Source: a virus
Lineage: Duplodnaviria > Caudoviricetes
Reading direction: 5' to 3' (one strand)
IMG/VR virus record: IMGVR_UViG_3300037067_027602
Location: 1 to 64,000 of that record
DNA: 64,000 nucleotides
Shown: positions 1 to 64,000 of the stretch, one piece after another
How positions within the stretch are numbered: position 1 is the first letter of the stretch
How the letters are laid out: each line of letters begins with the position of its first letter
The notes under the pieces: model-generated
Seen by the model: the letters and a program-made list of their open reading frames with translations, nothing else
Told to the model about the DNA's origin: nothing
Database searches by the model: none
Translations under genes and position numbers: made by a program

Positions 1-2
1 GG

Positions 3-959
3 GAGGCCTCGAATGTCGAATGCGACTACACCGACAATAAGCGCTGGTGCGAGGCGTCCAAAGTCTTCTGCTGCATGGATGGCATAGTCGACTCGATAAC
101 CGCCAACGCCAGCCTTTCCACCCTCCGGCGTTTCAGGATAAAAAACTCCGTCGTCCCCATGATCTCGGCCGACGGCCTGTCCTGGAACGAGTTCTGGGAG
201 AAGGCGGACGAGTACGGGAACCGCGTCCAGCGCAAAATCGTCGGCGGAAATTGGGTTCCGGCAATGGTGAACCATAATAACCTGGAGAGCCTAAGGAGAT
301 CGTCAAAGAACAATCCCGTAAGGTTCGGGGAGCTGAGGATATTCCCCTCCGTAGTTCCTGAATGGGTGAAACCGGGGGCTTGGGTGAAGATCAATCTGGA
401 CGCCGCCGGGACGCCCCAGAAAATCGTGGGGGTGGATCTCTCCAGCGGGATGGTGCGCTTCGGGTCGGAGACGGAACCGGGATTCAATAGTTGGACAAGG
501 CATTGGAGGGAGCTTTCAGCCACGGAAAAGCCCCTCCCGTCCTGGTTCAAGGCGGGGCAACTGGTCAGATCGAGGGGCTCCGAGGAAGTAAACTTGGCCG
601 TCATAGACCGCGTGGTGGAGGTTTCCCCGGGACATTTGGCCGTCCTCAAATGGGAGGAGTCGGGAGGGCTGGGCAATGCGACCTGGAGGCATGAGGATCT
701 CATCCCCATGATCCGCCGTCCCTACACCATCAAGGAGCTTGACGCGGAATGCTCCAAGCGCATAAAGGACGGTTTGCTGATGAGGGCGAAAATGGAGAAA
801 ATCCGGGTTTGCCATCTGGACAACTGGGACGAGTTGACGGGAACGATAAACCTTTCGATGAGAGGAAGCGTGGGTTTGAAGTTCGCCATGGACACCTACA
901 CTTGGTTCGACGGTTCTCCTTTTGGTGTCGTGGAGCCGATGTCCCCGGAGGTCAAGTAA
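3..959 (+). CDS. Hypothetical phage protein with two SH3/KOW-like repeats, probably 5'-truncated by the window edge
   Basis: The frame of ORF 75..959 is open back to position 3; repeated segments PEWVKPGAWV and PSWFKAGQLV. Confidence 0.6.
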   Translation, partial: EASNVECDYTDNKRWCEASKVFCCMDGIVDSITANASLSTLRRFRIKNSVVPMISADGLSWNEFWEKADEYGNRVQRKIVGGNWVPAMVNHNNLESLRRSSKNNPVRFGELRIFPSVVPEWVKPGAWVKINLDAAGTPQKIVGVDLSSGMVRFGSETEPGFNSWTRHWRELSATEKPLPSWFKAGQLVRSRGSEEVNLAVIDRVVEVSPGHLAVLKWEESGGLGNATWRHEDLIPMIRRPYTIKELDAECSKRIKDGLLMRAKMEKIRVCHLDNWDELTGTINLSMRGSVGLKFAMDTYTWFDGSPFGVVEPMSPEVK

Positions 960-1122
960 AATGGCGGTGTTCTTCCACAAGTTCGAGCAACGGCACACCC
1001 ATGGCACGGATCCGGTCTTCATAGAATTCTCCGGCCGTGGAAACCCAGGCCCTTTAGGGCTGGGAGGAAACGGCCGCCTTTCAGTTAGCGGTTAATATTC
1101 GTTGAAAAACACGGAATAGCCC

Positions 1123-1150
1123 TTGACAACCTTTCTATCTGTGATATTAT
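1123..1150 (+). promoter_or_regulatory. Sigma70-type promoter of tnpB1, likely leaderless transcript
   Basis: TTGACA-N16-TATTAT with TG extension, 7 nt before ATG 1158. Confidence 0.7.
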
Positions 1151-1157
1151 ATGAACT

Positions 1158-2303
1158 ATGATACTTACACGAACTATCAAAGTCAAGCTGGACGCCAAGG
1201 TCTCCGACGTGCGCCCCACCATCGCCGCCTACACGGCGGCGTACAACCTGGTCTGCAAGACCGGGTGGGAAAGCCGGGACTCCAACGGCGTCTCCCTCCA
1301 CGACAAGACCTACCAGGAATGCCGGGAGCTCCTCCCGTCCCAGCTGGCGGTGTCCGCCAGGATGAAGGCGACTGAATCCCTGGCGTCGGTCAAGGCTTTG
1401 ATGAGGAAAGGCCAGAAGGGCTCCTGCCCCGAGTCCAAGGAGATGAGCGTCCGTTTCGACAAGAACTCCTACAATGTCTGGTTCGACCGCGGGGAAGTTT
1501 CCTTCTCCACGGTGGACGGACGCAAGAAATCCTCGTTCTCCATGCCTCCGGCCTTCTCCAAATACCTCTCCTGGAAAAGGAAGTCCGCCGAGCTCTTCGT
1601 CAGGAAGGGAGAGGTGTTCCTCTCCATCGTCTTCGACAAGGAGACGGAGGATATTATCCCTTCCGGGAAAGTCGTCGGGGTCGACCGGGGCATCAAGAAG
1701 ATCGCCGTCACCTCCGACGGGAAGTTCTTCGGAGGGGGCGAGATCAAGAAGCAAGTCCTCAAGATAGGGAAGCTCAGAAAAGCGTTGCAGAGCAAAGGCA
1801 CAAAGTCCGCCAAAAGACACCTTCAGAAACTCGACAAGAAGGAGAACCGTTTCCGGCGCGACGTAAACCACAAAGTGTCCAAGGCCATCGTGGAAAGTTT
1901 GGAACCCGGGACGACCATCGTCCTGGAGGATCTCACGAACATCCGCGACAGCAGCAAGAATTTCAGAAAGGAACAACGGTTCCTCGTCAACAGCTGGAGC
2001 TTCTACCAGCTGGAGACGTTCCTGAAGTACAAGGCCGCCGGCCACGGATGCTTGGTGGTTTACGGGGATGCACGGTACACCTCCCAGAAGTGCTCCAAGT
2101 GCGGGCACACCGAGAAGGCGAACCGGAAATCCCAAAGCGTGTTCCTCTGCAAACATTGCGGCCACTCCTTGAACGCCGATTTCAACGCTTCCTTGAACAT
2201 TAAGCAAAACCACCTGGACGCTACATGCCATCCAGGCCGGGCCGCCGTCAACCGGCCCATCGTGGCGAGCCTAACGACCCAGCCGCAAGCCACAGCCCTT
2301 TAG
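1158..2303 (+). CDS. tnpB: RNA-guided endonuclease TnpB
   Basis: RuvC motifs VGVDRG, VLEDL, NADFNASLNI; Zn ribbon CSKC...CKHC; all three acidic residues present. Confidence 0.95.
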   Translation: MILTRTIKVKLDAKVSDVRPTIAAYTAAYNLVCKTGWESRDSNGVSLHDKTYQECRELLPSQLAVSARMKATESLASVKALMRKGQKGSCPESKEMSVRFDKNSYNVWFDRGEVSFSTVDGRKKSSFSMPPAFSKYLSWKRKSAELFVRKGEVFLSIVFDKETEDIIPSGKVVGVDRGIKKIAVTSDGKFFGGGEIKKQVLKIGKLRKALQSKGTKSAKRHLQKLDKKENRFRRDVNHKVSKAIVESLEPGTTIVLEDLTNIRDSSKNFRKEQRFLVNSWSFYQLETFLKYKAAGHGCLVVYGDARYTSQKCSKCGHTEKANRKSQSVFLCKHCGHSLNADFNASLNIKQNHLDATCHPGRAAVNRPIVASLTTQPQATAL

Positions 2304-2449
2304 GGTGTGGTAGCTGACAATGGACTACCGGGAATACGCCAACAATTCTGGCAGGGAACACAAAGGCAGGTGCCTCTACGATCGGGAGACGATCGAGAAG
2401 CGCGAGGACGACCGCTGCCACGATTTTTCCCCCAAATAAGGAATCAAGG

Positions 2450-3007
2450 ATGGCCACCATCGAATACCGCCAATACAACCGCTCCGAGTGCGCGGTGTTC
2501 CTCTATACCGGCTCCAAGTGGGGCGATTTATCCAACTTCGCCGCGATCCCGGTCATGGACTTCCAAACGTCGGAGGCTCTCTATCAGGCTTTGAAATTCC
2601 CGGAGCGTCCGGACATCCAAGACAAGATTAAGAAGGCGAAGACGCCCAAGGAGGCCAAGCAGATCGCCTGGGCGCACAAGGATCTCGTTGACCCCCGCTG
2701 GGCGGAGGGCATGAGCGTCGCGGCTATGCGTCTGACCATCCGCTACAAGCTGCTGCAGAATTACGGAAGGATGGGAAGGGTTTTCCGGGAATCCGGCTCC
2801 ATGCCGATCGTAGAGGAGTCGCACCGCGACGACTTCTGGGGAGCCATCCCCTCCCCGGGGAACAAGGGCGTCCTCGTGGGCAGAAACTGCCTGGGGCGGC
2901 TCTTCATGGAGCTGCGGGGGCAATGGCTTGTCGCCGAGTCCGGCGGGTTCGTGCCGGCCCGTCCATACTACCGGGGGATGAAACTATTCGGCGAGCTTTT
3001 TGGTTAG
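2450..3007 (+). CDS. NADAR (YbiA-like) family hydrolase
   Basis: LSNF, TSEALYQALKF, TPKEAK, IVEES.RDDFWG, GRNCLGRLFMELR motifs. Confidence 0.9.
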   Translation: MATIEYRQYNRSECAVFLYTGSKWGDLSNFAAIPVMDFQTSEALYQALKFPERPDIQDKIKKAKTPKEAKQIAWAHKDLVDPRWAEGMSVAAMRLTIRYKLLQNYGRMGRVFRESGSMPIVEESHRDDFWGAIPSPGNKGVLVGRNCLGRLFMELRGQWLVAESGGFVPARPYYRGMKLFGELFG

Positions 3008-3092
3008 AAAAAATTTTCCCGCGCGTTTGCATCCACGATTAGAGGGAGTAAATTTCCTCTTTCGGGGCTGACAACAACCAGAAACAGGAGGG
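3008..3092 (+). promoter_or_regulatory. Phage promoter plus AACCAGAAACAGGAG leader/RBS
   Basis: A/T tract, TTGCAT(3027)-N16-TAAATT(3049), then aaccagaaacaggaggg. Confidence 0.6.
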
Positions 3093-3097
3093 ATGAA

Positions 3098-3316
3098 ATG
3101 CCCAAGAAAAGCCGCGCCGCCAAAGTGGCGGCCAAGAAGAGGGACGTCGCCATGCGCTCCAGGGGGAAGTCGAACGCCTCCAGGGGCAGCTTCGCCAAGG
3201 CGGGCGAGGAGGAGATCAGGAAACGGGCCGCCGCCAAGGCGGGGGAGCTCCGGGCGAAGAGGATAAGGGAGCAGGTGTCGGACGCCCGCACGGGGGAGCC
3301 GGATGCCGAGGTTTGA
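3098..3316 (+). CDS. Small highly basic hypothetical protein
   Basis: Strong RBS; K/R/A-rich 72 aa. Confidence 0.7.
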   Translation: MPKKSRAAKVAAKKRDVAMRSRGKSNASRGSFAKAGEEEIRKRAAAKAGELRAKRIREQVSDARTGEPDAEV

Positions 3317-3503
3317 CCCTTGTGGAGGATGTTCTTTCCGTGATCCAAAAGACCATCGCCGCTGCAAGGCCGTGAGGCCGAAGATATTGTTCCATGGAGG
3401 GAGGCAGAGGCTTTGGTGCGATGAAGTGAAGGCCGGGTCTTTCTGCGCCTTCAGGAAACTTAACCTTAAATCTTTAGTTCTCCGGCTCGTCGGCCGGGGG
3501 TAA
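3303..3503 (+). CDS. Small Cys-rich hypothetical protein
   Basis: CGGC...C...C...C; tiles with neighbouring genes. Confidence 0.5.
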   Translation: MPRFDPCGGCSFRDPKDHRRCKAVRPKILFHGGRQRLWCDEVKAGSFCAFRKLNLKSLVLRLVGRG

Positions 3504-3523
3504 CCAAAAACAGGAGATAGAAA

Positions 3524-4096
3524 ATGCTGGGGAAAAGTAAGGAGATCGAAGGGAAGATCGAGAAGGGCGACCTCGTCGAGGACCGCATCACCGGGCTGCG
3601 GGGGGTCGTGGTCGGCATGACCCGCTGCATCTACAGGTGCGACCGCGTCAGCGTGCGCCCGCTCGGCAGCAAGGACGGCAAGCCGTTCGAGATGCTCACC
3701 GACGACCCGCCCGGGCTGAAGCTGCTCAAGAAGGGCGAGCTTGTCGAGACCGTGTTGGCGAAGCCAGACAACGGCTGTGGGCTCGGAGATCTGGTCAGGG
3801 ACAAGATCTCGGGGATGGAGGGGGTCGTCGTGTCCATCACCGACTGGCTCTTCGACTCCCTGGCCGCCTGCGTCCAGCCCGTGAAGCTCACCGGGGAGGG
3901 CAGGATGGCGGAGGTGTCGGGCATCTCCCTCCAGCAGCTGACGGTGTTGGAGAAGCGCAGAATCGACGCGGGGAAAATTATCGACGCGAAGCCGGAGGAG
4001 GCTCCGAAGCGCACCGGATCGTCCCCCGTGGCCCGTCGTCAAACATTCGCTGACATCACAGCGCCTTCCGTCGGCTTCCGTCCAGTAGTCCGCTGA
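3524..4096 (+). CDS. Hypothetical protein with tandem KOW/SH3-like domains
   Basis: GDLVEDRITGLRGVVVG and GDLVRDKISGMEGVVVS repeats; RBS caggag. Confidence 0.75.
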   Translation: MLGKSKEIEGKIEKGDLVEDRITGLRGVVVGMTRCIYRCDRVSVRPLGSKDGKPFEMLTDDPPGLKLLKKGELVETVLAKPDNGCGLGDLVRDKISGMEGVVVSITDWLFDSLAACVQPVKLTGEGRMAEVSGISLQQLTVLEKRRIDAGKIIDAKPEEAPKRTGSSPVARRQTFADITAPSVGFRPVVR

Positions 4097-4656
4097 TGTC
4101 CCCGGGGGCGATGGCGGGGCTCCGCCTCATGGAGGCCGCCAAGGTCCTTGCCAGGGCAGGGATGCAGTTCGACGAGATCAAATGCAGGCTGAGGCTCGAC
4201 GCCTGCGTGCTGTCCAAGCTGCTGGAGCACAGGGGCGGGGTCCCGGCGGGGGCGGTGGTGTCCGACTACTCCGACCTCTACGCCGACCCGGAGTCCCTGG
4301 TGGAGCGCGAGGGGCACGACCCCAACGCCCTGCTGAAATCCAGCCTTGAGATAGAGGCCGTGGCCAGGAGGCTGGGGATGTCCCTCCCCAACGCCATGGC
4401 GGCCAGGCGCAGGGAGAGGATGGGCAAGATCCAGCCCTCCGGGCCATGGGAGGAGAAGTTCTACCCGGAGGCTGGCAGGGTCTCGTCCGGAAAAGGGTTC
4501 TCCCCGTTCCCGAGGGTGTTCACCCGCGAGGGCGGCGGCGAGCTGGAGGAGGAGGCCGACGCGCTCCTGGCCGACATGGCGGAGGCGGGGTTCCACGGCG
4601 GCAGGCTGAAGCGGTTCTCAAAGGTCGTGTCGAAGCTCGCGGCGGCGATGCCATGA
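4096..4656 (+). CDS. Hypothetical protein
   Basis: Overlapping start/stop with both neighbours. Confidence 0.6.
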   Translation: MSPGAMAGLRLMEAAKVLARAGMQFDEIKCRLRLDACVLSKLLEHRGGVPAGAVVSDYSDLYADPESLVEREGHDPNALLKSSLEIEAVARRLGMSLPNAMAARRRERMGKIQPSGPWEEKFYPEAGRVSSGKGFSPFPRVFTREGGGELEEEADALLADMAEAGFHGGRLKRFSKVVSKLAAAMP

Positions 4657-5138
4657 GCGACAAGTTCACCATATACACGGACGGTTCCTGCTACCCGAAC
4701 CCGGGAGGCCCGGGAGGGCACGCCGCCGTCATGGAGTGGAAAGGGGCGAGGAGGAGGGTCTCAGGCGGCTTCGCGGCCACCACGAACAACAGGATGGAGC
4801 TGCTGGCGGCGATTGCCCCTCTGGAGCTGCTGTCCATGAAGCCCGGCGGCATGGAGGGGCTGGAGGTGGAGGTCGTGTCCGACTCCAGATACCTCGTCGC
4901 CCCCTATACCGACGGCTACATCGCCGACTGGAGGAGGTTCAACTTCTCCGGCAGGCCGAACCGGGATCTCTGGCTGCGGCTGGAGCCCCTGGTGGGGAGA
5001 TGGAACCCCGTGTTCACCTGGGTAAGAGGCCATGACGGGCATCCCATGAACGAGCTTTGCGACAAGTACGCCCTGGAGGAGCGGCTGAAACCCGACCTTC
5101 CTCCCGATCCAGGGTACATACCAAAAAACAGGAGATAG
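4653..5138 (+). CDS. rnhA: Ribonuclease HI
   Basis: IYTDGSC.PNPGGPGG, TTNNRMELLAAI, SDSRY, NRDLW, WVRGHDGHPMNELCD. Confidence 0.95.
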   Translation: MSDKFTIYTDGSCYPNPGGPGGHAAVMEWKGARRRVSGGFAATTNNRMELLAAIAPLELLSMKPGGMEGLEVEVVSDSRYLVAPYTDGYIADWRRFNFSGRPNRDLWLRLEPLVGRWNPVFTWVRGHDGHPMNELCDKYALEERLKPDLPPDPGYIPKNRR

Positions 5139-5143
5139 AGGAA

Positions 5144-5719
5144 ATGTTGATCCAAACGTATTTCGCGCTCGAAAAAGGTTCGGAGCTGCACAAGGCCGTC
5201 TGCGACGGGGTTTCCTTGTTCAACGAGAAGAGAAAAATGTACCAGGAGGTGGCCGTCTCCGCCGGGGCCAAAGCCTGCGTCGTCTCCCCCGAGGGCAGGT
5301 TGATGGGATTGCTCTTCGAGGGGATCACCCCGAAAGAAGCCATCCTCTGGGAAAGGGTTCCTTTGAGGATGGGGGTGGTGTCCGTCCCTCCCGCCGGGCA
5401 CCCGGTCTGGGATGTCGTCAAGGTGATAGACACCATGGGCGGATCCCTCCGCGACGTCGCCAGGGCTTTGAACTATTACCCGGACGAGCCGTCCTCCTGG
5501 GGTCCCGTCCCGTTGATCGTGTTCAGCAACCCGGACGACGACGTCCTCATCGCCGGCGACACGGACGACGAAGCCCCTTTCCGCCCGCCCTTTCCCTGCC
5601 GGGAAATCACCGCCTCGGAGTGGCTGGAGCGGAACGCCGGCATCAAACGCAGAGCCGAGGAGCGCGCCAACCCCCCGAAGGCCGTCCCGTTTACCCCAAC
5701 CGAAAACAAGGAGGACTAA
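5144..5719 (+). CDS. Hypothetical protein
   Basis: ATG after the accaaaaaacaggag leader; fills the operon. Confidence 0.65.
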   Translation: MLIQTYFALEKGSELHKAVCDGVSLFNEKRKMYQEVAVSAGAKACVVSPEGRLMGLLFEGITPKEAILWERVPLRMGVVSVPPAGHPVWDVVKVIDTMGGSLRDVARALNYYPDEPSSWGPVPLIVFSNPDDDVLIAGDTDDEAPFRPPFPCREITASEWLERNAGIKRRAEERANPPKAVPFTPTENKED

Positions 5720-5723
5720 AATC

Positions 5724-5912
5724 ATGCCGCCGGAAGAAGACAAAGGCGACGTCGACGGGTTCGTCGAATCTCTCAGGAAGCTCATCAACACCAAATCCAT
5801 GGAGCGTAGGTTCGGGGATGTCCCCGATTACATCCTGGCGGAGTTCATGGCGGACTGCGCCGCCGCCTTCGGGAAAGCTGTGGAGAACCTCAGAAAGCAA
5901 GAAGGGAAATAA
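5724..5912 (+). CDS. Small hypothetical phage protein
   Basis: RBS aaggagg; LINTKSME...DVPDYILAEFM segment. Confidence 0.7.
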   Translation: MPPEEDKGDVDGFVESLRKLINTKSMERRFGDVPDYILAEFMADCAAAFGKAVENLRKQEGK

Positions 5913-5913
5913 A

Positions 5914-6594
5914 ATGTCCAATTTCAAGACCGTGATTCTGCTCGCCCTGGTGGCCTTGTCCATCCAGGGGCTCTCCGCCCCCGAGGACGCCTACCCCGCC
6001 ACCCCCGGGGTGGTGGACAAGGGGCTCTGGCGGCTGAAGTTCGACGCCGCGAGGCACCAGCCCGCCTGGGAGGCGTGGGAGATCACCCCGTCCATGCGGC
6101 TGGTGGACAATTCCAGGCCGGACGTCTCGTTCAAGACCGACACCGGGGTGGAGGGAGCCGTCTCCCAGAGCAACTACGTCAACTCCGGCAAATCGAGGGG
6201 ACATGTCGTCCCGTCCAACCACTTCAGCTTCGACGTCGATTGGATGAAAAGGACCTACACCACCTCCAACATCGTCCCCCAGGACCAGGTGTTCAACGAC
6301 CGCGCCTGGGGAGATTGCGAGGACGAGGAGTTCGAGCGGGCCAAAAGGGAGACCGTCACCATCGTGGCGGGGACTATCCATAAACCGGGCGAGCCGGACA
6401 TAGGCAAGGACAAGATCCCCGTGCCCGCGAAGATGTTCCGGGCGACCCGCTACAGGAGCCACGGGAACCCGGAGCGGTTCTCATGCTACATCTTCGACAA
6501 CGTCCCCGACACCGACCGGGCGGACAACGAGGTCACGCTTAACGCCGTCCGGGCCGCCACGGGAGTCAACTTCTTCCCTGGGGCGCGGCCATGA
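5914..6594 (+). CDS. Secreted DNA/RNA non-specific endonuclease (NucA/EndoG beta-beta-alpha-Me family)
   Basis: Signal peptide MSNFKTVILLALVALSIQG; SRGHVVPS, TYTTSNIVPQ, FNDRAW, IPVP motifs. Confidence 0.85.
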   Translation: MSNFKTVILLALVALSIQGLSAPEDAYPATPGVVDKGLWRLKFDAARHQPAWEAWEITPSMRLVDNSRPDVSFKTDTGVEGAVSQSNYVNSGKSRGHVVPSNHFSFDVDWMKRTYTTSNIVPQDQVFNDRAWGDCEDEEFERAKRETVTIVAGTIHKPGEPDIGKDKIPVPAKMFRATRYRSHGNPERFSCYIFDNVPDTDRADNEVTLNAVRAATGVNFFPGARP

Positions 6595-7535
6595 AAAAGC
6601 TGTCAGGGATAATTTTCCACCATGACGACCCCGACGGCATCCTGTCCAAGGAGATCATCCTCCCCCGGGCCGCCATCGACATGGGATGCGACATCGACGA
6701 GATCGAGACCCGCTCCATGAGCCATGACAACAACAACCTCGGCGTCCTGGACGCGGTGCCGGACGGGGTTTTCGCCGTCGTGGTCGACTTCTCGTTCGAC
6801 ATCGAGGAGATGAAGCGGTTCCAGAGGCGCAACGGCTTGGCGAAGCTTGTCGTCATCGACCACCACATCAAATTCATCGAGAAGGCCGAGCAGGAGGGCT
6901 TCTCCGCCCCTGGGCTTCTGGATCCCCGGGAGGCCGCCTGCGAGCTCTGTTGGGACATCGCCCACCCCGACATCCCGTTGAACAGGGACAGCCTGCCGCG
7001 CATGGTGGGGGAGTACGACTCCTTCCGCTCGGCCGGCGTGCCCGAGCGCCACCGGAGACTGGAGTTCTTCTTCTACGGCTGCCTCTCGCACCCCGATGGC
7101 GACCCATGGTGGAGGGAGCTGGCCGAACTATCCTCCCTGGACGTCGCCTCCGGCAGTGTTGAGTGGTTCACCGAGAAGACGATCAATGACGGGGCGGCGG
7201 TCATGCGCTACAACACCGAACGCTGGTACAACAACCTGCGGGACGGGGCGTTCCTGGTAGTCCACGACACCAACGTCCTGCTCGCGTTGCACACCACCGA
7301 GCGGGGCTCCCGCCAGTTCGAGGGTATGTTCGACCCCAACAAGCACCACGGCGCGCTGGCCATCCGGCACCGCCCCGACCAGTCCTTGGCCTTCTCGGTC
7401 TACTCCCCCGACACCAAGCGTTTCGACGCCGGGGAGTTCGCCGTCCATCACGGCGGCTTGGGGCACGCCGGGGCGGCGGGAGGCAAGTTGCCGGCGTTCC
7501 CCGACGACTGGCACATCAAGGGGGTTCGGGATTGA
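6591..7535 (+). CDS. DHH/DHHA1 family phosphoesterase
   Basis: HHDDPDG, VVDFS, IDHH and GGLGHAGAAG motifs. Confidence 0.88.
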   Translation: MKKLSGIIFHHDDPDGILSKEIILPRAAIDMGCDIDEIETRSMSHDNNNLGVLDAVPDGVFAVVVDFSFDIEEMKRFQRRNGLAKLVVIDHHIKFIEKAEQEGFSAPGLLDPREAACELCWDIAHPDIPLNRDSLPRMVGEYDSFRSAGVPERHRRLEFFFYGCLSHPDGDPWWRELAELSSLDVASGSVEWFTEKTINDGAAVMRYNTERWYNNLRDGAFLVVHDTNVLLALHTTERGSRQFEGMFDPNKHHGALAIRHRPDQSLAFSVYSPDTKRFDAGEFAVHHGGLGHAGAAGGKLPAFPDDWHIKGVRD

Positions 7536-7606
7536 GCCCGCTGCTCATAGTGTCTTGTCTCTATGGCATATTGGCGTTGGTAACCCTCGCCGTCAACTAC
7601 CGCGCC

Positions 7607-8761
7607 CTAAAGGGCAGTGGCCTGCCCACGTCCCTTGCGAGACCGGGCTTCGGGGCGCGTTGACAGGCGCCCACCACTCCGTAGAATGGTAAATGTGGAG
7701 CGAACATTATGACTGGCGTTGGCATCGGCGTGCTCGACATGGCCGCAAGCGCAAGTGAAGAGGTGTCCCCTGCGGACACCTATCGCCCCGCACTTGCGGC
7801 AACGCTGCGACGTGTAGGCGGGGTTGACGTACTCGACCCCGAACCCCTTCCGTTGCGCCGCATTTGTACACGCAGACGTCATCTCCTTGTAGAACCACTG
7901 GCTGAGCTTGCGGTGGGTCCCCGCCCGTTTTCCGTCGCGCTTCTTGACCTGCTTTATCTTCAGGTCCTCGAAGACGAGGATGGCGTCGGGGGGAGCCCAC
8001 TTGCAGAGCTTCGCCGCGGTCTCCTTGCAGAACGTCCTGCTCCTGTTTCTCTGTTTCCGCCCCAGCCGTTTCAGGACGCGGCGCACCGACCTGGTGTCCG
8101 CCCCCTGTGCCTTCCGGGCGGCCAGCTTGCTTTGCAGCCGCTGGCGGGTCTTCCTCGTCCGCTCGTTCCGCACCTTGAGGGTGCGGCCCGAGACGAACAA
8201 AACTTTGTCCTCTGTGGAGGCCACCAGGGCGTTGGTCGCCCCGAGGTCGATGCCCACGGGATGGAGGTTCTTGGGTTCGGGGACTTCGAGGGTGACGCAG
8301 AGCGTCACCTTGCCGGAGCCCGTGACCACGATGGAGTCCCGGGACACGGCGTTCTCGAAGTCGTCCTTGGCGTAGTCGGGAACGATAAAGTCGAGCTTCT
8401 CACGGCCGTTCGGGGTGGAAATGGAAAGTTTCCCCTTCCCGGTGAAACTGAAGTCCTTGTTGAACAAGAACAACGCCGCCTCACGACGGAAGATGAAGGG
8501 TCTGTCCACTGGGTGTTTGTTCCTCTTCGCCGAGGAATAGGCTCCGGCGACGTTACGGATGGCGGAGCATTTCATCTGGGAAAGGAGAGTGGTTTCGACC
8601 GTGTGATAGACGGCGTGATGCAATTCCAAAGCCGACAGCGGCTCGCCGCCGTTGAAAGCGGTCTCGCTGATCGCTTTCTGGTAGCGGTTGTATTCGTGGA
8701 CGAGGTCGAGGACATTGTCCTTTTCCTTCACCACCAAAACGATTGTTCTTTGGATTTGCAT
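7607..8761 (-). CDS. tnpB: RNA-guided endonuclease TnpB
   Basis: VGIDLG, VFEDL, HADANASHNV; CRKC...CAC Zn ribbon. Confidence 0.95.
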   Translation of the reverse strand: MQIQRTIVLVVKEKDNVLDLVHEYNRYQKAISETAFNGGEPLSALELHHAVYHTVETTLLSQMKCSAIRNVAGAYSSAKRNKHPVDRPFIFRREAALFLFNKDFSFTGKGKLSISTPNGREKLDFIVPDYAKDDFENAVSRDSIVVTGSGKVTLCVTLEVPEPKNLHPVGIDLGATNALVASTEDKVLFVSGRTLKVRNERTRKTRQRLQSKLAARKAQGADTRSVRRVLKRLGRKQRNRSRTFCKETAAKLCKWAPPDAILVFEDLKIKQVKKRDGKRAGTHRKLSQWFYKEMTSACTNAAQRKGFGVEYVNPAYTSQRCRKCGAIGVRRGHLFTCACGHVEHADANASHNVRSTFTILRSGGRLSTRPEARSRKGRGQATAL

Positions 8762-8798
8762 ATTGACATTATATCATTAACGAGCTATAATGTCAATA
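8761..8798. promoter_or_regulatory. Palindromic bidirectional sigma70 consensus promoter
   Basis: tattgacattata-N12-tataatgtcaata gives TTGACA-N17-TATAAT on both strands. Confidence 0.85.
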
Positions 8799-9188
8799 GC
8801 TAGTGAGAAATATTTAACCACTAATCGAAAGGCGGCCGTTTCCTCCCAGCCCTAAAGGGCCTGGGTTTCCACAGCCGAAGAAATCTATGATGATCGAACA
8901 CCTCCTCTTAGGCGTCCGGGGTGTCGGCGGGAGATCGAAGCCTGGGGCGGAACTTTACGCCGCCTCCAAAGGGCTTTCCCCCGAACCCGGATGGGATGGG
9001 GTGGTCAACGAGTGGTGGCCACGCCCGAGGAAGCCTCCTTGACGGGAACCTACGCTTTCGGTCAAGGATTACATCTCTTTTCTCTTCGGTCCATCGCCGA
9101 ATTCGTCGGGTTCCAAGATTTAATTTTGCGTGTGGCGAAAATAAACAGCTTGGGGCGGCCGAAGGGAATTTTAAACCAAACCAGGGGA

Positions 9189-9440
9189 ATGGATATGCAG
9201 GGATTGAACGATTTCACGGCAGCGCCACGTCCCTACAAAGAAAGCTTGTTGCCGGCCGCCGCCCTCGTCGATTTTGCCGGGGAAGCCAGGCGGATGGGGA
9301 TTGTGGATTGGCGTTACCGCTATTACATGTCCAGGGCGCACCGGGCGATGAGGTGGTTGTCCAAGGTGCCGGGGAACGAACCTGCGCCGTTCGGGAACGA
9401 GTTCGGGGTTTATGGTGTTTCTTTATTGAAAGGGAATTGA
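9189..9440 (+). CDS. Hypothetical protein
   Basis: ATG after aaaccaaaccagggga; ends 2 nt before the methylase. Confidence 0.55.
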   Translation: MDMQGLNDFTAAPRPYKESLLPAAALVDFAGEARRMGIVDWRYRYYMSRAHRAMRWLSKVPGNEPAPFGNEFGVYGVSLLKGN

Positions 9441-9442
9441 GA

Positions 9443-10540
9443 ATGGGGAAAGAATTCAAGGTTTTATCGTTGTTCTCCGGCTGCGGCGGGATGGATTTGG
9501 GGTTCGAGGGCGGCTTCGACCTGCCCCATCTCGGCCGGTCCTATGAGAAGCTGCCGTTCAGCACGGTCTTTGCGTGCGATATCCTGCCCGGGGCGAAGAA
9601 GGTCTGGGAGGAGAATTTCCGGCGGCAGGCCTACTGGGGGGCAAACGTCGGCAACCACGACATCTTCCGCCTGGGCAGCGTCGTCGACCTTGTCAAGGCC
9701 GAGTGGCGGGGGGAGGAGTGTTTCCCCAGCGATGTAGACGTGGTGACGGGCGGTTTTCCTTGCTCGCAGTTTTCCATCAGCGGCAAAAGAAAGGGGTTCG
9801 ATTCCGGCAAAGGGCATAACGGAGGCAAGACCGACAAATCCATAGAGAGCGTCGGCAAATTGCACCATTGGATGGCCGAGGTCTTGAAGATCGTCAAGCC
9901 GAAGGTCTTCGTCGCCGAGAACGTCGACGGCCTGCTCTCCATGCCCAGGGAGCTGGACGAGATAACCTCCGAGTTCCATTCCCTCGGCTACGCCGTGACC
10001 GTCAACCAGGTGGACGCCGCCCAATGGGGCGTCCCGCAGTCCAGGAAGCGGTTGATATTCATCGGGCACCGTGACAAAGCGGGGAGCCGCTTCGTCCATA
10101 TGCCGCCCCCGGACGGCCGTTTCCTGCCGGCTTCCATGGCCTTCAAGGGGCTCTTGGAGCCCGGGGAGAGCGGCGACCCCGACCAGATGGCGTTCTCGGG
10201 GGCGAAATTCCACGGGCCGCACTGCCAGGGCGACACGGAGGTGGACCCACGGAAGCCCGGGCCAACCATCCGCGCCGAGCACCATGGCAACATCCAGTTC
10301 CGCAGGTTGTCCGTGGGGCACGGCGGCAAGAACTTCGAGGATCTGGAGCGCGGGCTGCCCGAACGCCGGATGAGCGTCAGGGAGTGCTTGCGGATACAGG
10401 GCTTCCCGGACAATTTCAAGATGACGCCGACGGTCTCCCCCTCCATGGCCTACGTCCTGGTCGGGGGCGCCGTCCCGCCGCCGCTGGCGCACGCCGTGGC
10501 GAAGACGTTGATCCCATATCTGGAGGCCTCCCATGCGTAA
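9443..10540 (+). CDS. DNA (cytosine-5) methyltransferase
   Basis: LFSGCGG, GGFPC, ENV, QSRKR, R.QGFPD, G.AVPP; TIRAEHHGNI segment recalls BepI-like enzymes (from memory, unverified). Confidence 0.93.
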   Translation: MGKEFKVLSLFSGCGGMDLGFEGGFDLPHLGRSYEKLPFSTVFACDILPGAKKVWEENFRRQAYWGANVGNHDIFRLGSVVDLVKAEWRGEECFPSDVDVVTGGFPCSQFSISGKRKGFDSGKGHNGGKTDKSIESVGKLHHWMAEVLKIVKPKVFVAENVDGLLSMPRELDEITSEFHSLGYAVTVNQVDAAQWGVPQSRKRLIFIGHRDKAGSRFVHMPPPDGRFLPASMAFKGLLEPGESGDPDQMAFSGAKFHGPHCQGDTEVDPRKPGPTIRAEHHGNIQFRRLSVGHGGKNFEDLERGLPERRMSVRECLRIQGFPDNFKMTPTVSPSMAYVLVGGAVPPPLAHAVAKTLIPYLEASHA

Positions 10541-11369
10541 GCTGCTGTTTGCCTTGCTGGCCGCCCAGGCGCTCATCGCCGCCTTCTGCCTCCTCTCCCC
10601 TTTCCTCCCCCGCGGGCGGGGATCGGAGACTGTGGAGCTACCCCGCTCCTTCGAAGGCGAGTGGACGCTGGATTTCTGGGCCTACGACAAAGAAAACATG
10701 GAATGGCACCACCGCTGCTTCGTCAGGGCTCGCAGGAATTACGGCCGGCTGTCATGCCCCGCCCTCCGCCTGGGCGTGCAGCTGCCGGTCGAGCTCGTCG
10801 CAGAACGCCCTGGCGGCGTCCACCGAGGTGAACGGCTTGGAGTCCATGCCGCCGACGGGGGTGTCCACCATGGCGGCGGTCTCACCGTCCCACGAGAAGC
10901 AGAAACCGCACCGGCCATACCCGGGATGGGATATCGGCCTGGCATGGTATTCGAACCCCTCCCCGGCGGGGACGACCCGCCAGATCCAAGCGGGAGCTTC
11001 TTCCGAGGCGTCCTGGACGACCCCCTCCTTCCCAATGGGCGGAGGGTCATCCGGGACTTCGCTGGCGGGGGGGGGCGCCGCGTATTCCATAGGGACGGTT
11101 TTCCCGCCGGAGGATTCCGTGGACGTGCATTCCAGGGTGGCGTGGATCGACATGCCCCCGTCGAACGACACGGAGGCCAGCTTCGTCCCCGCCGACCAGG
11201 GAAACCTCTTGTTCGAGGTGTTGATCAGCATAAGGGCGTTCGACCCGCCGTTCGACCTCATCCCGGCCACTACCACCCCGCGCTCGAGCAGGCTCCAGTC
11301 CGTGGCCAAATTGGAGAACGGCCCGGCGGGGCACCCCTCCGGGGGGTCGAAGGGCACGGAAACCCTTGA
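10533..11369 (+). CDS. Signal-peptide or membrane hypothetical protein; only the N-terminal ~75 aa look genuinely coding
   Basis: Hydrophobic N-terminus MRKLLFALLAAQALIAAFCLLSPF; the rest overlaps the antisense gene. Confidence 0.4.
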   Translation: MRKLLFALLAAQALIAAFCLLSPFLPRGRGSETVELPRSFEGEWTLDFWAYDKENMEWHHRCFVRARRNYGRLSCPALRLGVQLPVELVAERPGGVHRGERLGVHAADGGVHHGGGLTVPREAETAPAIPGMGYRPGMVFEPLPGGDDPPDPSGSFFRGVLDDPLLPNGRRVIRDFAGGGGRRVFHRDGFPAGGFRGRAFQGGVDRHAPVERHGGQLRPRRPGKPLVRGVDQHKGVRPAVRPHPGHYHPALEQAPVRGQIGERPGGAPLRGVEGHGNP

Positions 11370-11462
11370 GTTGGGCTTGACGTCCCCGGGGGACGACGCC
11401 TTCAAATCAATCCCGCCGGCCAAGCCGACTTCCCTAGCATAGCCAATTTTCTCGTCAGGCAT
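10752..11462 (-). CDS. Degenerate dUTPase-like domain plus unknown C-terminal domain
   Basis: AGGIDLKA (motif I-like), VKPNSRVSVP; other dUTPase motifs not clearly present. Confidence 0.5.
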   Translation of the reverse strand: MPDEKIGYAREVGLAGGIDLKASSPGDVKPNSRVSVPFDPPEGCPAGPFSNLATDWSLLERGVVVAGMRSNGGSNALMLINTSNKRFPWSAGTKLASVSFDGGMSIHATLECTSTESSGGKTVPMEYAAPPPASEVPDDPPPIGKEGVVQDASEEAPAWIWRVVPAGEGFEYHARPISHPGYGRCGFCFSWDGETAAMVDTPVGGMDSKPFTSVDAARAFCDELDRQLHAQAEGGA

Positions 11463-12204
11463 TTCCTTTTTCCTTTCTATTGAGTTGTTCCAGATCTTCG
11501 AAACGTTCCTCCGTGAATCCGACGAAGTCCATCATGTCTTCTCGAACGGAGGAGATGCTTTCCACCCGCACCACCCCTTGGTAGACTAGAGCCACCCTGG
11601 TTTTTTCCCCATCTTCGCAGACGAGCCATAGGCCTTTGCCGTGAGGCGACTCGGCCGAAATAAGGGCTTTGGAATAGATGGCGGCCGCATAGGGCTCCCA
11701 GGGGGCAGTATCCAAATATGAACGCACGCTCCTCGTTGCCTTCTTTTTGTCAACTAGAACCCAATTCAGCTTACATTTGGATTTCTTCTCCTCGACATAC
11801 ATCCCGAAGAGGTACTGGCCGAGCGGGTTCCCCTCTTTCATGCTCTCGGGGCGGTCGTCGAGTTCCTTCGGCAGCAGCCCGGACTTGATGGCCAGATACG
11901 TCCAGGTGTAGACGACGGCGTTCCACAGCATGGCGGCGAGATGGTTCTCGTCGGTCACGCCGCACTTGTGCCAGAACAGGTGCCGCTCGATGGACGCCAT
12001 GGTCCGCATCAAGGGGATTCCCTTCTCGAAGTTACGCTCGCCGTATTTGTCCGCCCCCGCCCCGAAATGCGCCCCGAGGAACAGCTGCACCGCCGGCGGG
12101 ATCAAGTCCGGGCGCGGCTTGCCGGTCTGGGTGTCGCGGACGGCTCCGGTGCTGAAATCCTGGCGCTGGCCGCTGTCCTTGATCGTCTGGTTGATTTCGC
12201 TCAT
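11455..12204 (-). CDS. dATP/dGTP diphosphohydrolase domain (DUF5664-like) protein with AT-richer C-terminal extension
   Basis: FSTGAVRD..GKPRPDLIP, GADKYGERNFEKG, RH, HLAAMLWN. Confidence 0.85.
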   Translation of the reverse strand: MSEINQTIKDSGQRQDFSTGAVRDTQTGKPRPDLIPPAVQLFLGAHFGAGADKYGERNFEKGIPLMRTMASIERHLFWHKCGVTDENHLAAMLWNAVVYTWTYLAIKSGLLPKELDDRPESMKEGNPLGQYLFGMYVEEKKSKCKLNWVLVDKKKATRSVRSYLDTAPWEPYAAAIYSKALISAESPHGKGLWLVCEDGEKTRVALVYQGVVRVESISSVREDMMDFVGFTEERFEDLEQLNRKEKGNA

Positions 12205-12324
12205 TTCTGGCTTACCTGCTACTTTCTACCTACGCACAAGTGCGCAGGATTTATAAAATTCCCACTTCTACCAACGGCTCTCCGGCGAACCGAAAAACCG
12301 CCATCCATGGGCATGACTTCCCGG

Positions 12325-13413
12325 CTAGCCGCCGGTAGATGTTATTAGAGACTCCAGGTTCAGAGCGGCGTTCAGGTCGCGGTCGACCACGAAGCCGCAC
12401 GAACCACAACTGAAAACTTTGTCCGACCGTTTCAAGTCCAGATTCAAAGCCCCACAACTTGAGCAGAGCTTGCTGGACTTGTACCAACGGTCGGCTTTCC
12501 TCAGATCCACTTGGTAAGGGATGGCCTTGTAGGACATCATCCCGGCGAACTCCCCGAAGCCCTCGTCCATGACGTATTTGGCTCCCGGATCCTTGTGGAT
12601 CATGCTTGCCACCGACAACGTCTCAATACATACCGCTTGGCTCTCGCGGCAGATAGAGGTGGTCGTCTTCTGGAGGAAATCCCTGCGGACATTGGCTATC
12701 CTCCAGTGGAGTTTGGCCAATTTATCCGCCGCCTTTTTCCGGTTTTTCGACCCTTTCACTTTTCTTGAATGTTCCCTGGACAAATGTTTCAACCGCTTCA
12801 GTTTCTTCCTGAGCGGTTTCGTGGACTGATAGACCGTCCCATTCGACAATGTGACGGACATCCTGACACCTAGGTCGATCCCAACTTCGTTTATCCCGGT
12901 CTTAGGCTTTGTTTCGGCTTTGTCCATATCCACCTGGACAGAAACGAACCAGCGGTCAGCGGTGCGACTAATCACCGCCGATTTAATCTTGCCGTCGAAT
13001 CGAAGCGGTTCTGTCATCTTCACCCATCCCAGACAAGGAACCTTGATCCATTCACCATCCAGTCGGAATTTGTCGTTGGCCATGTAGAATGAATCCTTGG
13101 ACTTCCCTTTCTTCTTGAAGGCCGGATGGTCGGCCTCCTTCTTGAAAAACTTGACGAACGCCGACTGGAGGTTGGCGAAAGGCTGCGCGTTGGCGTCGCG
13201 ATGAACTTCGTCAACCCATGGAAATTGTTCTTTCTTTATTTGGTTGAATTGCTTTTTCAACGCCATGCCAGACGGTTTCCCTCCAGCGATATACTGTTTG
13301 TTCCATTGTTCGAGAGCCCAGTTATAGACGAACCTGGCCGTGCCACAGGCTTGCTTGAAATAAGCCTCCTGTGTAAAATTTGGCTTCAATTGTATCTTGT
13401 GGGCGCGGATCAC
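12325..13413 (-). CDS. tnpB: TnpB (IS607-associated, HTH_OrfB N-terminus)
   Basis: GTARFVYNWAL, VGIDLG, CIETL, SSKLCSSCG, DRDLNAALNL; GTG start overlaps the tnpA stop. Confidence 0.95.
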   Translation of the reverse strand: MIRAHKIQLKPNFTQEAYFKQACGTARFVYNWALEQWNKQYIAGGKPSGMALKKQFNQIKKEQFPWVDEVHRDANAQPFANLQSAFVKFFKKEADHPAFKKKGKSKDSFYMANDKFRLDGEWIKVPCLGWVKMTEPLRFDGKIKSAVISRTADRWFVSVQVDMDKAETKPKTGINEVGIDLGVRMSVTLSNGTVYQSTKPLRKKLKRLKHLSREHSRKVKGSKNRKKAADKLAKLHWRIANVRRDFLQKTTTSICRESQAVCIETLSVASMIHKDPGAKYVMDEGFGEFAGMMSYKAIPYQVDLRKADRWYKSSKLCSSCGALNLDLKRSDKVFSCGSCGFVVDRDLNAALNLESLITSTGG

Positions 13414-14009
13414 TTCGACAAAGCCTCCTTCAACGACTTCCTGTAGTTGCGAAGGCCATAAAGACGGGATGAGAAACAATGGGTTATCGCCATCAAATCC
13501 TGAACCATTTCCTGTTCCGGGCTAAGCTGCTCGTTGTTTAAGACCAACAATTCACAATTGGCTTTGGAACAGATGTGTTCCAACAATGGAAAACCGAACC
13601 TCACCAAACGATCCTTGTGCGCCACTACCAACGTCCTCACCTCGCCAGCCTGCACCCTGTCAACCAATCGGAGGAATTCCTTGCGCTTGAAATTCATCCC
13701 CCCACCAATCTCTTCCACGAACTCCACCCCGGACAGTCCCTTGGCGACGCAGAAATCCTCTATGACCTTGCGTTGATTTTTCAAATCTGGCCGTTGCGCT
13801 TGCGACGACACGCGAATATATGCCACGATGGACCTCCTTCCAATCGTCAGAGGTATTCCAATAAAAGCCAGAAGTTGGGGCTCCGTGTAGAATCTCCTGT
13901 TCGTGGCAGACCGGGATGGAACAAGCCGTCCTTCTCGGTCCCACCGTTGCATCGTCTTGACCGACACCCCAAGACGATTCGCTGCATCTGTGATATTAAA
14001 AGTGTTCAT
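13410..14009 (-). CDS. tnpA: IS607 serine-recombinase transposase
   Basis: MerR-like HTH (AANRLGVSVKTMQRWD), YIRVSS, DRLVRFGF, FSSRLYGLR. Confidence 0.97.
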   Translation of the reverse strand: MNTFNITDAANRLGVSVKTMQRWDREGRLVPSRSATNRRFYTEPQLLAFIGIPLTIGRRSIVAYIRVSSQAQRPDLKNQRKVIEDFCVAKGLSGVEFVEEIGGGMNFKRKEFLRLVDRVQAGEVRTLVVAHKDRLVRFGFPLLEHICSKANCELLVLNNEQLSPEQEMVQDLMAITHCFSSRLYGLRNYRKSLKEALSK

Positions 14010-14053
14010 AATTTAACTATATCACACTTTCGAGTAGTTGTCAAGTACCTAAG

Positions 14054-14305
14054 TCAAATCTCCTCTTTTTTCCTTTCTTCTTCCGGCACCATTCTGAGGA
14101 GGAGCTCGTCGGCCATTCTAATGACCGCAATGGCGCAGCCGGATACCGACTCCAAGAACTCCCTCTTGATTTTATCGGTGTCGTTCGCCACGGCGGCATT
14201 CTGGAACTTCAGGCTTTTGACGTCCTCGAAGAAGACATTAAGGGCAGACGGAGCCATGGCCTTTATCAGCTCGAACCGCCGTTTCTCTTTTTCCGATGGT
14301 GTCAC
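14054..14305 (-). CDS. Hypothetical protein; last codons supplied by the IS607 left end
   Basis: ORF track and junction analysis. Confidence 0.65.
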   Translation of the reverse strand: MTPSEKEKRRFELIKAMAPSALNVFFEDVKSLKFQNAAVANDTDKIKREFLESVSGCAIAVIRMADELLLRMVPEEERKKEEI

Positions 14306-14306
14306 T

Positions 14307-14560
14307 TTAATTTCCTTTCCCCGGGACGGCGGCTCCCCGCGCCCCGAAATAGTTTCCTATCACGAGCATGGCCACACCCAGGAACTCCGGCGACACCGGC
14401 TTCCCCGTGGCATAGCAGAACATCAGCGTCCCCGTGACTCCGGCGGCGATGAAAGCCCTGACGCTGCCTTGCGGCAGCCCCAGGGGTTCGTCCGGGCGCG
14501 TCCACGGAACGCAGGGCGGCTTTTCGTCCCCCCTTTCTCCTGGACAGCGGGTTCAGCCAT
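14307..14560 (-). CDS. Small two-TM membrane protein (holin-like), needing a -1 shift at a G6 run
   Basis: ATG frame MAEPAVQEKGG; -1 frame DEKPPCVPWTRPDEPLGLPQGSVRAFIAAG...VIGNYFGARG...*. Confidence 0.6.
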
Positions 14561-14963
14561 TCTTCTTGGCGGACTTCAGCCCCTCCGAGATGCCGTCCCG
14601 CAGCCCCTTCAAGAACTGGCCGATCTCCTGGCGGTCGAGGGAGTGGACGTCGACCTTGTACTTCTCGGCGGTGGAGGAGACGAAGTCGCAGGCGTAGTCG
14701 ACGGCCTTCTTCGCCATGTCGTTGCCGCCCAGCTGGGCCTTGACGACCTCGGGGATGGAATCGACGCCGCCGTCGACCACCTTGTCGAAAATCTCCTCGT
14801 CCTCCATGGCCCCCCAGACGGCGGCCGCCCCGGAGGCGACGGCGCTGGGCAACCCGGCGCGGCGGTTGAGGTAGAGGCCGATGCCCTTTGTCCCGGCGGT
14901 TTTCCCGATGCGGTAGGCGACGCTCCCGGCGATTTTGCTCTTGATCCACTGGATGCCGAACAT
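14553..14963 (-). CDS. Hypothetical protein
   Basis: RBS aaggag; coding-like composition. Confidence 0.7.
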   Translation of the reverse strand: MFGIQWIKSKIAGSVAYRIGKTAGTKGIGLYLNRRAGLPSAVASGAAAVWGAMEDEEIFDKVVDGGVDSIPEVVKAQLGGNDMAKKAVDYACDFVSSTAEKYKVDVHSLDRQEIGQFLKGLRDGISEGLKSAKKNG

Positions 14964-14964
14964 G

Positions 14965-15036
14965 TCATGTCTCCTTGTTGCTTATGGATTCGCGGAAGCT
15001 CGGAATGACCTCCCGCACGCACTTTAAATTGTCGCA
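14965..15036 (-). pseudogene. Orphaned original 3' end of the GT9-like gene
   Basis: Encodes CDNLKCVREVIPSFRESISNKET*, aligning with the current GT tail CSDLRCVNEVITSFCKYI. Confidence 0.8.
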
Positions 15037-15725
15037 CCGTTCATTCAATCTTACATAAAGTTGAATGTTTACGCTCGTGGGGGGCGGTAGGCTCCCCACC
15101 CCGGAATCGATTCCTGATGTTCATGGCCGCGTTACGGTCGGCGTCCAAGGACGCCCCGCAATGCGGGCAATCGTATCTCTCGCCTTTTCTGGATTCCTTG
15201 CGGACGTTGCCGCAGGACGAGCATTGCTGGCTGCTATATGCCGGATCGACCTTCGCGAACTGAACACGGTTCAGCTCGCAGCGGGAAGACAACCTCCACT
15301 GCAACAGCCTGATATTCCAATTAGCCAATGTTTTTCTAAAGTTTTTGTTGGATTTCCCTCCCTTGCGTTTCATGTCCACCAAGTCCAGGTCTTCCACCAC
15401 CAAGGTGGAAACACCGGACAGGTCGAGTTTGGCCTGGGAAAGATGCGACTTGTCCAGCTTCAGGGTGTAGACCTTCAAGGTCAGGAGGGAACGCCTCTCT
15501 CTGGTGGCCTTGCCCGTGGCTTTGATAGCCGCGTTTTTCTCAAGCCTAAAAATCATCTTAAATCCTTAGGGCAAGATTTTATATATTTACAAAAACTCGT
15601 GATGACTTCATTCACGCATCTTAAATCACTACATCCTTGATGATTATAACAAGGAGAACATGGCAAATGACATTGAACATCTATTCCTAATTCATAACCA
15701 TCATGACGAACAGAACCACTCATAG
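15037..15725 (-). mobile_element. Degenerate TnpB cassette carrying a recoded replacement of its target gene's 3' end
   Basis: AT-rich tract about 15553..15725, coupled tnpB remnant, IS607-like right end ...ttgaatgaacgg; no left end or tnpA recognised. Confidence 0.7.
15041..15556 (-). pseudogene. tnpB: Internally deleted TnpB (N-terminal ~45 aa joined to RuvC-II, Zn ribbon and RuvC-III)
   Basis: VVEDL, YSSQQCSSCG, CPHCG, DADRNAAMNI present; RuvC-I GxDxG absent; 171 aa. Confidence 0.85.
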
Positions 15726-16377
15726 TGCTGTGGTAGCAGATCCAGCGGACCCCGAACGCCTCAGCCAGGTGGATGGCGCCGGAGTCTGTGCCGATGACAA
15801 GCAGCGCCCCGGAGATGGCCTCCGCCAGCAGCTTCCTGGTAGCGTAGCGGGGGTTGAGATAGACGTGCTCGGAGATAACGGAGCCCACTTTGGCGCGCGA
15901 CAGGCACATTTTCATGGCTTCAAGCATGTCCTGGTCCGGAACCTCCCGGCTCTTGCTTGTGGATTTCGTGAACACCAGGACGTCTTTGGGGACGGCCGAG
16001 GAACACCATCTGACGGCGCGGAGGGGGGAGAGGCTGGGGGGGACGGGCAACCCCACCCTCTCCGCCAACTCGACCATCAGCCGCTGCTGGGACTTCGGCC
16101 CCGCCTTGCCCGCGGCCACGAGCTTGTCATGGTTCTCGGGGACGTCATTCATGTTGAAAACGAGGTCGAACCCCGGGACGGACTTCCTCTTGTCCCCGTA
16201 GGGGTGGACCCGCAGCCTTGAGCACGCCACCCCCATGGCGTATTCCAGCCAGCGGTGGTTCTGCTCCATGGTCTCCACCTCGATCCCGTGCCCGGCGTCC
16301 ATGGCGGCGCGCATGAAGGGCAGCATCATGCACAAGTCTCCTATTCCATTGTGGCGGACAAAGAGTACCTTGCTCAT
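15553..16377 (-). CDS. Glycosyltransferase family 9-like protein
   Basis: VRHNGIGDL, IGTDSGAIHLAEAFG, LPCSPC. Confidence 0.85.
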   Translation of the reverse strand: MSKVLFVRHNGIGDLCMMLPFMRAAMDAGHGIEVETMEQNHRWLEYAMGVACSRLRVHPYGDKRKSVPGFDLVFNMNDVPENHDKLVAAGKAGPKSQQRLMVELAERVGLPVPPSLSPLRAVRWCSSAVPKDVLVFTKSTSKSREVPDQDMLEAMKMCLSRAKVGSVISEHVYLNPRYATRKLLAEAISGALLVIGTDSGAIHLAEAFGVRWICYHSTMSGSVRHDGYELGIDVQCHLPCSPCYNHQGCSDLRCVNEVITSFCKYIKSCPKDLR

Positions 16378-16964
16378 GGCAGCCTCCGCAAGATGAATTC
16401 GATGGCGCACTCAACATCGACATGTTCCCACCGTGTCTGGTCCTCGTCGCCGCGGGACAGGTCGTAGTTGTCGTATATCCTCTTGATCGACACGATCTCG
16501 GCCAGATGGGAGAACTCGGCGAGGAACTCCGGCACCACGATGGCCAGGGTGGGAGGAACCTCCCTGGAATGCCGCCACATGGTCTTGTGGTCGTGGTTGA
16601 ACCTGGACGGCCATAGGTATTTCTCGTACATCTTGGCGTCCGGGACGCAGACCACGAGATGGCCTCCGGGCTCCAGTATCCTCAACCAGTTCTGGACGGC
16701 CTCCACAGGATCCCGCATATGTTCCAGGCAATGGCTGGAATGGACGAAGCCAAAAACTCCCCGTCCATAGTTCTCCATTTTCTGGGCGTCGCCGTCCTTG
16801 ATGTCGTGCAGCCTGACGGAGCCCATGCGGGGATAGTCCGGCCGGAAGACCTCTATCCGGCTGTCGCCGCAGCCGACGTCTATCCCCTCGCCGGAGAAAA
16901 CCTTCAGGTATTCCTCCGGGCTCTTGGCCCTGCGGCGCATCGCTTTGGCGGACTCGTCGGCCAT
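16374..16964 (-). CDS. Class I SAM-dependent methyltransferase
   Basis: GIDVGCG, VHSSHCLEH, LEPGGHL. Confidence 0.88.
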   Translation of the reverse strand: MADESAKAMRRRAKSPEEYLKVFSGEGIDVGCGDSRIEVFRPDYPRMGSVRLHDIKDGDAQKMENYGRGVFGFVHSSHCLEHMRDPVEAVQNWLRILEPGGHLVVCVPDAKMYEKYLWPSRFNHDHKTMWRHSREVPPTLAIVVPEFLAEFSHLAEIVSIKRIYDNYDLSRGDEDQTRWEHVDVECAIEFILRRLP

Positions 16965-16966
16965 GG

Positions 16967-17251
16967 TCAGGATCTCCTCTCCCTCAGCTTTTTCGGGGAC
17001 GGCGGGGGCACGAAGTTCAAACATCCATTGACAAACTCAGCGGTCCAAAAAACCACCAGGAACACGAGGATGGACAATTCGAACATCCTCCAGAAACCCG
17101 GAGACTCGAACCTAGTGCCCGCTAACAGGGTCTGCCAGAAAGCGGCCCCCCGGAAGTTAAAATAGAGGACAAGGGAGAGGATTGTGGCGCAGAAGAAGAT
17201 ATCGATCGCCATGCAGATGAGTTTCAGCAGCAAATTGAATATTTTCCTCAT
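16967..17251 (-). CDS. Two-TM membrane protein
   Basis: Two hydrophobic stretches; ATGA overlap with the upstream gene. Confidence 0.65.
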   Translation of the reverse strand: MRKIFNLLLKLICMAIDIFFCATILSLVLYFNFRGAAFWQTLLAGTRFESPGFWRMFELSILVFLVVFWTAEFVNGCLNFVPPPSPKKLRERRS

Positions 17252-18939
17252 CGCACGGCCTCATGGGCATCGGTGACGAACTCGGGGTGGGAGATGCCCT
17301 TGAGCACCTGCTCCAAAAACATGCGCCAATGCGGCAACTTGTGGTTCTTGCGTTGGGAATGGATGTTCTTGAGCGTCTTGTAGGACATGCACCATTCACG
17401 CCGCTGGAGGAAACCCTCGGGAAGGACGGACTTGACGTGCTCCAGCGGAGTGCCCGCGTTGACCATGTCGTAGATCTTGCTGGCGGTGCGCTCGTCGCAT
17501 GAACCAGGCTCGAACATAGCCCTGATGGTGGTAATCCCAAGCACCCCGGACCACAACACGTCCTTGTTGAGCGTATGCATTGTGCTATTCCCCGACCATA
17601 TGGCTTTGCCGTTTCTTCTCGTATACAAAGTTCCGTTAGGTACGCTTGCACAATATACCTTCCCGACATAATCTTCAAGGAAAATATTTCCTTTAGAGGT
17701 AGAAAACATTCTGGTTTTGTGAGGAGATACGCAATACACATCATGCCTAGGATACTTCATTTCGCGCTTCGTGATGTTCGATGATATTCCAATATTTCTT
17801 AAAAGCCTTTGGACGTCATCAGCCAACTGTTTTGACACAGTGCTATAAATTCCAGAATACTTTGTTCCGTCACCAGCAAATAAACCCTTCCAAACTTCCA
17901 TTTGAAGTTCTTTAGACCAAGAAAAAACATATTCTGGAATATGTTTATTTAAAACTTTCCCCAATCCTGAAAAAATGTTATAAAATTGCTTATTTGAAAT
18001 TATCCACCTGTAATGCTTGCATCCGGAAGAAGTGTTTCTCTTCATATCAGTTTTATGAACCTTAAAAGGGAAAGATTTCAAACACTCTTCTATCATTGTA
18101 ATACATGGGTTATCATCATTTTGACACACAGAAACATTATAATTCCTCTTGGCTTTCTCACAACTTCCTTCCGCAAGGTAGAAGCCAAGGAACCACGCCC
18201 ATTTTTTACTATCCAAATTAAGCTCAGGCCAATTTTTGACGCATTCCCTACTACCCGTATCCCAAATATAATTTTCTTCCGGTACATGAAAAATTTGAGA
18301 TGGATCACCATCTCTCCAATCCCCTATTTTAGGAATGAATATTTTCTTGTTGACGGCTTTTACTGCCTTGACTTTTTTAAATATATTCCATTCGCTATGT
18401 TTCATACAAACAATCAAATCATGTTCCTGAGTTACCAGTAAATCTATTTTTTTGTTTAAAATATGAACCATCGGTTTAGAATATCCAAACACCATTCTTT
18501 CTGTGGAAGCCTGATATTCCAAAGTCTTAGTATCTATATTCAAAGTAGCAAATTTGGCATTTTCTGGAACATCCTTAAATAAAAACCACCCCTTATCCGT
18601 CAAGGCCTCAGTATCTTCTGAAAAGCATGCGGACTGCTTCGTGCTGAGCCGATAAGTGTCAGCCTCCTGCCACCAGAACCTCGGTGCGGTGACATCAAGC
18701 CACATGACCATGGACTCAAGGAACTTGTTGTGGCCGCCGTCCATCGGGGCGAGCCGGGCGGTCAGCCTGTCAAGTTGATCCCTAGTGTTGTCGGGGAGGT
18801 CTCCGTAGTCGCGGAACGGCGTGGTGACGCCCTTGCTCAGCCCCAGGCCGAAGGCGGCGCTGCGGTAGCCGGCCTCCTCCATGACCTTGGCGACCATGAC
18901 TGGTTGATAAGCAACCTCTTTTTCTGTTTCCTGAGTCAT
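17248..18939 (-). CDS. ThyX-like (flavin-dependent thymidylate synthase-like) phage protein with intein
   Basis: GHNKFL, APRFWWQEADTYR, QSA|STMHT, LPEGFLQRR, QRKNHKLPHW. Confidence 0.75.
   Translation of the reverse strand: MTQETEKEVAYQPVMVAKVMEEAGYRSAAFGLGLSKGVTTPFRDYGDLPDNTRDQLDRLTARLAPMDGGHNKFLESMVMWLDVTAPRFWWQEADTYRLSTKQSACFSEDTEALTDKGWFLFKDVPENAKFATLNIDTKTLEYQASTERMVFGYSKPMVHILNKKIDLLVTQEHDLIVCMKHSEWNIFKKVKAVKAVNKKIFIPKIGDWRDGDPSQIFHVPEENYIWDTGSRECVKNWPELNLDSKKWAWFLGFYLAEGSCEKAKRNYNVSVCQNDDNPCITMIEECLKSFPFKVHKTDMKRNTSSGCKHYRWIISNKQFYNIFSGLGKVLNKHIPEYVFSWSKELQMEVWKGLFAGDGTKYSGIYSTVSKQLADDVQRLLRNIGISSNITKREMKYPRHDVYCVSPHKTRMFSTSKGNIFLEDYVGKVYCASVPNGTLYTRRNGKAIWSGNSTMHTLNKDVLWSGVLGITTIRAMFEPGSCDERTASKIYDMVNAGTPLEHVKSVLPEGFLQRREWCMSYKTLKNIHSQRKNHKLPHWRMFLEQVLKGISHPEFVTDAHEAVR
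17587..18627 (-). mobile_element. Intein (347 aa) with LAGLIDADG homing endonuclease
   Basis: Starts CFSEDTE, block B VTQEH, FLGFYLAEG and GLFAGDG, ends VYC..VPNG...WSGN|S; strongly AT-rich. Confidence 0.93.
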
Positions 18940-18975
18940 TTTCCTCGCTCCTTTTTTCTGGTTGATGCCCCGTAA

Positions 18976-19197
18976 TTAACTGGCTACGGGACCAGAGGCC
19001 ATGTCCTCCACGTCAGTGGAGAAGTTGAAGAAAGCGGCAGTTCGGGGATCGAGCCAGCTAAGTTTTAAGGCTTGCTCGTTGCGGTCTAAGGTTTGCCATC
19101 GAAATTTTTCGTTCGCCGGAAAATCCGGTTCGGTGTCGATCTCGTTGGAGCCCAAAGGGCGTTTCATATTGGCCCATGGCCAATGGGGGGCCGTCAA
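18976..19197 (-). CDS. Hypothetical protein
   Basis: Fills the gap in a minus-strand operon. Confidence 0.45.
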   Translation of the reverse strand: MTAPHWPWANMKRPLGSNEIDTEPDFPANEKFRWQTLDRNEQALKLSWLDPRTAAFFNFSTDVEDMASGPVAS

Positions 19198-19219
19198 CCT
19201 TCCCCGCCGCTTCCTGGAA

Positions 19220-19669
19220 TCAAACTTTCGTGATGGCGTTGTGGTCGTTGATGGCGTCCTGCAGATCGTTCACGAGATCCTGCGCCGTCACCCTGGCCAG
19301 CTCGACGTAGGAGTGATCCATCACCGGCTTGGAGAAGGTGTCGCCGCCCTCCCCGTAGTTGTGATGCCTCTCGGGCTGGCAGGGGATGGTCTTCAGGAAC
19401 GCCAGCGTAGCCTTCGCCTCGGACATCGCGGCGAGCTTGTCGGCCACGGGGGCGGAGCCACGGGCGATCCTCGCCTTCAGGTCGACGAGCCGGAGCTTGA
19501 GGGAGCCGAGCTCGCAGAACATCCCCTTGACGTCCATGGGGACGTCCACGCCCTCCTCGACCATGTTGTGGGAGGCGATCTCCTGCTGAAGCCTGGCTAC
19601 CTCGCCCGCCACCCGGTTCTTTTCCGTCATCGCCTTGTTGATGGACATCTTCTGTGACAGGTCTCTCAT
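19220..19669 (-). CDS. Coiled-coil hypothetical protein (DIP1984-like)
   Basis: MSINKAM.EKNRV...LQDAINDHNAITKV pattern. Confidence 0.6.
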   Translation of the reverse strand: MRDLSQKMSINKAMTEKNRVAGEVARLQQEIASHNMVEEGVDVPMDVKGMFCELGSLKLRLVDLKARIARGSAPVADKLAAMSEAKATLAFLKTIPCQPERHHNYGEGGDTFSKPVMDHSYVELARVTAQDLVNDLQDAINDHNAITKV

Positions 19670-19701
19670 GATTTTTACGCCCCGTTTTTGGTTGTTGCGG
19701 G

Positions 19702-19750
19702 AATTTACCACGCCGCCCGCATGATTGCAAGGCGGCGCGTGAAAATTTTT
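19702..19750 (-). promoter_or_regulatory. Phage promoter
   Basis: A/T tract, TTGCAA-N17-TAAATT, followed by aaccaaaaac leader. Confidence 0.6.
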
Positions 19751-21817
19751 CTACGCCATCTCCGGCAGCTCGGCATGGGCCCGGGTCGGGAAGTCCAGTT
19801 CCCTGCGCTCCGGCGCCCAGTCTTTTGGGTGAGTGTAGTAGCCCACCACCCTCGTCAACCAGTCCCTGATCTCCCCGCCGCAGACCGGGCAAACCGTATG
19901 CTTTCCGGCGGTGGCGTGGACCTCCGGGCCGCAATGGCAGATGGAGATGATCGGGTTGAAGGCGAAATGCTCGCAGCCGAATTCAACCGCCTTGTCCCAG
20001 AGGAACTCCGACTGCCTCGGCGTGGTCATCTCGCCGTCGAGCGTGAGGTGGACGATGCCGCCGCCGCTTACCATGGCGTTGTACCTGCCGTCGTCCTCCA
20101 GGCGCTCGATGGCGGTGGCCGGCACGGAGAGGGGAATGAACTGGTTGGAGTAGAGGACCACGTTGGCGGCCGACCTGCCCAGGACCGCCTTGTCGGCTTT
20201 GGCGAAGCGGACGGCGAAGCTCTCCCCGGGGATCTGCTCGATGTTGCCGGAGATCTTGTAGGTCTTGGAGAACTCCTTGACCAGCGACTCCAGCTCCTTG
20301 AGCATCTCGCCCTGTGGGTCTTCGCCCCAACCCGGCTTTCCGGCGCATTCCCGGGCCGCCTCGTAGGTGCCGATGATGCCGAAGATCGAGAACATCCGCC
20401 CCATGCTGATCCAGCCGTTGTCGATGAAGCTCTGCAGCCCGCAGGCCTGGACGTCGCCGATCAGGTTCTTGTGCGACTTCAACACCTTGGCGGCGTCCTC
20501 GGCCCTCGACCGCAGCAGCGCCATGAAGGAGTCTTTGTCCGCCGCCTCCATGGCGATCCGGGGCATGTTTAGTGTGCAGACGCGGTGCCCGCCAAGGGAC
20601 ACCGAGCCGCCGGCCCCGAAGCTGTTCGCCTGGGAGGCCAGCTCCATCAGCTCGGAGTCGTTGACGAGGCGGCAGCAGGTGGCGTACTTGTCGCCCTCGG
20701 AGCTGAAGATGTTGTAGCGGTGGATCTGGTGCCGGCACACCGCCTTCTGGAAGGCTTTGTCGGCCACCACCCATTTCCCCTTGCCCTGGACGGGAAGCCC
20801 GTCCTCCCCCCTCTCCCCGACCCATTCCTTGGCGGCGGTGACGGAGCTGATCGGGAAGCGGTAGGGGATGCCGCCGTTGAGCGGGTCGCCCTTGTCGAAG
20901 AGATCCATGTAGATCCACTGGAGCTCCAGGATGGCGTCCACGACGAGGATGTCCAGGTCGGAGTGCCACGCCTCGTCGGTGATCCCCTCCGGGCGCGGGT
21001 GGGCCTTGCATTGGTCCGGTAGGAGATGATGGTAGCCGGACACGAGCTTGAGCAGCTTCGTCCTGTCCATGATGGACACGTTGGTGAAGGGGGACTGGCT
21101 GGCCTCCCTGGAGAGGGAATTGACCGAGTGGATGAACTGCTGGAAGCGGTTCTCGCAACGCTTGCGGAGAACGCGGTCCTTCCTTAGGTCGTACCCGGTC
21201 ACCCCCTCCTTGTAGAGCAGCACCGCCGCCATGTCCATGAAGATGGTCGGCGTCGCCACCGCCCCGGCCATGTGCTGGCTGAGCTGGTGGATCGTCTCCA
21301 CCGCGGCCGACACGTAGCTCTCCAGGTTCTTCGCCGGGGCGGACGGGAGCTGGCCGAAAGGCCTGCCCTCGGTGACTATCCGGCTGAAATCGAAGGCGTA
21401 GCAGTAGTTCGACAGGATCTTGGTGGTGTCGGACAGCCCGAGGGAGAGGTCGTACATCTCGCCGGAGAGCCTCTTCGCCTCCTGCTTGCCCCAGTCCTGG
21501 AGCATCCTTCCATAGAGCTGGTCGTAGCCGACGAGCTTCTTGTGGGCGGCCAGCACCTCCTGGAACAAGCTCTCGACCGTGCGGTCGGTCTTGTTCGCGT
21601 TATCGTCGATGCTGGCGTCGTTGATCCGCGACTCGTTGAGCCGGCGGTTGACCTCCCGGACGACGTCGAAACGGCTGTCGTCCAGGCCATGGATCTTCAG
21701 GATGCCGTCGGCCGTCTTCCTGGCGTCCTTCGGTTTGTATTTCTTTTCGATGGACTTGATCAGGCTCTTGCGTATGTTCCTGAACGTCCTCGCCGAATCC
21801 GCTTCCTCGCCAAACAT
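19751..21817 (-). CDS. nrdD: Anaerobic (class III) ribonucleotide reductase
   Basis: NYC, QSPFTNVS, YRFP, TCCRL, EQIPGES, C..C Zn site, TRVVGY glycyl-radical motif. Confidence 0.95.
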   Translation of the reverse strand: MFGEEADSARTFRNIRKSLIKSIEKKYKPKDARKTADGILKIHGLDDSRFDVVREVNRRLNESRINDASIDDNANKTDRTVESLFQEVLAAHKKLVGYDQLYGRMLQDWGKQEAKRLSGEMYDLSLGLSDTTKILSNYCYAFDFSRIVTEGRPFGQLPSAPAKNLESYVSAAVETIHQLSQHMAGAVATPTIFMDMAAVLLYKEGVTGYDLRKDRVLRKRCENRFQQFIHSVNSLSREASQSPFTNVSIMDRTKLLKLVSGYHHLLPDQCKAHPRPEGITDEAWHSDLDILVVDAILELQWIYMDLFDKGDPLNGGIPYRFPISSVTAAKEWVGERGEDGLPVQGKGKWVVADKAFQKAVCRHQIHRYNIFSSEGDKYATCCRLVNDSELMELASQANSFGAGGSVSLGGHRVCTLNMPRIAMEAADKDSFMALLRSRAEDAAKVLKSHKNLIGDVQACGLQSFIDNGWISMGRMFSIFGIIGTYEAARECAGKPGWGEDPQGEMLKELESLVKEFSKTYKISGNIEQIPGESFAVRFAKADKAVLGRSAANVVLYSNQFIPLSVPATAIERLEDDGRYNAMVSGGGIVHLTLDGEMTTPRQSEFLWDKAVEFGCEHFAFNPIISICHCGPEVHATAGKHTVCPVCGGEIRDWLTRVVGYYTHPKDWAPERRELDFPTRAHAELPEMA

Positions 21818-21829
21818 GAAAATTCCCTC

Positions 21830-22327
21830 CTAGTTTAATGGAGCCAAAGCGGCCCCGAACCATTGTTGATTCAAAGAGGCCAGCTCCGGCCTTCCGTTTC
21901 TCCTCTTGCCCGCCGCTGGATTCCTCTTGGACTCCAGGAAAGGGCCGCACTTCACGTAGTCGAAGCCGGTGACCCCGGAGGCTTTAACCTCGTCGGGCAT
22001 GGCCCCCGTGTAGACCGCCACGGAAAGACCCCTGGACTTCAGCAGCCCCAGCAGCTCCTTCGTGGACTTGACGTTGGCAGGGTCGAGGGGGTCTCCCCCC
22101 GTGAGCACGACCTTGTCGGTGTAGTTCCTCCTCGCCGACGCCTCGACGACCTCGGCCAGGACCCTGGCTGGGATGTCCTGGCAATTCTCGCCGCCCTCCC
22201 CCGCGAGGGACGGGTTCTGGCAACCCGGGCAGCCCCTTCGGCAGCCCGGGATGAACACGGTGATGGCGTGGGCGTCATCCTCGGGGTAGTCCTGGAAGGT
22301 CAACCCCAGGGGCAGCGCCGCCCTCAA
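21830..22327 (-). CDS. nrdG: Anaerobic RNR activating radical SAM enzyme
   Basis: GCRRGCPGCQN, LTGGDP, YTG, KCGPF, ASLNQ; adjacent to nrdD. Confidence 0.92.
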   Translation of the reverse strand: MRAALPLGLTFQDYPEDDAHAITVFIPGCRRGCPGCQNPSLAGEGGENCQDIPARVLAEVVEASARRNYTDKVVLTGGDPLDPANVKSTKELLGLLKSRGLSVAVYTGAMPDEVKASGVTGFDYVKCGPFLESKRNPAAGKRRNGRPELASLNQQWFGAALAPLN

Positions 22328-23196
22328 AGCTCGATGGACGAGCCCACCCTACCGCCGCAAGGCGGGCCCGACGAGCGCTTCTGGACGTATTGGACGATCT
22401 TCTTCCTGGCATGGTCCCTGGCGTGCTCCACGAGCCCGAAGCCCTCGCTGTAGGCCAGCAAGGAGCTCGGGAAGTCTGGGGGGCGCATGAACACGGCGTT
22501 GGGGACCCGCTCCCAATCCATCGCCACCTGCCGGGACTCCCGGTCGGTGGTCCTCGACATCCAGTCCAGGCCGCGGCCCACCTTGGTGATCCTCTCCTTC
22601 CCGCCCACATCGTTCGGGGACGCCATGATGAAGACGTTGTCGTATTTGTGGGCGTCCATCACCGCTGGCGTGGGGATGTTGTCGTAGACGCCCCCGTCCG
22701 CGACCTTGAGCTTCTCCACGTAGCGGACGGAGCCCTGGTCGTAGCCGTCAAGGACGTCGCCGGTGTAGAGCCGCGGGTCGAACACCTCGGGGATGCCCAT
22801 GGAGCAGAGGGCGGTGAACCAGTTGCCATGGGCGTAGACCGTGTCCTGGGCGACCATGTCGGTCATGGTGACCACGAAGTTCTCGATCCGCCCCGAGCCG
22901 ATCCTGTCCTTCAGGAGCTTCGCCAGCCCGGCGGTGTCGTATATGCCCCGGCCAAAGAACCAGCCGAGAACCCAACGCCGCTTGATCATGCTCTCGACGG
23001 GATTCTTCTTGAACATGTCGAAGATGGCCGCCGGGCTCATCCCGGACATTCGGAGGGAGAGGAGGATGGCCCCCGCGCTGGAGCCCCTGCCGTTGTCGCA
23101 GGAAAACCCGGCGTCCTCCAGAGCCATCATGGCCCCCAGCCCCGCCTCCAGCTGGCGCACCCCACCGCCGCCTATGACAAAAAGATTGTTGCTCAC
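22324..23196 (-). CDS. Patatin-like phospholipase
   Basis: GGGGVR, GSSAG, DGG motifs. Confidence 0.88.
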   Translation of the reverse strand: MSNNLFVIGGGGVRQLEAGLGAMMALEDAGFSCDNGRGSSAGAILLSLRMSGMSPAAIFDMFKKNPVESMIKRRWVLGWFFGRGIYDTAGLAKLLKDRIGSGRIENFVVTMTDMVAQDTVYAHGNWFTALCSMGIPEVFDPRLYTGDVLDGYDQGSVRYVEKLKVADGGVYDNIPTPAVMDAHKYDNVFIMASPNDVGGKERITKVGRGLDWMSRTTDRESRQVAMDWERVPNAVFMRPPDFPSSLLAYSEGFGLVEHARDHARKKIVQYVQKRSSGPPCGGRVGSSIEL

Positions 23197-23239
23197 GATG
23201 AAAAACTCCTTGTGATAAATTGTTATGGATCTAGGAACG

Positions 23240-23944
23240 CTATTTGGCGCCGTGCGATTTCCAGAACTCGTCGTCGGAGAGGAGGTAGGCCATCGTCTCG
23301 TAGTTCAACCCCTGCGGCTTGGCGGCGTCGAACGCGGCGTCCCTCGCCCTCTTGTCGGGGAGGGTGTCCATCCTCCTGGCCAGCGCCTTGCACTGCTGGT
23401 CCGTCGGCTTCCCCGCCGGGTCGCCCCCTTGCCCGTAGTCGATGCCGCCCTCCGGCGGCAACCCTTTCTTCGCCCGCTCCGCCTCCCCGTTGGCGATGTC
23501 GAGGGCCCCCGCCTCCTCCTCGTCGAAATAGAGGTGCAGCCCGACCCCGAAAAGCTTGGCGCAATGTTTCAGGCACAGGGTGACCGCGGCGGCCTCGGCG
23601 TCGTCGTAGTAGGTCGGGGTTCCGCTGACGAACCTGACTTTGGCCGACCCGAGGGCTTGCCGGACGGTGGTCCTGCCGCCCGCCCGGACGGAAAGCTCCC
23701 CGAACACCTTGACGAAGCAGTGCTCGAGCTTTGAGTCCAATATCTTGAACTCCCAGTCAAGGCCGAGGACCTCGTTCAACCTGCCCACGACCCGGCCTCC
23801 CGGGACATACCTGATCTCCTTGACCTTGCCGTCGCTCCAGACCACGGTCCTGGTCCTGAGCTGCTCGTCGAGGAACCTCTCGGCCAATTTCTCCATCACG
23901 GCGGGTTCCCTCTCCCGTGGAGCCTCTTCTTTCTTCTCGGACAT
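23240..23944 (-). CDS. Rad52/Rad22-like (Sak) single-strand annealing protein
   Basis: YVPG..VVGRLNEVLG.DW, A.T.CLKHCA.LFGVGLHLY. Confidence 0.85.
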   Translation of the reverse strand: MSEKKEEAPREREPAVMEKLAERFLDEQLRTRTVVWSDGKVKEIRYVPGGRVVGRLNEVLGLDWEFKILDSKLEHCFVKVFGELSVRAGGRTTVRQALGSAKVRFVSGTPTYYDDAEAAAVTLCLKHCAKLFGVGLHLYFDEEEAGALDIANGEAERAKKGLPPEGGIDYGQGGDPAGKPTDQQCKALARRMDTLPDKRARDAAFDAAKPQGLNYETMAYLLSDDEFWKSHGAK

Positions 23945-23986
23945 TTTCCGTCTCCTGTTTAACCGCCCGAAGGCGGCCTGGTTGCA

Positions 23987-24616
23987 TTAAAATTTACGTC
24001 CCCTGACCATCCGGATTCCGGCGGGAAGCTTCCTCAACGCGGATTCCCGCTCCTCCTCCACCGCCGGATCCCTCGTCTCCTCCTCCATGGCCGCCCTGCT
24101 CGCCGCCTTGGCCGACTGGACCCTCATCGAGCTGGCTTTCGACACGGACTTTTTCCGGATGGCCATGGCCTCCGGCGACACCTCCGTGGCGTAGAAAATC
24201 TTGGAGACCCTCCTCACCGGGGCCTCGACGCCAAGCCCCCTCAAACATAGCATGACCTCCTCCATGGTGAGCCCCTGCCTGGCCCATCCGCGGACATCCT
24301 CCGGTTTAGCCCTTCCCAGGAGCTCCTCGATTGGGACCGCCACCGGGCCGCCGCGCCCTTTCGCCCTGACCCCGATCCTCAGGGCCATGTTCACGACCCT
24401 GGCGGGGACGCGGGACGCCAGCATGGCCTTCTTGAGGTTCTGGTTCCTGTATCCCGCCCTCTCCAGCCGCATGGCCAGCTCGGAGGCGGCCACGGCGTCC
24501 CCCCTGGGGGTTTTCGCCTCGGGGGGCAATCTAACGGGTCCCCTTGGGGATCTTCCCCCTTTTCGGGCGCGGGGCGCACCCCTCGTCGAAGACGTTGATG
24601 CGGACGGGGACGCCAT
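23987..24616 (-). CDS. Hypothetical protein (start uncertain, possibly about 24530)
   Basis: ORF track; operon position. Confidence 0.55.
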   Translation of the reverse strand: MASPSASTSSTRGAPRARKGGRSPRGPVRLPPEAKTPRGDAVAASELAMRLERAGYRNQNLKKAMLASRVPARVVNMALRIGVRAKGRGGPVAVPIEELLGRAKPEDVRGWARQGLTMEEVMLCLRGLGVEAPVRRVSKIFYATEVSPEAMAIRKKSVSKASSMRVQSAKAASRAAMEEETRDPAVEEERESALRKLPAGIRMVRGRKF

Positions 24617-24830
24617 CGCGGTTGATGACCCTCTGGTTCGGCTTCAGCTTGACGTTGGGTATCCCCCTGGTCTTGACGATGGCGGCCGGGGAATTGTAGA
24701 CCCTGGTCGCCTTGGCCCCGCACTCCGGGCACCTCGCCCCGTCCCTTCCGGCCTGGTCGGCCATCGTGAACGATTGCATGGAGACGGTTCCGCATTTTTT
24801 GCGCGAGCAGGAGAATTCGTAGAATGGCAT
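24531..24830 (-). CDS. FmdB-family zinc-ribbon protein
   Basis: MPFYEFSC...CG...CPECG. Confidence 0.8.
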   Translation of the reverse strand: MPFYEFSCSRKKCGTVSMQSFTMADQAGRDGARCPECGAKATRVYNSPAAIVKTRGIPNVKLKPNQRVINRDGVPVRINVFDEGCAPRPKRGKIPKGTR

Positions 24831-24844
24831 GGCGCCCCCTGGAT

Positions 24845-25855
24845 TTATATGTTGGTCAAAGCTTTCATCACCGAGATCCCCACCGCCTCCGCCAGCTTGA
24901 CGGGGACGGCGTTGCCTATCTGCTTGTATTGCGACCCGACGCCTCCGCGGAAAACCCACTCGTCGGGGAAAGTCTGGATTCTGGCGTATTCCCTGACCGT
25001 GAGCGGCCGGGTCTCGTCGGGGTGGCAGCGCTCCGTCTGCCGCTGGGCGGGGGAGCAGGTCAGCGTCAGGCAGGGCTCGTCCCAGGACAGCCTCCTGGCC
25101 ATGCCGGTCTTGCCGCCGCCCTGCTTCAGGCTGTTGCCCATATACGCCTCCCGTATCCCGTCCGGAAGGTCCCGCCAGCATCCGCCGGGCGGGACGAGCT
25201 CCAGGAACGACTTTTTCCTCGATGGATATTGCGCTCCGGGGGAGTCCGGACAATCGTTCTTGTAAATCCCATCGGCCTTGAGCGCGTCCGCCATGGTGTA
25301 GGGCATGCAGCCAGCCACCGGGATCTCCGGCCACCGGAACCGGTCGAAATCGTCTATTTTCAGGAATCCGACAATAAAGAGCCTCTTCCTTTTCTGGGGG
25401 ACTCCGTGGTCGGCTGCGTTCAAGACCTTATGGGAGACAGTGTATCCTTCCGGAATTGAGGAAAGGATTTTCTCCAGCGTCCTCCCCCCGTCATGCCTGG
25501 CGAGATTCTCGACGTTCTCCGCGACGAACGCCTCCGGCATGATCTCCCCCACCGCCCTGGACATCTCGAAGCAAAGCTGGCCGCGGGGGTCTTCGAAACC
25601 TTTTCTTTTCCCGGCCGTGGACCAGGACTGGCATGGATAACCACCACAAACCAAGTTCACCCACGCATATCCTCTGTAGTCGATGTTCGACACATCCTTC
25701 TGGACGACGCTCCATTCCGGACGGTTGGCCATCAACGTGGAACAGGCGTAGGGGTCGTTGTCGATGAGGGCCGCGACCTCGAATCCCGCCCTCTCCATTC
25801 CCAACGCCATGCCCCCCGCCCCCGCGAACAACTCTACGCAAGACAGCTTCTTCAA
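24845..25855 (-). CDS. DNA (cytosine-5) methyltransferase, Sau96I/Eco47II-like
   Basis: LFAGAGG, GGYPCQ, ENV, QKRKR, GGKTGMARRLSWDEPCLTLTCSPAQRQTERCHP, GNAVP. Confidence 0.95.
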   Translation of the reverse strand: MKKLSCVELFAGAGGMALGMERAGFEVAALIDNDPYACSTLMANRPEWSVVQKDVSNIDYRGYAWVNLVCGGYPCQSWSTAGKRKGFEDPRGQLCFEMSRAVGEIMPEAFVAENVENLARHDGGRTLEKILSSIPEGYTVSHKVLNAADHGVPQKRKRLFIVGFLKIDDFDRFRWPEIPVAGCMPYTMADALKADGIYKNDCPDSPGAQYPSRKKSFLELVPPGGCWRDLPDGIREAYMGNSLKQGGGKTGMARRLSWDEPCLTLTCSPAQRQTERCHPDETRPLTVREYARIQTFPDEWVFRGGVGSQYKQIGNAVPVKLAEAVGISVMKALTNI

Positions 25856-25927
25856 TTTTTTCCCCGCTTTCTGTTTCTGGTCCTGAAACCTACATCTACC
25901 TCAAACGCCATTCAAGCCGGAATCCCG

Positions 25928-27631
25928 CTATTTCGCCGAAAAAATATCGGAGAGGGATGTCCCGCCGGACGCTATCTCCAAAACCCCCGCCGGCCCTCCC
26001 CTCCTGGCCGACGAGTAGTCCCAATTCGGGCGCTGGTCGATCTTGCTCTTCCCGAACACCGCCCGGAGCTCGTCGGTCAACTTCCATTGGTTTTCCACAA
26101 GGCCGTCGATGTATCCGCGGGCCTGCTCGAAGGTGAACGTCGGGGACTTGTCGACCACCCCGAACTTCGACAGCAGGAACATCTGCTTGAACGTGCAGAG
26201 GTCGGCCTTGGACCGCCTGACGATCATGTCGATGGCGGACATGGCCTCCCCTTTGGTGTGGATCTGCGACGGGTCGAGCCCCGCCCGGAGGATGCAGTCG
26301 ATCTGCGGCTGGGTGGGCCTCGCCCTCTCCCATGGGAAGACCGGCTCGTAGAGGAACCAGTCCATGTCGTCCGCGAGGAACGCCGCCACGCCGGGATGGG
26401 CCGCCCTGCCCCTCCTGGCGAGGAACTCCTTCGCCCGGATGCGCCATTTGTCCATCCCGGAGGCGGCCATCCTCGACCTGGCGCAGGCGAGCATCGCCAG
26501 GAGGTCGTGGTCGACGTTGGGGTTCGACGCCAGCTCCTGGGTCATCTCCATGGCCATCGCGTCGTCGTCCGCCACCAGATGGGAGACCCCGTAGGTCTTT
26601 TTCTTGCCCACCACCCAGGAGAGCTCCATAAACACCACCTGTTCCTTGCCCGGCGAGTTCCTGGTGCCGCGGCCGTAGGCCTGCTTGACGAAGGTCTCGC
26701 TCTTCGAGGCCCGGAGGTTGAGGATATGGTCGGCGGCCGGGATGTCGACGCCCTCGACGAACACCTGGGCGTTGGTCAGGACGGACAGCTTGCCCGACTT
26801 GAAGTCGTCGACGGCCGCGATCCTCTCGTCCTTGGGCGTGTCGCCGCTCACCGCCGCCGCCTTGACCCCCGCGTCCCGGCACAGTTGGGACAAACGCTCT
26901 GAGCAGGCAACCCCGGGACAGAACACGATGGTCCTGGATCCGGCCGGGATTTCCTTGAGCACCCCGACGACGTCCTTCAAACTGGGGTCGACGGCCTCCG
27001 CCACCGCCTTCTCGTCGAAGTCGTCCCCTTTCGTCCTCACCTGGCTGATGTCCACTTTGATGGGGAGCCCCCTGACATGCACCGGGCAGAGGTAACCCTC
27101 CGTGACGGCCTTCTCCAGGGGGTAGTTGTAGGCGACGGTCTGGTAGAACGAGCTGAGCGTCTTCTTGTCGCCCCGGCTCGGAGTGGCGGTGACCCCCAAG
27201 ACTTTGGCGTTGGGGAAGCGGGACACGATCCTTCCGTAGCTCTCGGCCAGAGAACGGTGGGCCTCGTCCACCACCACCAGCGAGAAATGGTCGACCGGGT
27301 ATCTCTCCAGCCGTTTCTCCTTGCCCAGGGACTTGACGCTAGCCACGACGAACCAGGAGGATAGGTCCCCTTTGCGCTCGGCCTTCTCCACCGTGGGCTC
27401 GATCCCGGCCTCCTCCATGACGCGCCTCTCAGTCTGGCGCACGAGGTCGTCTGTGTGGACCAGGACGAGCACCTTGCCGCCGGCGTCCGCCACCATGCGC
27501 CCCAGCGTGTTGAACACCAGCGTCTTGCCGGTGCCGGTGGCCATCACGGCCAAAACCCGGGGGAACTCACGGAAGGCGTCCACCACGGCGTCCACGCATT
27601 CGCGCTGATAGTATCGAAGCTCGAAGCTCAT
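25928..27631 (-). CDS. Superfamily II DEAH helicase
   Basis: LRYYQ, ATGTGKT, DEAH, TATP, EGVDIP, QAYGRGTR. Confidence 0.93.
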   Translation of the reverse strand: MSFELRYYQRECVDAVVDAFREFPRVLAVMATGTGKTLVFNTLGRMVADAGGKVLVLVHTDDLVRQTERRVMEEAGIEPTVEKAERKGDLSSWFVVASVKSLGKEKRLERYPVDHFSLVVVDEAHRSLAESYGRIVSRFPNAKVLGVTATPSRGDKKTLSSFYQTVAYNYPLEKAVTEGYLCPVHVRGLPIKVDISQVRTKGDDFDEKAVAEAVDPSLKDVVGVLKEIPAGSRTIVFCPGVACSERLSQLCRDAGVKAAAVSGDTPKDERIAAVDDFKSGKLSVLTNAQVFVEGVDIPAADHILNLRASKSETFVKQAYGRGTRNSPGKEQVVFMELSWVVGKKKTYGVSHLVADDDAMAMEMTQELASNPNVDHDLLAMLACARSRMAASGMDKWRIRAKEFLARRGRAAHPGVAAFLADDMDWFLYEPVFPWERARPTQPQIDCILRAGLDPSQIHTKGEAMSAIDMIVRRSKADLCTFKQMFLLSKFGVVDKSPTFTFEQARGYIDGLVENQWKLTDELRAVFGKSKIDQRPNWDYSSARRGGPAGVLEIASGGTSLSDIFSAK

Positions 27632-27885
27632 CGTCCCGCCCCCCTGAAACCGTCCCTCTTCCCAGGCCTCCAGGGGGAGAAGAAATCCTCTTTGCCTTTC
27701 GGGCGGGGCGGGGCGGCGGCAGGAGGGCCGGGCGGTTCTGGGGGGATATGGTATATTTCCAGCTCCTGGAATGGATCCTCGTCGATAGCTCCAGTCCCAC
27801 ATTCCCTGCCGAAAGCGTCCCGGGCCACCGTGGATGACCAGCCGGCCATCGCCCCAACGAGCCCCAACATGACGCGCCCGATCAA
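27628..27885 (-). CDS. Small hypothetical protein
   Basis: TTG overlaps the dnaE stop; stop overlaps the helicase ATG. Confidence 0.5.
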   Translation of the reverse strand: MIGRVMLGLVGAMAGWSSTVARDAFGRECGTGAIDEDPFQELEIYHIPPEPPGPPAAAPPRPKGKEDFFSPWRPGKRDGFRGAGR

Positions 27886-30542
27886 TTCACCACCTCTTTG
27901 GAAAGCCGCCGGGCATCCTTGACGCTGTCCTTCGACTTGTACCGCTCGATGGTGAACAGGTAGACCGCCCCCTCGTCTATCGGCGGCAAGGCCTCGTACT
28001 GGTCGGGGAAACATGCTATCTCCATGTCGTGGCAACCGTCCGCCAGCGTCAGGAACAGCATCTTGCGGCCGAGGTTCTTCCCTTTTTTGGCGATGATATG
28101 CTCCGCTTTCCTGACGACGCAGGCCAGGACGCCATGATCCCCGTGGCCGATCTGCTCTCCGTCCACGAAATCCCGGACCGTGTGGTTCGTCCAGTCGCGG
28201 GTCTCCTCCCGGAACTGGTCGCAGGGCGACTCGCTGACGAACGCGCCGAGAAGCTCCTTCTCCAACCTCAGTTCGTCCTCCTTGTCCGTGGCGGGATACG
28301 CCTCCCTTGCGTTGGCCTCGGCCGCCACCATCTCCTCGACAGGCGTGAATTTTTTCACCTTCACCCCCGCCTCCACCTTTTTCCTCTGTTCACGGATCTT
28401 CTTGGCGACAACGGAAACTGCCTTGTAACGGGCGGAGAGAAGATCCCGCGACGCGCCCATGTGGTCGAACGCACCCGCCCTGATCATGGCCTCCACGGCG
28501 TTGGAATGCAGCTTGCTGGAGTCCATAAGGTGCGCCCACCCGGAGAACCCCGGCCCCTCCGCTTTGGAAACCGCCTCCGAAAGCCCCTTGGCGGCGTTGA
28601 CGGAGACGCCCTTGATGAAGGCCAGCCCGATTCTCACGCCCCCCTCTCCATCGGGGGCGCAGAACGGGTCGCAGTCAGCCTCCGCCAGGGGAGGGACGAC
28701 GTTGTGCCCGAGGATGCGGCACTCGTTGACATACTCCTCGATCTTCGGCTCGTTCGAGTCCAGCTCGCCATTGAGGAGCTCGCTCATGTACTGCACGGGA
28801 TAGTTGTGTTTCAACCACATCTGTTGTACCGCTATTTTACTATAGGCTGTAGAATGAGCCCTACAAAATCCGTAGGATGAAAAGAACTCTATATAGGCAA
28901 AAACCTCGTCTGTCCTCTTAGAATCCCTACCTAAAAGAACTGATTTATCCTGAAACATCTTCTTTACTTTTACCATCTCCTTCGGTTTCTTTTTGGCCAC
29001 CGCCCGGCGCAGCTTGTCCGCCTCCGCCAAAGTGAACCCGGCGTATACCTGCGCCATTTTCATGACATCCTCCTGAAAGATGGGAAAACCCATCCCTGAG
29101 GCCAAAACTTCCTTGAGGCTGTCATCGATGCAGGTGACCTCCTCGACCCCGGCCTTGCGGTCGATGTAGTGGTCTATGGTGCCAGCGTCTGCGGTGCCAG
29201 GCCGGATAATGGCCGCAAGGACGACAATGTCGTCGAACTTGGAGATGTTCATCTTCCTGCAAATGGCCTGGACATAGCGCCGTTCCAACTGGAATATCCC
29301 GGACGTCCTCCCTTGCGCGAACATGGACAACGTGGCTGGGTCCTCCATCTCGATCGACTCCACGTCGATGTCCGCCCCCGTCTCAACCCTGATGCGGTCG
29401 ACCGTCCTATGGATGACGGCGATGGTGTTCAAACCGAGGGCGTCGATCTTGAGGAACCCGGTCTCGTCGATGTCCTTCATGTCCCATTGGGTGAGGACGG
29501 CCTTCTCCTCGGCTTTGCCGATCTTCAGGAAATTGAGCGGCATGTAGTCTACGATGGCGGAGGGGGCGACGAGGATGCCCGCCGGATGCGCGCTGGCGCT
29601 CTTCGGTTTCCCCGACAGCTTCTTCGCCATCGAGAACCACTCCGGGCGCAGCTCCATCTCCTCTTTTAGGTCGGGGTTGATGGCGACGCATTTGTCGAAA
29701 TCGTCCACACCGTTCGGGAACATTTTGGACACCCTATCCGCCTCTGCAAGCGGTATCCCGAACGCCCTGGCGCAATCTCGCATGGCGGAGCGGGTTTTCA
29801 TAGTCCCGAAGGCGGCGATGCGGCAGACGCGCTCCGGGCCGTATTTGGAGATGAGGTACTCCAGCACCCGCTCGCGGGCGGCCGGCTCGAAGTCCAAGTC
29901 GATGTCTGGGGCTCCGCCCCCTTTGCCCAGCAGCTTCTTCCTGGCCACCAGGTCTATGGGGTCCTGGGAGAGGCCGAGCGCGGCGAGCACGGGGGAATTG
30001 AGCGTGTTTGTGTATTTCTTGCCGAAGGCCAGCCCCGTCTGGAGCCGCCCAAGGTAGAGCTTCTCGTCGGGGTCGGTGAAAAACCACTCCTGGTCGGCGG
30101 CCTCCCAGACCTCGGCCGGGACGCCGGGGCGGGGGGTGGACGGGAACTGGGCGGGAACGTCCTTGGAGCCTTTCCTGCGCTCAGCCATCCACTCGTCCTT
30201 CGGCAGCTCCGGCACGTCATGGGGGCAGGATAGGAAACGCCCGGGGTTGAGGAAACGCTCGAACAGAAGCCCGTACCTGATCGGGTCGATGGAGGTGATC
30301 CCCATGGCGTAGCACACCATGGAGCCCCCGCAGGAACCGCGGCCGGGGCCGACGTACGAGCCGGAGGCTTTCGCCTGGTCCACGAGGTCGGCGATGATGA
30401 GGAAGTAGTCGCAGAAACCCATCCTGCGGATGGCCTCGAGCTCGTAGTCGAGCCGTTCCTTGTAGGGGCCGCCCTCCGGCAAACCCATGGATTTATAGCC
30501 GCGGTTTACTTTCCAATAGAAGTATGAAGTTCTCTCGTCCAT
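27882..30542 (-). CDS. dnaE: DNA polymerase III alpha, catalytic part (palm, thumb, fingers, OB), lacking PHP
   Basis: RLDYEL, DYFLII, GPGRGS, FERFLNP, PDIDLDF, HPAG, KIDALGL, YGFCRAH. Confidence 0.95.
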   Translation of the reverse strand: MDERTSYFYWKVNRGYKSMGLPEGGPYKERLDYELEAIRRMGFCDYFLIIADLVDQAKASGSYVGPGRGSCGGSMVCYAMGITSIDPIRYGLLFERFLNPGRFLSCPHDVPELPKDEWMAERRKGSKDVPAQFPSTPRPGVPAEVWEAADQEWFFTDPDEKLYLGRLQTGLAFGKKYTNTLNSPVLAALGLSQDPIDLVARKKLLGKGGGAPDIDLDFEPAARERVLEYLISKYGPERVCRIAAFGTMKTRSAMRDCARAFGIPLAEADRVSKMFPNGVDDFDKCVAINPDLKEEMELRPEWFSMAKKLSGKPKSASAHPAGILVAPSAIVDYMPLNFLKIGKAEEKAVLTQWDMKDIDETGFLKIDALGLNTIAVIHRTVDRIRVETGADIDVESIEMEDPATLSMFAQGRTSGIFQLERRYVQAICRKMNISKFDDIVVLAAIIRPGTADAGTIDHYIDRKAGVEEVTCIDDSLKEVLASGMGFPIFQEDVMKMAQVYAGFTLAEADKLRRAVAKKKPKEMVKVKKMFQDKSVLLGRDSKRTDEVFAYIEFFSSYGFCRAHSTAYSKIAVQQMWLKHNYPVQYMSELLNGELDSNEPKIEEYVNECRILGHNVVPPLAEADCDPFCAPDGEGGVRIGLAFIKGVSVNAAKGLSEAVSKAEGPGFSGWAHLMDSSKLHSNAVEAMIRAGAFDHMGASRDLLSARYKAVSVVAKKIREQRKKVEAGVKVKKFTPVEEMVAAEANAREAYPATDKEDELRLEKELLGAFVSESPCDQFREETRDWTNHTVRDFVDGEQIGHGDHGVLACVVRKAEHIIAKKGKNLGRKMLFLTLADGCHDMEIACFPDQYEALPPIDEGAVYLFTIERYKSKDSVKDARRLSKEVVN

Positions 30543-30555
30543 TTCTCGTTCCCCG

Positions 30556-30696
30556 TTAATAGTTGAAGGCTGCCGGAGCAGCTCCTTTTTTGAACTCAAG
30601 GGCGATCCCCGCCCCCATCACGCCGACGCAATTGACCGTGTTCACGCGGATTTCGACGTCCGCCCCGAAAATATCCCCGTCCGCGAGCGTTATCAT
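30556..30696 (-). pseudogene. Truncated macrodomain (DarG/Poa1-like N-terminus), 46 aa
   Basis: MITLADGDIFGADVEIRVNTVNCVGVMGAGIALEFKK then early stop; below the ORF-track size cutoff. Confidence 0.8.
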
Positions 30697-31175
30697 GGAG
30701 CCGTCCTCCAGGATCCCTCAATCTCCAGCCTCTCGGAGGAATAGAATTTCTCCGCCTCCTCCTCGACCTTTCTGGCATCGGGCTCCGTCGACCATGGGGC
30801 CTCCCTGATGACCGGAAGCCCGTCCACCAGGAACGACAACGGAGCCTGGCGCAGCTGGAACATGTGCTCGAGCTCGTGCATCGCGGTGGGGGCGAGATCC
30901 AAAATCCTGCCGAACGGGTATTCCCCGGCGGCGTGCGGCGACGCCCCGGGGGCGAGATCGATGGTGTTGGGGCGCAAAGCGCTGAAGCTGCCCAGGACGC
31001 CATTGCGGACATCCATGGACGGGTTCCACCGGAAGATCACCTTGCCAAGGTCGATGAGATGGAGGAAGGCCCCGAACCGGGTGTCCTCCACCAGCCTGAG
31101 CAACCGGAGCATCTCGGCCCTCTCCTCCGGGGAGAACGGGATGGCCTTCTTCGAGCTGAAGATGGAGAACATCAC
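30693..31175 (-). CDS. Hypothetical protein with HExxH motif
   Basis: AMHELEHMFQ. Confidence 0.6.
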   Translation of the reverse strand: MMFSIFSSKKAIPFSPEERAEMLRLLRLVEDTRFGAFLHLIDLGKVIFRWNPSMDVRNGVLGSFSALRPNTIDLAPGASPHAAGEYPFGRILDLAPTAMHELEHMFQLRQAPLSFLVDGLPVIREAPWSTEPDARKVEEEAEKFYSSERLEIEGSWRTAP

Positions 31176-33469
31176 CCGGCCCTCCCCGTCTCCGCCAGGA
31201 ACTCCCTGTAGTCGGGGGCGCCTTTCGGGTCGAACTCGGGGTAGTGCGTCCCCTCGAAGCGCAGCTCGAAAGAGCAGCGGGAGGCGACCTCCAGCGTGTT
31301 GTCGCAGTGCTCCTCGGTGACCGGACCGACGACCATGTCCTTCCTGGGTTTGATATATAGCAGGTCGGAGCAGGACTCGAGGTTTCCCCCGGTGCCGATC
31401 TTCAGCAGCGTCTCCTGGACGGACGAATCCTCCCTCCTAGGATAATGGGCGTCCGCCGTGGCCACGGTCTTGACCCCCATGGCGTCGGCGAACTCCACTA
31501 TCGTACCCACCGACTCGTCGTACTCCTTGAACCCCACCTGCATGGCCTCGTTGTAGAGCCTGCCGCCGAAGATGCCCAGCAGGTCGGCCATGTTCCGCTC
31601 GGCCAGGGCGGGATCCCATCCCTCTTGCCGCAGGTGATAGGCCAGCGGCCCCCCGGCGCAGGCGGCCATGCAGATGACCCCTTTGTTGTCCGCCGCCAGG
31701 CTGGGGAGGTCGACGCGGGGCTTGTAGTAGAAGCGGTCCTTGGTCGCCGACGACATCAGCCGGCACAACGTCCTCCAGCCGTCGGCGTCCATGGCCAGGA
31801 GCGTGAGGTGGTACATGTTGCTCTGGCTATGGCCGTCCACCAGCTGGCCGTGGTCCCTCACGAAGTAGGACTCCACGCCGTGGATGGCCTTCATCCCCCA
31901 TTCGTCGCAGGCTTTCTGGAACTTGAAGTTGGCGAACATGTAGCCGTGGTCGGTGAGGGCGATGGCCGGCTGCCCGAGGCCATAGGCCGTGGCGGCCATG
32001 TCCTCCGGGGAGGACACGCCGTCCAGGAGGCTGTAGTGGCTGTGGCAATGGAGGTGGACGAAATCGTCGGCGGGACGGCGGTGCCCGGTCTTCTTGTGGG
32101 TCAACCGCTCGACCTCGTCCTTGAAAGCTTTGGCGGACTCCGGGGCCGACCATTCAAGGCCCTTCAACGCCTCTCCGCCGCAGACATGGATCCTTTTTCC
32201 AAGCGGAAGCCTGCCCAAGGAAAAGGAGACCAGATGTTTCAGTTCGTTCGGGGACCTGGGGGCGCATGATTGGTCATGGGTGTTCACCATGGCGCAATTG
32301 CGGGGCTGCAGCGGTATGACGACATGGGGTTTGGATCCAACCAGGAAGAACTCGTCCCAATTCTGCTCCATGATATGCGTGGTCGCCTCATCAGGCGTCT
32401 CCCATTTTTTTACGAGCCTGGCGGCCGCCTTCGCCAGGACGACGCTAGGCCACATCTCCCCCTCCGCCATGGGGATTCCTCGGGACACGTTCAACGCGAG
32501 CTCGCCGCCGGAGGCCATGGCTTTGGCCATGGCCCCTATCGACGGCGGGCCGGTTTCCGGTGACATCTCTTTCGGGGACGCTTTTCTGGCGGGGCAGCGA
32601 AGGAGGGAGGTTGCGGTCGGGACGACCGAGAGGTCCGTCCATTCCGAAAAAGCTATGGACCACGGCAATTTGGCTTTCCCTAGCACATAATGGGAGAAAT
32701 TGTCGGCGAACGCTTGGTATCCCTTGAAGAACCCCTCTTTGTCCTCTCCCGGCTCCGCCCTGGCCACCATCAGGCTGGCGATCTTCTGGGAGGACATCCA
32801 ATCCAAGTTAGGATCATTGCCGATGTTCACCGGGGCTACGCCGAACTTGCCCTTGGCCCTGCCCGGCTCATCCCCGCAAATCCATCCCACCAAAGGGGCG
32901 GGAGCTTTGATGGCCTCCCCGGGGACCATGTGCATGGCCTTGAAGCCGAAATCGCCGGCCGCCTCCTCGAACCCCCTCTCCCAGTCGCACATGGCGTCCT
33001 CCGGGGGCATGACGAAAATTGAGAGGCTTGGGATCTCGGGCGGCATGAACGCCACCCCGCGGAGGGCGTCGTCGCATTTCCCCTGGTCGCATAGAAGGCA
33101 GGCGGCGTAGGCCGGGGATGCGGGCATGGAGTCAACCTTGCCGGATACCTCCATGCGGGATTCCTGCCTCTCCTTGTCGAACCCCTTCTCCCGGGACTTC
33201 AACAAATCCCCCATCGAGACGAAAAACGCCCTTCTGGAATTCTTGGACATGTTGACGGCGACGTCCGTGGGCAGTAGGTCATCCCTTGTCAGGAACGCCC
33301 CGTCCTTCATGCTGGCGACGATATGGCTCTTCTCCTCCTTGAACGCCGTGGCGAAGAACCTGCGTCCGTTCGGCAATTTGAAACAACCGTCCTGCAACGT
33401 CAGCGACCCTGGCTTCAATCTACCGAAGTACAAAGACAACGCGGCCACGTGGCCATTTATCTGCGCCAT
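31172..33469 (-). CDS. Unknown ~460-aa domain fused to the DnaE N-terminal PHP domain
   Basis: FVHLHCHSHYSLLDG, ALTDHG, GVESY, HLTLLA, FYYKPR, TADAHY from about 32068 onward. Confidence 0.9.
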   Translation of the reverse strand: MAQINGHVAALSLYFGRLKPGSLTLQDGCFKLPNGRRFFATAFKEEKSHIVASMKDGAFLTRDDLLPTDVAVNMSKNSRRAFFVSMGDLLKSREKGFDKERQESRMEVSGKVDSMPASPAYAACLLCDQGKCDDALRGVAFMPPEIPSLSIFVMPPEDAMCDWERGFEEAAGDFGFKAMHMVPGEAIKAPAPLVGWICGDEPGRAKGKFGVAPVNIGNDPNLDWMSSQKIASLMVARAEPGEDKEGFFKGYQAFADNFSHYVLGKAKLPWSIAFSEWTDLSVVPTATSLLRCPARKASPKEMSPETGPPSIGAMAKAMASGGELALNVSRGIPMAEGEMWPSVVLAKAAARLVKKWETPDEATTHIMEQNWDEFFLVGSKPHVVIPLQPRNCAMVNTHDQSCAPRSPNELKHLVSFSLGRLPLGKRIHVCGGEALKGLEWSAPESAKAFKDEVERLTHKKTGHRRPADDFVHLHCHSHYSLLDGVSSPEDMAATAYGLGQPAIALTDHGYMFANFKFQKACDEWGMKAIHGVESYFVRDHGQLVDGHSQSNMYHLTLLAMDADGWRTLCRLMSSATKDRFYYKPRVDLPSLAADNKGVICMAACAGGPLAYHLRQEGWDPALAERNMADLLGIFGGRLYNEAMQVGFKEYDESVGTIVEFADAMGVKTVATADAHYPRREDSSVQETLLKIGTGGNLESCSDLLYIKPRKDMVVGPVTEEHCDNTLEVASRCSFELRFEGTHYPEFDPKGAPDYREFLAETGRAG

Positions 33470-33505
33470 GGCTGGCTCCCCTATAAAAGTTTCTGGTTAC
33501 CGGAA

Positions 33506-33557
33506 AATATAGCGCCGCCAAACGACGGCGCAAGTCATCAAAGAAAAATATTTTTTT
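33506..33557 (-). promoter_or_regulatory. Phage promoter
   Basis: A/T tract, TTGCGC-N16-TATATT, followed by aaccagaaac. Confidence 0.6.
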
Positions 33558-33561
33558 AGCG

Positions 33562-34320
33562 CTAGAAAAGCTGCGGGTCGTCCAGGTGAGCCTCGCACTC
33601 GGCGAACACGGACGCCTCGGTGCAATGATGATGCTGGACGGTGCGGCCATGGACGAGGTTCTGCCGGCTCTGCCTCATCCTCCGCCCCCGCACCCGGCGG
33701 TCGACGCAGAAACATTTGTCCGCCATGGCCCAATGGACCCCGTCCCACTGGAACATCGCCGGGGTGCCCGAGTCCACCGACACCGCATGGTTGCCGAGGC
33801 CGAACCTCGGGTTGGCGGCGCGGCGTACGATCATCGGCTTGTTGTACATGCCGTTGATCCCCTTGGTCCGGTTCGGGTCGCCGTGCCGCCGTTGCGTGAC
33901 GGCCTCCAGCCCCGGGTCGAGGTCGGCGTCCAGGCGGTGCCGGAAAGACTGCCACATGGCGGCCCTGACGACGCTGTGCCCCGGGGAGACGGACTCCAGC
34001 TCCGCCCTGGGGTCGGACATGGCTCCGTCCCTGCGCGGGAAAACGAGTTCGTCGACGTCGGCGGAGATAATCCAGTCGCAGTCCAAGGACAGGCACTTCT
34101 CGTTGATGGCTTTCGTCTTCAAGTCGTCGTCCATCATGTCGGGGAATTTGAACTCCATCACCTCGACGTTCGGAAACCTGGAGCATATCTCCTCCGTGCG
34201 GTCGGTAGTGTCGGAGTCCAACATCACGTTGATGCGGTCGACCCAGCGGTAATGCCCAAGAAAAAACGGTGAGAGGAACTCCTCGTCGAACGCCATACAA
34301 ACAATTTCAACTCTCATCAT
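33562..34320 (-). CDS. Glycosyltransferase family 2-like protein
   Basis: DEE.L..F.L.HY, DSDTTDRT, WIISADVDE, GNH. Confidence 0.85.
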   Translation of the reverse strand: MMRVEIVCMAFDEEFLSPFFLGHYRWVDRINVMLDSDTTDRTEEICSRFPNVEVMEFKFPDMMDDDLKTKAINEKCLSLDCDWIISADVDELVFPRRDGAMSDPRAELESVSPGHSVVRAAMWQSFRHRLDADLDPGLEAVTQRRHGDPNRTKGINGMYNKPMIVRRAANPRFGLGNHAVSVDSGTPAMFQWDGVHWAMADKCFCVDRRVRGRRMRQSRQNLVHGRTVQHHHCTEASVFAECEAHLDDPQLF

Positions 34321-34862
34321 GCCCTCCTCTTTATCCAGCTTGTGTCCCGAAAAACCTTGTCCGGCGTCCCCAGCATCCGCTCGATAGCCGCCTTCACCCC
34401 GGGGTAGGAGGCGTTGCCGTAGTCATGCCCGCCGATGAACCCTCCCGGGGCGACTTTCGGCATGTAGAGCCGCAGCTCCTCGAGCAGGTGTTCCTCGGTG
34501 TGCTGGCTGTCGATGTAGACCAGATTGAAAGCCCCGTCAGGAAGAGTTTCACTGGCGCGCCTAGAATCATCCTTGATCTTCCTCACCATGCCGGGGAATT
34601 TCGACATCCTGATGTCGAACTCCAACTCGACGCTTTCCATGGGGGCGGCCCGGGTGTGGACGTCGAACATGTCCAGCCTGTCCATCCAGGCGTCGACGGC
34701 CACGAGCAAGGAGACGTTGCCGGAGGAGAGGAAGATCTCGGCGCTCTCGCCTGCGTACGACCCCACCTCCAGCACCTTCGAGCCGGGGCGGAGCGACGCC
34801 GCCAGCTCCTTCAACCCTTGTTCCCAAAAGCTGCCGGGCGGGCGCATGACATGCGGGGTCAA
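34317..34862 (-). CDS. Class I SAM methyltransferase (Methyltransf_24-like)
   Basis: LEVGSYAGES, VDAW, VYIDSQH, GGFIGGHDY. Confidence 0.88.
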   Translation of the reverse strand: MTPHVMRPPGSFWEQGLKELAASLRPGSKVLEVGSYAGESAEIFLSSGNVSLLVAVDAWMDRLDMFDVHTRAAPMESVELEFDIRMSKFPGMVRKIKDDSRRASETLPDGAFNLVYIDSQHTEEHLLEELRLYMPKVAPGGFIGGHDYGNASYPGVKAAIERMLGTPDKVFRDTSWIKRRA

Positions 34863-35422
34863 GGCGTCACCCGTGACAGCGTGGTCAGGCCGTTGTTGTT
34901 CGTCCGCACGTCGCTCTTGGTCCACTCGGGATGGTTGCGGAGGAAGGCGTCGACGGCGCCGTTCAAGCCGGGCGACCGCCCGTCCTCGCCCCGTTCCCCG
35001 AAGGACACTGTGTCATGGAGCACAATCTTCTTGGCGACTTTAGCGGCGTGGCGCTCCAGCTCCGCCAGCAGCTGCCCGTAGGTGTGCAGCGTGTCGATGA
35101 AAAGCAGGTCTGTGGGCTCGATGACGGCCTCCAACGTGGACTCTTTGTGGAAAATCCACTTCTTCCCCTCGGCCTTCGCCGCCTCCGCCACCTGGGCGAA
35201 GCGCGGCTTGTTGTCGGCGATGTCGTAGCTCCTCACGTCGCCGCAGCCAAGCAGCAGCGGCACGGTGGAGACCGACGACCTCACCCCAAACTCGGTGGCG
35301 TTGCCGCATTCCCCCGCGAGCTCCCGCAACCGCAGGAGATGCTCGTAGATGTCGCCGTTGATGACGCCCTCCCTGTCCAGTGGCCTGGAACATATCCTGG
35401 TGTACTCCTCTTCCAGATTCAT
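34859..35422 (-). CDS. Class I SAM methyltransferase-like protein
   Basis: EFGVR..VST, DLLFIDTLHTY, IVLHDT, NNNGLT. Confidence 0.85.
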   Translation of the reverse strand: MNLEEEYTRICSRPLDREGVINGDIYEHLLRLRELAGECGNATEFGVRSSVSTVPLLLGCGDVRSYDIADNKPRFAQVAEAAKAEGKKWIFHKESTLEAVIEPTDLLFIDTLHTYGQLLAELERHAAKVAKKIVLHDTVSFGERGEDGRSPGLNGAVDAFLRNHPEWTKSDVRTNNNGLTTLSRVTP

Positions 35423-35424
35423 GA

Positions 35425-36306
35425 TCAATTCCTCCCGAAAATTGTTGAACCGCGCCCTTCGCAGTTCTTCCCGTCCTCTTGCCTGTCCCCCCGGTAATTT
35501 CCCGGATACCAAGACTTGGCGTTCTCCTCAATCCTCTCCCTGGTCAACGTCCCGTCGAAGACCTCGACATCGTCAATCCCGGGCAGCCCTTTTTCCCTGA
35601 ACTCCTTGAGGAGCCCCGGGGAGAACTTCTCCCTTCTCTGCTCCAGCTTCTCCCTGGGGATGGGGACGGGCATGCCGCACTTCCCGCACCAGCGGTCCAC
35701 CTGGTCCTTGAACTGGTCGGGCGTCCTTTTCCACCAGCCCGGCTCGACCGGGAACCCGCCGGGGCCGTCGAAGATGGTGTCCAGCGCGTAGGCCACCTCG
35801 CAGAAAAACCCGCCTTTGTCGCCGATGGTGGGGCACCATGTCCTCTGGACCCAGCAGTCGTCGATCAGCCGCTTTTTCAACTCAGCGTCCTGGACGACGT
35901 CATTGATGGCGACGGTGATCGGCTGGTGCCGGCAGACTTTCCGCTGCTCGGCGTCGTGGGGGTTGTGGGCGACCATCCCGAACGTCGAGTCTATGAGCCC
36001 CTTGATGGAGTCGAACCGTTTCCCTCCGATGGTCCACAGCCCCATCCGTTGCCTGGGGTATTTGGACTTGATCAGGGTACACACCTCCTCGAACTCCGGA
36101 TGAAGCATGGGCTCCCCGCCAATGATCCCGATCCTTCCCGGGAAATCCTTCAGGGAATCCAAGGCCAGGGAAATCTTCTCCAGGGACATATGGAAACGCT
36201 GGTCGGGGCGGATGTGCCGGCTATGCCGGGAACAATACAGACAATTCATGTTGCAATGGTTGGTCACTTCAATGTGGCAGAACCAGGCTTCCGATATCGC
36301 TTTCAA
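35425..36306 (-). CDS. Radical SAM protein
   Basis: CNMNCLYC, GGEPMLHP, C-terminal Cys cluster. Confidence 0.9.
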   Translation of the reverse strand: MKAISEAWFCHIEVTNHCNMNCLYCSRHSRHIRPDQRFHMSLEKISLALDSLKDFPGRIGIIGGEPMLHPEFEEVCTLIKSKYPRQRMGLWTIGGKRFDSIKGLIDSTFGMVAHNPHDAEQRKVCRHQPITVAINDVVQDAELKKRLIDDCWVQRTWCPTIGDKGGFFCEVAYALDTIFDGPGGFPVEPGWWKRTPDQFKDQVDRWCGKCGMPVPIPREKLEQRREKFSPGLLKEFREKGLPGIDDVEVFDGTLTRERIEENAKSWYPGNYRGDRQEDGKNCEGRGSTIFGRN

Positions 36307-37127
36307 AATTTGGTCTCCATGGTTTTCCCCGCCTCCGCGATCCAGTCGATCCCGGGGGCGAGCATGTTGTTGACTACGTGGGTGGACAGGGACGGGGAGG
36401 GGCTCCACAAAGGGTATGCCCTTTCGTCGGACATGCCGAAACTCCGGTGCTTCCATGCCTGCCGGTAGTATGGATCCGGATCGTCCGGCCTGGAGTTGCG
36501 GGGTTTCGTCAAAGACAGCCACATCGAACAGTCGTGGTTGCCCTCGCTATAGCTCATCATCCTGTGCTTGCCTTGGCGGAAAGCTCTCGACGTGGCCATG
36601 AAAGTCAAGCAGGTCGAGGCCCGCTCCCGCCATATCCTACCATGGCGACCAAGGGGTTGCCTCAAGTTCGACTGGGTGAGCGGATTGTGCTGAGCGCTGC
36701 CATTGCTGTAGTCAGGATGGTCATACAGCGTGACGAACCCTTCCTCCATGGTGGTCCGCAAAAACTCCTCCGCCTCCTCCATCGCCCCCGGAAGATAGAG
36801 ATAGTCGTCCTCGGCCACGCATACCATCCCCTTCCAGCCATCCGGCACGGAATCTAGCTGGCGCCGGAACGTCGGGAGGTTCCCTATGCCGGGAGTCCTG
36901 ACGATCTCTAGGCCGACGTTGGAGCCGGAGAAGACTTCGTTGAAAATCTCTATGTAACCATCCGGGCAACCGTCCAGCATGACCTGCATGCTCGCCTTCA
37001 AGGAGCCAAGCCCGATCCGGAACGACTTGGCGCAAAGCCTGACAAGCCCTTCCTTGTCGCCGTCGAACACCGGCCTGTTGCCGGAGCTTTTGGGGCAAAC
37101 CCTGTATGTGATGAACAAATCCTTCAT
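36303..37127 (-). CDS. Glycosyltransferase (GT-A fold)
   Basis: EDDYLY, VTLYDHPD, STCLTF, PSLSTH. Confidence 0.8.
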   Translation of the reverse strand: MKDLFITYRVCPKSSGNRPVFDGDKEGLVRLCAKSFRIGLGSLKASMQVMLDGCPDGYIEIFNEVFSGSNVGLEIVRTPGIGNLPTFRRQLDSVPDGWKGMVCVAEDDYLYLPGAMEEAEEFLRTTMEEGFVTLYDHPDYSNGSAQHNPLTQSNLRQPLGRHGRIWRERASTCLTFMATSRAFRQGKHRMMSYSEGNHDCSMWLSLTKPRNSRPDDPDPYYRQAWKHRSFGMSDERAYPLWSPSPSLSTHVVNNMLAPGIDWIAEAGKTMETKF

Positions 37128-37139
37128 GAGGTTCTCCTG

Positions 37140-37181
37140 AAAAAGAGGCCGCCCCGGGATTTTGGGGATCCAGGGGCGGCC
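37140..37181 (-). terminator. Intrinsic terminator-like hairpin
   Basis: ggccgcccc/ggggcggcc stem with inner ggat/atcc pair, followed by tcttttt on the minus strand. Confidence 0.65.
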
Positions 37182-37228
37182 AAACCAGAAACAGGAGGGC
37201 GGTGTCTGGGGAACAAATCCGCTCACTG
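37140..37228 (-). ncRNA. Candidate ~90 nt small RNA or structured leader containing an anti-RBS segment
   Basis: Promoter upstream, 9-bp GC stem plus UCUUUUU at the 3' end, contains CCCUCCUGUUUCUGGUU. Confidence 0.5.
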
Positions 37229-37233
37229 ACCTG

Positions 37234-37262
37234 AATCTACAACCACCCCCCGCGATTGTCAA
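37234..37262 (-). promoter_or_regulatory. Sigma70-type promoter
   Basis: TTGACA-N17-TAGATT. Confidence 0.7.
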
Positions 37263-37269
37263 GCAAAAA

Positions 37270-38418
37270 TCAGACGGAAAGCAAAAAATCCCTCATTTTG
37301 ACGCAAGCCATGTCCCAGGTCCAGAGGCTCTCCATGGAGATCCTCGCCCTCTTGCCACGTTCCCTGGCGGCCGCCGGGTTGGCCCTCGCCTCCAGCATGG
37401 TCTCCACCAGGTGGTCGAAGCTGGGCTCGGCCCACTTCTGGCCATGGTACAGGGGGAGGTTGGGGGCGTTGGCCGGCCTGATGTCGACCAGCTTGTAGTC
37501 GAGGAGCCAGGAGTTGTCCTTGGTCATGTACTCCGTGTTGCCGCCCCAGTCCGTTGCGACCACGGGGACCCCGGCGGCCATGGCCTCGGAGGCGCACAGG
37601 TTCCAGCCCTCGCAGTGCGACGGGGCGAGGAGGCAGTCCAGCGACGTGTAGAACGACGGCATGTCCTCGCCGGGCAGCACGGAGCTCACCATGTACACCG
37701 GAGCGGTCTCCGCCCTGGATTTCCCGGTCTCCCGCCGGCACATCTCGACGGCGCGGGCGAGGGTCTCCGCCCCGCCCTTCTCGCCCCTAGCCCCGGCCTT
37801 GAGGATCAGGGCGACCCCGTCGTTTTTGCCGAAGGCCGTGAAATATGCCCTCAACGCCTCGAGCGGGCATTTGCGCTCGTTCCAGTCGATGTTCATTCCG
37901 AAGGAGAACACGCCATCCCTCTTCTGGAACATGGGCTCGACGCCGGGGTTGAACCTGGCGCAGTCCACCCCGTGCGGGACGACATGGACGTTCCTGGCGC
38001 CGGCCGCGGTGAACGTGCCCCTGTTGAACTCCGAGAAGACGACGACATGGTCCATCGCCCGAAGGGGGAGGAGCCATTGCTTCGGGACGCCGTCGGTCTC
38101 CCAGGTGGTGACGGCGACATGGACGTCCGCCAGGGGGTCTATCCCCCAAAGCTCGGCGGTGAGGTTGTAGGCCAGGATCTTCCTGGCCCCCTCCACGTCG
38201 GGGCGGACCTTCGAGAGGCGGTTGACGTCTTTCGCCACCTGGCCGATGCCCGCCGGCTCCTTCCAGAAGGAGAGCGGGGTCAGCCGGACGTCCACTCCGA
38301 GCTTGTCCAGGCCGATGACGTAGTTTCTGGTCGCCTCCCCGTAGCCGGAGGGGTCCAGGGCGGAGCCCGCCCAGCGGACCTGGATGGGCGGTCGGACGGT
38401 TTTGTCGATGTCTGGCAT
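37270..38418 (-). CDS. Glycosyltransferase family 4
   Basis: SGYG, TTWET, VVPHGVD, RK, EGWNL...EAMAAG.PVVAT. Confidence 0.92.
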   Translation of the reverse strand: MPDIDKTVRPPIQVRWAGSALDPSGYGEATRNYVIGLDKLGVDVRLTPLSFWKEPAGIGQVAKDVNRLSKVRPDVEGARKILAYNLTAELWGIDPLADVHVAVTTWETDGVPKQWLLPLRAMDHVVVFSEFNRGTFTAAGARNVHVVPHGVDCARFNPGVEPMFQKRDGVFSFGMNIDWNERKCPLEALRAYFTAFGKNDGVALILKAGARGEKGGAETLARAVEMCRRETGKSRAETAPVYMVSSVLPGEDMPSFYTSLDCLLAPSHCEGWNLCASEAMAAGVPVVATDWGGNTEYMTKDNSWLLDYKLVDIRPANAPNLPLYHGQKWAEPSFDHLVETMLEARANPAAARERGKRARISMESLWTWDMACVKMRDFLLSV

Positions 38419-38422
38419 GTTT

Positions 38423-40228
38423 TCAAATCTCCAAAAGGGTTGGTTTCGGGGAGGGGAGCGAGGAGTCGTGCCCCAGCGTCATGTCGAACAGTTTCATCCA
38501 GGCGTCGAGGAACGGCCCCCAGGCGTATTCCTTGGCCCTCTCCAGCCCGAGCCCGGAGAGCCGGGAGCGCAGCCTCGAGCCCGTCTCCAGGGCGGACTCG
38601 TCCCAGCCTGGCGAGGTCTCGTCCAAATAGCGGCGCCATTTCTTGACGAACCCGTCCTTGTCCTCCATGTACATCTTGTCGAGGCGCATGGCGAAATCCA
38701 GCTCGTCCACCAGGGCCCGCTGGGCGTTGATCCGGGGTTCAGTCATGAAATGCGCCACGCGGATCAGCTCGGCGCAATCGGCGCAGAAGTCCAGATGGGC
38801 GCTGTAGTTCGTGATGAGCATCGGGGCGCCGCAGGCCATCGCCTCGAGGGCAGGGAGACAATTGTGGACGGCTACTCCGGATACCGTGTAAGAGTTGTCA
38901 TCCTCCACCTCAAGGTTGTAAATATCCCCCTCGTATACACGGGAAGATTTGGCCGACACGATTCCCGGAGTAACGAAAGAGGGGCGGAACAGGCCATTCC
39001 CCACCTCCACGGAAGAAGCTTCCCTCCAGTCGAACCCCTCATCCCCAGGGTGGGAATACAGAAGATGTTTTGGGGTACATTCCAAAACGCCGTCATCAAA
39101 ACTAAGGACGGACAGTTCCCCGCAGTATCTTCTAGAGAAAGTTTCTGTCACTTTTTTTAGCCGACCGACATGTGTGACCACTTCTTCGCCGATGGTGACA
39201 TCCTCAATAGGCTTCTTTCCATCCTTGCATTCCACCATGCTTCCTGGAGGAAAACAGAATCCCTCCCCGGTGGTCGGCAACGCCCAAACGTCGAAAGACC
39301 CGATGATCCTCCCGAGGGTCTCGACGTCCACCCCCATGCCGACCTTCATGCCGCGCGGGAACACCAGCTTGTCGACCACGCCCTCCCTTCCCGCCAGCTC
39401 CACGAGATCCCATCCGATGTCGTCGGTGGCGGCGTGGATATAGAGGACTGTGTCCTCCTTGGCCGGGAAGCGGTGAAAGCCGGACAACCCGCCGCAGGCG
39501 CACTTGGCCGGCTCCTGCCCGAAGGCGATGGAACCGCAGTCCATGCAGGTGGAGCAGGCGGATGAGAACATGGAGAACGCCCGGATCAAGGCCGGGAGGT
39601 TCTTCCGCGGCTGGTTCCTCGCCACGGTGCCGACGATGAACTTGTCTCCGTTGGGGCAGATGGTGGCCCTGGTCCCAACCCTCTCGTCCGGGGACGGAGG
39701 TTTGAACACCGACAGGTCGACGCCGTGCGGGATCGCGGCCAGACGGCCCTTGTTCACGTTCGGGAAAGCCTTGGCGATCTCCTCCACGCCGTACTTGCCG
39801 TAGAGCACCAGCTGGTCGGCGGCCTGGAACACGTCCGCCCAGCGGCTGTAGATGGGGCCGGAGTCGATCGGGATGTAGAGGACCAGCTTGAACCTGTTCC
39901 TGAACTGCGACTTTGTGGCGGCGGTGACCATCCAGGCGTCGCCCACGGCGAGGACCAGGTCGGGCCGGAAACGCGAGCACACCTCGTCGAAGGTGACGTG
40001 GGCGTACTTGTCCTTCTCCCTCTCCTCCCCGTTGCCGTGCTTCGTCCGGCGGATGCCGTAAGGGACGGCCTCCCCGGAACCGTTGTCGAACCAGCCTATG
40101 ACCGCCAGCTCGTGTTTCCCCGACCCGGCGATCCTGTCGCAGATCTTCCGGATCACCGTGGCGAACCCCGTGTGGATGCGGGGACTGTCTCCCATAACTA
40201 GAATTCTCGGTTTCCTCGCCCAGGACAT
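38423..40228 (-). CDS. Glycosyltransferase family 4 with mini-intein and Cys-rich insert
   Basis: TGFATV, IPHGVD, RNQPRKN, GEGF|CLPALEAMACG. Confidence 0.92.
   Translation of the reverse strand: MSWARKPRILVMGDSPRIHTGFATVIRKICDRIAGSGKHELAVIGWFDNGSGEAVPYGIRRTKHGNGEEREKDKYAHVTFDEVCSRFRPDLVLAVGDAWMVTAATKSQFRNRFKLVLYIPIDSGPIYSRWADVFQAADQLVLYGKYGVEEIAKAFPNVNKGRLAAIPHGVDLSVFKPPSPDERVGTRATICPNGDKFIVGTVARNQPRKNLPALIRAFSMFSSACSTCMDCGSIAFGQEPAKCACGGLSGFHRFPAKEDTVLYIHAATDDIGWDLVELAGREGVVDKLVFPRGMKVGMGVDVETLGRIIGSFDVWALPTTGEGFCFPPGSMVECKDGKKPIEDVTIGEEVVTHVGRLKKVTETFSRRYCGELSVLSFDDGVLECTPKHLLYSHPGDEGFDWREASSVEVGNGLFRPSFVTPGIVSAKSSRVYEGDIYNLEVEDDNSYTVSGVAVHNCLPALEAMACGAPMLITNYSAHLDFCADCAELIRVAHFMTEPRINAQRALVDELDFAMRLDKMYMEDKDGFVKKWRRYLDETSPGWDESALETGSRLRSRLSGLGLERAKEYAWGPFLDAWMKLFDMTLGHDSSLPSPKPTLLEI
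38861..39256 (-). mobile_element. Mini-intein (132 aa, no endonuclease)
   Basis: Starts CFPPGSMV, block B CTPKH, IYNLEVEDDNSY, ends VHN|C. Confidence 0.93.
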
Positions 40229-40245
40229 GTTTTCCCCCTGCCTTT

Positions 40246-41415
40246 CTATTTGGTTTTTTTGACCTTTTTGGCGGACGTCCCAACTTTGGTGACGAGAGGG
40301 TATCTCGCCCCGTCCATCTCCGTCAGCATCCCCTCCAGCTCCGCGTAGGCGGCGCCATCCCCGGACACGAACTTGATGAGGTCGTTCACCGGCACCCAGG
40401 ACAGGAGATCTTTCTCCATGCCCCTTTTCCTGATTAGCCCCTCGATGTCCTCCCTGACGCAGAATTTCTCCTTGCGCTGCACCAGCGAGAGCTTGACGTC
40501 GTCGAACACGAGCTTGCTATGCCCGCCCTCGAACAACGCTGCGGTGACCCATCCCTTCACCGGTTTCCTTTCCTTCTCGACGTTCGACTCCATGACGCCC
40601 AGGGCGTCGTAGACGATCGCCATGGAGCGCAAATCTCCGCCTCTGGCCTTGTCGGCGATGTCCGCCAGCCCGGGGATCGCCTTCGCGGCGATGGAGAAAA
40701 GCTTGGAGTACTCCTTGCATTCGGCCCGGTGGGGGCAGTTCCAGCAAAAGGAGTTCACCGTCTCCACCGGATGGTCGTCCTTGACGATGCAGTCGAAGAG
40801 ATGGTCGAAGTACGTCAGGTACTCCATCGCGTCCTTGCGGAACACGCTGATGGTCTCCACCCTTCCGGTGTTCAGGTAGATATACCTGAACCGCACCTCC
40901 TCCACGCCTGCGAAATCGAGGTTGGAGAAGATGTAGGCGGGGTAGAGCAGCGTCTGGTGCTTTTTCGCCAGCTCGTCCCTCGAAGGAATGAAAAAACCCG
41001 ACTTGTAGTCGTCGATCTGGACGACCGTGGGGGAGACGTAGTCGAGCCGGTCCATGTAGCCGATGCCCTCCTGGCCGCCCGGCCGGAACAGGTGGAACTC
41101 CACCTCGCAGCCGATGACCCCGAGGTCCTCGTGGCGCGGCTCCCAGTCCATCATCCAGCGGGCCATCCTGATGGCGTGCTCGAAATTCTCCTTGCCGGGG
41201 CAGGAGACCTCGGCGCAGGCGAGCCGGACGCATTCCTCCGGGTTGGCCAGCTTGCACGGGTCGTAGTAGAGCTCCAGGATCTTGTGGGCGAGCGTCCCCT
41301 TGCGGGTGGCGTCGGTGTTCTCCGACCTGATCCCGAGCTCGTAGCGCTTGTAGTAGGCCATGGAGCAGGACTCATAGGTCTCCGCCCCGGATTGGCTAAG
41401 GCGGTCGCATTTCAT
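40246..41415 (-). CDS. PD-(D/E)XK nuclease (RecB/AddB-like)
   Basis: LSQS..ETYESC, GTLAH..LE, GYMDRLD, DDYKSG, Q...Y, CWNCPHR.EC. Confidence 0.88.
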   Translation of the reverse strand: MKCDRLSQSGAETYESCSMAYYKRYELGIRSENTDATRKGTLAHKILELYYDPCKLANPEECVRLACAEVSCPGKENFEHAIRMARWMMDWEPRHEDLGVIGCEVEFHLFRPGGQEGIGYMDRLDYVSPTVVQIDDYKSGFFIPSRDELAKKHQTLLYPAYIFSNLDFAGVEEVRFRYIYLNTGRVETISVFRKDAMEYLTYFDHLFDCIVKDDHPVETVNSFCWNCPHRAECKEYSKLFSIAAKAIPGLADIADKARGGDLRSMAIVYDALGVMESNVEKERKPVKGWVTAALFEGGHSKLVFDDVKLSLVQRKEKFCVREDIEGLIRKRGMEKDLLSWVPVNDLIKFVSGDGAAYAELEGMLTEMDGARYPLVTKVGTSAKKVKKTK

Positions 41416-42158
41416 GGCTTCGCCGCTTTCTTGGTTTTGGGGGGTTTGGCTTTTCTCGGCGGCACCGGAAAGAAAACGCTCTCGGCGATGGACTCGGACA
41501 CCAACGGGCGCAGCTCGTCGTCACGCCGCAACTTGACGTTCGCCTTTGTGATCATCTCCTTTTTGCGGATGTCCCCGGACAGCATGCCGAATTTCATGGT
41601 CTGGCAAAGCTCCGGCCAAGATTTGTCCCATGTGCCCTCCGAGAACGCAGTTTGGCGGTCGAGGGCCATGGCGATCATGGCGGCGTCCGCCTCATCGTCC
41701 GTGGCGAACGAGATGCCCGTCCTCTTCTGGGCGAGCAGGAGGTAGCCGGTGTCCTTTTTGACGCTGCCGTCGCCGAGAACCAGGAATTTCCAGCTGGTGG
41801 AAGGCATCGTGGAGAGCTTGACCGAGGACGCCCCCACGAAGATCTCCTCGATCTGGGAGATCATGAAAAAGTTTAGCACCCCGTTCAGCTCCGCCAGCTT
41901 CGTGATGTTGCTGGTCTGGGCGCTGAAGGCGTAGCCCTCGCGGACCACGGCCACGGAATACCCTGGCTCTGCGCGCAAAAAAAACTCCGTGAGGGTGGAA
42001 ACTATGTTTACCGGCGTCTTGATCGACCTGAGGACGCCATCGGCGATGTCGGTTGGAAAACGTTCGGACAACACCGGAATAGAAGACCCCCTCTTGATGA
42101 TGGACAAGGCCGCCCCTGTGATGGAGGCGTCGATGCCGACGATGTATTGCTCTGGCAT
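41412..42158 (-). CDS. RuvC-like Holliday junction resolvase
   Basis: VGIDASITG, REGYAF, LAEL.G, WK....G.G...K, DDEADA. Confidence 0.85.
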   Translation of the reverse strand: MPEQYIVGIDASITGAALSIIKRGSSIPVLSERFPTDIADGVLRSIKTPVNIVSTLTEFFLRAEPGYSVAVVREGYAFSAQTSNITKLAELNGVLNFFMISQIEEIFVGASSVKLSTMPSTSWKFLVLGDGSVKKDTGYLLLAQKRTGISFATDDEADAAMIAMALDRQTAFSEGTWDKSWPELCQTMKFGMLSGDIRKKEMITKANVKLRRDDELRPLVSESIAESVFFPVPPRKAKPPKTKKAAKP

Positions 42159-42206
42159 TTCTTGTTCCCCTTGGAAAGCCGCCCCGGAGGGCGGCTATGG
42201 TTTGCC

Positions 42207-42980
42207 TCACACCGGGATGTCGTCCTCGGGGGGAGCGTCCTGATATTGTTGCTGCGGGGCGGCCGGGCGTCCGTATGGCTGTTGGGGCGGGCGCTGGTAT
42301 CCCTGGTGCGGGGGCGGAGGTTGTTGATAACCGCCCTGGGGATGCGCCGGCCGCTGCTGCGGAGGGGGCTGGCCCTGGTATCCGCCGCTCTGCCTGGTGG
42401 GGGTGTCGCGGTCGACGTCGGGGGGAGGGGGCTGTTGCCGCTGTTGATAACCCCCCTGTTGTGGCTGGCGCTGGCCGCCGTTGTTGTTGCCCTTGTTGCC
42501 GAAGAACATTGTCCCGGGAGGGCCCGCCATGAAGAAGACGAACTCGTGGATGATGGCGCCGCGCGCCTGGGGGTTGGTGTTCTTCCAGGGGGCGTACTTG
42601 CCGACGAGCTGGACCATGTCGCCGGGGTTGCACTGGTTGATGAACTCAAGCGCCCGGTCGCCGAAGACTTTGCAGGAGATGTAGGCCTGGCTTCTCTCCT
42701 CGGCCACATGCAGCCTGAACTTGGCGAACTGCTTGCCGTTCTGGGTCGCGCCCCACTCGATGGACTCGCGCCCCTGCATCTGCGTCTGGCAGATCTCGCC
42801 GATGAACATGCAGCAATTGACGCTGAAAAGGTCGCCTCCGCCGCCCTGCGCTTGCTGCTGGGGGGGTTGCTGTTGCGGGGGAGGCTGTCCCTGGTATCCT
42901 CCGCCGCGCTGTTGGTAGCCTCCCTGTTGCGGACGGGGCTGCTGGTATCCGCCCCCCTGGTCTTGGTAGCCCTGTGACAT
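42207..42980 (-). CDS. ssb: Single-stranded DNA-binding protein with Q/G/P/Y-rich arms
   Basis: OB core VNCCMFIG...GKQFAKFRL...YISCKVFG...GDMVQLVG; acidic tip EDDIPV; own RBS gaaggag. Confidence 0.8.
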   Translation of the reverse strand: MSQGYQDQGGGYQQPRPQQGGYQQRGGGYQGQPPPQQQPPQQQAQGGGGDLFSVNCCMFIGEICQTQMQGRESIEWGATQNGKQFAKFRLHVAEERSQAYISCKVFGDRALEFINQCNPGDMVQLVGKYAPWKNTNPQARGAIIHEFVFFMAGPPGTMFFGNKGNNNGGQRQPQQGGYQQRQQPPPPDVDRDTPTRQSGGYQGQPPPQQRPAHPQGGYQQPPPPHQGYQRPPQQPYGRPAAPQQQYQDAPPEDDIPV

Positions 42981-44081
42981 TTGACCCGCTCCTTCTGGTT
43001 CTTGGTTTAAAACCCCATACTGTACACCACGCACATCCGGGGCGCAAATAATTTTTTCCGCATTGTTCAACAATTTATGGATTTCCTCCGGCTCCATGGA
43101 CCCTATGTCCCTGGAGTCGGCGAACGGCAGCCTCAGCAGATCCACCCGCCCGAACATGGCCGCCACGGCCTTGTCGGAACCTTTCCTGCCGGCCTTGTCG
43201 GGGTCGAGGGCGAGCACGACGGTGGACGAGAGCCCCACGACCAGCTCCATCTGCTCCATGGTCATCCCGCTTCCCATGATTGCGACGATGTTTTCGATCC
43301 CTGCCATCCAGCATTTCCAGAGGTCGCAGAAACCCTCGACGACAAGGACCCATCCGGACTCCGCTATATGGGGTCTGGCCAGGTGCAGCCCGTAGAGGTT
43401 CCCTCCCCGGTCGCTGCCCTTCCCCTGCCGGTATTTTCCCGGGGCGTCCTCGTCCGCCACCATCCTGCCCGAGATGCCAACCAATGATCCATCCCCCGAC
43501 CTGATCGGGATCACCGCCCTGTTCGGGAACTCGTCGTGCATCCACGGGGTGTCCATCGAGTGGCAGGAGCCCACCTCGAACAAATCCAGGACCCAGTCCG
43601 GGAACCCCCTCTCGTTGAAATAGGAGTTCCTCCTGGATTTGCACCTGGCGACGAACTCCTCGCAAAGGTACTCGGTGGGGATGACCTCTTTCCTCGCCCT
43701 CTCCCCCCACAACGCCTCCGCGCATTTGGCGAGCGCCCCTCCGGACGCCCGTTTGTGGAAGACGCCGTCGTCGTCGACCCCGCAGAAATCCATGAGCCAA
43801 CGCAAAGCGGCGGGGAAATCCACGTCCATCAACGCCATCACCAAGTCTACAGCGTCGCCGTGCGCCCCGCCGCATTGGGTGTAGCACTTCCAATGGAAGC
43901 CCTGCCCTCCCTCGACGGAGCGGAGGTTGATGGCGAACGCCGTCGGGTTGTCCCCGCCATGGATGGGGCATGGGCTGCGCAGCTCCGTCCCGTCGTCCTG
44001 GCAAATCTGGACTCCCAGCTCGGCGCAGAGGGCCCGGCCGTCGAGGTTCGCCATCAGCTCGTCTTTAAGCTCGGCGTTCAT
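42207..44081 (-). CDS. dnaG: DnaG-type primase reading in frame into SSB
   Basis: CPIH...CYTQC Zn finger, RAVIPI, GISGR, TOPRIM VVEG..D and DPDKAG; no stop before the SSB ATG. Confidence 0.88.
   Translation of the reverse strand: MNAELKDELMANLDGRALCAELGVQICQDDGTELRSPCPIHGGDNPTAFAINLRSVEGGQGFHWKCYTQCGGAHGDAVDLVMALMDVDFPAALRWLMDFCGVDDDGVFHKRASGGALAKCAEALWGERARKEVIPTEYLCEEFVARCKSRRNSYFNERGFPDWVLDLFEVGSCHSMDTPWMHDEFPNRAVIPIRSGDGSLVGISGRMVADEDAPGKYRQGKGSDRGGNLYGLHLARPHIAESGWVLVVEGFCDLWKCWMAGIENIVAIMGSGMTMEQMELVVGLSSTVVLALDPDKAGRKGSDKAVAAMFGRVDLLRLPFADSRDIGSMEPEEIHKLLNNAEKIICAPDVRGVQYGVLNQEPEGAGQMSQGYQDQGGGYQQPRPQQGGYQQRGGGYQGQPPPQQQPPQQQAQGGGGDLFSVNCCMFIGEICQTQMQGRESIEWGATQNGKQFAKFRLHVAEERSQAYISCKVFGDRALEFINQCNPGDMVQLVGKYAPWKNTNPQARGAIIHEFVFFMAGPPGTMFFGNKGNNNGGQRQPQQGGYQQRQQPPPPDVDRDTPTRQSGGYQGQPPPQQRPAHPQGGYQQPPPPHQGYQRPPQQPYGRPAAPQQQYQDAPPEDDIPV
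43019..43057 (-). promoter_or_regulatory. Internal promoter for ssb within the primase-SSB linker
   Basis: A tract, TTGCGC-N17-TACAGT, then aaccaagaaccagaaggag. Confidence 0.55.
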
Positions 44082-45652
44082 CCAGGGAGCTCCAGCAGGC
44101 AGTCCATGTCCTCCTGCGTCATCTGCTCCGGCGGCTTCGGCGCCCCGGCGGCCTTTTTTTCCCTCTCCGGGGCGTGGTGGGAATTGATGATCTCGCCGGT
44201 CTTGTCGAAATGCTTGAGGTTGACGTACTCCCGCTCGTGGTAGGTGAGCACGGGGCCGTCCAGGTCGTAGCATATCCCCTCCGGGCAGGCGCGGCCAGCC
44301 CTTTGGTCGAGGACATGGAGCATCTGGTTGAAGCGGTACGGCTTCGGCAGCCGGTCGGCTATGGCCTGCTCCTCCTGCCCCAGCCGCCTGGCCAGGATCA
44401 ACGCGTCGCAGAACATGAGGATCTGGTCGGAGCCGGAGACGCAGCCGTCGGCGGAGTGGACTGCCTTGGCGCTGGCCGACTTCTCGATCCCCTCCCGGTT
44501 GGCCTGCGCCCCCACCACCCCCGGCATGTCAAGCTCCTTCAACGAGTCTTTGAACATGGTGGCGATCTGTCCGAGGATCTGATATTCCTTCATCTGCTGC
44601 TGCCCCTGCCCGACAGGCACCTTGAGCCAGTCGTAGAAGACGCAACAGGGGTTCGTGGCCACCATGCCGCCATGGACGCTGGTCCCGACGGAGGCGCGGA
44701 AATCCTCCATGATCTTGCGGATGTAGTCGATGCTTTTCCCTGAGATGTTGACATAATACAGCGGGATGCCGCGGACGGTGGCGGCGGCCTCGCCCAGCCT
44801 GCCCGACAACATCTCGTCGGAGAGGTATCTCCCGGACTCGATCATGTGCTCCGGGACGCCCGACACCATGGACAGAACCCGGGACGCCTGCTCCATCCGG
44901 CTCATCTCGGAGTCGAGGTAGAGCCCGGGGATGTCCTGCCGGGTCAGGTCGGTGGCCATGTTCGCCATGTGGGTGGACTTCCCCACCTTCGACCTGGCGA
45001 ACAGGACGTTCATCCGTTTGCGGCGAAGCCCGTGCAGGACGTCCATGAGCTTAGGATATCTTTTGACCCAGACTCCGGTGAGGAACCCCCTGGCGGCGTT
45101 CATGCCGGCCTCCGCCAGGACGGCGTCCACCCCCATGCCTATCCTCGACAGCCCTGGCGATTGCCTCAGGGAGGACAAGGGGGCCATGAAACCCAGGATG
45201 TGGTCCACCATCTCCGTCCTGGTCATCTCGCTGGTGGAGGCATGAAAATTGTCCACGGCGCTCCTCAGCATGCGGTAGGCGGACACCTTGGCGTCCGCCC
45301 GCAGAACGTTCTCCATGTACGACCCGAGCATCGCCGGGTCGGGGTTGATCTTCATCAAAAGCTTCAACGAAAGCTCCCCGCCCACCTGCTCGAGGAACTT
45401 CTCGCCATAGCCGCGCGCCTGGGCCGCCGCCAGGATGGAGTAGGGGTCGAGGGCCGGCAGGACGTTGTCCCGCCAGCCGATCTCCGCCACCTTCCTCATC
45501 ATCCGGTAGAGCCCGCGGTTGTTCGGCAAATGGATCTGTCCGTCCGCTATCTCCGCCATGGCCTTCACGGCGCATGACGGAAATTTCGCCAAACAAGCTA
45601 GGAACAAGGACTCCGCCCCCGCGCTGTAGAGCTCGTCCTCACCCTGGGCCAC
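44078..45652 (-). CDS. dnaB: DnaB-like replicative helicase
   Basis: ARSKVGKS Walker A, YLDSEM, YDWLK, AQANR, SGSDQI. Confidence 0.9.
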   Translation of the reverse strand: MAQGEDELYSAGAESLFLACLAKFPSCAVKAMAEIADGQIHLPNNRGLYRMMRKVAEIGWRDNVLPALDPYSILAAAQARGYGEKFLEQVGGELSLKLLMKINPDPAMLGSYMENVLRADAKVSAYRMLRSAVDNFHASTSEMTRTEMVDHILGFMAPLSSLRQSPGLSRIGMGVDAVLAEAGMNAARGFLTGVWVKRYPKLMDVLHGLRRKRMNVLFARSKVGKSTHMANMATDLTRQDIPGLYLDSEMSRMEQASRVLSMVSGVPEHMIESGRYLSDEMLSGRLGEAAATVRGIPLYYVNISGKSIDYIRKIMEDFRASVGTSVHGGMVATNPCCVFYDWLKVPVGQGQQQMKEYQILGQIATMFKDSLKELDMPGVVGAQANREGIEKSASAKAVHSADGCVSGSDQILMFCDALILARRLGQEEQAIADRLPKPYRFNQMLHVLDQRAGRACPEGICYDLDGPVLTYHEREYVNLKHFDKTGEIINSHHAPEREKKAAGAPKPPEQMTQEDMDCLLELPG

Positions 45653-45656
45653 GCGG

Positions 45657-46577
45657 TCAACCCCTGGTGTTCTGGTACTCTCGGCACCAGCGGTCGATCA
45701 TCTTCTTGAGGGAGTTGTCCATCTGGACGAATGCCTCGAACATGTGCTCCGTCATCTTCGCCCTGATGACATAGACGTCGAGCTTGTCGCGCATCTCCCT
45801 GATCTCGGGGTACGCCTCCAAGGCCAGCGCCTCGCGCTCCTTGACGGTCGACCCCTCCATATGGGAGGCGGCTTTTTTTAGGTACTCCTCGACGTCGCGC
45901 TTGATCTGGGACGACAACCCCTGCCAGCGGTTCTCCTTGCCGGCCACGAAGGCGGAATGCGCCGCCAACGCCATCTCGCACGCCTGCATCTCGTCGATGC
46001 CGCAGGTGTTGAAGTAGCCGGGGTTGAAACGCATGTTGTGGATCGCCCGGTGGAGCTGGGACGTCTCGTCGTGCTTCGGGTCGTTCAGGACGGCCAGGCA
46101 GAGGGCGGCCTCCATCTCGTCGATGGTGGAGAGGATGGGCTTGGACATGGCCTTCGACGCCTCTTTGAGACCCTTGCGGAAAGCGGCGTCGTCCTGGCCG
46201 GCGGCCGCGTGCGAGTCGTTCTCCGCGGCGCGGGCGGGCTCCTCTTTCGGGGGCTCTTCCCGCCGGGGCGGCTCCTGGGGTTTCTGGACGGCGGCCTGGC
46301 GCTGGGCCGGCGGGGCGGAGGGGGCTTGCGGCAACGCCGGGGCCGCGGGGAGATCCTGTTTGGGGGCGTTCCATGGAAGGGCCGGACGCCCTTGCGGTTG
46401 CGGCGCGCACACCGGAGCCGGGGGCGGACCCCAACCGGCGCACGGCGGGGCGTTCCCCTGCGGGGTGGGAGGGGCGTCTTGGGAATCGTCGCCGCCGCCA
46501 TCGTAGAGGGGGATGTCTCCGAACATAGCGTTGAGCTCGTCCTCAGTCATCATCGCGTCTGTGTTTTCCGTCGCCAT
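45657..46577 (-). CDS. Hypothetical protein with Pro/Ala-rich N-terminus and helical C-terminus
   Basis: ORF track; lies between recA and dnaB. Confidence 0.7.
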   Translation of the reverse strand: MATENTDAMMTEDELNAMFGDIPLYDGGGDDSQDAPPTPQGNAPPCAGWGPPPAPVCAPQPQGRPALPWNAPKQDLPAAPALPQAPSAPPAQRQAAVQKPQEPPRREEPPKEEPARAAENDSHAAAGQDDAAFRKGLKEASKAMSKPILSTIDEMEAALCLAVLNDPKHDETSQLHRAIHNMRFNPGYFNTCGIDEMQACEMALAAHSAFVAGKENRWQGLSSQIKRDVEEYLKKAASHMEGSTVKEREALALEAYPEIREMRDKLDVYVIRAKMTEHMFEAFVQMDNSLKKMIDRWCREYQNTRG

Positions 46578-46581
46578 TTTT

Positions 46582-46974
46582 TTATTCCTTGCTCTGGATT
46601 TTGATGGCCTTGTCGACCATTTTTTTGAAACTAGCCCCCGTCAGCTTCACGCCATCGGGGATCTCCACCAGGAAATGTCCGTTCTCCCGGCACCATCTCC
46701 TTTTGATTTCGTCGTTGCTCCTCGATCTTTCGAACCCCGCTTTCCCCCTATGGAAAAAGGTGACGGGCTCGTCATGTTGCCGCCCCTGGCACTCGATCTC
46801 CAACCTCATCCCTGGCAGGGAGATGTCGAAATACAAAGTGCGCACCCCCGCCGGGGTGGAGACTTTCACCGCCTTCTCCTGCTCTATCCTTTGCAGGGGA
46901 TAGGCGAGCTTCACGGCCTCCAGCACCGAACGATGGAGCTTCGAAGCTCCCTCCCTGGGGGCGGCGCAGCTCAA
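46582..46974 (-). CDS. Vsr/DUF559-like endonuclease
   Basis: YFDISLP...IECQGRQH...ND..KR.WC..NG..LVEI. Confidence 0.8.
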   Translation of the reverse strand: MSCAAPREGASKLHRSVLEAVKLAYPLQRIEQEKAVKVSTPAGVRTLYFDISLPGMRLEIECQGRQHDEPVTFFHRGKAGFERSRSNDEIKRRWCRENGHFLVEIPDGVKLTGASFKKMVDKAIKIQSKE

Positions 46975-48170
46975 AACTGCTGCCCCGCCACCGCCGGAAG
47001 CGCCTCGACAAGGATATCCTCCTCGCTTGGCGCTATATGCAGCTCCTCGCCGGCGGCGGGGATCTCCCCGACCTCCTCCTCGTCGATGTAGGAGTCTATA
47101 AGGGCGTTCCGGAGAGACTCGAACTGGGTTTTACCCTCGCCCCGGAAATATTCCACGACTTTAGACCTGCCTTGGCCGATGTTATGGCCGTCGCAGGAAT
47201 ACCACGCCCCCTTTAGCTCAATCATGCCCCTCTCCACGCAGGAGTCGAGGATGACGCCCTCCTCGTCCACGCCATGGCCGAAGATCAAGTCGAACTCGCC
47301 GTAGCGGAACGGCGTGCCCACCTTGTTTTTGACGACAAGGAACTTGATGCGCTGGCCGATCACCGGACGCTCGTCCTTGGCCCCGTCCTTCAGCTCGATC
47401 TTCCCGCCCTCCTTGATCTTGGCGACCACGGAGAGCTCCATGCGGATCGTGCTATAGAATTTCGAGCCCTTTCCGCCGGGCTGGTAGGTGGACTTTCCAT
47501 AACCCTTCAGGGACTCGCGCGTCTGGTTGGTGAAGATGACAGTGGTCATGGTCTTGCCGATGACCGGGTTGTTCCTGCGGAAAAACATCGACATCATCTT
47601 CCCTTGCTGCCCCATGGTGTCGTTCTCAAGGCTCGCTTTCTCCATCTCCGCCTTTGGCAGCAAACTGGCGATGGAGTCGCAGATGATGAGGTCGAACACG
47701 TTGGTCTTCGCCAACACCATGAGGATATCGAGGGCCTGCTCCCCGTATTCGGGCTGGCTGAGCCAAAGATCGTCTACGTTGACGCCCAGTTTGCGGGCGT
47801 AGGCGGGGTCTATAGTCTGCTCCACGTCCACAAAGGCCACCCTTCCACCCTTTTTCTGGACGGCGGCGGCGGTGAGAAGGCACCAGGTGGTCTTTCCGGT
47901 GGACTCCTCGCCGTAGATCTCAATGAACCTCCCACGGGGTAGGCCATAGATTTTCTCCCCTTTGGTGGAGCGGTAGAAAATACCCACCGCCTGGTCCACC
48001 GCGAAGGAACAGGAGGGGATCGTCCCCTTCCCGTCGGCGAAGCAGCGCTTGTCGCCTAGCCGGATGACGAGGTTGTCGCCTCCGTAGGTCTTCTTGATTA
48101 CCGCCAAGGCCGTGACGAGCTCGGCCGGCATCGGCGGGTTCTTGTGCTTCTGTGTTTTTTGGGCGGCCAT
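46971..48170 (-). CDS. recA: Recombinase RecA
   Basis: GLPRGRFIEIYGEESTGKTT, SQPEYGEQAL, DSIASL, IFTNQ, KFYST.R, KNKVG.PF. Confidence 0.97.
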   Translation of the reverse strand: MAAQKTQKHKNPPMPAELVTALAVIKKTYGGDNLVIRLGDKRCFADGKGTIPSCSFAVDQAVGIFYRSTKGEKIYGLPRGRFIEIYGEESTGKTTWCLLTAAAVQKKGGRVAFVDVEQTIDPAYARKLGVNVDDLWLSQPEYGEQALDILMVLAKTNVFDLIICDSIASLLPKAEMEKASLENDTMGQQGKMMSMFFRRNNPVIGKTMTTVIFTNQTRESLKGYGKSTYQPGGKGSKFYSTIRMELSVVAKIKEGGKIELKDGAKDERPVIGQRIKFLVVKNKVGTPFRYGEFDLIFGHGVDEEGVILDSCVERGMIELKGAWYSCDGHNIGQGRSKVVEYFRGEGKTQFESLRNALIDSYIDEEEVGEIPAAGEELHIAPSEEDILVEALPAVAGQQF

Positions 48171-48173
48171 GGC

Positions 48174-49574
48174 TCAGTCCCTCCTGGAGGCGGAGCCAGG
48201 CTTGGCACCGTATTTCTCGCGGAGGGCGGCGAAGTTTATCTTCCCCATTGGCGGTGCGGGGGTTGCGTCCGGGGGTTTCTGGACAGCCGCCGTCCGCGGC
48301 TCCTCGACGGCCGGCGACGTGTCGGAAAGGGCGTCCTGGGCTTGGACGACGGGCGGTTCCTCCCGCGGCGCCGGCTGGGCCGCCGCAGGGGCCGCCTTCA
48401 GCGACGCCCTGGCCTTGCCGTACGCCTCGATGGCGTTGAACTTCCAATCGGTGGCCAGGGTGGAGATGGAGAGGTCGAAACCGGCCGCCCCGACGCTGGG
48501 GTTGGCGTCGGCTATCCCGGAGCGGAAATTGCCGAGGTACATGATGGTGGCGTAGAGCCGCTGATGGCCGTATTTCTCCAGGATCGGCTTCATCCTGGCC
48601 GGGTCGCCGGGGTAGCTGGGGAAGGAGAACCCGCCCTCCTCCTTGCGGTCCTTCGCCGCCAGGCAATAAAGAAGGGCCACGAAGTCCGGGTTCTTCCATT
48701 CCGCCACGTCCTTGTTCTTGAGGGCGGGGAGCTTCATGTAGTTGCAATAGGCGACGAAATCGTTGCGGGCGGCCTCGCGGAGAGCCTCGGCGGCGTCTTT
48801 CGGGGCGTCCTGCGCCGGGGCGGCGGCCTGCGGGGCGGGATCGACCTGGGCCTGCCCACCGGGGACGGCCATGCCGTCGACGCAGAACTGCGTTGCCAGG
48901 TCGAGCAGGTCGTCGAACCACGCCGTCTCGCCGAAAGGCTCCGAATGGGCGAGCTGCAGCTCGGGGAGGAAGGGGGAGCAAGGACGGTCTTCCTCGACGC
49001 GGGAGTACGGCATCCCCAAGGACGAGAGATGGTTCAGCGCGGAGAGGACGTCCAGGACTTTCTCCCCCGTGACCTCCGAGGAGAACACGGCCGGCTTGAT
49101 CCCGCAGAACACCTCCGAGGAAAGCGGCCCCGGGGGAAGATAGCCCTTGTCAAGACGGCGCGACAGCTCCCCCCGGTCGATGTATTTCATCTCGAAAGGG
49201 CAACCGTCGGGGGCGTCCTTCAGGCAGTCCTTGAAAACGTTGGGGATGGCCTCGGCGAGAAACAGGGCCAGAGGCGACCACGCCCAGGTGCGGCTGCCGG
49301 CCCCGTCCCCGCCCTTGAGCTTGGCCAGTATGCCAGCGGCGCGCAGCTCCTCCATCCCCTTGTCGAGCCGGGACGGGGGCATCTGCGCCATCTCGTTCTT
49401 GAGCAGGTCGGCGCGCGGGACGGCGCCGACCCAGATCCCGTCCTTGAACTTGGCGAGTTTTTTCTCCACGAGACGTTCCATCCCACGGAAGAAAGCGGCG
49501 GCGGCGAGGGCGCCGTCCACCCCGACGCACGACGCCAGGGGAAATGAGAAGACGAGCGATCGTTGATCCTGCAT
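48174..49574 (-). CDS. Hypothetical protein, possible winged-helix replication protein
   Basis: First gene of the replication operon; RLDKGMEELRAAGIL wHTH-like segment. Confidence 0.55.
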   Translation of the reverse strand: MQDQRSLVFSFPLASCVGVDGALAAAAFFRGMERLVEKKLAKFKDGIWVGAVPRADLLKNEMAQMPPSRLDKGMEELRAAGILAKLKGGDGAGSRTWAWSPLALFLAEAIPNVFKDCLKDAPDGCPFEMKYIDRGELSRRLDKGYLPPGPLSSEVFCGIKPAVFSSEVTGEKVLDVLSALNHLSSLGMPYSRVEEDRPCSPFLPELQLAHSEPFGETAWFDDLLDLATQFCVDGMAVPGGQAQVDPAPQAAAPAQDAPKDAAEALREAARNDFVAYCNYMKLPALKNKDVAEWKNPDFVALLYCLAAKDRKEEGGFSFPSYPGDPARMKPILEKYGHQRLYATIMYLGNFRSGIADANPSVGAAGFDLSISTLATDWKFNAIEAYGKARASLKAAPAAAQPAPREEPPVVQAQDALSDTSPAVEEPRTAAVQKPPDATPAPPMGKINFAALREKYGAKPGSASRRD

Positions 49575-49580
49575 TTAGGA

Positions 49581-49651
49581 CCTCCTTTTTCTGGTTGACA
49601 AAAATATAGCGCCCCCCGGCGCGCTTGCAAATGGCGTTAAAAAATTTTTTT
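49581..49651 (-). promoter_or_regulatory. Promoter and leader of the replication operon
   Basis: A/T tract, TTGCAA-N16-TATATT, aaccagaaaaaggagg. Confidence 0.65.
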
Positions 49652-49654
49652 CAC

Positions 49655-50942
49655 AGGATTTGGCCGAGGAAGCCCCGACCCTTCAGGGCGGGGAGGAATC
49701 GGCCAGCCATCTATGACATTTCTTTCAACAACACTTGACATTTTAATCTCCTCGTGATATTCTTACAGCATGAAGACGCAAAGAACAATAGCCCTGGTGA
49801 TAAAAGATTCCAAAAACCTCGTCGGGGTTGTCATGGAATACAACCGCTACCAGAAAGCGATCAGCGAGACCGCTTTCAACGGCGGCGAGCCGCTGTCTGC
49901 CTTCGATCTTCAGAAGGCCGTCTACCACACGGTTGAGACCACTCTCCTTTCTCAGATGAAATGCTCCGCCATTCGTGGCGTCGCCTCGGCCTACTCGTCG
50001 GCCAGAAGCAACGGACGCCCGGCCACCAGGCCGTTCATCTTCAAGCGTCCGGCGGCGTTGTTCCTTTTTAACAAGAACTTCAGTTTCACCGGCAAAGGCA
50101 AACTTTCCATAACCACCTCCCAAGGCAGGGAGAAACTCGATTTCATCGTCCCGGACTACGCCAAGGCCGACTTCGACCAAGCCGTGTCCTACGACAGCAT
50201 TACGGTCACAGGTTCCGGGGCGGTCAGGCTTTGCCTGACGCTCGAAGTCCCGGATCCCAAATCCATCACCCCGGTCGGCATCGACCTCGGAGCCAACAAC
50301 CCGCTCGTCGCCTCCGTCGAGGGCGGGGAAGTTTTGTTCGTGTCCGGATCCGCGTTGGCGCAGGCCAACCGCCGGACGAGGAAGACCCGCCAGCGGCTGC
50401 AAAGCAAGCTGGCCGTCCAGAAGGCACAAGGAAAAAGCGCACGGAGCGTGCGCCGATCCTTGAAACGGCTGGGACGGAAACAAAGCGATAGAAGCCGGAC
50501 GTTCTGCAAACAGACCGCCGCCGAGCTCTGCTCGTGGGCTCCCAAGGATTCCGTGCTCGTCTTCGAGGATCTGAAATTCGACCAGGTCTCCAAGGGCGAC
50601 AGGAAACGCAAGGGAACCCACCGCAAACTCAGCCAGTGGTTCTACGGGCAGATGATCCAGGCGTGTTCCAGCAAGGCCGAGAGGCTCGGGTTGGGGGTGG
50701 CTTTCGTCAACCCCGCCTACACCTCCCAAAAATGCAGGAAATGCGGTCTGATTGGAACTCGTTCCGGTCATTCTTTCTCCTGTGTCTGCGGCCATTCCGA
50801 GCACGCCGACGTCAACGCATCGCACAACATCCGGCGAAACTACGCCGTCCTACGGGACGGTGGGCATCAGTCAGCATGCCCCGAAGCTCGGCCTCGCAAG
50901 AGGCGCGGGCAAGCCACAGCCCTTTAGGGCGTGGTAGCTGAC
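49655..50942 (+). mobile_element. IS200/IS605-family TnpB-only element 3 (intergenic)
   Basis: Inserted after TCAC; left-end hairpin ccccgacccttcagggcgggg; right end differs from element 1 at 1 of the last 34 nt. Confidence 0.9.
49770..50927 (+). CDS. tnpB: RNA-guided endonuclease TnpB
   Basis: VGIDLG, VFEDL, HADVNASHNI; close paralogue of 7607..8761; promoter TTGACA-N17-TATTCT. Confidence 0.95.
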   Translation: MKTQRTIALVIKDSKNLVGVVMEYNRYQKAISETAFNGGEPLSAFDLQKAVYHTVETTLLSQMKCSAIRGVASAYSSARSNGRPATRPFIFKRPAALFLFNKNFSFTGKGKLSITTSQGREKLDFIVPDYAKADFDQAVSYDSITVTGSGAVRLCLTLEVPDPKSITPVGIDLGANNPLVASVEGGEVLFVSGSALAQANRRTRKTRQRLQSKLAVQKAQGKSARSVRRSLKRLGRKQSDRSRTFCKQTAAELCSWAPKDSVLVFEDLKFDQVSKGDRKRKGTHRKLSQWFYGQMIQACSSKAERLGLGVAFVNPAYTSQKCRKCGLIGTRSGHSFSCVCGHSEHADVNASHNIRRNYAVLRDGGHQSACPEARPRKRRGQATAL

Positions 50943-51011
50943 TTTATGGTTTCATCCCGGAGGACACCGCCGATTGGAGCCGAATGGGTAAAGTTTACAT
51001 GGAGGTGGAAC

Positions 51012-51254
51012 ATGGACAAAAACAAAACTTCGACGGACGAGAGGGAGGCCAAACGCAGAAGCGAGGCCCTTGCCTCCCACACGGGGGAATTCCTCCTCTG
51101 TTTCGTCATGGTGGGCTTCGACGCCGAGGGGCGGATGTACCTGGTTCAAAAAGAGAAGGGGGAAATGCAGCGCATGGCAATCACCCGCGCGCTCGAAAAT
51201 GTCTTGAGTTTGAGGGAGGTTGGCGACATGGAGGAGCCTGGAATCCTGGGTTGA
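51012..51254 (+). CDS. Small hypothetical protein
   Basis: RBS ggaggtgg before ATG 51012. Confidence 0.6.
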   Translation: MDKNKTSTDEREAKRRSEALASHTGEFLLCFVMVGFDAEGRMYLVQKEKGEMQRMAITRALENVLSLREVGDMEEPGILG

Positions 51255-51891
51255 GGGAGGACAGGGCTTCCAGCACCATGCTCGACGGAACACCCCTGTC
51301 GGCCGACTTCGCCAAAGCGAACAGGCCGGAGAGCTTCGCCGCGGAATAGCTCGCCCCCCTCATCCCGAAAGCCCTGTCGTCTATATTGACGTCCCCCCCG
51401 GATCCGGCCGCCGACACGACCATCCCGTAAGCCGCCGGCCATGGCATCCTGGGGTTGTGGCTGGCAGCTATCAACGACCCGGAGCGGCCGGCCTTCTCCA
51501 ACAACGCCCTGACGGCGGAGTCGTCCACGCCATAGGCCAGGCTGAGGTTGATTACGTCCGCGGCCCCGGCGGCGCCAAGCGCCGCGGCCAGCTCCGGGGT
51601 CCCGACCCTCCCCCACAGTATGGCCGGGTAGAGCACCACCCTGCACAACGGGGCTATGGACAGGATCACCGAGCAGACAAACCTGGAATGGAACGGCTTC
51701 ATCGGCGGCGCGGGCCTGCCAGGGAAGATGTCCCTCTCCTCGACGCCGGCCACGGGGTCGTCCAGCGAGGTGTCCACCACCGCCACATGGACGCCCTCCC
51801 CGGAAGATTCCAGCCAATCGCCCGGGACGGCTATGTCGAGTCCTTCCCCACGAACGCGTCCGACACCCTGAAATGCGAGTCCTTCACCCAT
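51181..51891 (-). CDS. Subtilisin-like (S8) protease
   Basis: GEGVHVAVVDT, FHSRFVCSV, VINLSL, GASYSAA catalytic D/H/S pattern. Confidence 0.75.
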   Translation of the reverse strand: MGEGLAFQGVGRVRGEGLDIAVPGDWLESSGEGVHVAVVDTSLDDPVAGVEERDIFPGRPAPPMKPFHSRFVCSVILSIAPLCRVVLYPAILWGRVGTPELAAALGAAGAADVINLSLAYGVDDSAVRALLEKAGRSGSLIAASHNPRMPWPAAYGMVVSAAGSGGDVNIDDRAFGMRGASYSAAKLSGLFALAKSADRGVPSSMVLEALSSLNPGFQAPPCRQPPSNSRHFRARG

Positions 51892-52961
51892 TGCTCATGC
51901 CTCCCTCCGAAGTTGTCGACATATCTCACCAGCGCGGCGGCCTTCACCACGCCGCCAAGGAACTGCTCCACCCAAACCCCGTCCATGGAAGGCTCCAAAG
52001 CCTCCGGAACGCGCCAGACGACAGGCTGCCCCAAAAAACCGGAGGGTACGTCGTACACGGCCTTGGATGACGTCTCAGGCGACGGGTTGGCGGAGGGATA
52101 CACCGGGATTCTCCCCGGATGCCTGTCAGCGAACCCGTTGCAATAAACCCCGAACGGGGAGCAATTGTCGCTCGACGAGCTGAAAGGCGAGAGTATCTCG
52201 CCCGCGGCGCTCTTGAGGGGCAGCGAGAGCTCGATCTCAAACCCGTCCCCGCCCTCCGTCCCCGCCCTTTCCGGCGGCCTCTCCCAGTTCAATTGGTCGA
52301 CCCGCTGGTATTCTATGGTCGGGCCGGCGTATCTGAAGTCGCTCCATGCCTGGACCCTGGCATTCGCCTGGGAGTCCGGGGCCCAGAACTGCGTCGGTAT
52401 CGGATAGGAGGCCTCCGCGTCGTATTCCCTCCCCGGCAGATCCCACAACCCCTCCCCCGCGGAAAGCCCGACAAGATTGTCCCTGGAAGTCCTCTCCGGA
52501 TTTTTGAAGTACTCCAGGGGCAGCGTTCTGGCGCAGTCGTTCCAGTAGAAGAACGATCCCCTCGCCTCGCGCCATGGGCCGTGGGTGTGGAAAGACGCGC
52601 TGGCGTCGTACTTGATGCCTTTGCCGCCACCGGAGTCCCAAGGTTGTATATATACCCTCCTCCAGTACTCCCTCACCAAAAAATACCATTCGGGGAGACC
52701 TTCGAACACGATGTTCTTGGTCTGGTTGGGGTCTTCCGTCCTGGGAGACCACACGTCCGCCAACTTGAATTTGTAGAGCTGCTCCCCCGTCCACGCCCTC
52801 CTGGAGGCCTTCGCGTAGTCGAATCCCGGCATGAAGAAATGGGTGTGCCCATAATGCGGAAAATTCTCATACGTGGTCCCCCATGGGCTGACATGGGGTA
52901 TCTGATATCCCCATTGGTCATGGGCGATCAGGTACAGCGGAAGGAACTCGAAATTCGGCAT
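51831..52961 (-). CDS. Hypothetical protein (putative virion-associated)
   Basis: Long aromatic-rich ORF in the putative structural operon. Confidence 0.65.
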   Translation of the reverse strand: MPNFEFLPLYLIAHDQWGYQIPHVSPWGTTYENFPHYGHTHFFMPGFDYAKASRRAWTGEQLYKFKLADVWSPRTEDPNQTKNIVFEGLPEWYFLVREYWRRVYIQPWDSGGGKGIKYDASASFHTHGPWREARGSFFYWNDCARTLPLEYFKNPERTSRDNLVGLSAGEGLWDLPGREYDAEASYPIPTQFWAPDSQANARVQAWSDFRYAGPTIEYQRVDQLNWERPPERAGTEGGDGFEIELSLPLKSAAGEILSPFSSSSDNCSPFGVYCNGFADRHPGRIPVYPSANPSPETSSKAVYDVPSGFLGQPVVWRVPEALEPSMDGVWVEQFLGGVVKAAALVRYVDNFGGRHEQWVKDSHFRVSDAFVGKDST

Positions 52962-52962
52962 C

Positions 52963-53349
52963 CTATGTCTCCACGCTAAGGTCTATCCGTCTCGGCCCTG
53001 GCATCCCCGCGGCCGCGTCTATGTAAGACTCGTATTTTGGTTCCAGATATAGGTCAACCTGTCTCATCAAAGAGATTATATGATGCTCGGACGCGAAATC
53101 GGGGAAATTCGACGGGACGCCCGTATGCTTGGACACCCCGTCGTATTTCGGGAACGCGATATGGTCCAACGCCCACGAGGAGAACGGCTGGACAAGGGTC
53201 ATCGCCGGGCTGGCCGCCCCGTCACGGGTGGGGGATGGGCTGTTCACCCCGCCCCCCGACGACGGCGACGAGGCGTTCACGGCGGCGGACGACATGTCGG
53301 CCGGATCGACTCCAAAAGCTGGGGATACCCCGGTGTTGGTGACCGCCAT
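52963..53349 (-). CDS. Hypothetical protein
   Basis: TGATG overlap with the upstream gene. Confidence 0.65.
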   Translation of the reverse strand: MAVTNTGVSPAFGVDPADMSSAAVNASSPSSGGGVNSPSPTRDGAASPAMTLVQPFSSWALDHIAFPKYDGVSKHTGVPSNFPDFASEHHIISLMRQVDLYLEPKYESYIDAAAGMPGPRRIDLSVET

Positions 53350-56300
53350 CAGAAATCGTCCCCCCAATCAAAATATTTGACAGCCGGATCGTAGACGAAC
53401 GCGCCCGGAGACGCGTCCGCCCCCAAGCTGGCGGCATTGGACGATCCCACCCAATCAGAGCTCAGACTATACACCCTCTGGGACGTGTGCGCAAATGAAA
53501 TCCTGAAAAGGGCGTCCTGGGGGCGCTCCAGGGCTTTGTAGGCCGCGGACACGTAACCGTTGTCGAGGACGGTGAACGAACGGACGGAAGGGTTTCTCCA
53601 ATCCCCGGATATGCCCGTCACGTCTCCGGACAGCGCCAGCGCCGGGTTGCTGGAGACGAGAGTCCATCCTCCCCCGCGCAGGACGGCGGTGAAAATACGG
53701 TCGTCCCCGTCGACGGACCTGTTATAATAGACCCTTGTGGCGGGGTCTCCTCCGTCCGAGTCCGCCAGCGCGCTCAAGTTATACACCCCTGACGCCAACA
53801 TGGACTCCGCGCCCCATCCGGAGGCGGAGGCGTCCCTGACGAAAGTGGCGGGGGACGAGCCCGAGTATCCGGTGTAATAAAGTTTCCCCCCGAACATGCA
53901 TGGCGAGGTGAGATCCATCCCTCCGCCAAACCCGGCATCCAGCGTCGACGAGAATACCTCACCGTCCAGGGACTCGGCGAACGACAGCACGGACAATCCC
54001 CCGGACGCCCTCGCGAAACACATCGTCGCCACCGACCCCGACACGCTGACCCATGGTGAATACCCTGCCGGCAGCCCTGACACCTGCACCGGATCCCCCC
54101 ACGAGGAGGCGTCCTCCGACCACGAGACATGGATGGCGTTCAACCCGTCCTTGACGGCGGAGAACCACATCCCCCATCGGCTTCCGAATTTGGCCACGCA
54201 CGGCGAATGGGCCGCCGAGATCCCGAATTTTTCCTGGAGCGACTCATACCTCCCCATCGGCAAAGCCAGAGACCTCTCCCCGGCCCTGGAAGGGGACATC
54301 GCCCTGGCGTGGAGCAATGTCGGCTCCCCCCTTGACCCGGTCTTGGAGTACCACATGAAATATTCCATCCCGGAAGTTTTCACGACCGACGGCCTCGACC
54401 TGGATCTGGACAACGGCGTCCACACGTCCAACTCGTCCTCGTGCCCGGATGGGGGGTCGGTCGGCCATTCGACCGCCGCCTCATCGTACAAATACGCCCC
54501 GGACGAGGAGACGCGGAACTCCAGCTTTGACATGTTGAACGTCCCGGCCCCTTTCGGCGCCCAAAGAGCGAAATACACGGACAGCGACGATCCTGACATA
54601 GCCCTGGAGAGGATCTCGGGGGACGCGGACGAAAAGTCGTCCGCGGTCACCAGGTTGTATGACCTTGCACGCCACAGATATTCTCCGGCGTACGACCCGC
54701 CAAACGGGGGGAGGTCGCCGGAGGCTTCCCCGGGCAGGGCCGCCATCGGTATTGTCAACGTCGTGTAAATCCTCTCCTTTTGCGCTTCCTCCCCCTCGGC
54801 TTCGGCGTCGCCCCCGGTGTCCATGACCTCCCCCGCCCATAGATAGGAGTTGTTGTCGACGACGGACTCCACCGTCCCCGACGGGACGGAATAGGAGGTG
54901 ATGGTGGTGTCGTCGGAATGTATCCTCGAACCGGACTTGTCAAACAGCAAAGTCCGGAACGGCTCCCCCGAGGCGGACGCGAAACCCGGGTCAGGGTCCA
55001 GCTGGAATTCGCAGTAAACCTGGCATCTGGGATCATAGAGCCCGCTCGCCCCGCTCAGCACCCGGTAATCGAAAACTCCCCCTTCCGGGGAATTGCCGTT
55101 GAACCCATTGCAATAGAAACCCTGGTCTATGAGCCTCTCCCTCGCCGCCGACAGGGCGTCCAGCCTCATGTCGACATACGCCGGGAGGCCGTCTATCATC
55201 CCGGACAGCTCCTGCTCCATGTCCATCAACCTGTCGCGCCTGGTGACCCCCGGGATGACCGCCGCCGACATCCACCCCTCGTACCCCGCGCCGTCGGCCA
55301 CATTTCCGGATGCGTCGAGGAACGCGAAAAGGCCGGAGGGGGGCGGATACGACTTGAACTCCTCTATCCTGGACATCGACAGGTCGATTCCTCCGGGATA
55401 TCTGACAGGGGCCGCCAGGACGGAGGTCTCTCCGGTGTCGGGGTTGTAGTGGTAATATTGAGTCTTGCCGGAAAGCGACACGACCCCGTCGTCGCCGGTT
55501 TTCCAGGCGGGGTTGTAGTCGGCCGAGAACGACAGCCTGGGGGGCGACATCCCGTCGACTATCTTGGACGGGACTATCTCTATCGCCACGCGGCATGACT
55601 GCGTGGGGGACGATATGTAGCCTTTCGCCGCCCACACCAGCTTGTGGACGCCGCCTTGCGCCGAAGGGGACGTCCTGGAGTCCAGATGGTCGGTGTCGCC
55701 CATCACATCCCCCATGGACACCTGCAGGAAATCGCCCCCGACGCTGTACCACAAGCCCATGACGTTGTACATGTTGCCGTTGACGTCGTCTATCGAATAA
55801 GTTATGACCAATCTGCCAGTCCATGGCTCGTACTCGCACGAGATGACGTTGGGGGCGGCCGGAGCCCCTCCGCCGACCTTGAATTTCGAAGACCCCACCC
55901 AAGACGAGAACGTGTTGCTGGTCTTGTCATATTGGCGTATCCTCATCTTGTAGTCGAACCCCGGCTCCAAACCCTGCCTGCCGATGGTGTCCCAATAGTC
56001 GTAGAACGCCCCCTTGGTGGCGAGCCAGGCGTTCGCCCCCATGTCGAACGAGGCTCCGTCCAGGATGACGTCGACGTACTCCGTACTGGACCCGTCCTCC
56101 AGCAGCCTGCACACCTGGAGCTGCACGCTGGTCGTCGCCCCCATGGTCCCCCTCCAATGGAGCAGGTTGTATGAATCCCACTCCGGCTGGAGGTATGCCA
56201 TTCCAAGCTTCTGGACGTCGGCGCTCTTCCACACCCCGCCCCCCATCCTGTACAATCCCCTCTCCCAGCGGTTGGTCGGCTCCACGCGGTTGCAGAACCC

Positions 56301-58220
56301 GGGAGCCTCGGAGGGCGAATATCCAGGGACGTATTCGGTCATGCCATGCCCGATTTCCCCGACGGCCGGGGAGACATGGTCGCCAAAGCCCACGGATTCC
56401 CCCAAAACGCCTTGGAAAGGGGCGGCGTGGGGGTCTTCCACAGCGGTCTCCGTCTTGACCGCCATATGCCCGGCGGCGTCGAACCTCGGATTGACCCCCC
56501 CCGACGCCGACGGGCAATCCTCCTGGACGGTCCTGCCGGAAGCGTCCCCGACCGCTTCCCATGACGCGGAGTTCCTTTTTGAGTCGTACATGAACAACGT
56601 CTGCCTGGAGGATATTTGGCCGCCGAACGGGGGGGCGGACCTCCTTCCCCTGGACAACGGGGCCAGCCATCTCTCCAGCGGCTCATATCGCGACAAGCCA
56701 TACGCCAAGACGGGAAGCCTCTCACCGCCGCCGTCGACATAAACGTCCTCGAACCTCTCCCCGCTGCAAACCGGGCACATAACCCTTCCGGACGCCGCCA
56801 CCCACCCCTTGCCGGAGCAGGTCGAGCAGACTTTCTTGTCCGAGAGGATGACGTCCATAAAACGGATCGCCGCCTTTCCAGGCGAGGACATGTCGTCCTG
56901 CCCGGCCACGGCGATGTCCCCGGAAAGAGACCATCTCAGGGGGAGGGAGGCATAGTCGGGATCGCCGGGGTCCAAATCTTCGGCCGCCGCCCCGTCCATC
57001 CCATAGGCAGTTCTGTTCAATGGCAACATCGTCCCCCTAGGGGCGACGAGATAGTCATAGGCGGAGTTTACCCATCCGAACTGACCCCTGTCCTCGCCCT
57101 CGAAATAAATCGAATGGGACGCCTGCGCCCCGGCGACGGGGAAATGCCCCCCGTCGTGGGAGCTCCTGGAGGCGGCAGTGGCGCAAGACACCGGAAACTG
57201 CGGCTCGTCGGCGTCGGTCTCCGTCCTGATGGCCATCCTGCCGAAAAAAGGATATGTGTCGTCCACGGCCCCGAAGCCTCCCGGATCGGCGCCCACCGAC
57301 GAGTTGTCCAAAAAGCCGATGTCGATGTAGTCCTCGTCCGTGGATCCGGACGCGTCGGTGGCCATGACGAACAGCACGCACCCACCGGACGTCAAAGGGA
57401 AATCCCTTCCACTTCTCCAGACGAGAGTCAACGTCCCGGGAGAGACCTTGCAAAGGGCCTGCAGCGTCGACCCCTGCTCCTTGTCCCCGCCGTCGACGGA
57501 ATATCTCAGGCTAAGGGAGACATCCCCTCCGTCCGCCACCTCCACGACGATCTCGACATCTCCGTAGGAGTTCCCCACCACCCTCGCGGAGACAATGCTG
57601 ACGGACGGCGGGGGATCGTCCAGGACACGCACGGCGTTGGTCACCGACCATGCCCCCAGGTCATATCCGTCGTAGGCCCGCACCCTCCAATAATAATGCC
57701 CGTCCTCCAGGTCGGGGAAAACGGCCCCGGGGGATGACGACCATCCATCGGCGACCATAAGCCCGGGGGAGGAGAACACCGGATCCCTGGACATCTGATA
57801 TTGGTAGGTGATCGTCTGCCCATCTGGGTCCACGACGTTCCCCCAGGACGCGGAGAACGCCCCCCCGACGGTCTCAAGCCCCGGGTCGTAGACAAAGGAT
57901 CTTGGCCCCGACGTTATCTCGAAGTCCCCCGATAAAGACTCCGACAAGGCAATTTCAACCGTGCATAGCCCCAGGAACGCCGCCGTGAACGGATTCCCCA
58001 CGGGATATTGGAAAAATTTATCCGTGGACGCCCTAGCCCCGGACTGGTAAAGCCCCCCGCCCTCCACTCCGACAATCCTCACGGAGCTGCGTCTTTGGGA
58101 GAAACCATCGGGCGGGCTCCATGAGAACACGGGCGTCGACGAGTCCGTGGGGGCGGGAAGCGCGAACGCCAGCCCGTCGCCCGCCACGGACACCACGAAA
58201 TTTAAAATATCGGAAGGCAT
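53349..58220 (-). CDS. Large multidomain putative virion protein (FN3/Ig-like, CxxCxG Zn motif, beta-propeller-like)
   Basis: YYWRVRAYDG, CSTCSGKG...CPVCSG, PSVVK..YFMWYS and PCVAK..WGMWFS repeats. Confidence 0.75.
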   Translation of the reverse strand: MPSDILNFVVSVAGDGLAFALPAPTDSSTPVFSWSPPDGFSQRRSSVRIVGVEGGGLYQSGARASTDKFFQYPVGNPFTAAFLGLCTVEIALSESLSGDFEITSGPRSFVYDPGLETVGGAFSASWGNVVDPDGQTITYQYQMSRDPVFSSPGLMVADGWSSSPGAVFPDLEDGHYYWRVRAYDGYDLGAWSVTNAVRVLDDPPPSVSIVSARVVGNSYGDVEIVVEVADGGDVSLSLRYSVDGGDKEQGSTLQALCKVSPGTLTLVWRSGRDFPLTSGGCVLFVMATDASGSTDEDYIDIGFLDNSSVGADPGGFGAVDDTYPFFGRMAIRTETDADEPQFPVSCATAASRSSHDGGHFPVAGAQASHSIYFEGEDRGQFGWVNSAYDYLVAPRGTMLPLNRTAYGMDGAAAEDLDPGDPDYASLPLRWSLSGDIAVAGQDDMSSPGKAAIRFMDVILSDKKVCSTCSGKGWVAASGRVMCPVCSGERFEDVYVDGGGERLPVLAYGLSRYEPLERWLAPLSRGRRSAPPFGGQISSRQTLFMYDSKRNSASWEAVGDASGRTVQEDCPSASGGVNPRFDAAGHMAVKTETAVEDPHAAPFQGVLGESVGFGDHVSPAVGEIGHGMTEYVPGYSPSEAPGFCNRVEPTNRWERGLYRMGGGVWKSADVQKLGMAYLQPEWDSYNLLHWRGTMGATTSVQLQVCRLLEDGSSTEYVDVILDGASFDMGANAWLATKGAFYDYWDTIGRQGLEPGFDYKMRIRQYDKTSNTFSSWVGSSKFKVGGGAPAAPNVISCEYEPWTGRLVITYSIDDVNGNMYNVMGLWYSVGGDFLQVSMGDVMGDTDHLDSRTSPSAQGGVHKLVWAAKGYISSPTQSCRVAIEIVPSKIVDGMSPPRLSFSADYNPAWKTGDDGVVSLSGKTQYYHYNPDTGETSVLAAPVRYPGGIDLSMSRIEEFKSYPPPSGLFAFLDASGNVADGAGYEGWMSAAVIPGVTRRDRLMDMEQELSGMIDGLPAYVDMRLDALSAARERLIDQGFYCNGFNGNSPEGGVFDYRVLSGASGLYDPRCQVYCEFQLDPDPGFASASGEPFRTLLFDKSGSRIHSDDTTITSYSVPSGTVESVVDNNSYLWAGEVMDTGGDAEAEGEEAQKERIYTTLTIPMAALPGEASGDLPPFGGSYAGEYLWRARSYNLVTADDFSSASPEILSRAMSGSSLSVYFALWAPKGAGTFNMSKLEFRVSSSGAYLYDEAAVEWPTDPPSGHEDELDVWTPLSRSRSRPSVVKTSGMEYFMWYSKTGSRGEPTLLHARAMSPSRAGERSLALPMGRYESLQEKFGISAAHSPCVAKFGSRWGMWFSAVKDGLNAIHVSWSEDASSWGDPVQVSGLPAGYSPWVSVSGSVATMCFARASGGLSVLSFAESLDGEVFSSTLDAGFGGGMDLTSPCMFGGKLYYTGYSGSSPATFVRDASASGWGAESMLASGVYNLSALADSDGGDPATRVYYNRSVDGDDRIFTAVLRGGGWTLVSSNPALALSGDVTGISGDWRNPSVRSFTVLDNGYVSAAYKALERPQDALFRISFAHTSQRVYSLSSDWVGSSNAASLGADASPGAFVYDPAVKYFDWGDDF

Positions 58221-58234
58221 CGGCCACCCCTAGT

Positions 58235-61003
58235 TCAAACGGACAGGTCATAATACTTTCCGGATATTTTCCCGCTAAACGCTTTTTTTCCGGCGGTTGT
58301 CGACGGATAGCTGTTGCCCCCAAGGTCAAGACACCAGAAACACCTGCCGAAGCAAACTCCTCTCGGAGGAAGCACGAAGCCGAAGACCTTGTTTTTCCAA
58401 ACAGATATTGCGGACGACGCCTCCGATTTCACCGGGGTGGCGTTGAAAGTGTAATATTGCCTCATCTCGACGGCCGAGCGGCTATGGGTCTCGGCCGCGG
58501 TGCCGGTCTGGATGTCCCATGGGCGGTTGACGTCCACCACCTGGTCCACCGTTCCATCCCCGTCGTTGTCGTAGCCGCGGGCGACCATCTCGAACTTGCC
58601 GTTCTCCAAAATCGCCTCGCCCTCGTTCACGAACTTGATGTCTCCCCAGGTGAAATCCGGATACACCGTCGTGTTGTCGGCGACAATCAAAGAATTGCGG
58701 AACTCGAGCTGGCCGCGGCCGTCGTTGGACAGCCGGGTGTAGGTGTGGCGGTAATAGTCGGCTTGGACTCTTGACCCGGACGGGGTGTAATAGAACTCGT
58801 CCAAACCATATCCCGCCCCGTTCTCGAACTCGACGATCCCCCTGTCCTTGTCCCAGGTGTGGTGCGAGTCGACGACGCCGCTCGGGGATCCCGGGGTCCA
58901 TACGAGGGAATCGTCGAAGGGGGCCCCGCTGGGGGCGGCGCGGAGAACGGGGTCGAGGTAGTCGACGAAATCGTCGTCCCCCGCCAAGTACATCCTGGTC
59001 CTGTCCCCGCTGGACAAATCCTCCTCCTTGATGTAATGGGAGTAGTCGGCGGTGACCTCCCCGGACGGCGGGACGGCGAACACCACCCTGCCATCGTCCA
59101 GGGAATAGGAGACGTCGGCGTCGTAGTAGTCGTAGACCATCCTCACCGTGCCGTTGTAGCCCGCCCCGTTTGGGTAGCGGTGCAGCCAAAGCTCCCCGTT
59201 GACGTTGTCCATGTCGTAGTTGGAGAAGACCGTCTCGTGCTTCGGGCCCGACTTCAGGCGGAAACCGCTCATCGAGCTGCTGGCGTCCGTGTAGAGGATC
59301 AGGCATATCTTGGCGCAGTCCTTTATCGCCTCCGCCACGAAACCTCCGTTCACGTCCGCCCCCACGAGATACCCTCCCGTAAGCTCCAGGACCTGCGACC
59401 CCGAACCCGTGAAGGCCATTATCTCCACGAGTTTGGAGGAGTCGTCCAACTCGTACGCCGTGGATCCGTCGGAGGACACCACGGCTTTAAGGGCCCCCGC
59501 CGCGGTGGCGTCATAGACGACGAGGACGTCCCCGGTGTGCGGGGAGCACTTGTTGTACGGCGGGCCGTAGGATCCGCTGTCGAGTCGGAAATGCTCGAAC
59601 TCCAGCTCTATGTCGCCGTATCCGGTGTTGTCGATCACCCATGAGCGGACGTTGCCCGCGTGCGAGCTCTCGAGGTTGGAGTAGTTCTTGGTCCCGTCTG
59701 TTGTCCAGGCGATGATCCGCGGACGCCCCTCCGTGTCATATGACAACGCCCCGGCGCTGACGGCCGGGGCGTCGTTGTACTCGTTCGAGACCCCGGCCAT
59801 CGCCGACCCCGCGACGGCGTCGAAATCGCCGTTGGCGTCCACCGGAAACGAATGGGACGCCGGATAGAAGACGTCTTTCCATTTGCGGATGTACTCCGAG
59901 GACGACGTCTCCGAGGATGGCACCGTTATCTCGGCGTTGGCCGAGGTGACCATGAAAACTTGGTGGGCGTACGACGACGACTCGGGGACGAGGTTTTTCT
60001 GCGCGGTTTGGAGAACTTTGGTGTTCAACCTGATGGAGGAGGTGACCGAAGACGTGTTGCCGGCAGCGTCCCTGGCCTCCATCGTGACGGGCACGTCGTC
60101 GTCGAAACCATAGTCGTCGCCCGGAAGTACCCCGGAGACGCTGCTGGACAGGACATCCCCGCCGCTGGTGTATTGGAACCAGCCGCTGGCGCTGACCGAG
60201 TCCAACCCGGTTATCCTCACCTCCAGATCGAGGGCGTCCGAGGCGTAGAAAGACACCACCGCCGACCGGTCGGGGACGAAGCCGCTGGAGGTTGGGACCA
60301 TCCCCGTGTAGGGGAGCCCGGCGCCGGCCGCCCCCTCCACGCCCAGCACCAGGCTGGCGGGCGGCGTCGTGTGCATTACCGTGGAGTCGACGTAGGCCTG
60401 GCTGACGTTGAAATAGGCGTCCCTGACCCTCGCCCGCAAAGTCTTCGTCCCCTCGGCGGCCGAGGCGAACGATACGGACATCGTGCCGCTGGCGGACAAA
60501 GCCGCCCAGGCGGACGGGAAGGACAGGCTCTCCGTGGTCTGGTAATGGGTCGCCTCCCCCGAGCACGAGGGGGCGATGGTCTGCGAAACTCCGTTTATGT
60601 AGGCCGGAAGGGAAAATGACAAGGAGGGTTTCTCCGTCCTCGCCAGGAAGGCCCCCGATTGCACGTAGGCTGACTCCCCGGAAGCGGAGTCCATCAATTT
60701 CAGCCTGAGAAAAACGTCCCCGTCGAAACCGGGCAAATCGGCGTCCACGTCCCAGAAAAGCTGCGCCGACCTGCCCGGCGCGGTGGAGTAGCTGCTGATG
60801 GCGGTCCCCGGGGTGGACGGCATCAGCGTCGCTTCGGTCCAATCCCCGGACGCAGAAGCCTGGCAATATTGGAAGCCGGACGCCGGCACATGGCAGACCA
60901 GGAGCGTGTCCTGAACGACCTTGAAGTCCGCCTGGACGAATGGGATCAAGTTGACGGAGTCGCCCGCCAGGACGGCCGTGAAATTATTTATGGTGATGGC
61001 CAT
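58235..61003 (-). CDS. Large putative virion protein with Ig-like and CUB-like domains
   Basis: EGTKTL.ARVRDAYFNVS, ARDAAGNTS, IELEFEHFRLD...DVLVVYD...YTDASSSMSGF. Confidence 0.75.
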   Translation of the reverse strand: MAITINNFTAVLAGDSVNLIPFVQADFKVVQDTLLVCHVPASGFQYCQASASGDWTEATLMPSTPGTAISSYSTAPGRSAQLFWDVDADLPGFDGDVFLRLKLMDSASGESAYVQSGAFLARTEKPSLSFSLPAYINGVSQTIAPSCSGEATHYQTTESLSFPSAWAALSASGTMSVSFASAAEGTKTLRARVRDAYFNVSQAYVDSTVMHTTPPASLVLGVEGAAGAGLPYTGMVPTSSGFVPDRSAVVSFYASDALDLEVRITGLDSVSASGWFQYTSGGDVLSSSVSGVLPGDDYGFDDDVPVTMEARDAAGNTSSVTSSIRLNTKVLQTAQKNLVPESSSYAHQVFMVTSANAEITVPSSETSSSEYIRKWKDVFYPASHSFPVDANGDFDAVAGSAMAGVSNEYNDAPAVSAGALSYDTEGRPRIIAWTTDGTKNYSNLESSHAGNVRSWVIDNTGYGDIELEFEHFRLDSGSYGPPYNKCSPHTGDVLVVYDATAAGALKAVVSSDGSTAYELDDSSKLVEIMAFTGSGSQVLELTGGYLVGADVNGGFVAEAIKDCAKICLILYTDASSSMSGFRLKSGPKHETVFSNYDMDNVNGELWLHRYPNGAGYNGTVRMVYDYYDADVSYSLDDGRVVFAVPPSGEVTADYSHYIKEEDLSSGDRTRMYLAGDDDFVDYLDPVLRAAPSGAPFDDSLVWTPGSPSGVVDSHHTWDKDRGIVEFENGAGYGLDEFYYTPSGSRVQADYYRHTYTRLSNDGRGQLEFRNSLIVADNTTVYPDFTWGDIKFVNEGEAILENGKFEMVARGYDNDGDGTVDQVVDVNRPWDIQTGTAAETHSRSAVEMRQYYTFNATPVKSEASSAISVWKNKVFGFVLPPRGVCFGRCFWCLDLGGNSYPSTTAGKKAFSGKISGKYYDLSV

Positions 61004-61005
61004 GG

Positions 61006-62130
61006 TCAGACGCCTTTCAAGGTCAAATTGTCATATGGGGTTATCGTCCTCGCGACCGGCGTCAGCTCCCCGCCGGCGTAGATGTTCCTCACGGTGGTCT
61101 CGTCGTCCCTGCCAACCCATCTCGCCCCATGGGACAACGGGTGCCTGGGATCGGGGGAGGCGGCGTAGGCGACGCCCCATTCGCCGGAGGCGACCGGCTC
61201 CAGGGTTTGCCCCGTGACGTTGGACACCCCCGCCAGATGCGCGTAGCTGGCCCTCACGGGGGTGGAGGCCGAGTCCACCCCGGAGGCGAACAGCACCATC
61301 CCCATGCGGCAGTCCAGCTGGTATTCCGCCTCCTCGACATAGTGCGGTATCTCCCCCTGGACTATGGGGACCCCCGTGGACTCGTCTATGGTGTCGTCCC
61401 CGGCGTAGTCGTGCATCCCGCGGAACACGTCGGGACCCATATACATGTGCCCCCCGGCCCTCCCTTTCGTGTTTGGCAAAACCCAGAGATCGTGCTCGGC
61501 GATGAACGTCTTCGACCATGGGGACAGTTTCCAGAATTCCATGGACACCTCCCCCGACGGCGCGGAGGACAGGGCCACAAGGCCGGACGCCCCCACCGTC
61601 GAATACCCGGAGGGGAACAGCTCCAGGGAACCGTCCAAAACCACGGGTTGGAAAGACCTGTTGCCCCCGTCGTAGAAACCCGAGCACGACGCCGCCCAAT
61701 ACAGGGATGACGCCGCCCCCTCCTTCCAATACCTCACCCCGCACCCGGACGGGGCGGCCGCGGTGAACATCACCCCGCTCGGGGTCGCCTGGTAGCCGCT
61801 GGACGCCACCATGGATCCGCCCCCGTCGTAGACGGAGGGGTTGAACGGGGAGACGCCGTTCACGAACATGTCCGTGGCGGCCGTCTCCGGGGTTAGCCAC
61901 GGCCATGTGCCCTCGAGGAGGGAGTCGACGTATCCAAAAGCCACGTCCACGGCCTTCAGCGTCTCCGTGATCAACCCGGACACCCCGGTCATCTGGTAGG
62001 CGTCGTCCGGCGACTGCGGTTTGTCCACCACGGGCAGGAGCTCGTCGAAAAGCGTCTGCTGGATGTCGGCGTCCTCGGAGGCGACATAGCCAACGGGGAG
62101 CTCATAAAGCTTTATTTTTGGTGCGCCCAT
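61006..62130 (-). CDS. Putative virion structural protein
   Basis: EYQLDCRMGMVLF...VRASY beta-rich module; SG-rich. Confidence 0.7.
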   Translation of the reverse strand: MGAPKIKLYELPVGYVASEDADIQQTLFDELLPVVDKPQSPDDAYQMTGVSGLITETLKAVDVAFGYVDSLLEGTWPWLTPETAATDMFVNGVSPFNPSVYDGGGSMVASSGYQATPSGVMFTAAAPSGCGVRYWKEGAASSLYWAASCSGFYDGGNRSFQPVVLDGSLELFPSGYSTVGASGLVALSSAPSGEVSMEFWKLSPWSKTFIAEHDLWVLPNTKGRAGGHMYMGPDVFRGMHDYAGDDTIDESTGVPIVQGEIPHYVEEAEYQLDCRMGMVLFASGVDSASTPVRASYAHLAGVSNVTGQTLEPVASGEWGVAYAASPDPRHPLSHGARWVGRDDETTVRNIYAGGELTPVARTITPYDNLTLKGV

Positions 62131-62153
62131 AAAAAATCCGTCCTTTTGAATAT

Positions 62154-63995
62154 TTACGCCAGGGGAACTCCCTCGTCGCGCTCTTTCATGAACACATACA
62201 CCTGCGGCGTCGAGAAGCACACCGCCTGTTTTCCGGTCTGCGACCCGCCGCCGGCGGAGACGTTTGAATATCCGAGCGCGAACCCGGTGCTTTTAAACCC
62301 GCCGGTGCGCTCATATGTGCTGACGACCGACATCGAGCCGTTCTCCGACACAAGCGTCCTGTCCCTCCTGGTCATCCTCTTGGCGTAGAGGTAGACGTCC
62401 CCGGACAGCATGGTCCCCGGCGGCCCCGTCACCTCCACCGTCCCGGACGCCGTCCCGGATATCAAGGTTTTCGGGACGTTGCCGGAGGCGTCGGGGATGC
62501 CGGCCATGATCTGGTCGGAGCCCCCGAACAACGCCGCCATGTCGCCCTCGTTCCACTTGGAGGCGCCAAGCTCATCACCCTTGATGTAGCCGATCGAGAA
62601 ATCTCCGTCCATCCTGGTCGTGTTGTAGCATGTCCACTGCAGCTTCCTCGCCGCCCCGTGGATGGGCAGGGACCAACCAGGATCCGGGAACGGGGACGGG
62701 GCGGCGGCCGGGATGCCCACCACGGCCGGTGGCGTCTCCCCCGCAGGCTCGCATCCGAGGATGTTGCAGACGGCGTCCCTTTCAACCACATAGGACGGGC
62801 CCGTCCCCACGGCGAAGGCGGTGGTCTCCACCGTGGTCCCGTTTCCGGTGAAATACCTCACCTCCAAGGAGACGGGGACGCTGTCCGGGTTTATGGCCCC
62901 GTCGATGTCCCAGATATTGGCGGGGGACGCCCCGGACCCGTAGACGGTCGGGAACTCCACGGAATTGGTCGCCCGGTCGTAGTAGCACGCCCCTCCGACG
63001 ATGCCCGTCCCGGACGCCGCCGGGCCCACTTGCCAGCGCAACCTCGTCTCGTCCCTGGTGCTGAGCAGATCCATCGGGATGGCGTAAGTCCCGTCGCTGC
63101 TCGCCCTCACCGAGGTTATTTTTGTCGGGCGGTCGCCCAGCTGGAACTTGTTGAGCCCGGTGTAGAACGGGAACAGCTCCGTCTCCCCTTCCGGGGTCAC
63201 CAGCACGTCCCCCGGCTCGGTCTCGTGGCCATACACCTCGAACCTTGAGCAATATGAAAGATATTTCGAGTTCTCCAACCTGGGCGACCCCGACGGGACG
63301 ACCGAGGGGAAATCGAACGCCGCCGAGAAAAACACTCCGCTCGCCGAGTTGGACAGCACCGGGACGCCGACCACGCCGTCCGAGGTCGGTATCTCCATGG
63401 ATCCACCATCCCAGTATCCAGGGACAAGCCCGGACGCCGGCATATATGACGAAACGGATGCCGGGAGCGACCCGGCTGGGATGTCTTTGTGGAACACCAT
63501 GGCCACCGGCTTTGAGCGGAACCGCACCATCCTGGCGAGCGGCACCACGAAATTTTTCCCCTCGTAGTCGGAAGCCGTGTTGACATCCCCGCCCTGGGCC
63601 CAGAACCCCGTGAAGAAATCGGGGAGCGAGCTTGCCTGGACAATTTTCAGAGCCTTGTCGGAACCGTATTCGGGGATGTTCCATTTCTTCGATCCGTCGT
63701 CCCACCCGACGGAGAACAAGTTCCTCCATTGCCCGTCCTCCGGCATATAGTCGACGCAAAACCCGTGATGGGCGTCCAGGCCGGATATCCCATGCCCCAC
63801 GCGGACGGCGGTGACAAAATGGTTCCTGTCGGGCTCGGGGCCGTAGAACGCCGTCTCTATGCCGTCCCCGGCTTCGTAGAACGCCCCGGACGCGGAGAGC
63901 AAAGACGACCCGCATTTCAGGCACTTCGTCCCGTATATCGTCGGGACGACCGTGGCCGAGGGGCTGGATTTGCACCATTGAATGTAAGTGGCCAC
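62154..63995 (-). CDS. Putative virion structural protein, probably starting beyond the window
   Basis: Open to the window edge; beta-rich, SG-rich. Confidence 0.7.
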   Translation of the reverse strand: MATYIQWCKSSPSATVVPTIYGTKCLKCGSSLLSASGAFYEAGDGIETAFYGPEPDRNHFVTAVRVGHGISGLDAHHGFCVDYMPEDGQWRNLFSVGWDDGSKKWNIPEYGSDKALKIVQASSLPDFFTGFWAQGGDVNTASDYEGKNFVVPLARMVRFRSKPVAMVFHKDIPAGSLPASVSSYMPASGLVPGYWDGGSMEIPTSDGVVGVPVLSNSASGVFFSAAFDFPSVVPSGSPRLENSKYLSYCSRFEVYGHETEPGDVLVTPEGETELFPFYTGLNKFQLGDRPTKITSVRASSDGTYAIPMDLLSTRDETRLRWQVGPAASGTGIVGGACYYDRATNSVEFPTVYGSGASPANIWDIDGAINPDSVPVSLEVRYFTGNGTTVETTAFAVGTGPSYVVERDAVCNILGCEPAGETPPAVVGIPAAAPSPFPDPGWSLPIHGAARKLQWTCYNTTRMDGDFSIGYIKGDELGASKWNEGDMAALFGGSDQIMAGIPDASGNVPKTLISGTASGTVEVTGPPGTMLSGDVYLYAKRMTRRDRTLVSENGSMSVVSTYERTGGFKSTGFALGYSNVSAGGGSQTGKQAVCFSTPQVYVFMKERDEGVPLA

Positions 63996-64000
63996 GGACA

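Follow-up and report, generated by a model that had tools for sequence, protein, structure and literature searches.

In a 64,000-nt stretch of phage DNA, hereafter the window, a heptosyltransferase-like gene ends in a foreign AT-rich segment that runs directly into a decayed tnpB, and the native ending of the gene follows behind the right end of that element. We tentatively read this locus as the decayed remnant of a homing-type TnpB "gene-hybrid" cassette, an interpretation to which we give slightly less than an even chance. Judged by the order of its parts, the layout matches that of the mobile-ORF (mORF) gene hybrids of fungal mitochondria, with an RNA-guided nuclease apparently in place of the protein endonuclease. 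Every feature of the cassette lies on the minus strand:

15553..16377, minus strand: heptosyltransferase-fold host gene, from its ORF and translation
15729..16377, minus strand: host gene body, codons 1-216, of host-type composition and GT-B/GT9 fold
15553..15728, minus strand: foreign AT-rich replacement, last 57 codons and stop
15041..15556, minus strand: 171-codon ORF, a decayed IS607-family tnpB with RuvC-II/III and zinc finger, matching PF07282 only (the stump)
15421..15556, minus strand: scrambled 5′ third of the stump, with no DNA similarity to the relative L004
15036..15420, minus strand: tnpB 3′ third and right end, last 385 nt, 92.5% identical (blastn) to an intact tnpA-tnpB element in L004, a different phage
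15037..15225, minus strand: predicted ωRNA scaffold, whole, from the consensus fold of 7 family copies
15036..15042, minus strand: right-end terminus GAACGG(T), from the family alignment
14965..15036, minus strand: displaced native last 23 codons and stop, by their DNA-level match to the real end of the gene in the relative L001
15017..15036, minus strand: predicted guide template, the first 16-20 nt or so of the displaced ending, by its position after the right end
14971..14976, minus strand: AAGGAG, which lies within the displaced tail and serves the next gene as ribosome-binding site, 7 nt before the ATG (14963), an arrangement also found in L001
14553..14963, minus strand: next gene of 136 aa, unmatched to any family, which also follows the empty allele of L001

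The host gene carries a foreign ending

The host gene has a weak Pfam match to Glyco_transf_9 (E 0.0012), and the best structural matches to an AF2 model of its product (pLDDT 73) are the heptosyltransferases WaaC and TibC (E 7e-9). The original prediction, made from the DNA letters alone, had described the gene as turning AT-rich over its last stretch, and its composition bears this out. In blocks of 19 codons, GC3 is 0.79-1.0 in the body and drops to 0.05, 0.26, and 0.22 in the final three, which make up the last 57 codons. The switch falls between codons, at ~15729/15728, and GC per 100-nt window is 0.29-0.34 over 15550-15700 compared to 0.59-0.69 immediately upstream. AT-rich sequence also occurs elsewhere in this phage: dnaE has a second AT-rich in-frame patch without an adjoining element, and another AT-rich island in the window is a LAGLIDADG intein in thyX.

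Homologues of the host gene share the Cys-rich C-terminal tail that they had been predicted to have. The replacement tail is 61% identical in protein sequence to the end of the homologue in L001, a close relative with an uninterrupted allele, and all of the invariant residues (C240, H246, G248, C249, C254, and V255) are present in it. In the AF2 model, the C-terminal helix predicted for the GT-B fold (residues 253-268) also falls inside the replacement, and cutting the protein off at G248 would remove this helix together with two conserved cysteines. Because the tail retains all of the invariant residues and the helix, the hybrid gene is probably functional.

A decayed tnpB and its predicted ωRNA

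The sole domain match of the stump is a Cas12f1-like TNB domain (E 6.5e-19). Alignment to full-length relatives of 399-408 aa shows that RuvC-I (the GIDVG segment) and REC/WED, that is, the whole N-terminal lobe, are missing, and the complete RuvC triad (D-E-D) is absent. With RuvC-I and the REC/WED lobes gone, the TnpB nuclease of this cassette is, as judged from its alignment, dead. Clear tnpB sequence is confined to the final 385 nt of the stump. In the scrambled first 45 codons, an island of 12 residues corresponds to family positions 209-221, and a short internal repeat in the 5′ third corresponds to positions 277-283, which together imply at least two internal deletions or rearrangements. 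The original prediction had posited an internal deletion. We considered whether the first 45 codons are a frameshifted tnpB and ruled this out, as two short islands are all that match. The dN/dS of the tnpB piece relative to L004 is 0.17, which suggests that tnpB was functional until recently and that its decay is recent. Over the part that both have, the L004 TnpB is 91% identical.

The host gene TGA (15555..15553) overlaps the stump ATG (15556..15554) as ATGA (15556..15553), as had been predicted, and the opening four codons of the ORF are a candidate tnpB start. In this TnpB family, the tnpB start is always overlapped by the stop of an upstream ORF. The consensus fold of the predicted ωRNA comprises 47 pairs, 11 of them with compensatory changes, and the window copy folds with a z of -3.2. 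No Rfam family, including RAGATH-18, matched the predicted ωRNA region at gathering score or at E 10. The GAACGGT terminus is common to 7/8 aligned family copies (window copy included), and similarity ends right there. Identity to L004 likewise runs to GAACGG(T) at 15037/15036, where the two sequences diverge.

The native ending is displaced behind the right end

Directly after the right end lie 23 codons (15036..14968) and a stop (14967..14965) without a start codon of their own. The original prediction took this segment for the original-type ending of the gene, identical to the recoded tail at 10 of the first 18 residues and carrying the ribosome-binding site of the next gene, and we confirmed each of these points. 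Those ten are also the only identities over the full 23 residues; the score of this match was reached by 0/3000 shuffles, and a tblastn comparison of the two flanks, upstream against downstream, has an E of 3.6e-4. At the DNA level, 15027..14832 is 81% identical to the gene end and next gene of L001, and the displaced ending shares 12/23 residues with L001, compared to 10/23 with the inserted tail. The recoded, displaced, and L001 tails lie at much the same distance from one another (10, 11, and 12 identities in 23 residues), and the spare tail therefore represents a third lineage rather than a drifted duplicate. We note that an original ending in guide position holds for any IS607 insertion into a gene and is not evidence by itself.

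The predicted 20-nt guide sequence is unique within the window at up to 3 mismatches. The recoded tail differs from the presumptive guide target at 7/21 positions, and the preceding G-run is also changed; for a tested IS607 TnpB, single mismatches at positions 1-13 abolish cutting (PMC11061315). The recoding that the original prediction described is thus present, with the invariant residues kept and the G-run lost, and immunity to the guide may follow from it.

A close relative retains the empty allele

An in-frame empty allele had been predicted in related phages, and L001 has one: it reads CAGGGT followed by TGC in frame, with the same next gene after the stop. Its DNA is 100% identical to the window for 450 nt upstream, and there is 100% identity in the upstream gene and the first ~130 nt of the host gene. 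Toward the cassette, dS between the two rises from 0 through 0.12, 0.28, 0.74, and 0.75 to saturation, a pattern that fits a co-conversion gradient. Since the L001 allele differs from the guide in the seed, it is not a possible target. L001 also carries another AT-rich insertion 130 nt downstream.

The left flanks of the L004 and L014 elements end in GGGG, the empty site in L001 is CAGGGT, and the window's own left flank is deleted. These sites would fit the G-rich TAMs of tested IS607 TnpBs, AGGAG or GAGGG (PMC11061315); the native TAM of the window's ancestor was itself deleted, and we can do no more than infer it.

This phage group occurs in the JGI samples 3300035208 and 3300014204 and in SRR18595299 and SRR18595300. 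Two further assemblies, compared as DNA, match the cassette at 100% identity throughout and have the same deletions, and a third contig lists the same gene order. We rejected an assembly chimera on the basis of this identical structure. The cassette represents a single lineage, and since the same dead copy recurs in these assemblies, this TnpB did not power any recent spread. A protein search for host gene alleles returned only the window's own, that of L001, and two homologues at 33%; besides L001, JGI metagenomes yielded nothing but a 38% homologue with a methyltransferase fused to it, and IMG/VR contained no further locus with the host gene, the upstream methyltransferase, or the next gene. 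An exact-protein look-up with the upstream methyltransferase returned a single contig. The original prediction expected occupied alleles with the recoded tail and a full-length TnpB, which our searches did not return: a tail-only search of 5.8 billion proteins found no other copy of the AT-rich tail, and a HMMER scan of 1.84 billion cluster representatives found no second copy, the nearest match being the L001 protein at 61%. Neither an intact cassette nor a donor of the AT-rich tail was found in these very large protein libraries, nor did we find a paralogous tail donor inside the same phage.

The left junction reflects recombination

A recognizable left end, promoter, or transposase had been declared missing, and end and promoter searches and the ORF list agree. 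The family left end starts after GGGG and contains AATAGTTCA a few bases further in; 15533..15745 shows no significant match to it, and we found no sigma-70-like promoter in 14400-16500. A candidate left-end remnant inside the AT-rich tail was rejected because its match was not above shuffles. In L004, L014, and L023, tnpA lies directly upstream of tnpB, whereas here there is none between the host gene and the stump, and the host gene tail occupies its place. A tnpA at 13410..14009 is part of another element, whose TnpB is only 33% identical. An intact IS607 element lies 1 kb from the cassette.

The replacement spans 57 codons and 23 native codons are left, so that 34 native codons have been replaced, not duplicated. 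This replacement, together with the lack of a left end and tnpA, argues that the left junction was made by recombination and not by transposition. The mismatch of 57 codons replaced and 23 retained, as we read it, rules out simple insertion or site-specific integration at the left side.

Phage 21 and e14, in icd, are integrative elements that carry a replacement gene 3′ end in attP. At our locus, a circular element could in principle have integrated site-specifically with a replacement gene end in its attachment site and IS607 TnpA as the integrase, and the right junction is indeed a clean GG/T. We give this scenario almost no weight. The displaced native segment should then equal the replacement in length, which the codon counts contradict; the left boundary at ~15728 has no GG crossover, no repeated core occurs at ~15728 and 15037, and the cassette has neither a recombinase nor a left end of its own. 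What speaks for the scenario, besides the right junction, is that IS607 TnpA, a serine recombinase, acts through a circular intermediate and a GG crossover (PMC13565253).

The AT-rich ending could also have been imported independently of tnpB, through co-conversion by a lost homing endonuclease, a neighboring IS607 or intein, or through mosaic recombination, so that its place beside the stump would be secondary. The thyX intein and the dnaE patch show that AT-rich islands arise elsewhere in this phage, the downstream insertion in L001 marks the locus as a hotspot, and the neighboring IS607 element is intact. We nevertheless consider an independent import improbable. The end of the tail abuts the stump within 12 nt, and ORF and domain analysis found no other nuclease remnant between the two. 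Moreover, the native 23 codons would not have survived without the tnpB right end between them and the new tail, which means that the tail arrived with or after the element.

Tail duplication is rare among the phage TnpB loci screened

We screened ~115 phage TnpB loci by a flank-to-flank translated comparison. The original prediction had proposed a search for tnpB flanked by duplicated protein tails; besides the window cassette, one locus (L136) was positive, and the rest were negative. In L136, an intact capsid gene and a full tnpB are followed by the 3′ third of the capsid gene in divergent form, and four near relatives have neither the tnpB nor the capsid fragment. Hits at L049-L061 proved to be repeat-protein paralogues flanking an IS605 rather than displaced tails, and L025 has a decayed tnpB half with no duplicated tail. 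Tail duplication as a habit of this TnpB family or of the phage's other TnpB elements was rejected (0/12). Isolate phages contained only three distant matches to this family, at ≤30% identity.

The closest intact relatives, L004, L014, and L023, are ordinary IS607 elements with tnpA and no duplicated tail. The original prediction had named two observations that would count against it, homologues without the Cys-rich tail and intact relatives of just this ordinary kind; the first is contradicted by the homologues, and the second holds in part, for the closest intact relatives. It had also treated the tail and tnpB as one element. The GC3 of 0.05-0.26 in the tail compared to 0.69 in tnpB makes the pair a compositional chimera, indicating that the two are not long-term partners, that their fusion is young, and that they are unlikely to have travelled together for long.

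These observations bring up a one-off rescue, which we regard as a serious possibility, somewhat less likely than the gene-hybrid reading. In this account the cassette was never mobile as a unit. A normal IS607 with tnpA and tnpB would have transposed into the gene 3′ of GGG in this lineage and truncated it. A single recombination with a co-infecting AT-rich relative would then have put an intact foreign gene ending in place of the 34 codons, together with the left end, tnpA, and the greater part of tnpB. The stump would be debris, open-reading only to avoid polarity on the next gene. The ordinary character of the closest intact relatives speaks for this account, as do an insertion site (GG then T) that suits normal IS607 targeting, the recent join implied by the compositional chimera, the lack of another copy in the databases searched, and the identical dead copy in the other assemblies. 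The dnaE patch, which has no element nearby, adds that exchange with AT-rich relatives occurs anyway. However, two homologous crossovers with an element-free donor should normally restore the gene and remove the insertion sequence altogether. For a one-off event, the right junction has to be of a rare, illegitimate kind and to fall by chance within 12 nt of the donor stop, in frame and with the ATGA overlap. It would also leave one junction in the stump, which shows several discontinuities, and these fit the stepwise decay of a longer tnpB. Finally, the layout recurs at L136 with an intact tnpB, and the dS gradient suggests that sequence was exchanged more than once near the cassette.

A possible route to the cassette

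Under the gene-hybrid interpretation, the cassette would have begun as an ordinary TnpA-made insertion 3′ of a G-run that split the host gene somewhere in this phage group, and recombination would then have fused tnpB to the end of a foreign gene. Consisting of spare tail, tnpB, and ωRNA, this unit could move into alleles that bear the native ending: in a co-infected cell, an RNA-guided cut 16-22 nt inside that ending would be repaired from the genome that already carries the cassette. A gene with the spare tail, in which 7/21 target positions differ and the G-run is gone, would stay both functional and uncuttable, and tnpB may be expressed by translational coupling to the host gene. Once no empty alleles were left, tnpB would lose its 5′ two-thirds, as in the usual life cycle of homing endonucleases. 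We infer the cutting, the spread, and the translational coupling from the sequence.

Cleave-and-rescue is the engineers' name for a nuclease combined with its own rescue copy of the gene that it cuts. We put forward the hypothesis, with more reserve than our reading of the locus itself, that phages harbor transposase-independent TnpB cassettes of this kind, each comprising a nuclease, an ωRNA whose guide is copied from the displaced native end of a phage gene, and a cleavage-immune foreign replacement of that end. The window would hold a burnt-out member, with the empty allele still visible in a relative. Such cassettes could enter useful or essential genes at no cost and spread among co-infecting phages by RNA-guided cutting and repair.

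If this is true, a phage TnpB would be a self-sufficient RNA-guided homing endonuclease with its own rescue copy, a role beyond transposon retention. A real class of such cassettes would explain why tnpB persists in phage genes without tnpA, why nuclease genes sit at the borders of exchanged segments, and how short foreign in-frame patches originate. Target, guide, and immunity can be read from the DNA, and this cassette offers the empty allele of a relative whose upstream sequence is 100% identical, a divergence gradient toward the site, and a view of the decay stage.

Comparison with known systems

With IS607 elements (ISFba1 and relatives; PMC11061315, PMC13565253), the cassette shares the TNB zinc-finger and RuvC-II/III part, and the GG right end; a predicted structured RNA at the tnpB 3′ end and a presumptive insertion beside a G-run would also be in keeping with this family, and its nearest intact relatives have a serine-recombinase tnpA. 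It differs in having no tnpA, left end, RuvC-I, or RAGATH-18 match, in a left junction made by homologous replacement of host codons, and in the spare host-gene end attached to it.

Spread driven by TnpB and independent of TnpA has been shown for IS605 in plasmid populations (PMC11870625), and such spread has been termed "transposon non-restorative homing" (PMC13565253). The plasmid gene drive and the scheme proposed here have in common that the orthologous empty site of a replicon in the same cell is cut and then repaired with the occupied copy as template, and that the transposase is dispensable. The plasmid study, however, concerns a complete insertion sequence that interrupts its site, describes no cleavage-immune gene replacement, and treats phages only as a theoretical case (PMC11870625).

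The T4 proteins SegF, SegB, and MobE are free-standing homing endonucleases that carry out intronless homing and co-conversion (PMC2330249, PMC2790892, PMC10448857). They resemble the proposed system in the phage setting, spread during co-infection, discrimination of self from non-self by nearby sequence differences, graded co-conversion, and the position of nuclease genes at exchange borders. Unlike the cassette, they are protein-only nucleases encoded between genes, with no duplicated gene end.

The closest layout is that of the mORF gene hybrids with endonuclease genes in atp6 of Allomyces macrogynus and in atp6, atp9, cox2, and nad3 of Glomus sp. (PMC3630166). In mitochondria, protein endonucleases have already arrived at the cleave-and-rescue design. 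The parts of the mORF hybrids and of the cassette come in the same order: gene core, in-frame foreign C-terminal, endonuclease gene, and untranslated native C-terminal. In the mORF hybrids, too, the native end is sometimes only partly replaced, the inserted end is phylogenetically foreign, and degenerate endonuclease ORFs are common. Several hallmarks by which mORFs are recognized are present at our locus, namely a foreign in-frame C-terminal, a (degenerate) nuclease gene between the two C-terminals, a native C-terminal downstream, and an element-free allele; occurrence in differing genetic backgrounds is absent, the other assemblies being 100% identical over the cassette. The mORF hybrids reside in organelles, and their mobility was shown biochemically in Allomyces, whereas our cassette resides in a phage and its mobility is proposed from the DNA. 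The two also differ in how the target is recognized: the LAGLIDADG or GIY-YIG protein of an mORF reads DNA itself, whereas the specificity of TnpB here would derive from RNA copied off the displaced native end.

Organization of the locus and its host gene

The virus record is that of an uncultured phage (156.5 kb, estimated to be ~89% complete, GC 0.61); the window is its first 64 kb and contains six tnpB-like genes. The cassette studied here consists of the AT-rich, recoded end of a host gene, a tnpB stump and an element right end. Read 5′ to 3′, the locus comprises:

16374..17024, minus strand: methyltransferase gene, first of the locus
15553..16377, minus strand: host gene, 274 codons, downstream of the methyltransferase gene
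15041..15556, minus strand: tnpB-stump ORF, 171 codons, its ATG overlapping the host-gene stop as ATGA
Between the stump ORF and the next gene, minus strand: 77 nt without a start codon
14553..14963, minus strand: next gene, 136 codons

The only Pfam match of the host gene is a sub-threshold one to Glyco_transf_9, and a profile search against PDB sequences returned the same weak motif. As the top structural matches of an AlphaFold model (pLDDT 73) are the heptosyltransferases WaaC and TibC (E down to 7e-9), the earlier description of the gene as GT9-like is acceptable at the level of fold. The model places the C-terminal helix usual for the GT-B fold at residues 253–268, and in four homologues the C-terminus carries a common Cys-rich motif in which C240, H246, G248, C249, C254 and V255 are invariant.

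A distant homologue (L012:2349-3683, 38% identical, 444 aa) combines the transferase and a C-terminal methyltransferase domain in one protein, whereas the methyltransferase in the window is a gene of its own upstream of the transferase, a difference that would reflect gene fusion or fission linking the two activities. Two genes upstream of the cassette, a thyX-like gene (17248–18939, minus strand) is split by a ~1-kb, AT-rich LAGLIDADG intein (GC about 0.33).

Recoded and displaced ends of the host gene

GC3 along the host gene is 0.79–1.0 up to codon 209 and then 0.05, 0.26 and 0.22 in the final three 19-codon blocks, with the switch in composition at about 15729/15728. The AT-rich part encodes all of the last 57 residues in conserved form and is 61% identical to its nearest homologue; its GC3 points to a putative source genome with a GC content of about 30%. 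Searches for a donor within the phage itself, among 5.8 billion proteins by shared words and among 1.84 billion representatives with HMMER found none.

From 15036, 23 residues and a stop codon follow in the same frame as the end of the host gene, in a stretch that contains the AAGGAG of the next gene. This displaced native tail matches the recoded tail at 10/23 positions, and none of 3000 shuffles scored as high.

The original prediction called for an empty allele, and we found one in L001, a 1364-nt metagenome contig whose first 450 nt (methyltransferase and start of the host gene) are 100% identical to the window. Beyond these it carries an uninterrupted, GC-rich homologue of the host gene (74% protein identity) that reads CAGGGT then TGC at the insertion point. 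Its last 23 codons and the following gene are 81% identical in DNA to the displaced piece. The recoded, native and L001 tails are about equidistant (10, 11 and 12 of 23 residues identical), so the recoded tail is a third lineage. L001 has an AT-rich insertion of its own 130 nt further on (L001:1273-1364), with a promoter-like TTGACA box, an RBS and an ATG, so that the next gene breaks off after 44 codons; the locus is thus an insertion hotspot in both phages.

The tnpB stump and the right end

The sole domain match of the stump ORF is a Cas12f1-like TNB. Among full-length relatives the nearest is a 407-aa TnpB on the phage-like contig L004, part of a complete IS607-type element with a small ORF, a serine-recombinase tnpA and tnpB. 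Positions 15420..15036 share 92.5% DNA identity with the element's final 385 nt, with no match upstream of 15420. Over the common coding part dN/dS is 0.17, indicating that tnpB was under selection until recently. The first 45 codons of the stump are scrambled, with one 12-residue island corresponding to family positions 209–221 and a short repeat corresponding to positions 277–283. Residues 1, 2 and 4 match the family's invariant start, four codons being too few to fix the true start. Because the RuvC-I segment and the entire N-terminal lobe are gone, the nuclease of the stump is dead.

The terminus GAACGGT is identical in 7/8 aligned family copies, including that of the window, and similarity ends right after it; we therefore placed the right end at 15037/15036. 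This junction is a canonical IS607 end. The last ~170 nt of the element have a conserved fold with compensatory changes in 11/47 pairs, and the window copy of the fold is intact and folds better than 200/200 shuffles. No Rfam family matches the predicted RNA of the element.

The left junction and its surroundings

The replacement covers 57 codons, and 23 native codons are left. Plain insertion of a cassette would duplicate 34 codons, and no such duplication is present; site-specific integration would leave equal lengths, against 57 and 23 codons here, and we regard an attP-type event as very improbable. Between the host gene and the stump we found no family left end, promoter or tnpA, as originally noted. 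Together these features argue that the left junction arose by homologous or homeologous replacement, by gene conversion or crossover.

In 40-codon blocks toward the cassette, dS between the window and L001 is 0, 0.12, 0.28, 0.74 and 0.75, then saturated; downstream of the cassette, identity is 70–90%. Repeated conversion at a break site produces gradients of this kind; because L001 carries its own AT-rich insertion nearby, the profile here is assignable to no single lineage.

By tblastn (E 0.012), positions 15690–15750, just before the AT-rich switch, resemble 14915–14963 at the N-terminus of the next gene (minus strand). The stretch reads F-G-x-x-W-I ... G-S-V, with about 14/18 bases matching, and may be due to chance or to microhomology used in rearrangement.

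Relatives of the element

We compared the translated upstream and downstream flanks of the window cassette and 12 other elements (4 in the window, 8 relatives of the stump). The cassette gave E 3.6e-4 and the others all at least 0.013, so tail duplication as a habit of this TnpB family was rejected (0/12 others). The relatives L004, L014 and L023 are full IS607 elements; in L013, L017, L018 and L020–22, tnpB comes with either a decayed tnpA or a small ORF upstream. Wherever an ORF lies upstream of tnpB in a relative, its stop overlaps the tnpB start. The left flanks of two family copies end in GGGG, consistent with the G-rich TAMs described for TnpBs of IS607 (PMC11061315).

In related phages, near terminase genes, L013 (2605–3001), L017 and L018 have an intact tnpB of this family with an untranslated tnpA C-terminal remnant in front of it and are tnpA-decayed, tnpB-intact derivatives; 1 kb further downstream, L018 has another tnpB, unrelated to the first. 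Extra small ORFs occur in family elements (L004:318-497, L014:1718-1909 and 2498-3004, L022:2855-3004), among them a conserved 59–63-aa ORF before tnpA, a 168-aa ORF that separates tnpA from tnpB in L014, and, in L022, a 49-aa ribbon-helix-helix ORF that is coupled to tnpB and reminiscent of the Arc repressors described in IS605 elements.

L002, a near-identical phage variant, matches the window at 100% identity from 16554 to 12216, where the intact IS607 has its right end. Past this point it is without the dATP/dGTP-diphosphohydrolase-like gene (11455..12204), and identity then continues at 96–97% (window 11492–12216 versus L002:4339-4341). The difference is an indel starting exactly at the IS607 right end, and the two phages would therefore template different guides.

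The same layout at a capsid gene

We screened the flanks of 75 phage TnpB loci from IMG/VR, then of 27 more. One cluster of matches, considered as displaced tails, proved to be repeat-protein paralogues. L136:260-3571 (IMGVR_UViG_3300032030_001257; same phage as 3300028888_001839, 252 kb) has the layout of the window cassette: an intact major-capsid gene is followed, after a 140-nt gap, by a full 488-aa TnpB and, ~190 nt later, by a 139-residue fragment that is 47% identical to capsid residues 199–290 and continues to the gene's end. Four relatives (L145, L147, L148, L149; capsid protein 78–99% identical) have neither the tnpB nor the fragment; their DNA homology ends 3 nt past the capsid stop and in one of them picks up again immediately behind the fragment. 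In a fifth relative, L146, a different TnpB occupies this position. L136 is a real second case of the layout. We found no relatives of its TnpB. An IscB-like N-terminus begins at L136:3982.

Origin of the cassette

The anatomy first described for this locus was confirmed and sharpened, and the empty allele and the presumed immunity of the recoded tail hold as well; the proposed gene drive, translational coupling and cleavage go beyond the evidence. The window copy is a fossil.

Everything observed is common to two accounts. We lean tentatively, at a little short of an even chance, toward a unit of spare tail, tnpB and ωRNA that was formerly mobile through RNA-guided cutting and repair but has since burnt out. 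Architecture of this kind is a recognized mark of nuclease-driven mobility. Further points in favor of this account are the recombinational left junction, the joining of tail and tnpB no more than 12 nt from the stop codon with the ATGA overlap usual in the family, the multiple steps of tnpB decay, the rise in divergence toward the cassette and the second locus.

It is also quite possible, if doubtful, that an ordinary IS607 insertion was followed by a single rescue recombination and that the unit never moved. The GC3 of the tnpB piece is 0.69, against 0.05–0.26 in the recoded tail, so the two were joined recently, and a young compositional chimera suits a one-off rescue. So do the ordinary relatives, the lack of another copy among our finds, and the identical dead copies in other assemblies, which imply no recent spread by the stump's nuclease. 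However, if the donor lacked the element, two homologous crossovers should have removed the IS cleanly. Also in favor of rescue is an independent, in-frame AT-richer patch of ~190 nt (28805–29000) in a dnaE-like ORF (905 codons, 27882..30599, minus strand). Its GC3 is 0.3–0.5 versus 0.8–0.95 around it, a milder shift than in the recoded tail, and the patch points to exchange with an AT-rich relative or to a scar of co-conversion. As no mobile element adjoins it, such exchange happens independently. Import of the recoded tail without any relation to tnpB seems improbable to us.

TnpB is known to promote retention by cutting the vacated site and to spread independently of TnpA in a plasmid population, and a 2026 review names co-infecting phages as only a theoretical target of such spread (PMC13565253). 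For IS607, the right end in GG (PMC13565253) and the TAMs, strict seed and cut positions (PMC11061315) are known. Our literature search turned up no TnpB unit described as carrying a replacement for the interrupted gene. The closest precedent is provided by the mobile endonuclease ORFs (mORFs) of fungal mitochondria, which form gene hybrids of a gene core, an inserted foreign C-terminal part, the endonuclease ORF and the native C-terminal part downstream, the native end being replaced only in part in some cases (PMC3630166); partial C-terminal duplications also adjoin degenerate endonuclease ORFs (PMC6279837). The window cassette would be a gene hybrid of the mORF type built around an RNA-guided nuclease.

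Follow-up and report, generated by a model that had tools for sequence, protein, structure and literature searches.

Background

The phage RNAs known to block ribosome-binding sites, c4 and sar, are each dedicated to a single operon in a temperate phage. Processing of a longer transcript yields c4, which acts on an immunity operon, and sar is transcribed opposite its single target. Bacterial systems offer further points of comparison. The type I small RNAs that are derived from 3' UTRs and have a promoter of their own, for instance DapZ and MicL, are Hfq-dependent and conserved, and in the icaR mRNA of Staphylococcus aureus a stretch of the 3' UTR complementary to Shine-Dalgarno (SD) sequences (anti-SD) pairs with the SD of the same mRNA. 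The small RNA of the Shiga-toxin late transcript, named StxS, is a parallel to the 6S RNA of phage lambda.

As summarised in a review, the c4 antisense RNA of phages P1 and P7 (Citron and Schuster 1990) pairs with the ribosome-binding region of a phage mRNA and blocks its translation (PMC12197685). [quoted passage not shown] 30 in PMC12197685). The PeSL cassettes of T4-like phages are composites of stem-loop, promoter and SD that mediate recombination (PMC4122927, PMC2839356), and their stem-loop lies upstream of the promoter (PMC4122927).

Here we analyse an intergenic unit for which a preliminary description had proposed a trans-acting RNA that could silence a set of phage genes by occluding a ribosome-binding site (RBS) common to them. 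The window, that is, the whole stretch of DNA analysed, covers the first 64 kb of an IMG/VR virus record of 156,497 bp (~61% GC), the completeness of which is estimated at 89%.

The phage and the gene neighbourhood

DNA of this phage is present in groundwater and landfill metagenome DNA runs from three studies. Four sequencing runs (groundwater, landfill) contain the phage; all of them are DNA runs, and no RNA run is listed. Contigs of the locus from these four runs are 100% identical with zero variants, and hence they carry no covariation signal. Over 2.1 kb (36300-38420), an identical phage was assembled from groundwater (2022) and landfill (2018) metagenomes in the three studies, and one landfill run (X4) also contains short contigs of ~80-88% identity, showing that a near relative exists. 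A distant blastn search of the phage records in GenBank with positions 36000-39000 gave no match.

All genes around the unit lie on the minus strand. Their order is PD-(D/E)XK nuclease, glycosyltransferase with a Hint (intein) domain, group-1 glycosyltransferase (GT1), an intergenic region of 142 nt, GT2-like glycosyltransferase, radical-SAM, Methyltransf_24 methyltransferase, GT2 and PHP-domain polymerase. Homologues of the GT2-like protein begin at the same MKDLFITY, which supports the ATG at 37127 as its start. The glycosyltransferase with the Hint domain (38423-40228, minus strand) looks intein-interrupted, as does a ThyX-like gene with a LAGLIDADG domain (17248-18939, minus strand).

A short unit between a promoter-like site and a terminator

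On the minus strand the preliminary description had placed a TTGACA-N17-TAGATT promoter and a GC hairpin with a U tail, and every one of these elements was recovered at its position (Table 1). The promoter-like site has hexamers and spacing of sigma-70 type, lies between genes and, with a match of 10/12, is the top-scoring site in 30-45 kb. Genome-wide, 13 of the 18 sigma-70-like sites with a match of at least 10/12 are intergenic, compared with ~16% of the DNA; this enrichment between genes suggests that such sites are real features of the phage. Downstream of the -10 region follow ~47 weakly structured nt that end in a 17-nt stretch complementary to a phage leader, hereafter the anti-leader seed. 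The hairpin with its U-tract then has the form of an intrinsic (Rho-independent) terminator on the minus strand, and no T-tail is found on the plus strand. It is the strongest among six phage terminators compared, and a simple terminator scan had missed it because of one internal U-C mismatch. Moreover, the fold of the full 126-nt leader (-47.7 kcal/mol, z = -2.9) beats all 200 shuffles.

Table 1. Features of the unit and of the leaders to which its seed is complementary. Positions are those of the window.
Feature	Position	Strand	Remark
Upstream gene, GT1	37270..38418	-	mRNA would end at the terminator of the unit
-35 hexamer TTGACA	37257..37262	-	8 nt past the GT1 TGA stop (37272-37270)
-10 hexamer TAGATT	37234..37239	-	17-nt spacer; putative RNA start near A37227, from spacing only
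Unit A, diverged tandem copy of 37161..37092	37173..37257	-	P ~0.002
Anti-leader seed CCCUCCUGUUUCUGGUU (= CCCTCCTGTTTCTGGTT in minus-strand layout)	37183..37199	-	1 nt before the terminator hairpin
Terminator hairpin, 35 nt, 9 + 4 bp stem (13 bp), 7-nt loop	37147..37181	-	-27.4 kcal/mol including tail
U-tract UCUUUUU (DNA TCTTTTT)	37140..37146	-	expected 3' end shared by the ~88-nt RNA and the mRNA of the upstream operon
SD CAGGAG (37139-37134), spacer AACCTC and ATG 37127 of GT2-like gene	37125..37139	-	start as in homologues
Downstream gene, GT2-like glycosyltransferase, 274 aa	36303..37127	-	
Leader and SD of 72-aa basic ORFan (ATG 3098)	3076..3092	+	perfect target, exact 17-mer
Leader of 190-aa gene (ATG 3524)	3502..3518	+	14/17
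Leader of 191-aa gene (ATG 5144)	5120..5136	+	AAACAGGAG in common; 1-nt bulge needed
Leader of intein-bearing ThyX-like gene (ATG 18939)	18947..18963	-	1-nt bulge needed
Leader of Rad52-like gene (ATG 23944)	23948..23962	-	9 contiguous nt
AACCAGAAAC, 29 nt before PHP-domain polymerase gene (ATG 33469)	33489..33498	-	right after hairpin and TATATT
Leader and SD before in-frame internal ATG (42980) of primase ORF	42986..43000	-	8 nt plus GGAG
Leader of 466-aa gene, function not known (ATG 49574)	49580..49596	-	15/17; right after hairpin and TATATT

The layout from promoter to terminator fits a discrete non-coding RNA of ~88 nt. Since the mRNA of the upstream operon would end at the same terminator, the same sequence would also be carried in its 3' UTR; and as this GT1 operon mRNA has no earlier terminator, the minus-strand RNA is expected at least as its 3' end. 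The statement that the interval contains no credible ORF was upheld with a caveat, because three small ORFs are open in it: the frame of the downstream gene, which stays open upstream to 37262, a 30-codon TTG ORF at 37216-37124 (minus strand), and a 10-codon plus-strand GTG ORF that starts at 37202. Their codon scores are negative throughout and GC3 bias is lacking, compared with +0.2 to +0.4 per codon for real and neighbouring genes.

Elsewhere in the window, three ORFs of ~380 aa carry a near-consensus promoter, TTGACA-N16/17-TAT(T/A)(A/C)T, just 6-7 nt before the ATG and look leaderless (1123-1158, plus strand; 8796-8761, minus strand; 49735-49770, plus strand). The copies at 8761 and 49770 share a long inverted similarity (74-95%), and 8763-8796 reads as a perfect 12/12 promoter on both strands.

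The seed complements a recurring leader motif

An exact 17-nt complementarity between the RNA and the leader at 3076-3092 had been claimed, and it is confirmed: the plus-strand form of the seed, AACCAGAAACAGGAGGG, occurs exactly only at 3076-3092 and 37183-37199, whether the window or the full 156-kb record is searched. With up to 3 mismatches the 17-mer has 4 matches, compared with 0.21 expected, and the leaders that had been named as near complements are all present, with pairings of different extent (Table 1). The core of the motif, the 9-mer AACCAGAAA, has five copies in the window where 0.32 are expected, a count that none of 100 shuffles reaches. It is absent from the rest of the record. 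All five copies are intergenic, and four of them are in sense orientation, 22-29 nt before an ATG (3098, 18939, 33469 and 49574), the copy at 37183 being the only antisense one. Versions with one mismatch precede 3524, 42980 and other starts, and the AAACAGGAG part is found before both 5144 and 23944. The 17-mer is the consensus form of a phage leader that recurs, composed of AACCAGAAAC plus AGGAGGG, and GUUUCUGG is a part of the seed that lies outside the anti-SD.

The identity between the copy at 37183 and that at 3076 ends exactly at the edges of the motif, with unrelated flanks, a pattern more in keeping with selection for the motif than with the copying of a fragment. Judged from its sequence, the element is real and non-random. 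Across IMG/VR the exact 16-mer has 26 matches, which by a rough estimate is about the chance level, and the match in one distant relative (L019) sits within a coding region of an AT-rich phage.

The gene behind the perfect target encodes a Lys/Arg/Ala-rich protein (3098-3316, plus strand). It looks coding (GC3 0.90, +0.40 per codon) and, as no homologues were found among 5.8 billion proteins, it is classed as an ORFan. Several of the leaders come after a GC hairpin, and at 33498, 49596 and 19693 a -10-like TATATT/TAAATT is located 6-8 nt upstream, so that the leader motif may be the very 5' end of those transcripts.

These cassettes have a composite structure of their own. At 33489-33531, 49580-49625 and 19669-19740 (all minus strand) a GC hairpin sits within the spacer of a weak sigma-70-like promoter, its T-rich tail doubles as the TATATT/TAAATT -10, and AACCA(G/A)AAA starts 6-8 nt on, in the manner of PeSL-like terminator/promoter/leader cassettes. 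At 42980-43047 (minus strand) a TTGCGC-N17-TACAGT site and the leader AACCAAGAACCAGAAGGAG precede the in-frame ATG (42980) inside a primase ORF of 624-688 aa; past this ATG lies the Gln/Gly-rich C-terminal part of the ORF, and the internal start may give a second product.

Pairing potential of the seed

In the predicted RNA of 88-89 nt the seed is mostly unpaired (unpaired probability ~0.6), and ~5 kcal/mol would open it as a whole; its CCCUCCU part is 80-90% unpaired and UUUCUGG is weakly paired. The predicted duplex of the seed with the 3098 leader reaches -33.2 kcal/mol. Duplexes of -19 to -25 kcal/mol were computed with the leaders of 42980, 49574, 33469, 18939, 117716, 126601, 122984, 3524, 5144 and 23944, compared with just -14.9 kcal/mol for the SD downstream of the unit itself. 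The seven target leaders tested are accessible as well, requiring 1.4-6.7 kcal/mol to open.

Whole-length RNAduplex, run with the 47-nt 5' part against start regions of 60 nt, does not discriminate in this GC-rich genome, and contiguous complementary stretches were therefore counted instead. At least 9 contiguous complementary nt are found in 11 of 145 start regions, compared with 3.3 in shuffles that keep the anti-SD CCCTCCT (P ~0.01), and a complementary match of at least 14 nt is reached by 0.4% of such shuffles. The unit thus combines a seed predicted to be accessible with above-chance complementarity to start regions, as would be expected of a trans-acting base-pairing small RNA.

Origin of the unit and its relatives

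Unit A, which runs through the promoter spacer and the -10 box and takes in the 5' half of the RNA, aligns with the hairpin 3' arm, T-tract, RBS and first ~12 codons of the GT2-like gene (37161..37092). Only 0.2% of dinucleotide shuffles score as high as this alignment, and the figure for windows drawn at random from the genome is also 0.2%. The blocks that both copies have in common include AATC.CGGGG, TTCAGG, TCA.TGA, GGATTTGTTC and GGTTTG, and the upstream copy appears to bear insertions, one of 16 nt (CCGCCCTCCTGTTTCT, with 14 nt inside the seed) and another that makes up the 5' arm of the hairpin. The stretch 37092-37257 (minus strand) reads as a ~94-nt diverged tandem duplication that comprises the region before the GT2-like gene and its first codons. 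The hairpin 5' arm resembles an insertion of 13 nt, complementary to a 3' arm that already existed, and a template-switch event may have produced it.

The upstream copy is closer to the codons of its own phage than to those of a related phage (L030), and the duplication is therefore taken to be recent. The unit looks young, given that it consists in part of a duplicated beginning of the downstream gene; the perfect 17/17 could consequently reflect youth and not selection, which weakens the argument for selection. The duplication also shows how promoter, terminator and seed could have been assembled.

L030, a 1,084-bp JGI contig, is the nearest relative compared for the downstream gene and encodes a GT2-like protein of 74% amino acid identity. 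Its gene overlaps (ATGA) an unrelated 197-aa ORF, leaving no intergenic region. The first 80 positions of this contig, which belongs to a related landfill-type phage, hold a stop codon, a GC hairpin and TCTTTTTATTTT, followed by the RBS and ATG of the 197-aa ORF; this ORF has no homologue in the phage analysed here, and the terminator runs straight into the RBS with no promoter between. A further homologue (P0002, 71% identity) is found on a 3.2-kb ENA contig. Four IMG/VR phages (L031-L034) carry GT1 at ~40% amino acid identity. Three of them have no intergenic gap after GT1, and the gap of ~75 nt in L033 has neither motif nor terminator. The leader motif gave only chance matches with 3 mismatches in these four phages, and it is not used there. 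The promoter-to-terminator unit is accordingly absent in all five relatives compared (L030 and L031-L034). Searches of IMG/VR with single proteins (GT2-like, GT1 and PHP polymerase) found no relatives, and neither did an alignment-based search of IMG/VR and GTDB genomes.

Proposed mechanism

We consider a trans-acting anti-leader RNA, or the same sequence borne by a 3' UTR and acting between 5' and 3' UTRs, to be plausible and unproven, with a probability of roughly 0.4. The unit would be a young, lineage-specific non-coding transcription unit, in which host RNA polymerase would start at the sigma-70-type promoter right after the GT1 stop codon and stop ~88 nt on at the strong intrinsic terminator. 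The mRNA of the upstream operon would end there too, and its 3' UTR would include the anti-leader. The 17-nt complement of the consensus leader would be exposed immediately before the terminator hairpin, and by pairing with target leaders and their SD sequences the RNA would block binding of the 30S subunit. The putative target leaders precede the starts of a gene set in the replication and nucleotide-metabolism region. Among them, the 3098 leader would be hit hardest, and those of 42980, 49574, 33469, 18939, 3524, 5144 and 23944 less so. Activity of the promoter, accumulation of the RNA and repression of translation through pairing are inferred.

In favour of the trans-acting RNA in the preliminary description are the architecture, the predicted accessibility of the seed, the above-chance complementarity and the lack of a coding signal; the absence of the unit in the relatives compared speaks against it, and so does the fact that the fully matched target is an ORFan. 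The role as a temporal switch is pure conjecture; the near-consensus promoter would fire early, alongside its supposed targets, so that such a switch is not obvious. A more complete scenario can be proposed only tentatively, and taken as a whole we regard it as less likely than not. According to it, the tandem duplication of a gene start recently gave rise, in a lytic-type phage, to a dedicated anti-leader RNA, and the ~88-nt transcript, which is also the operon 3' UTR, co-represses a replication and nucleotide-metabolism regulon through the common leader and SD.

If true, a large phage of lytic appearance would have a simple means of switching off an entire regulon, and the retention of one identical 5' leader by unrelated genes would be accounted for. 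Moreover, a unit apparently born from a local duplication would offer an uncommon glimpse of a regulatory RNA coming into being.

Alternative explanations

The unit may instead be a scar of an operon junction. The hairpin would then be the terminator of the primase-nuclease-glycosyltransferase operon, the promoter would restart transcription of the five-gene glycan module by way of read-through, and the anti-leader would be a by-product of local duplication and recombination with no function in trans; the locus would be an ordinary operon junction with a coincidental relic. The tandem copy in unit A and the absence of the unit from the relatives compared agree with such an origin, as does the resemblance of the recurring hairpin/promoter/leader cassettes to PeSLs. 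A hairpin leading straight into RBS and ATG with no promoter between is found at 42158 and in L030 as well, and this recurrence suggests that leaky internal terminators are normal here. However, exact motif edges and a 17/17 match to the consensus would not be expected from a by-product when the working leaders themselves differ at 2-3 positions. No other cassette has the same hairpin or flanks, so that no donor is visible, and it would be much for 125 nt to acquire, without selection, a perfect anti-leader together with a near-consensus promoter and the strongest of the terminators compared. We hold the scar to be the main rival, possible though less likely than the anti-leader RNA. A control in cis is distinctly less probable in our view. 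Here, in read-through transcripts, CUCCUG (37197-37192) would reach across the hairpin base to pair with CAGGAG, the SD of the GT2-like gene, and lower translation. The fold forced to form this helix equals the free minimum (-47.3 kcal/mol), with a pair probability of ~0.37 and the SD mostly paired, so that sequestration of the SD is possible. Such pairing needs only 6 of the 17 nt, however, and gives no reason for the exact complement of AACCAGAAAC; a local hairpin would sequester the SD equally well without any anti-SD, and in L030 the gene lacks a leader altogether and is expressed through translational coupling. The preliminary description had offered a cis attenuator through the same CUCCUG/CAGGAG pairing as its alternative. 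As a transcription attenuator it falls away, since there is no competing antiterminator fold, and what is left of it is the thermodynamically possible sequestration of the SD.

A riboswitch or transcription attenuator was likewise rejected: folds free of the terminator are 16-23 kcal/mol weaker, no Rfam family reached the gathering threshold in the window, and at E up to 10 the matches over 36900-37500 were of chance level, with no riboswitch family among them. The unit might also be a leader under antitermination control, like lambda pR'-tR', with the short RNA as the default product, read-through into the glycan genes dependent on a phage factor, and any activity in trans secondary. The order of promoter, short transcript, strong terminator and genes is that of the Shiga-toxin late transcript. 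We nevertheless judge it quite improbable, because it leaves the 17-mer unexplained and the locus has no put-like structure and no Rfam match, and because no Q-family antiterminator (PF06530, PF03589) was found in the 156-kb record (89% complete). Least credible of all is a function on the plus strand, in which the 17-mer would be a true leader and RBS for the 10-codon micro-ORF (GTG 37202), or part of a transcript antisense to GT1. The layout of hairpin, AACCAGAAAC and AGGAGG does mimic real gene starts. However, no plus-strand promoter-like site was found in 30-45 kb, and the sole start past AGGAGG is the GTG at a spacing of 3 nt, compared with 6-9 nt at real leaders. The micro-ORF, which the preliminary description had named as something that would refute it, finds no support in its codon score, and the 494-aa plus-strand ORF, also negative in codons and with no Pfam hit, was discarded as a shadow of GT1. 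Together with the homologue starts at MKDLFITY, the lack of a plus-strand promoter and the negative ORF scores point to the minus-strand RNA as the relevant molecule.

Comparison with known systems

The predicted anti-leader RNA shares with c4 that it is a phage-encoded small RNA pairing with phage mRNA away from its own coding site. Over 36900-37500, however, the C4 model of Rfam has no match even at E up to 10, and in contrast to c4 the candidate has its own promoter and terminator, a seed for the leader of several operons, and no lysogeny context. Compared with sar, its putative targets are 4-34 kb away and share only a motif of 9-17 nt with it. The arrangement of the Shiga-toxin small RNA is similar in that a promoter and a short terminated transcript lie directly before a gene block and the short RNA can act in trans, but no Q-type gene was found here, the size is different and there is no sequence relation.

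Of the composite cassettes in this phage, the sense ones at 33498 and 49596 fit the PeSL layout of stem-loop, sigma-70-like promoter and SD. The unit itself departs from it, its order being promoter, inverted leader motif, stem-loop and SD. An arrangement as in icaR would result from a hypothetical transcript running from ~43010 to the terminator at 37146, which would hold both a leader (42986-43000) and the anti-leader; however, the best match (3076) is on another strand and in another operon. With the small RNAs derived from 3' UTRs the unit shares a promoter at the end of the upstream coding region, a terminator common with the mRNA, and a seed just 5' of the hairpin. By these comparisons the unit would fall into no described family, and it appears to resemble c4 (P1/P7) and sar (P22) in mechanism and the 3'UTR-derived small RNAs in layout.
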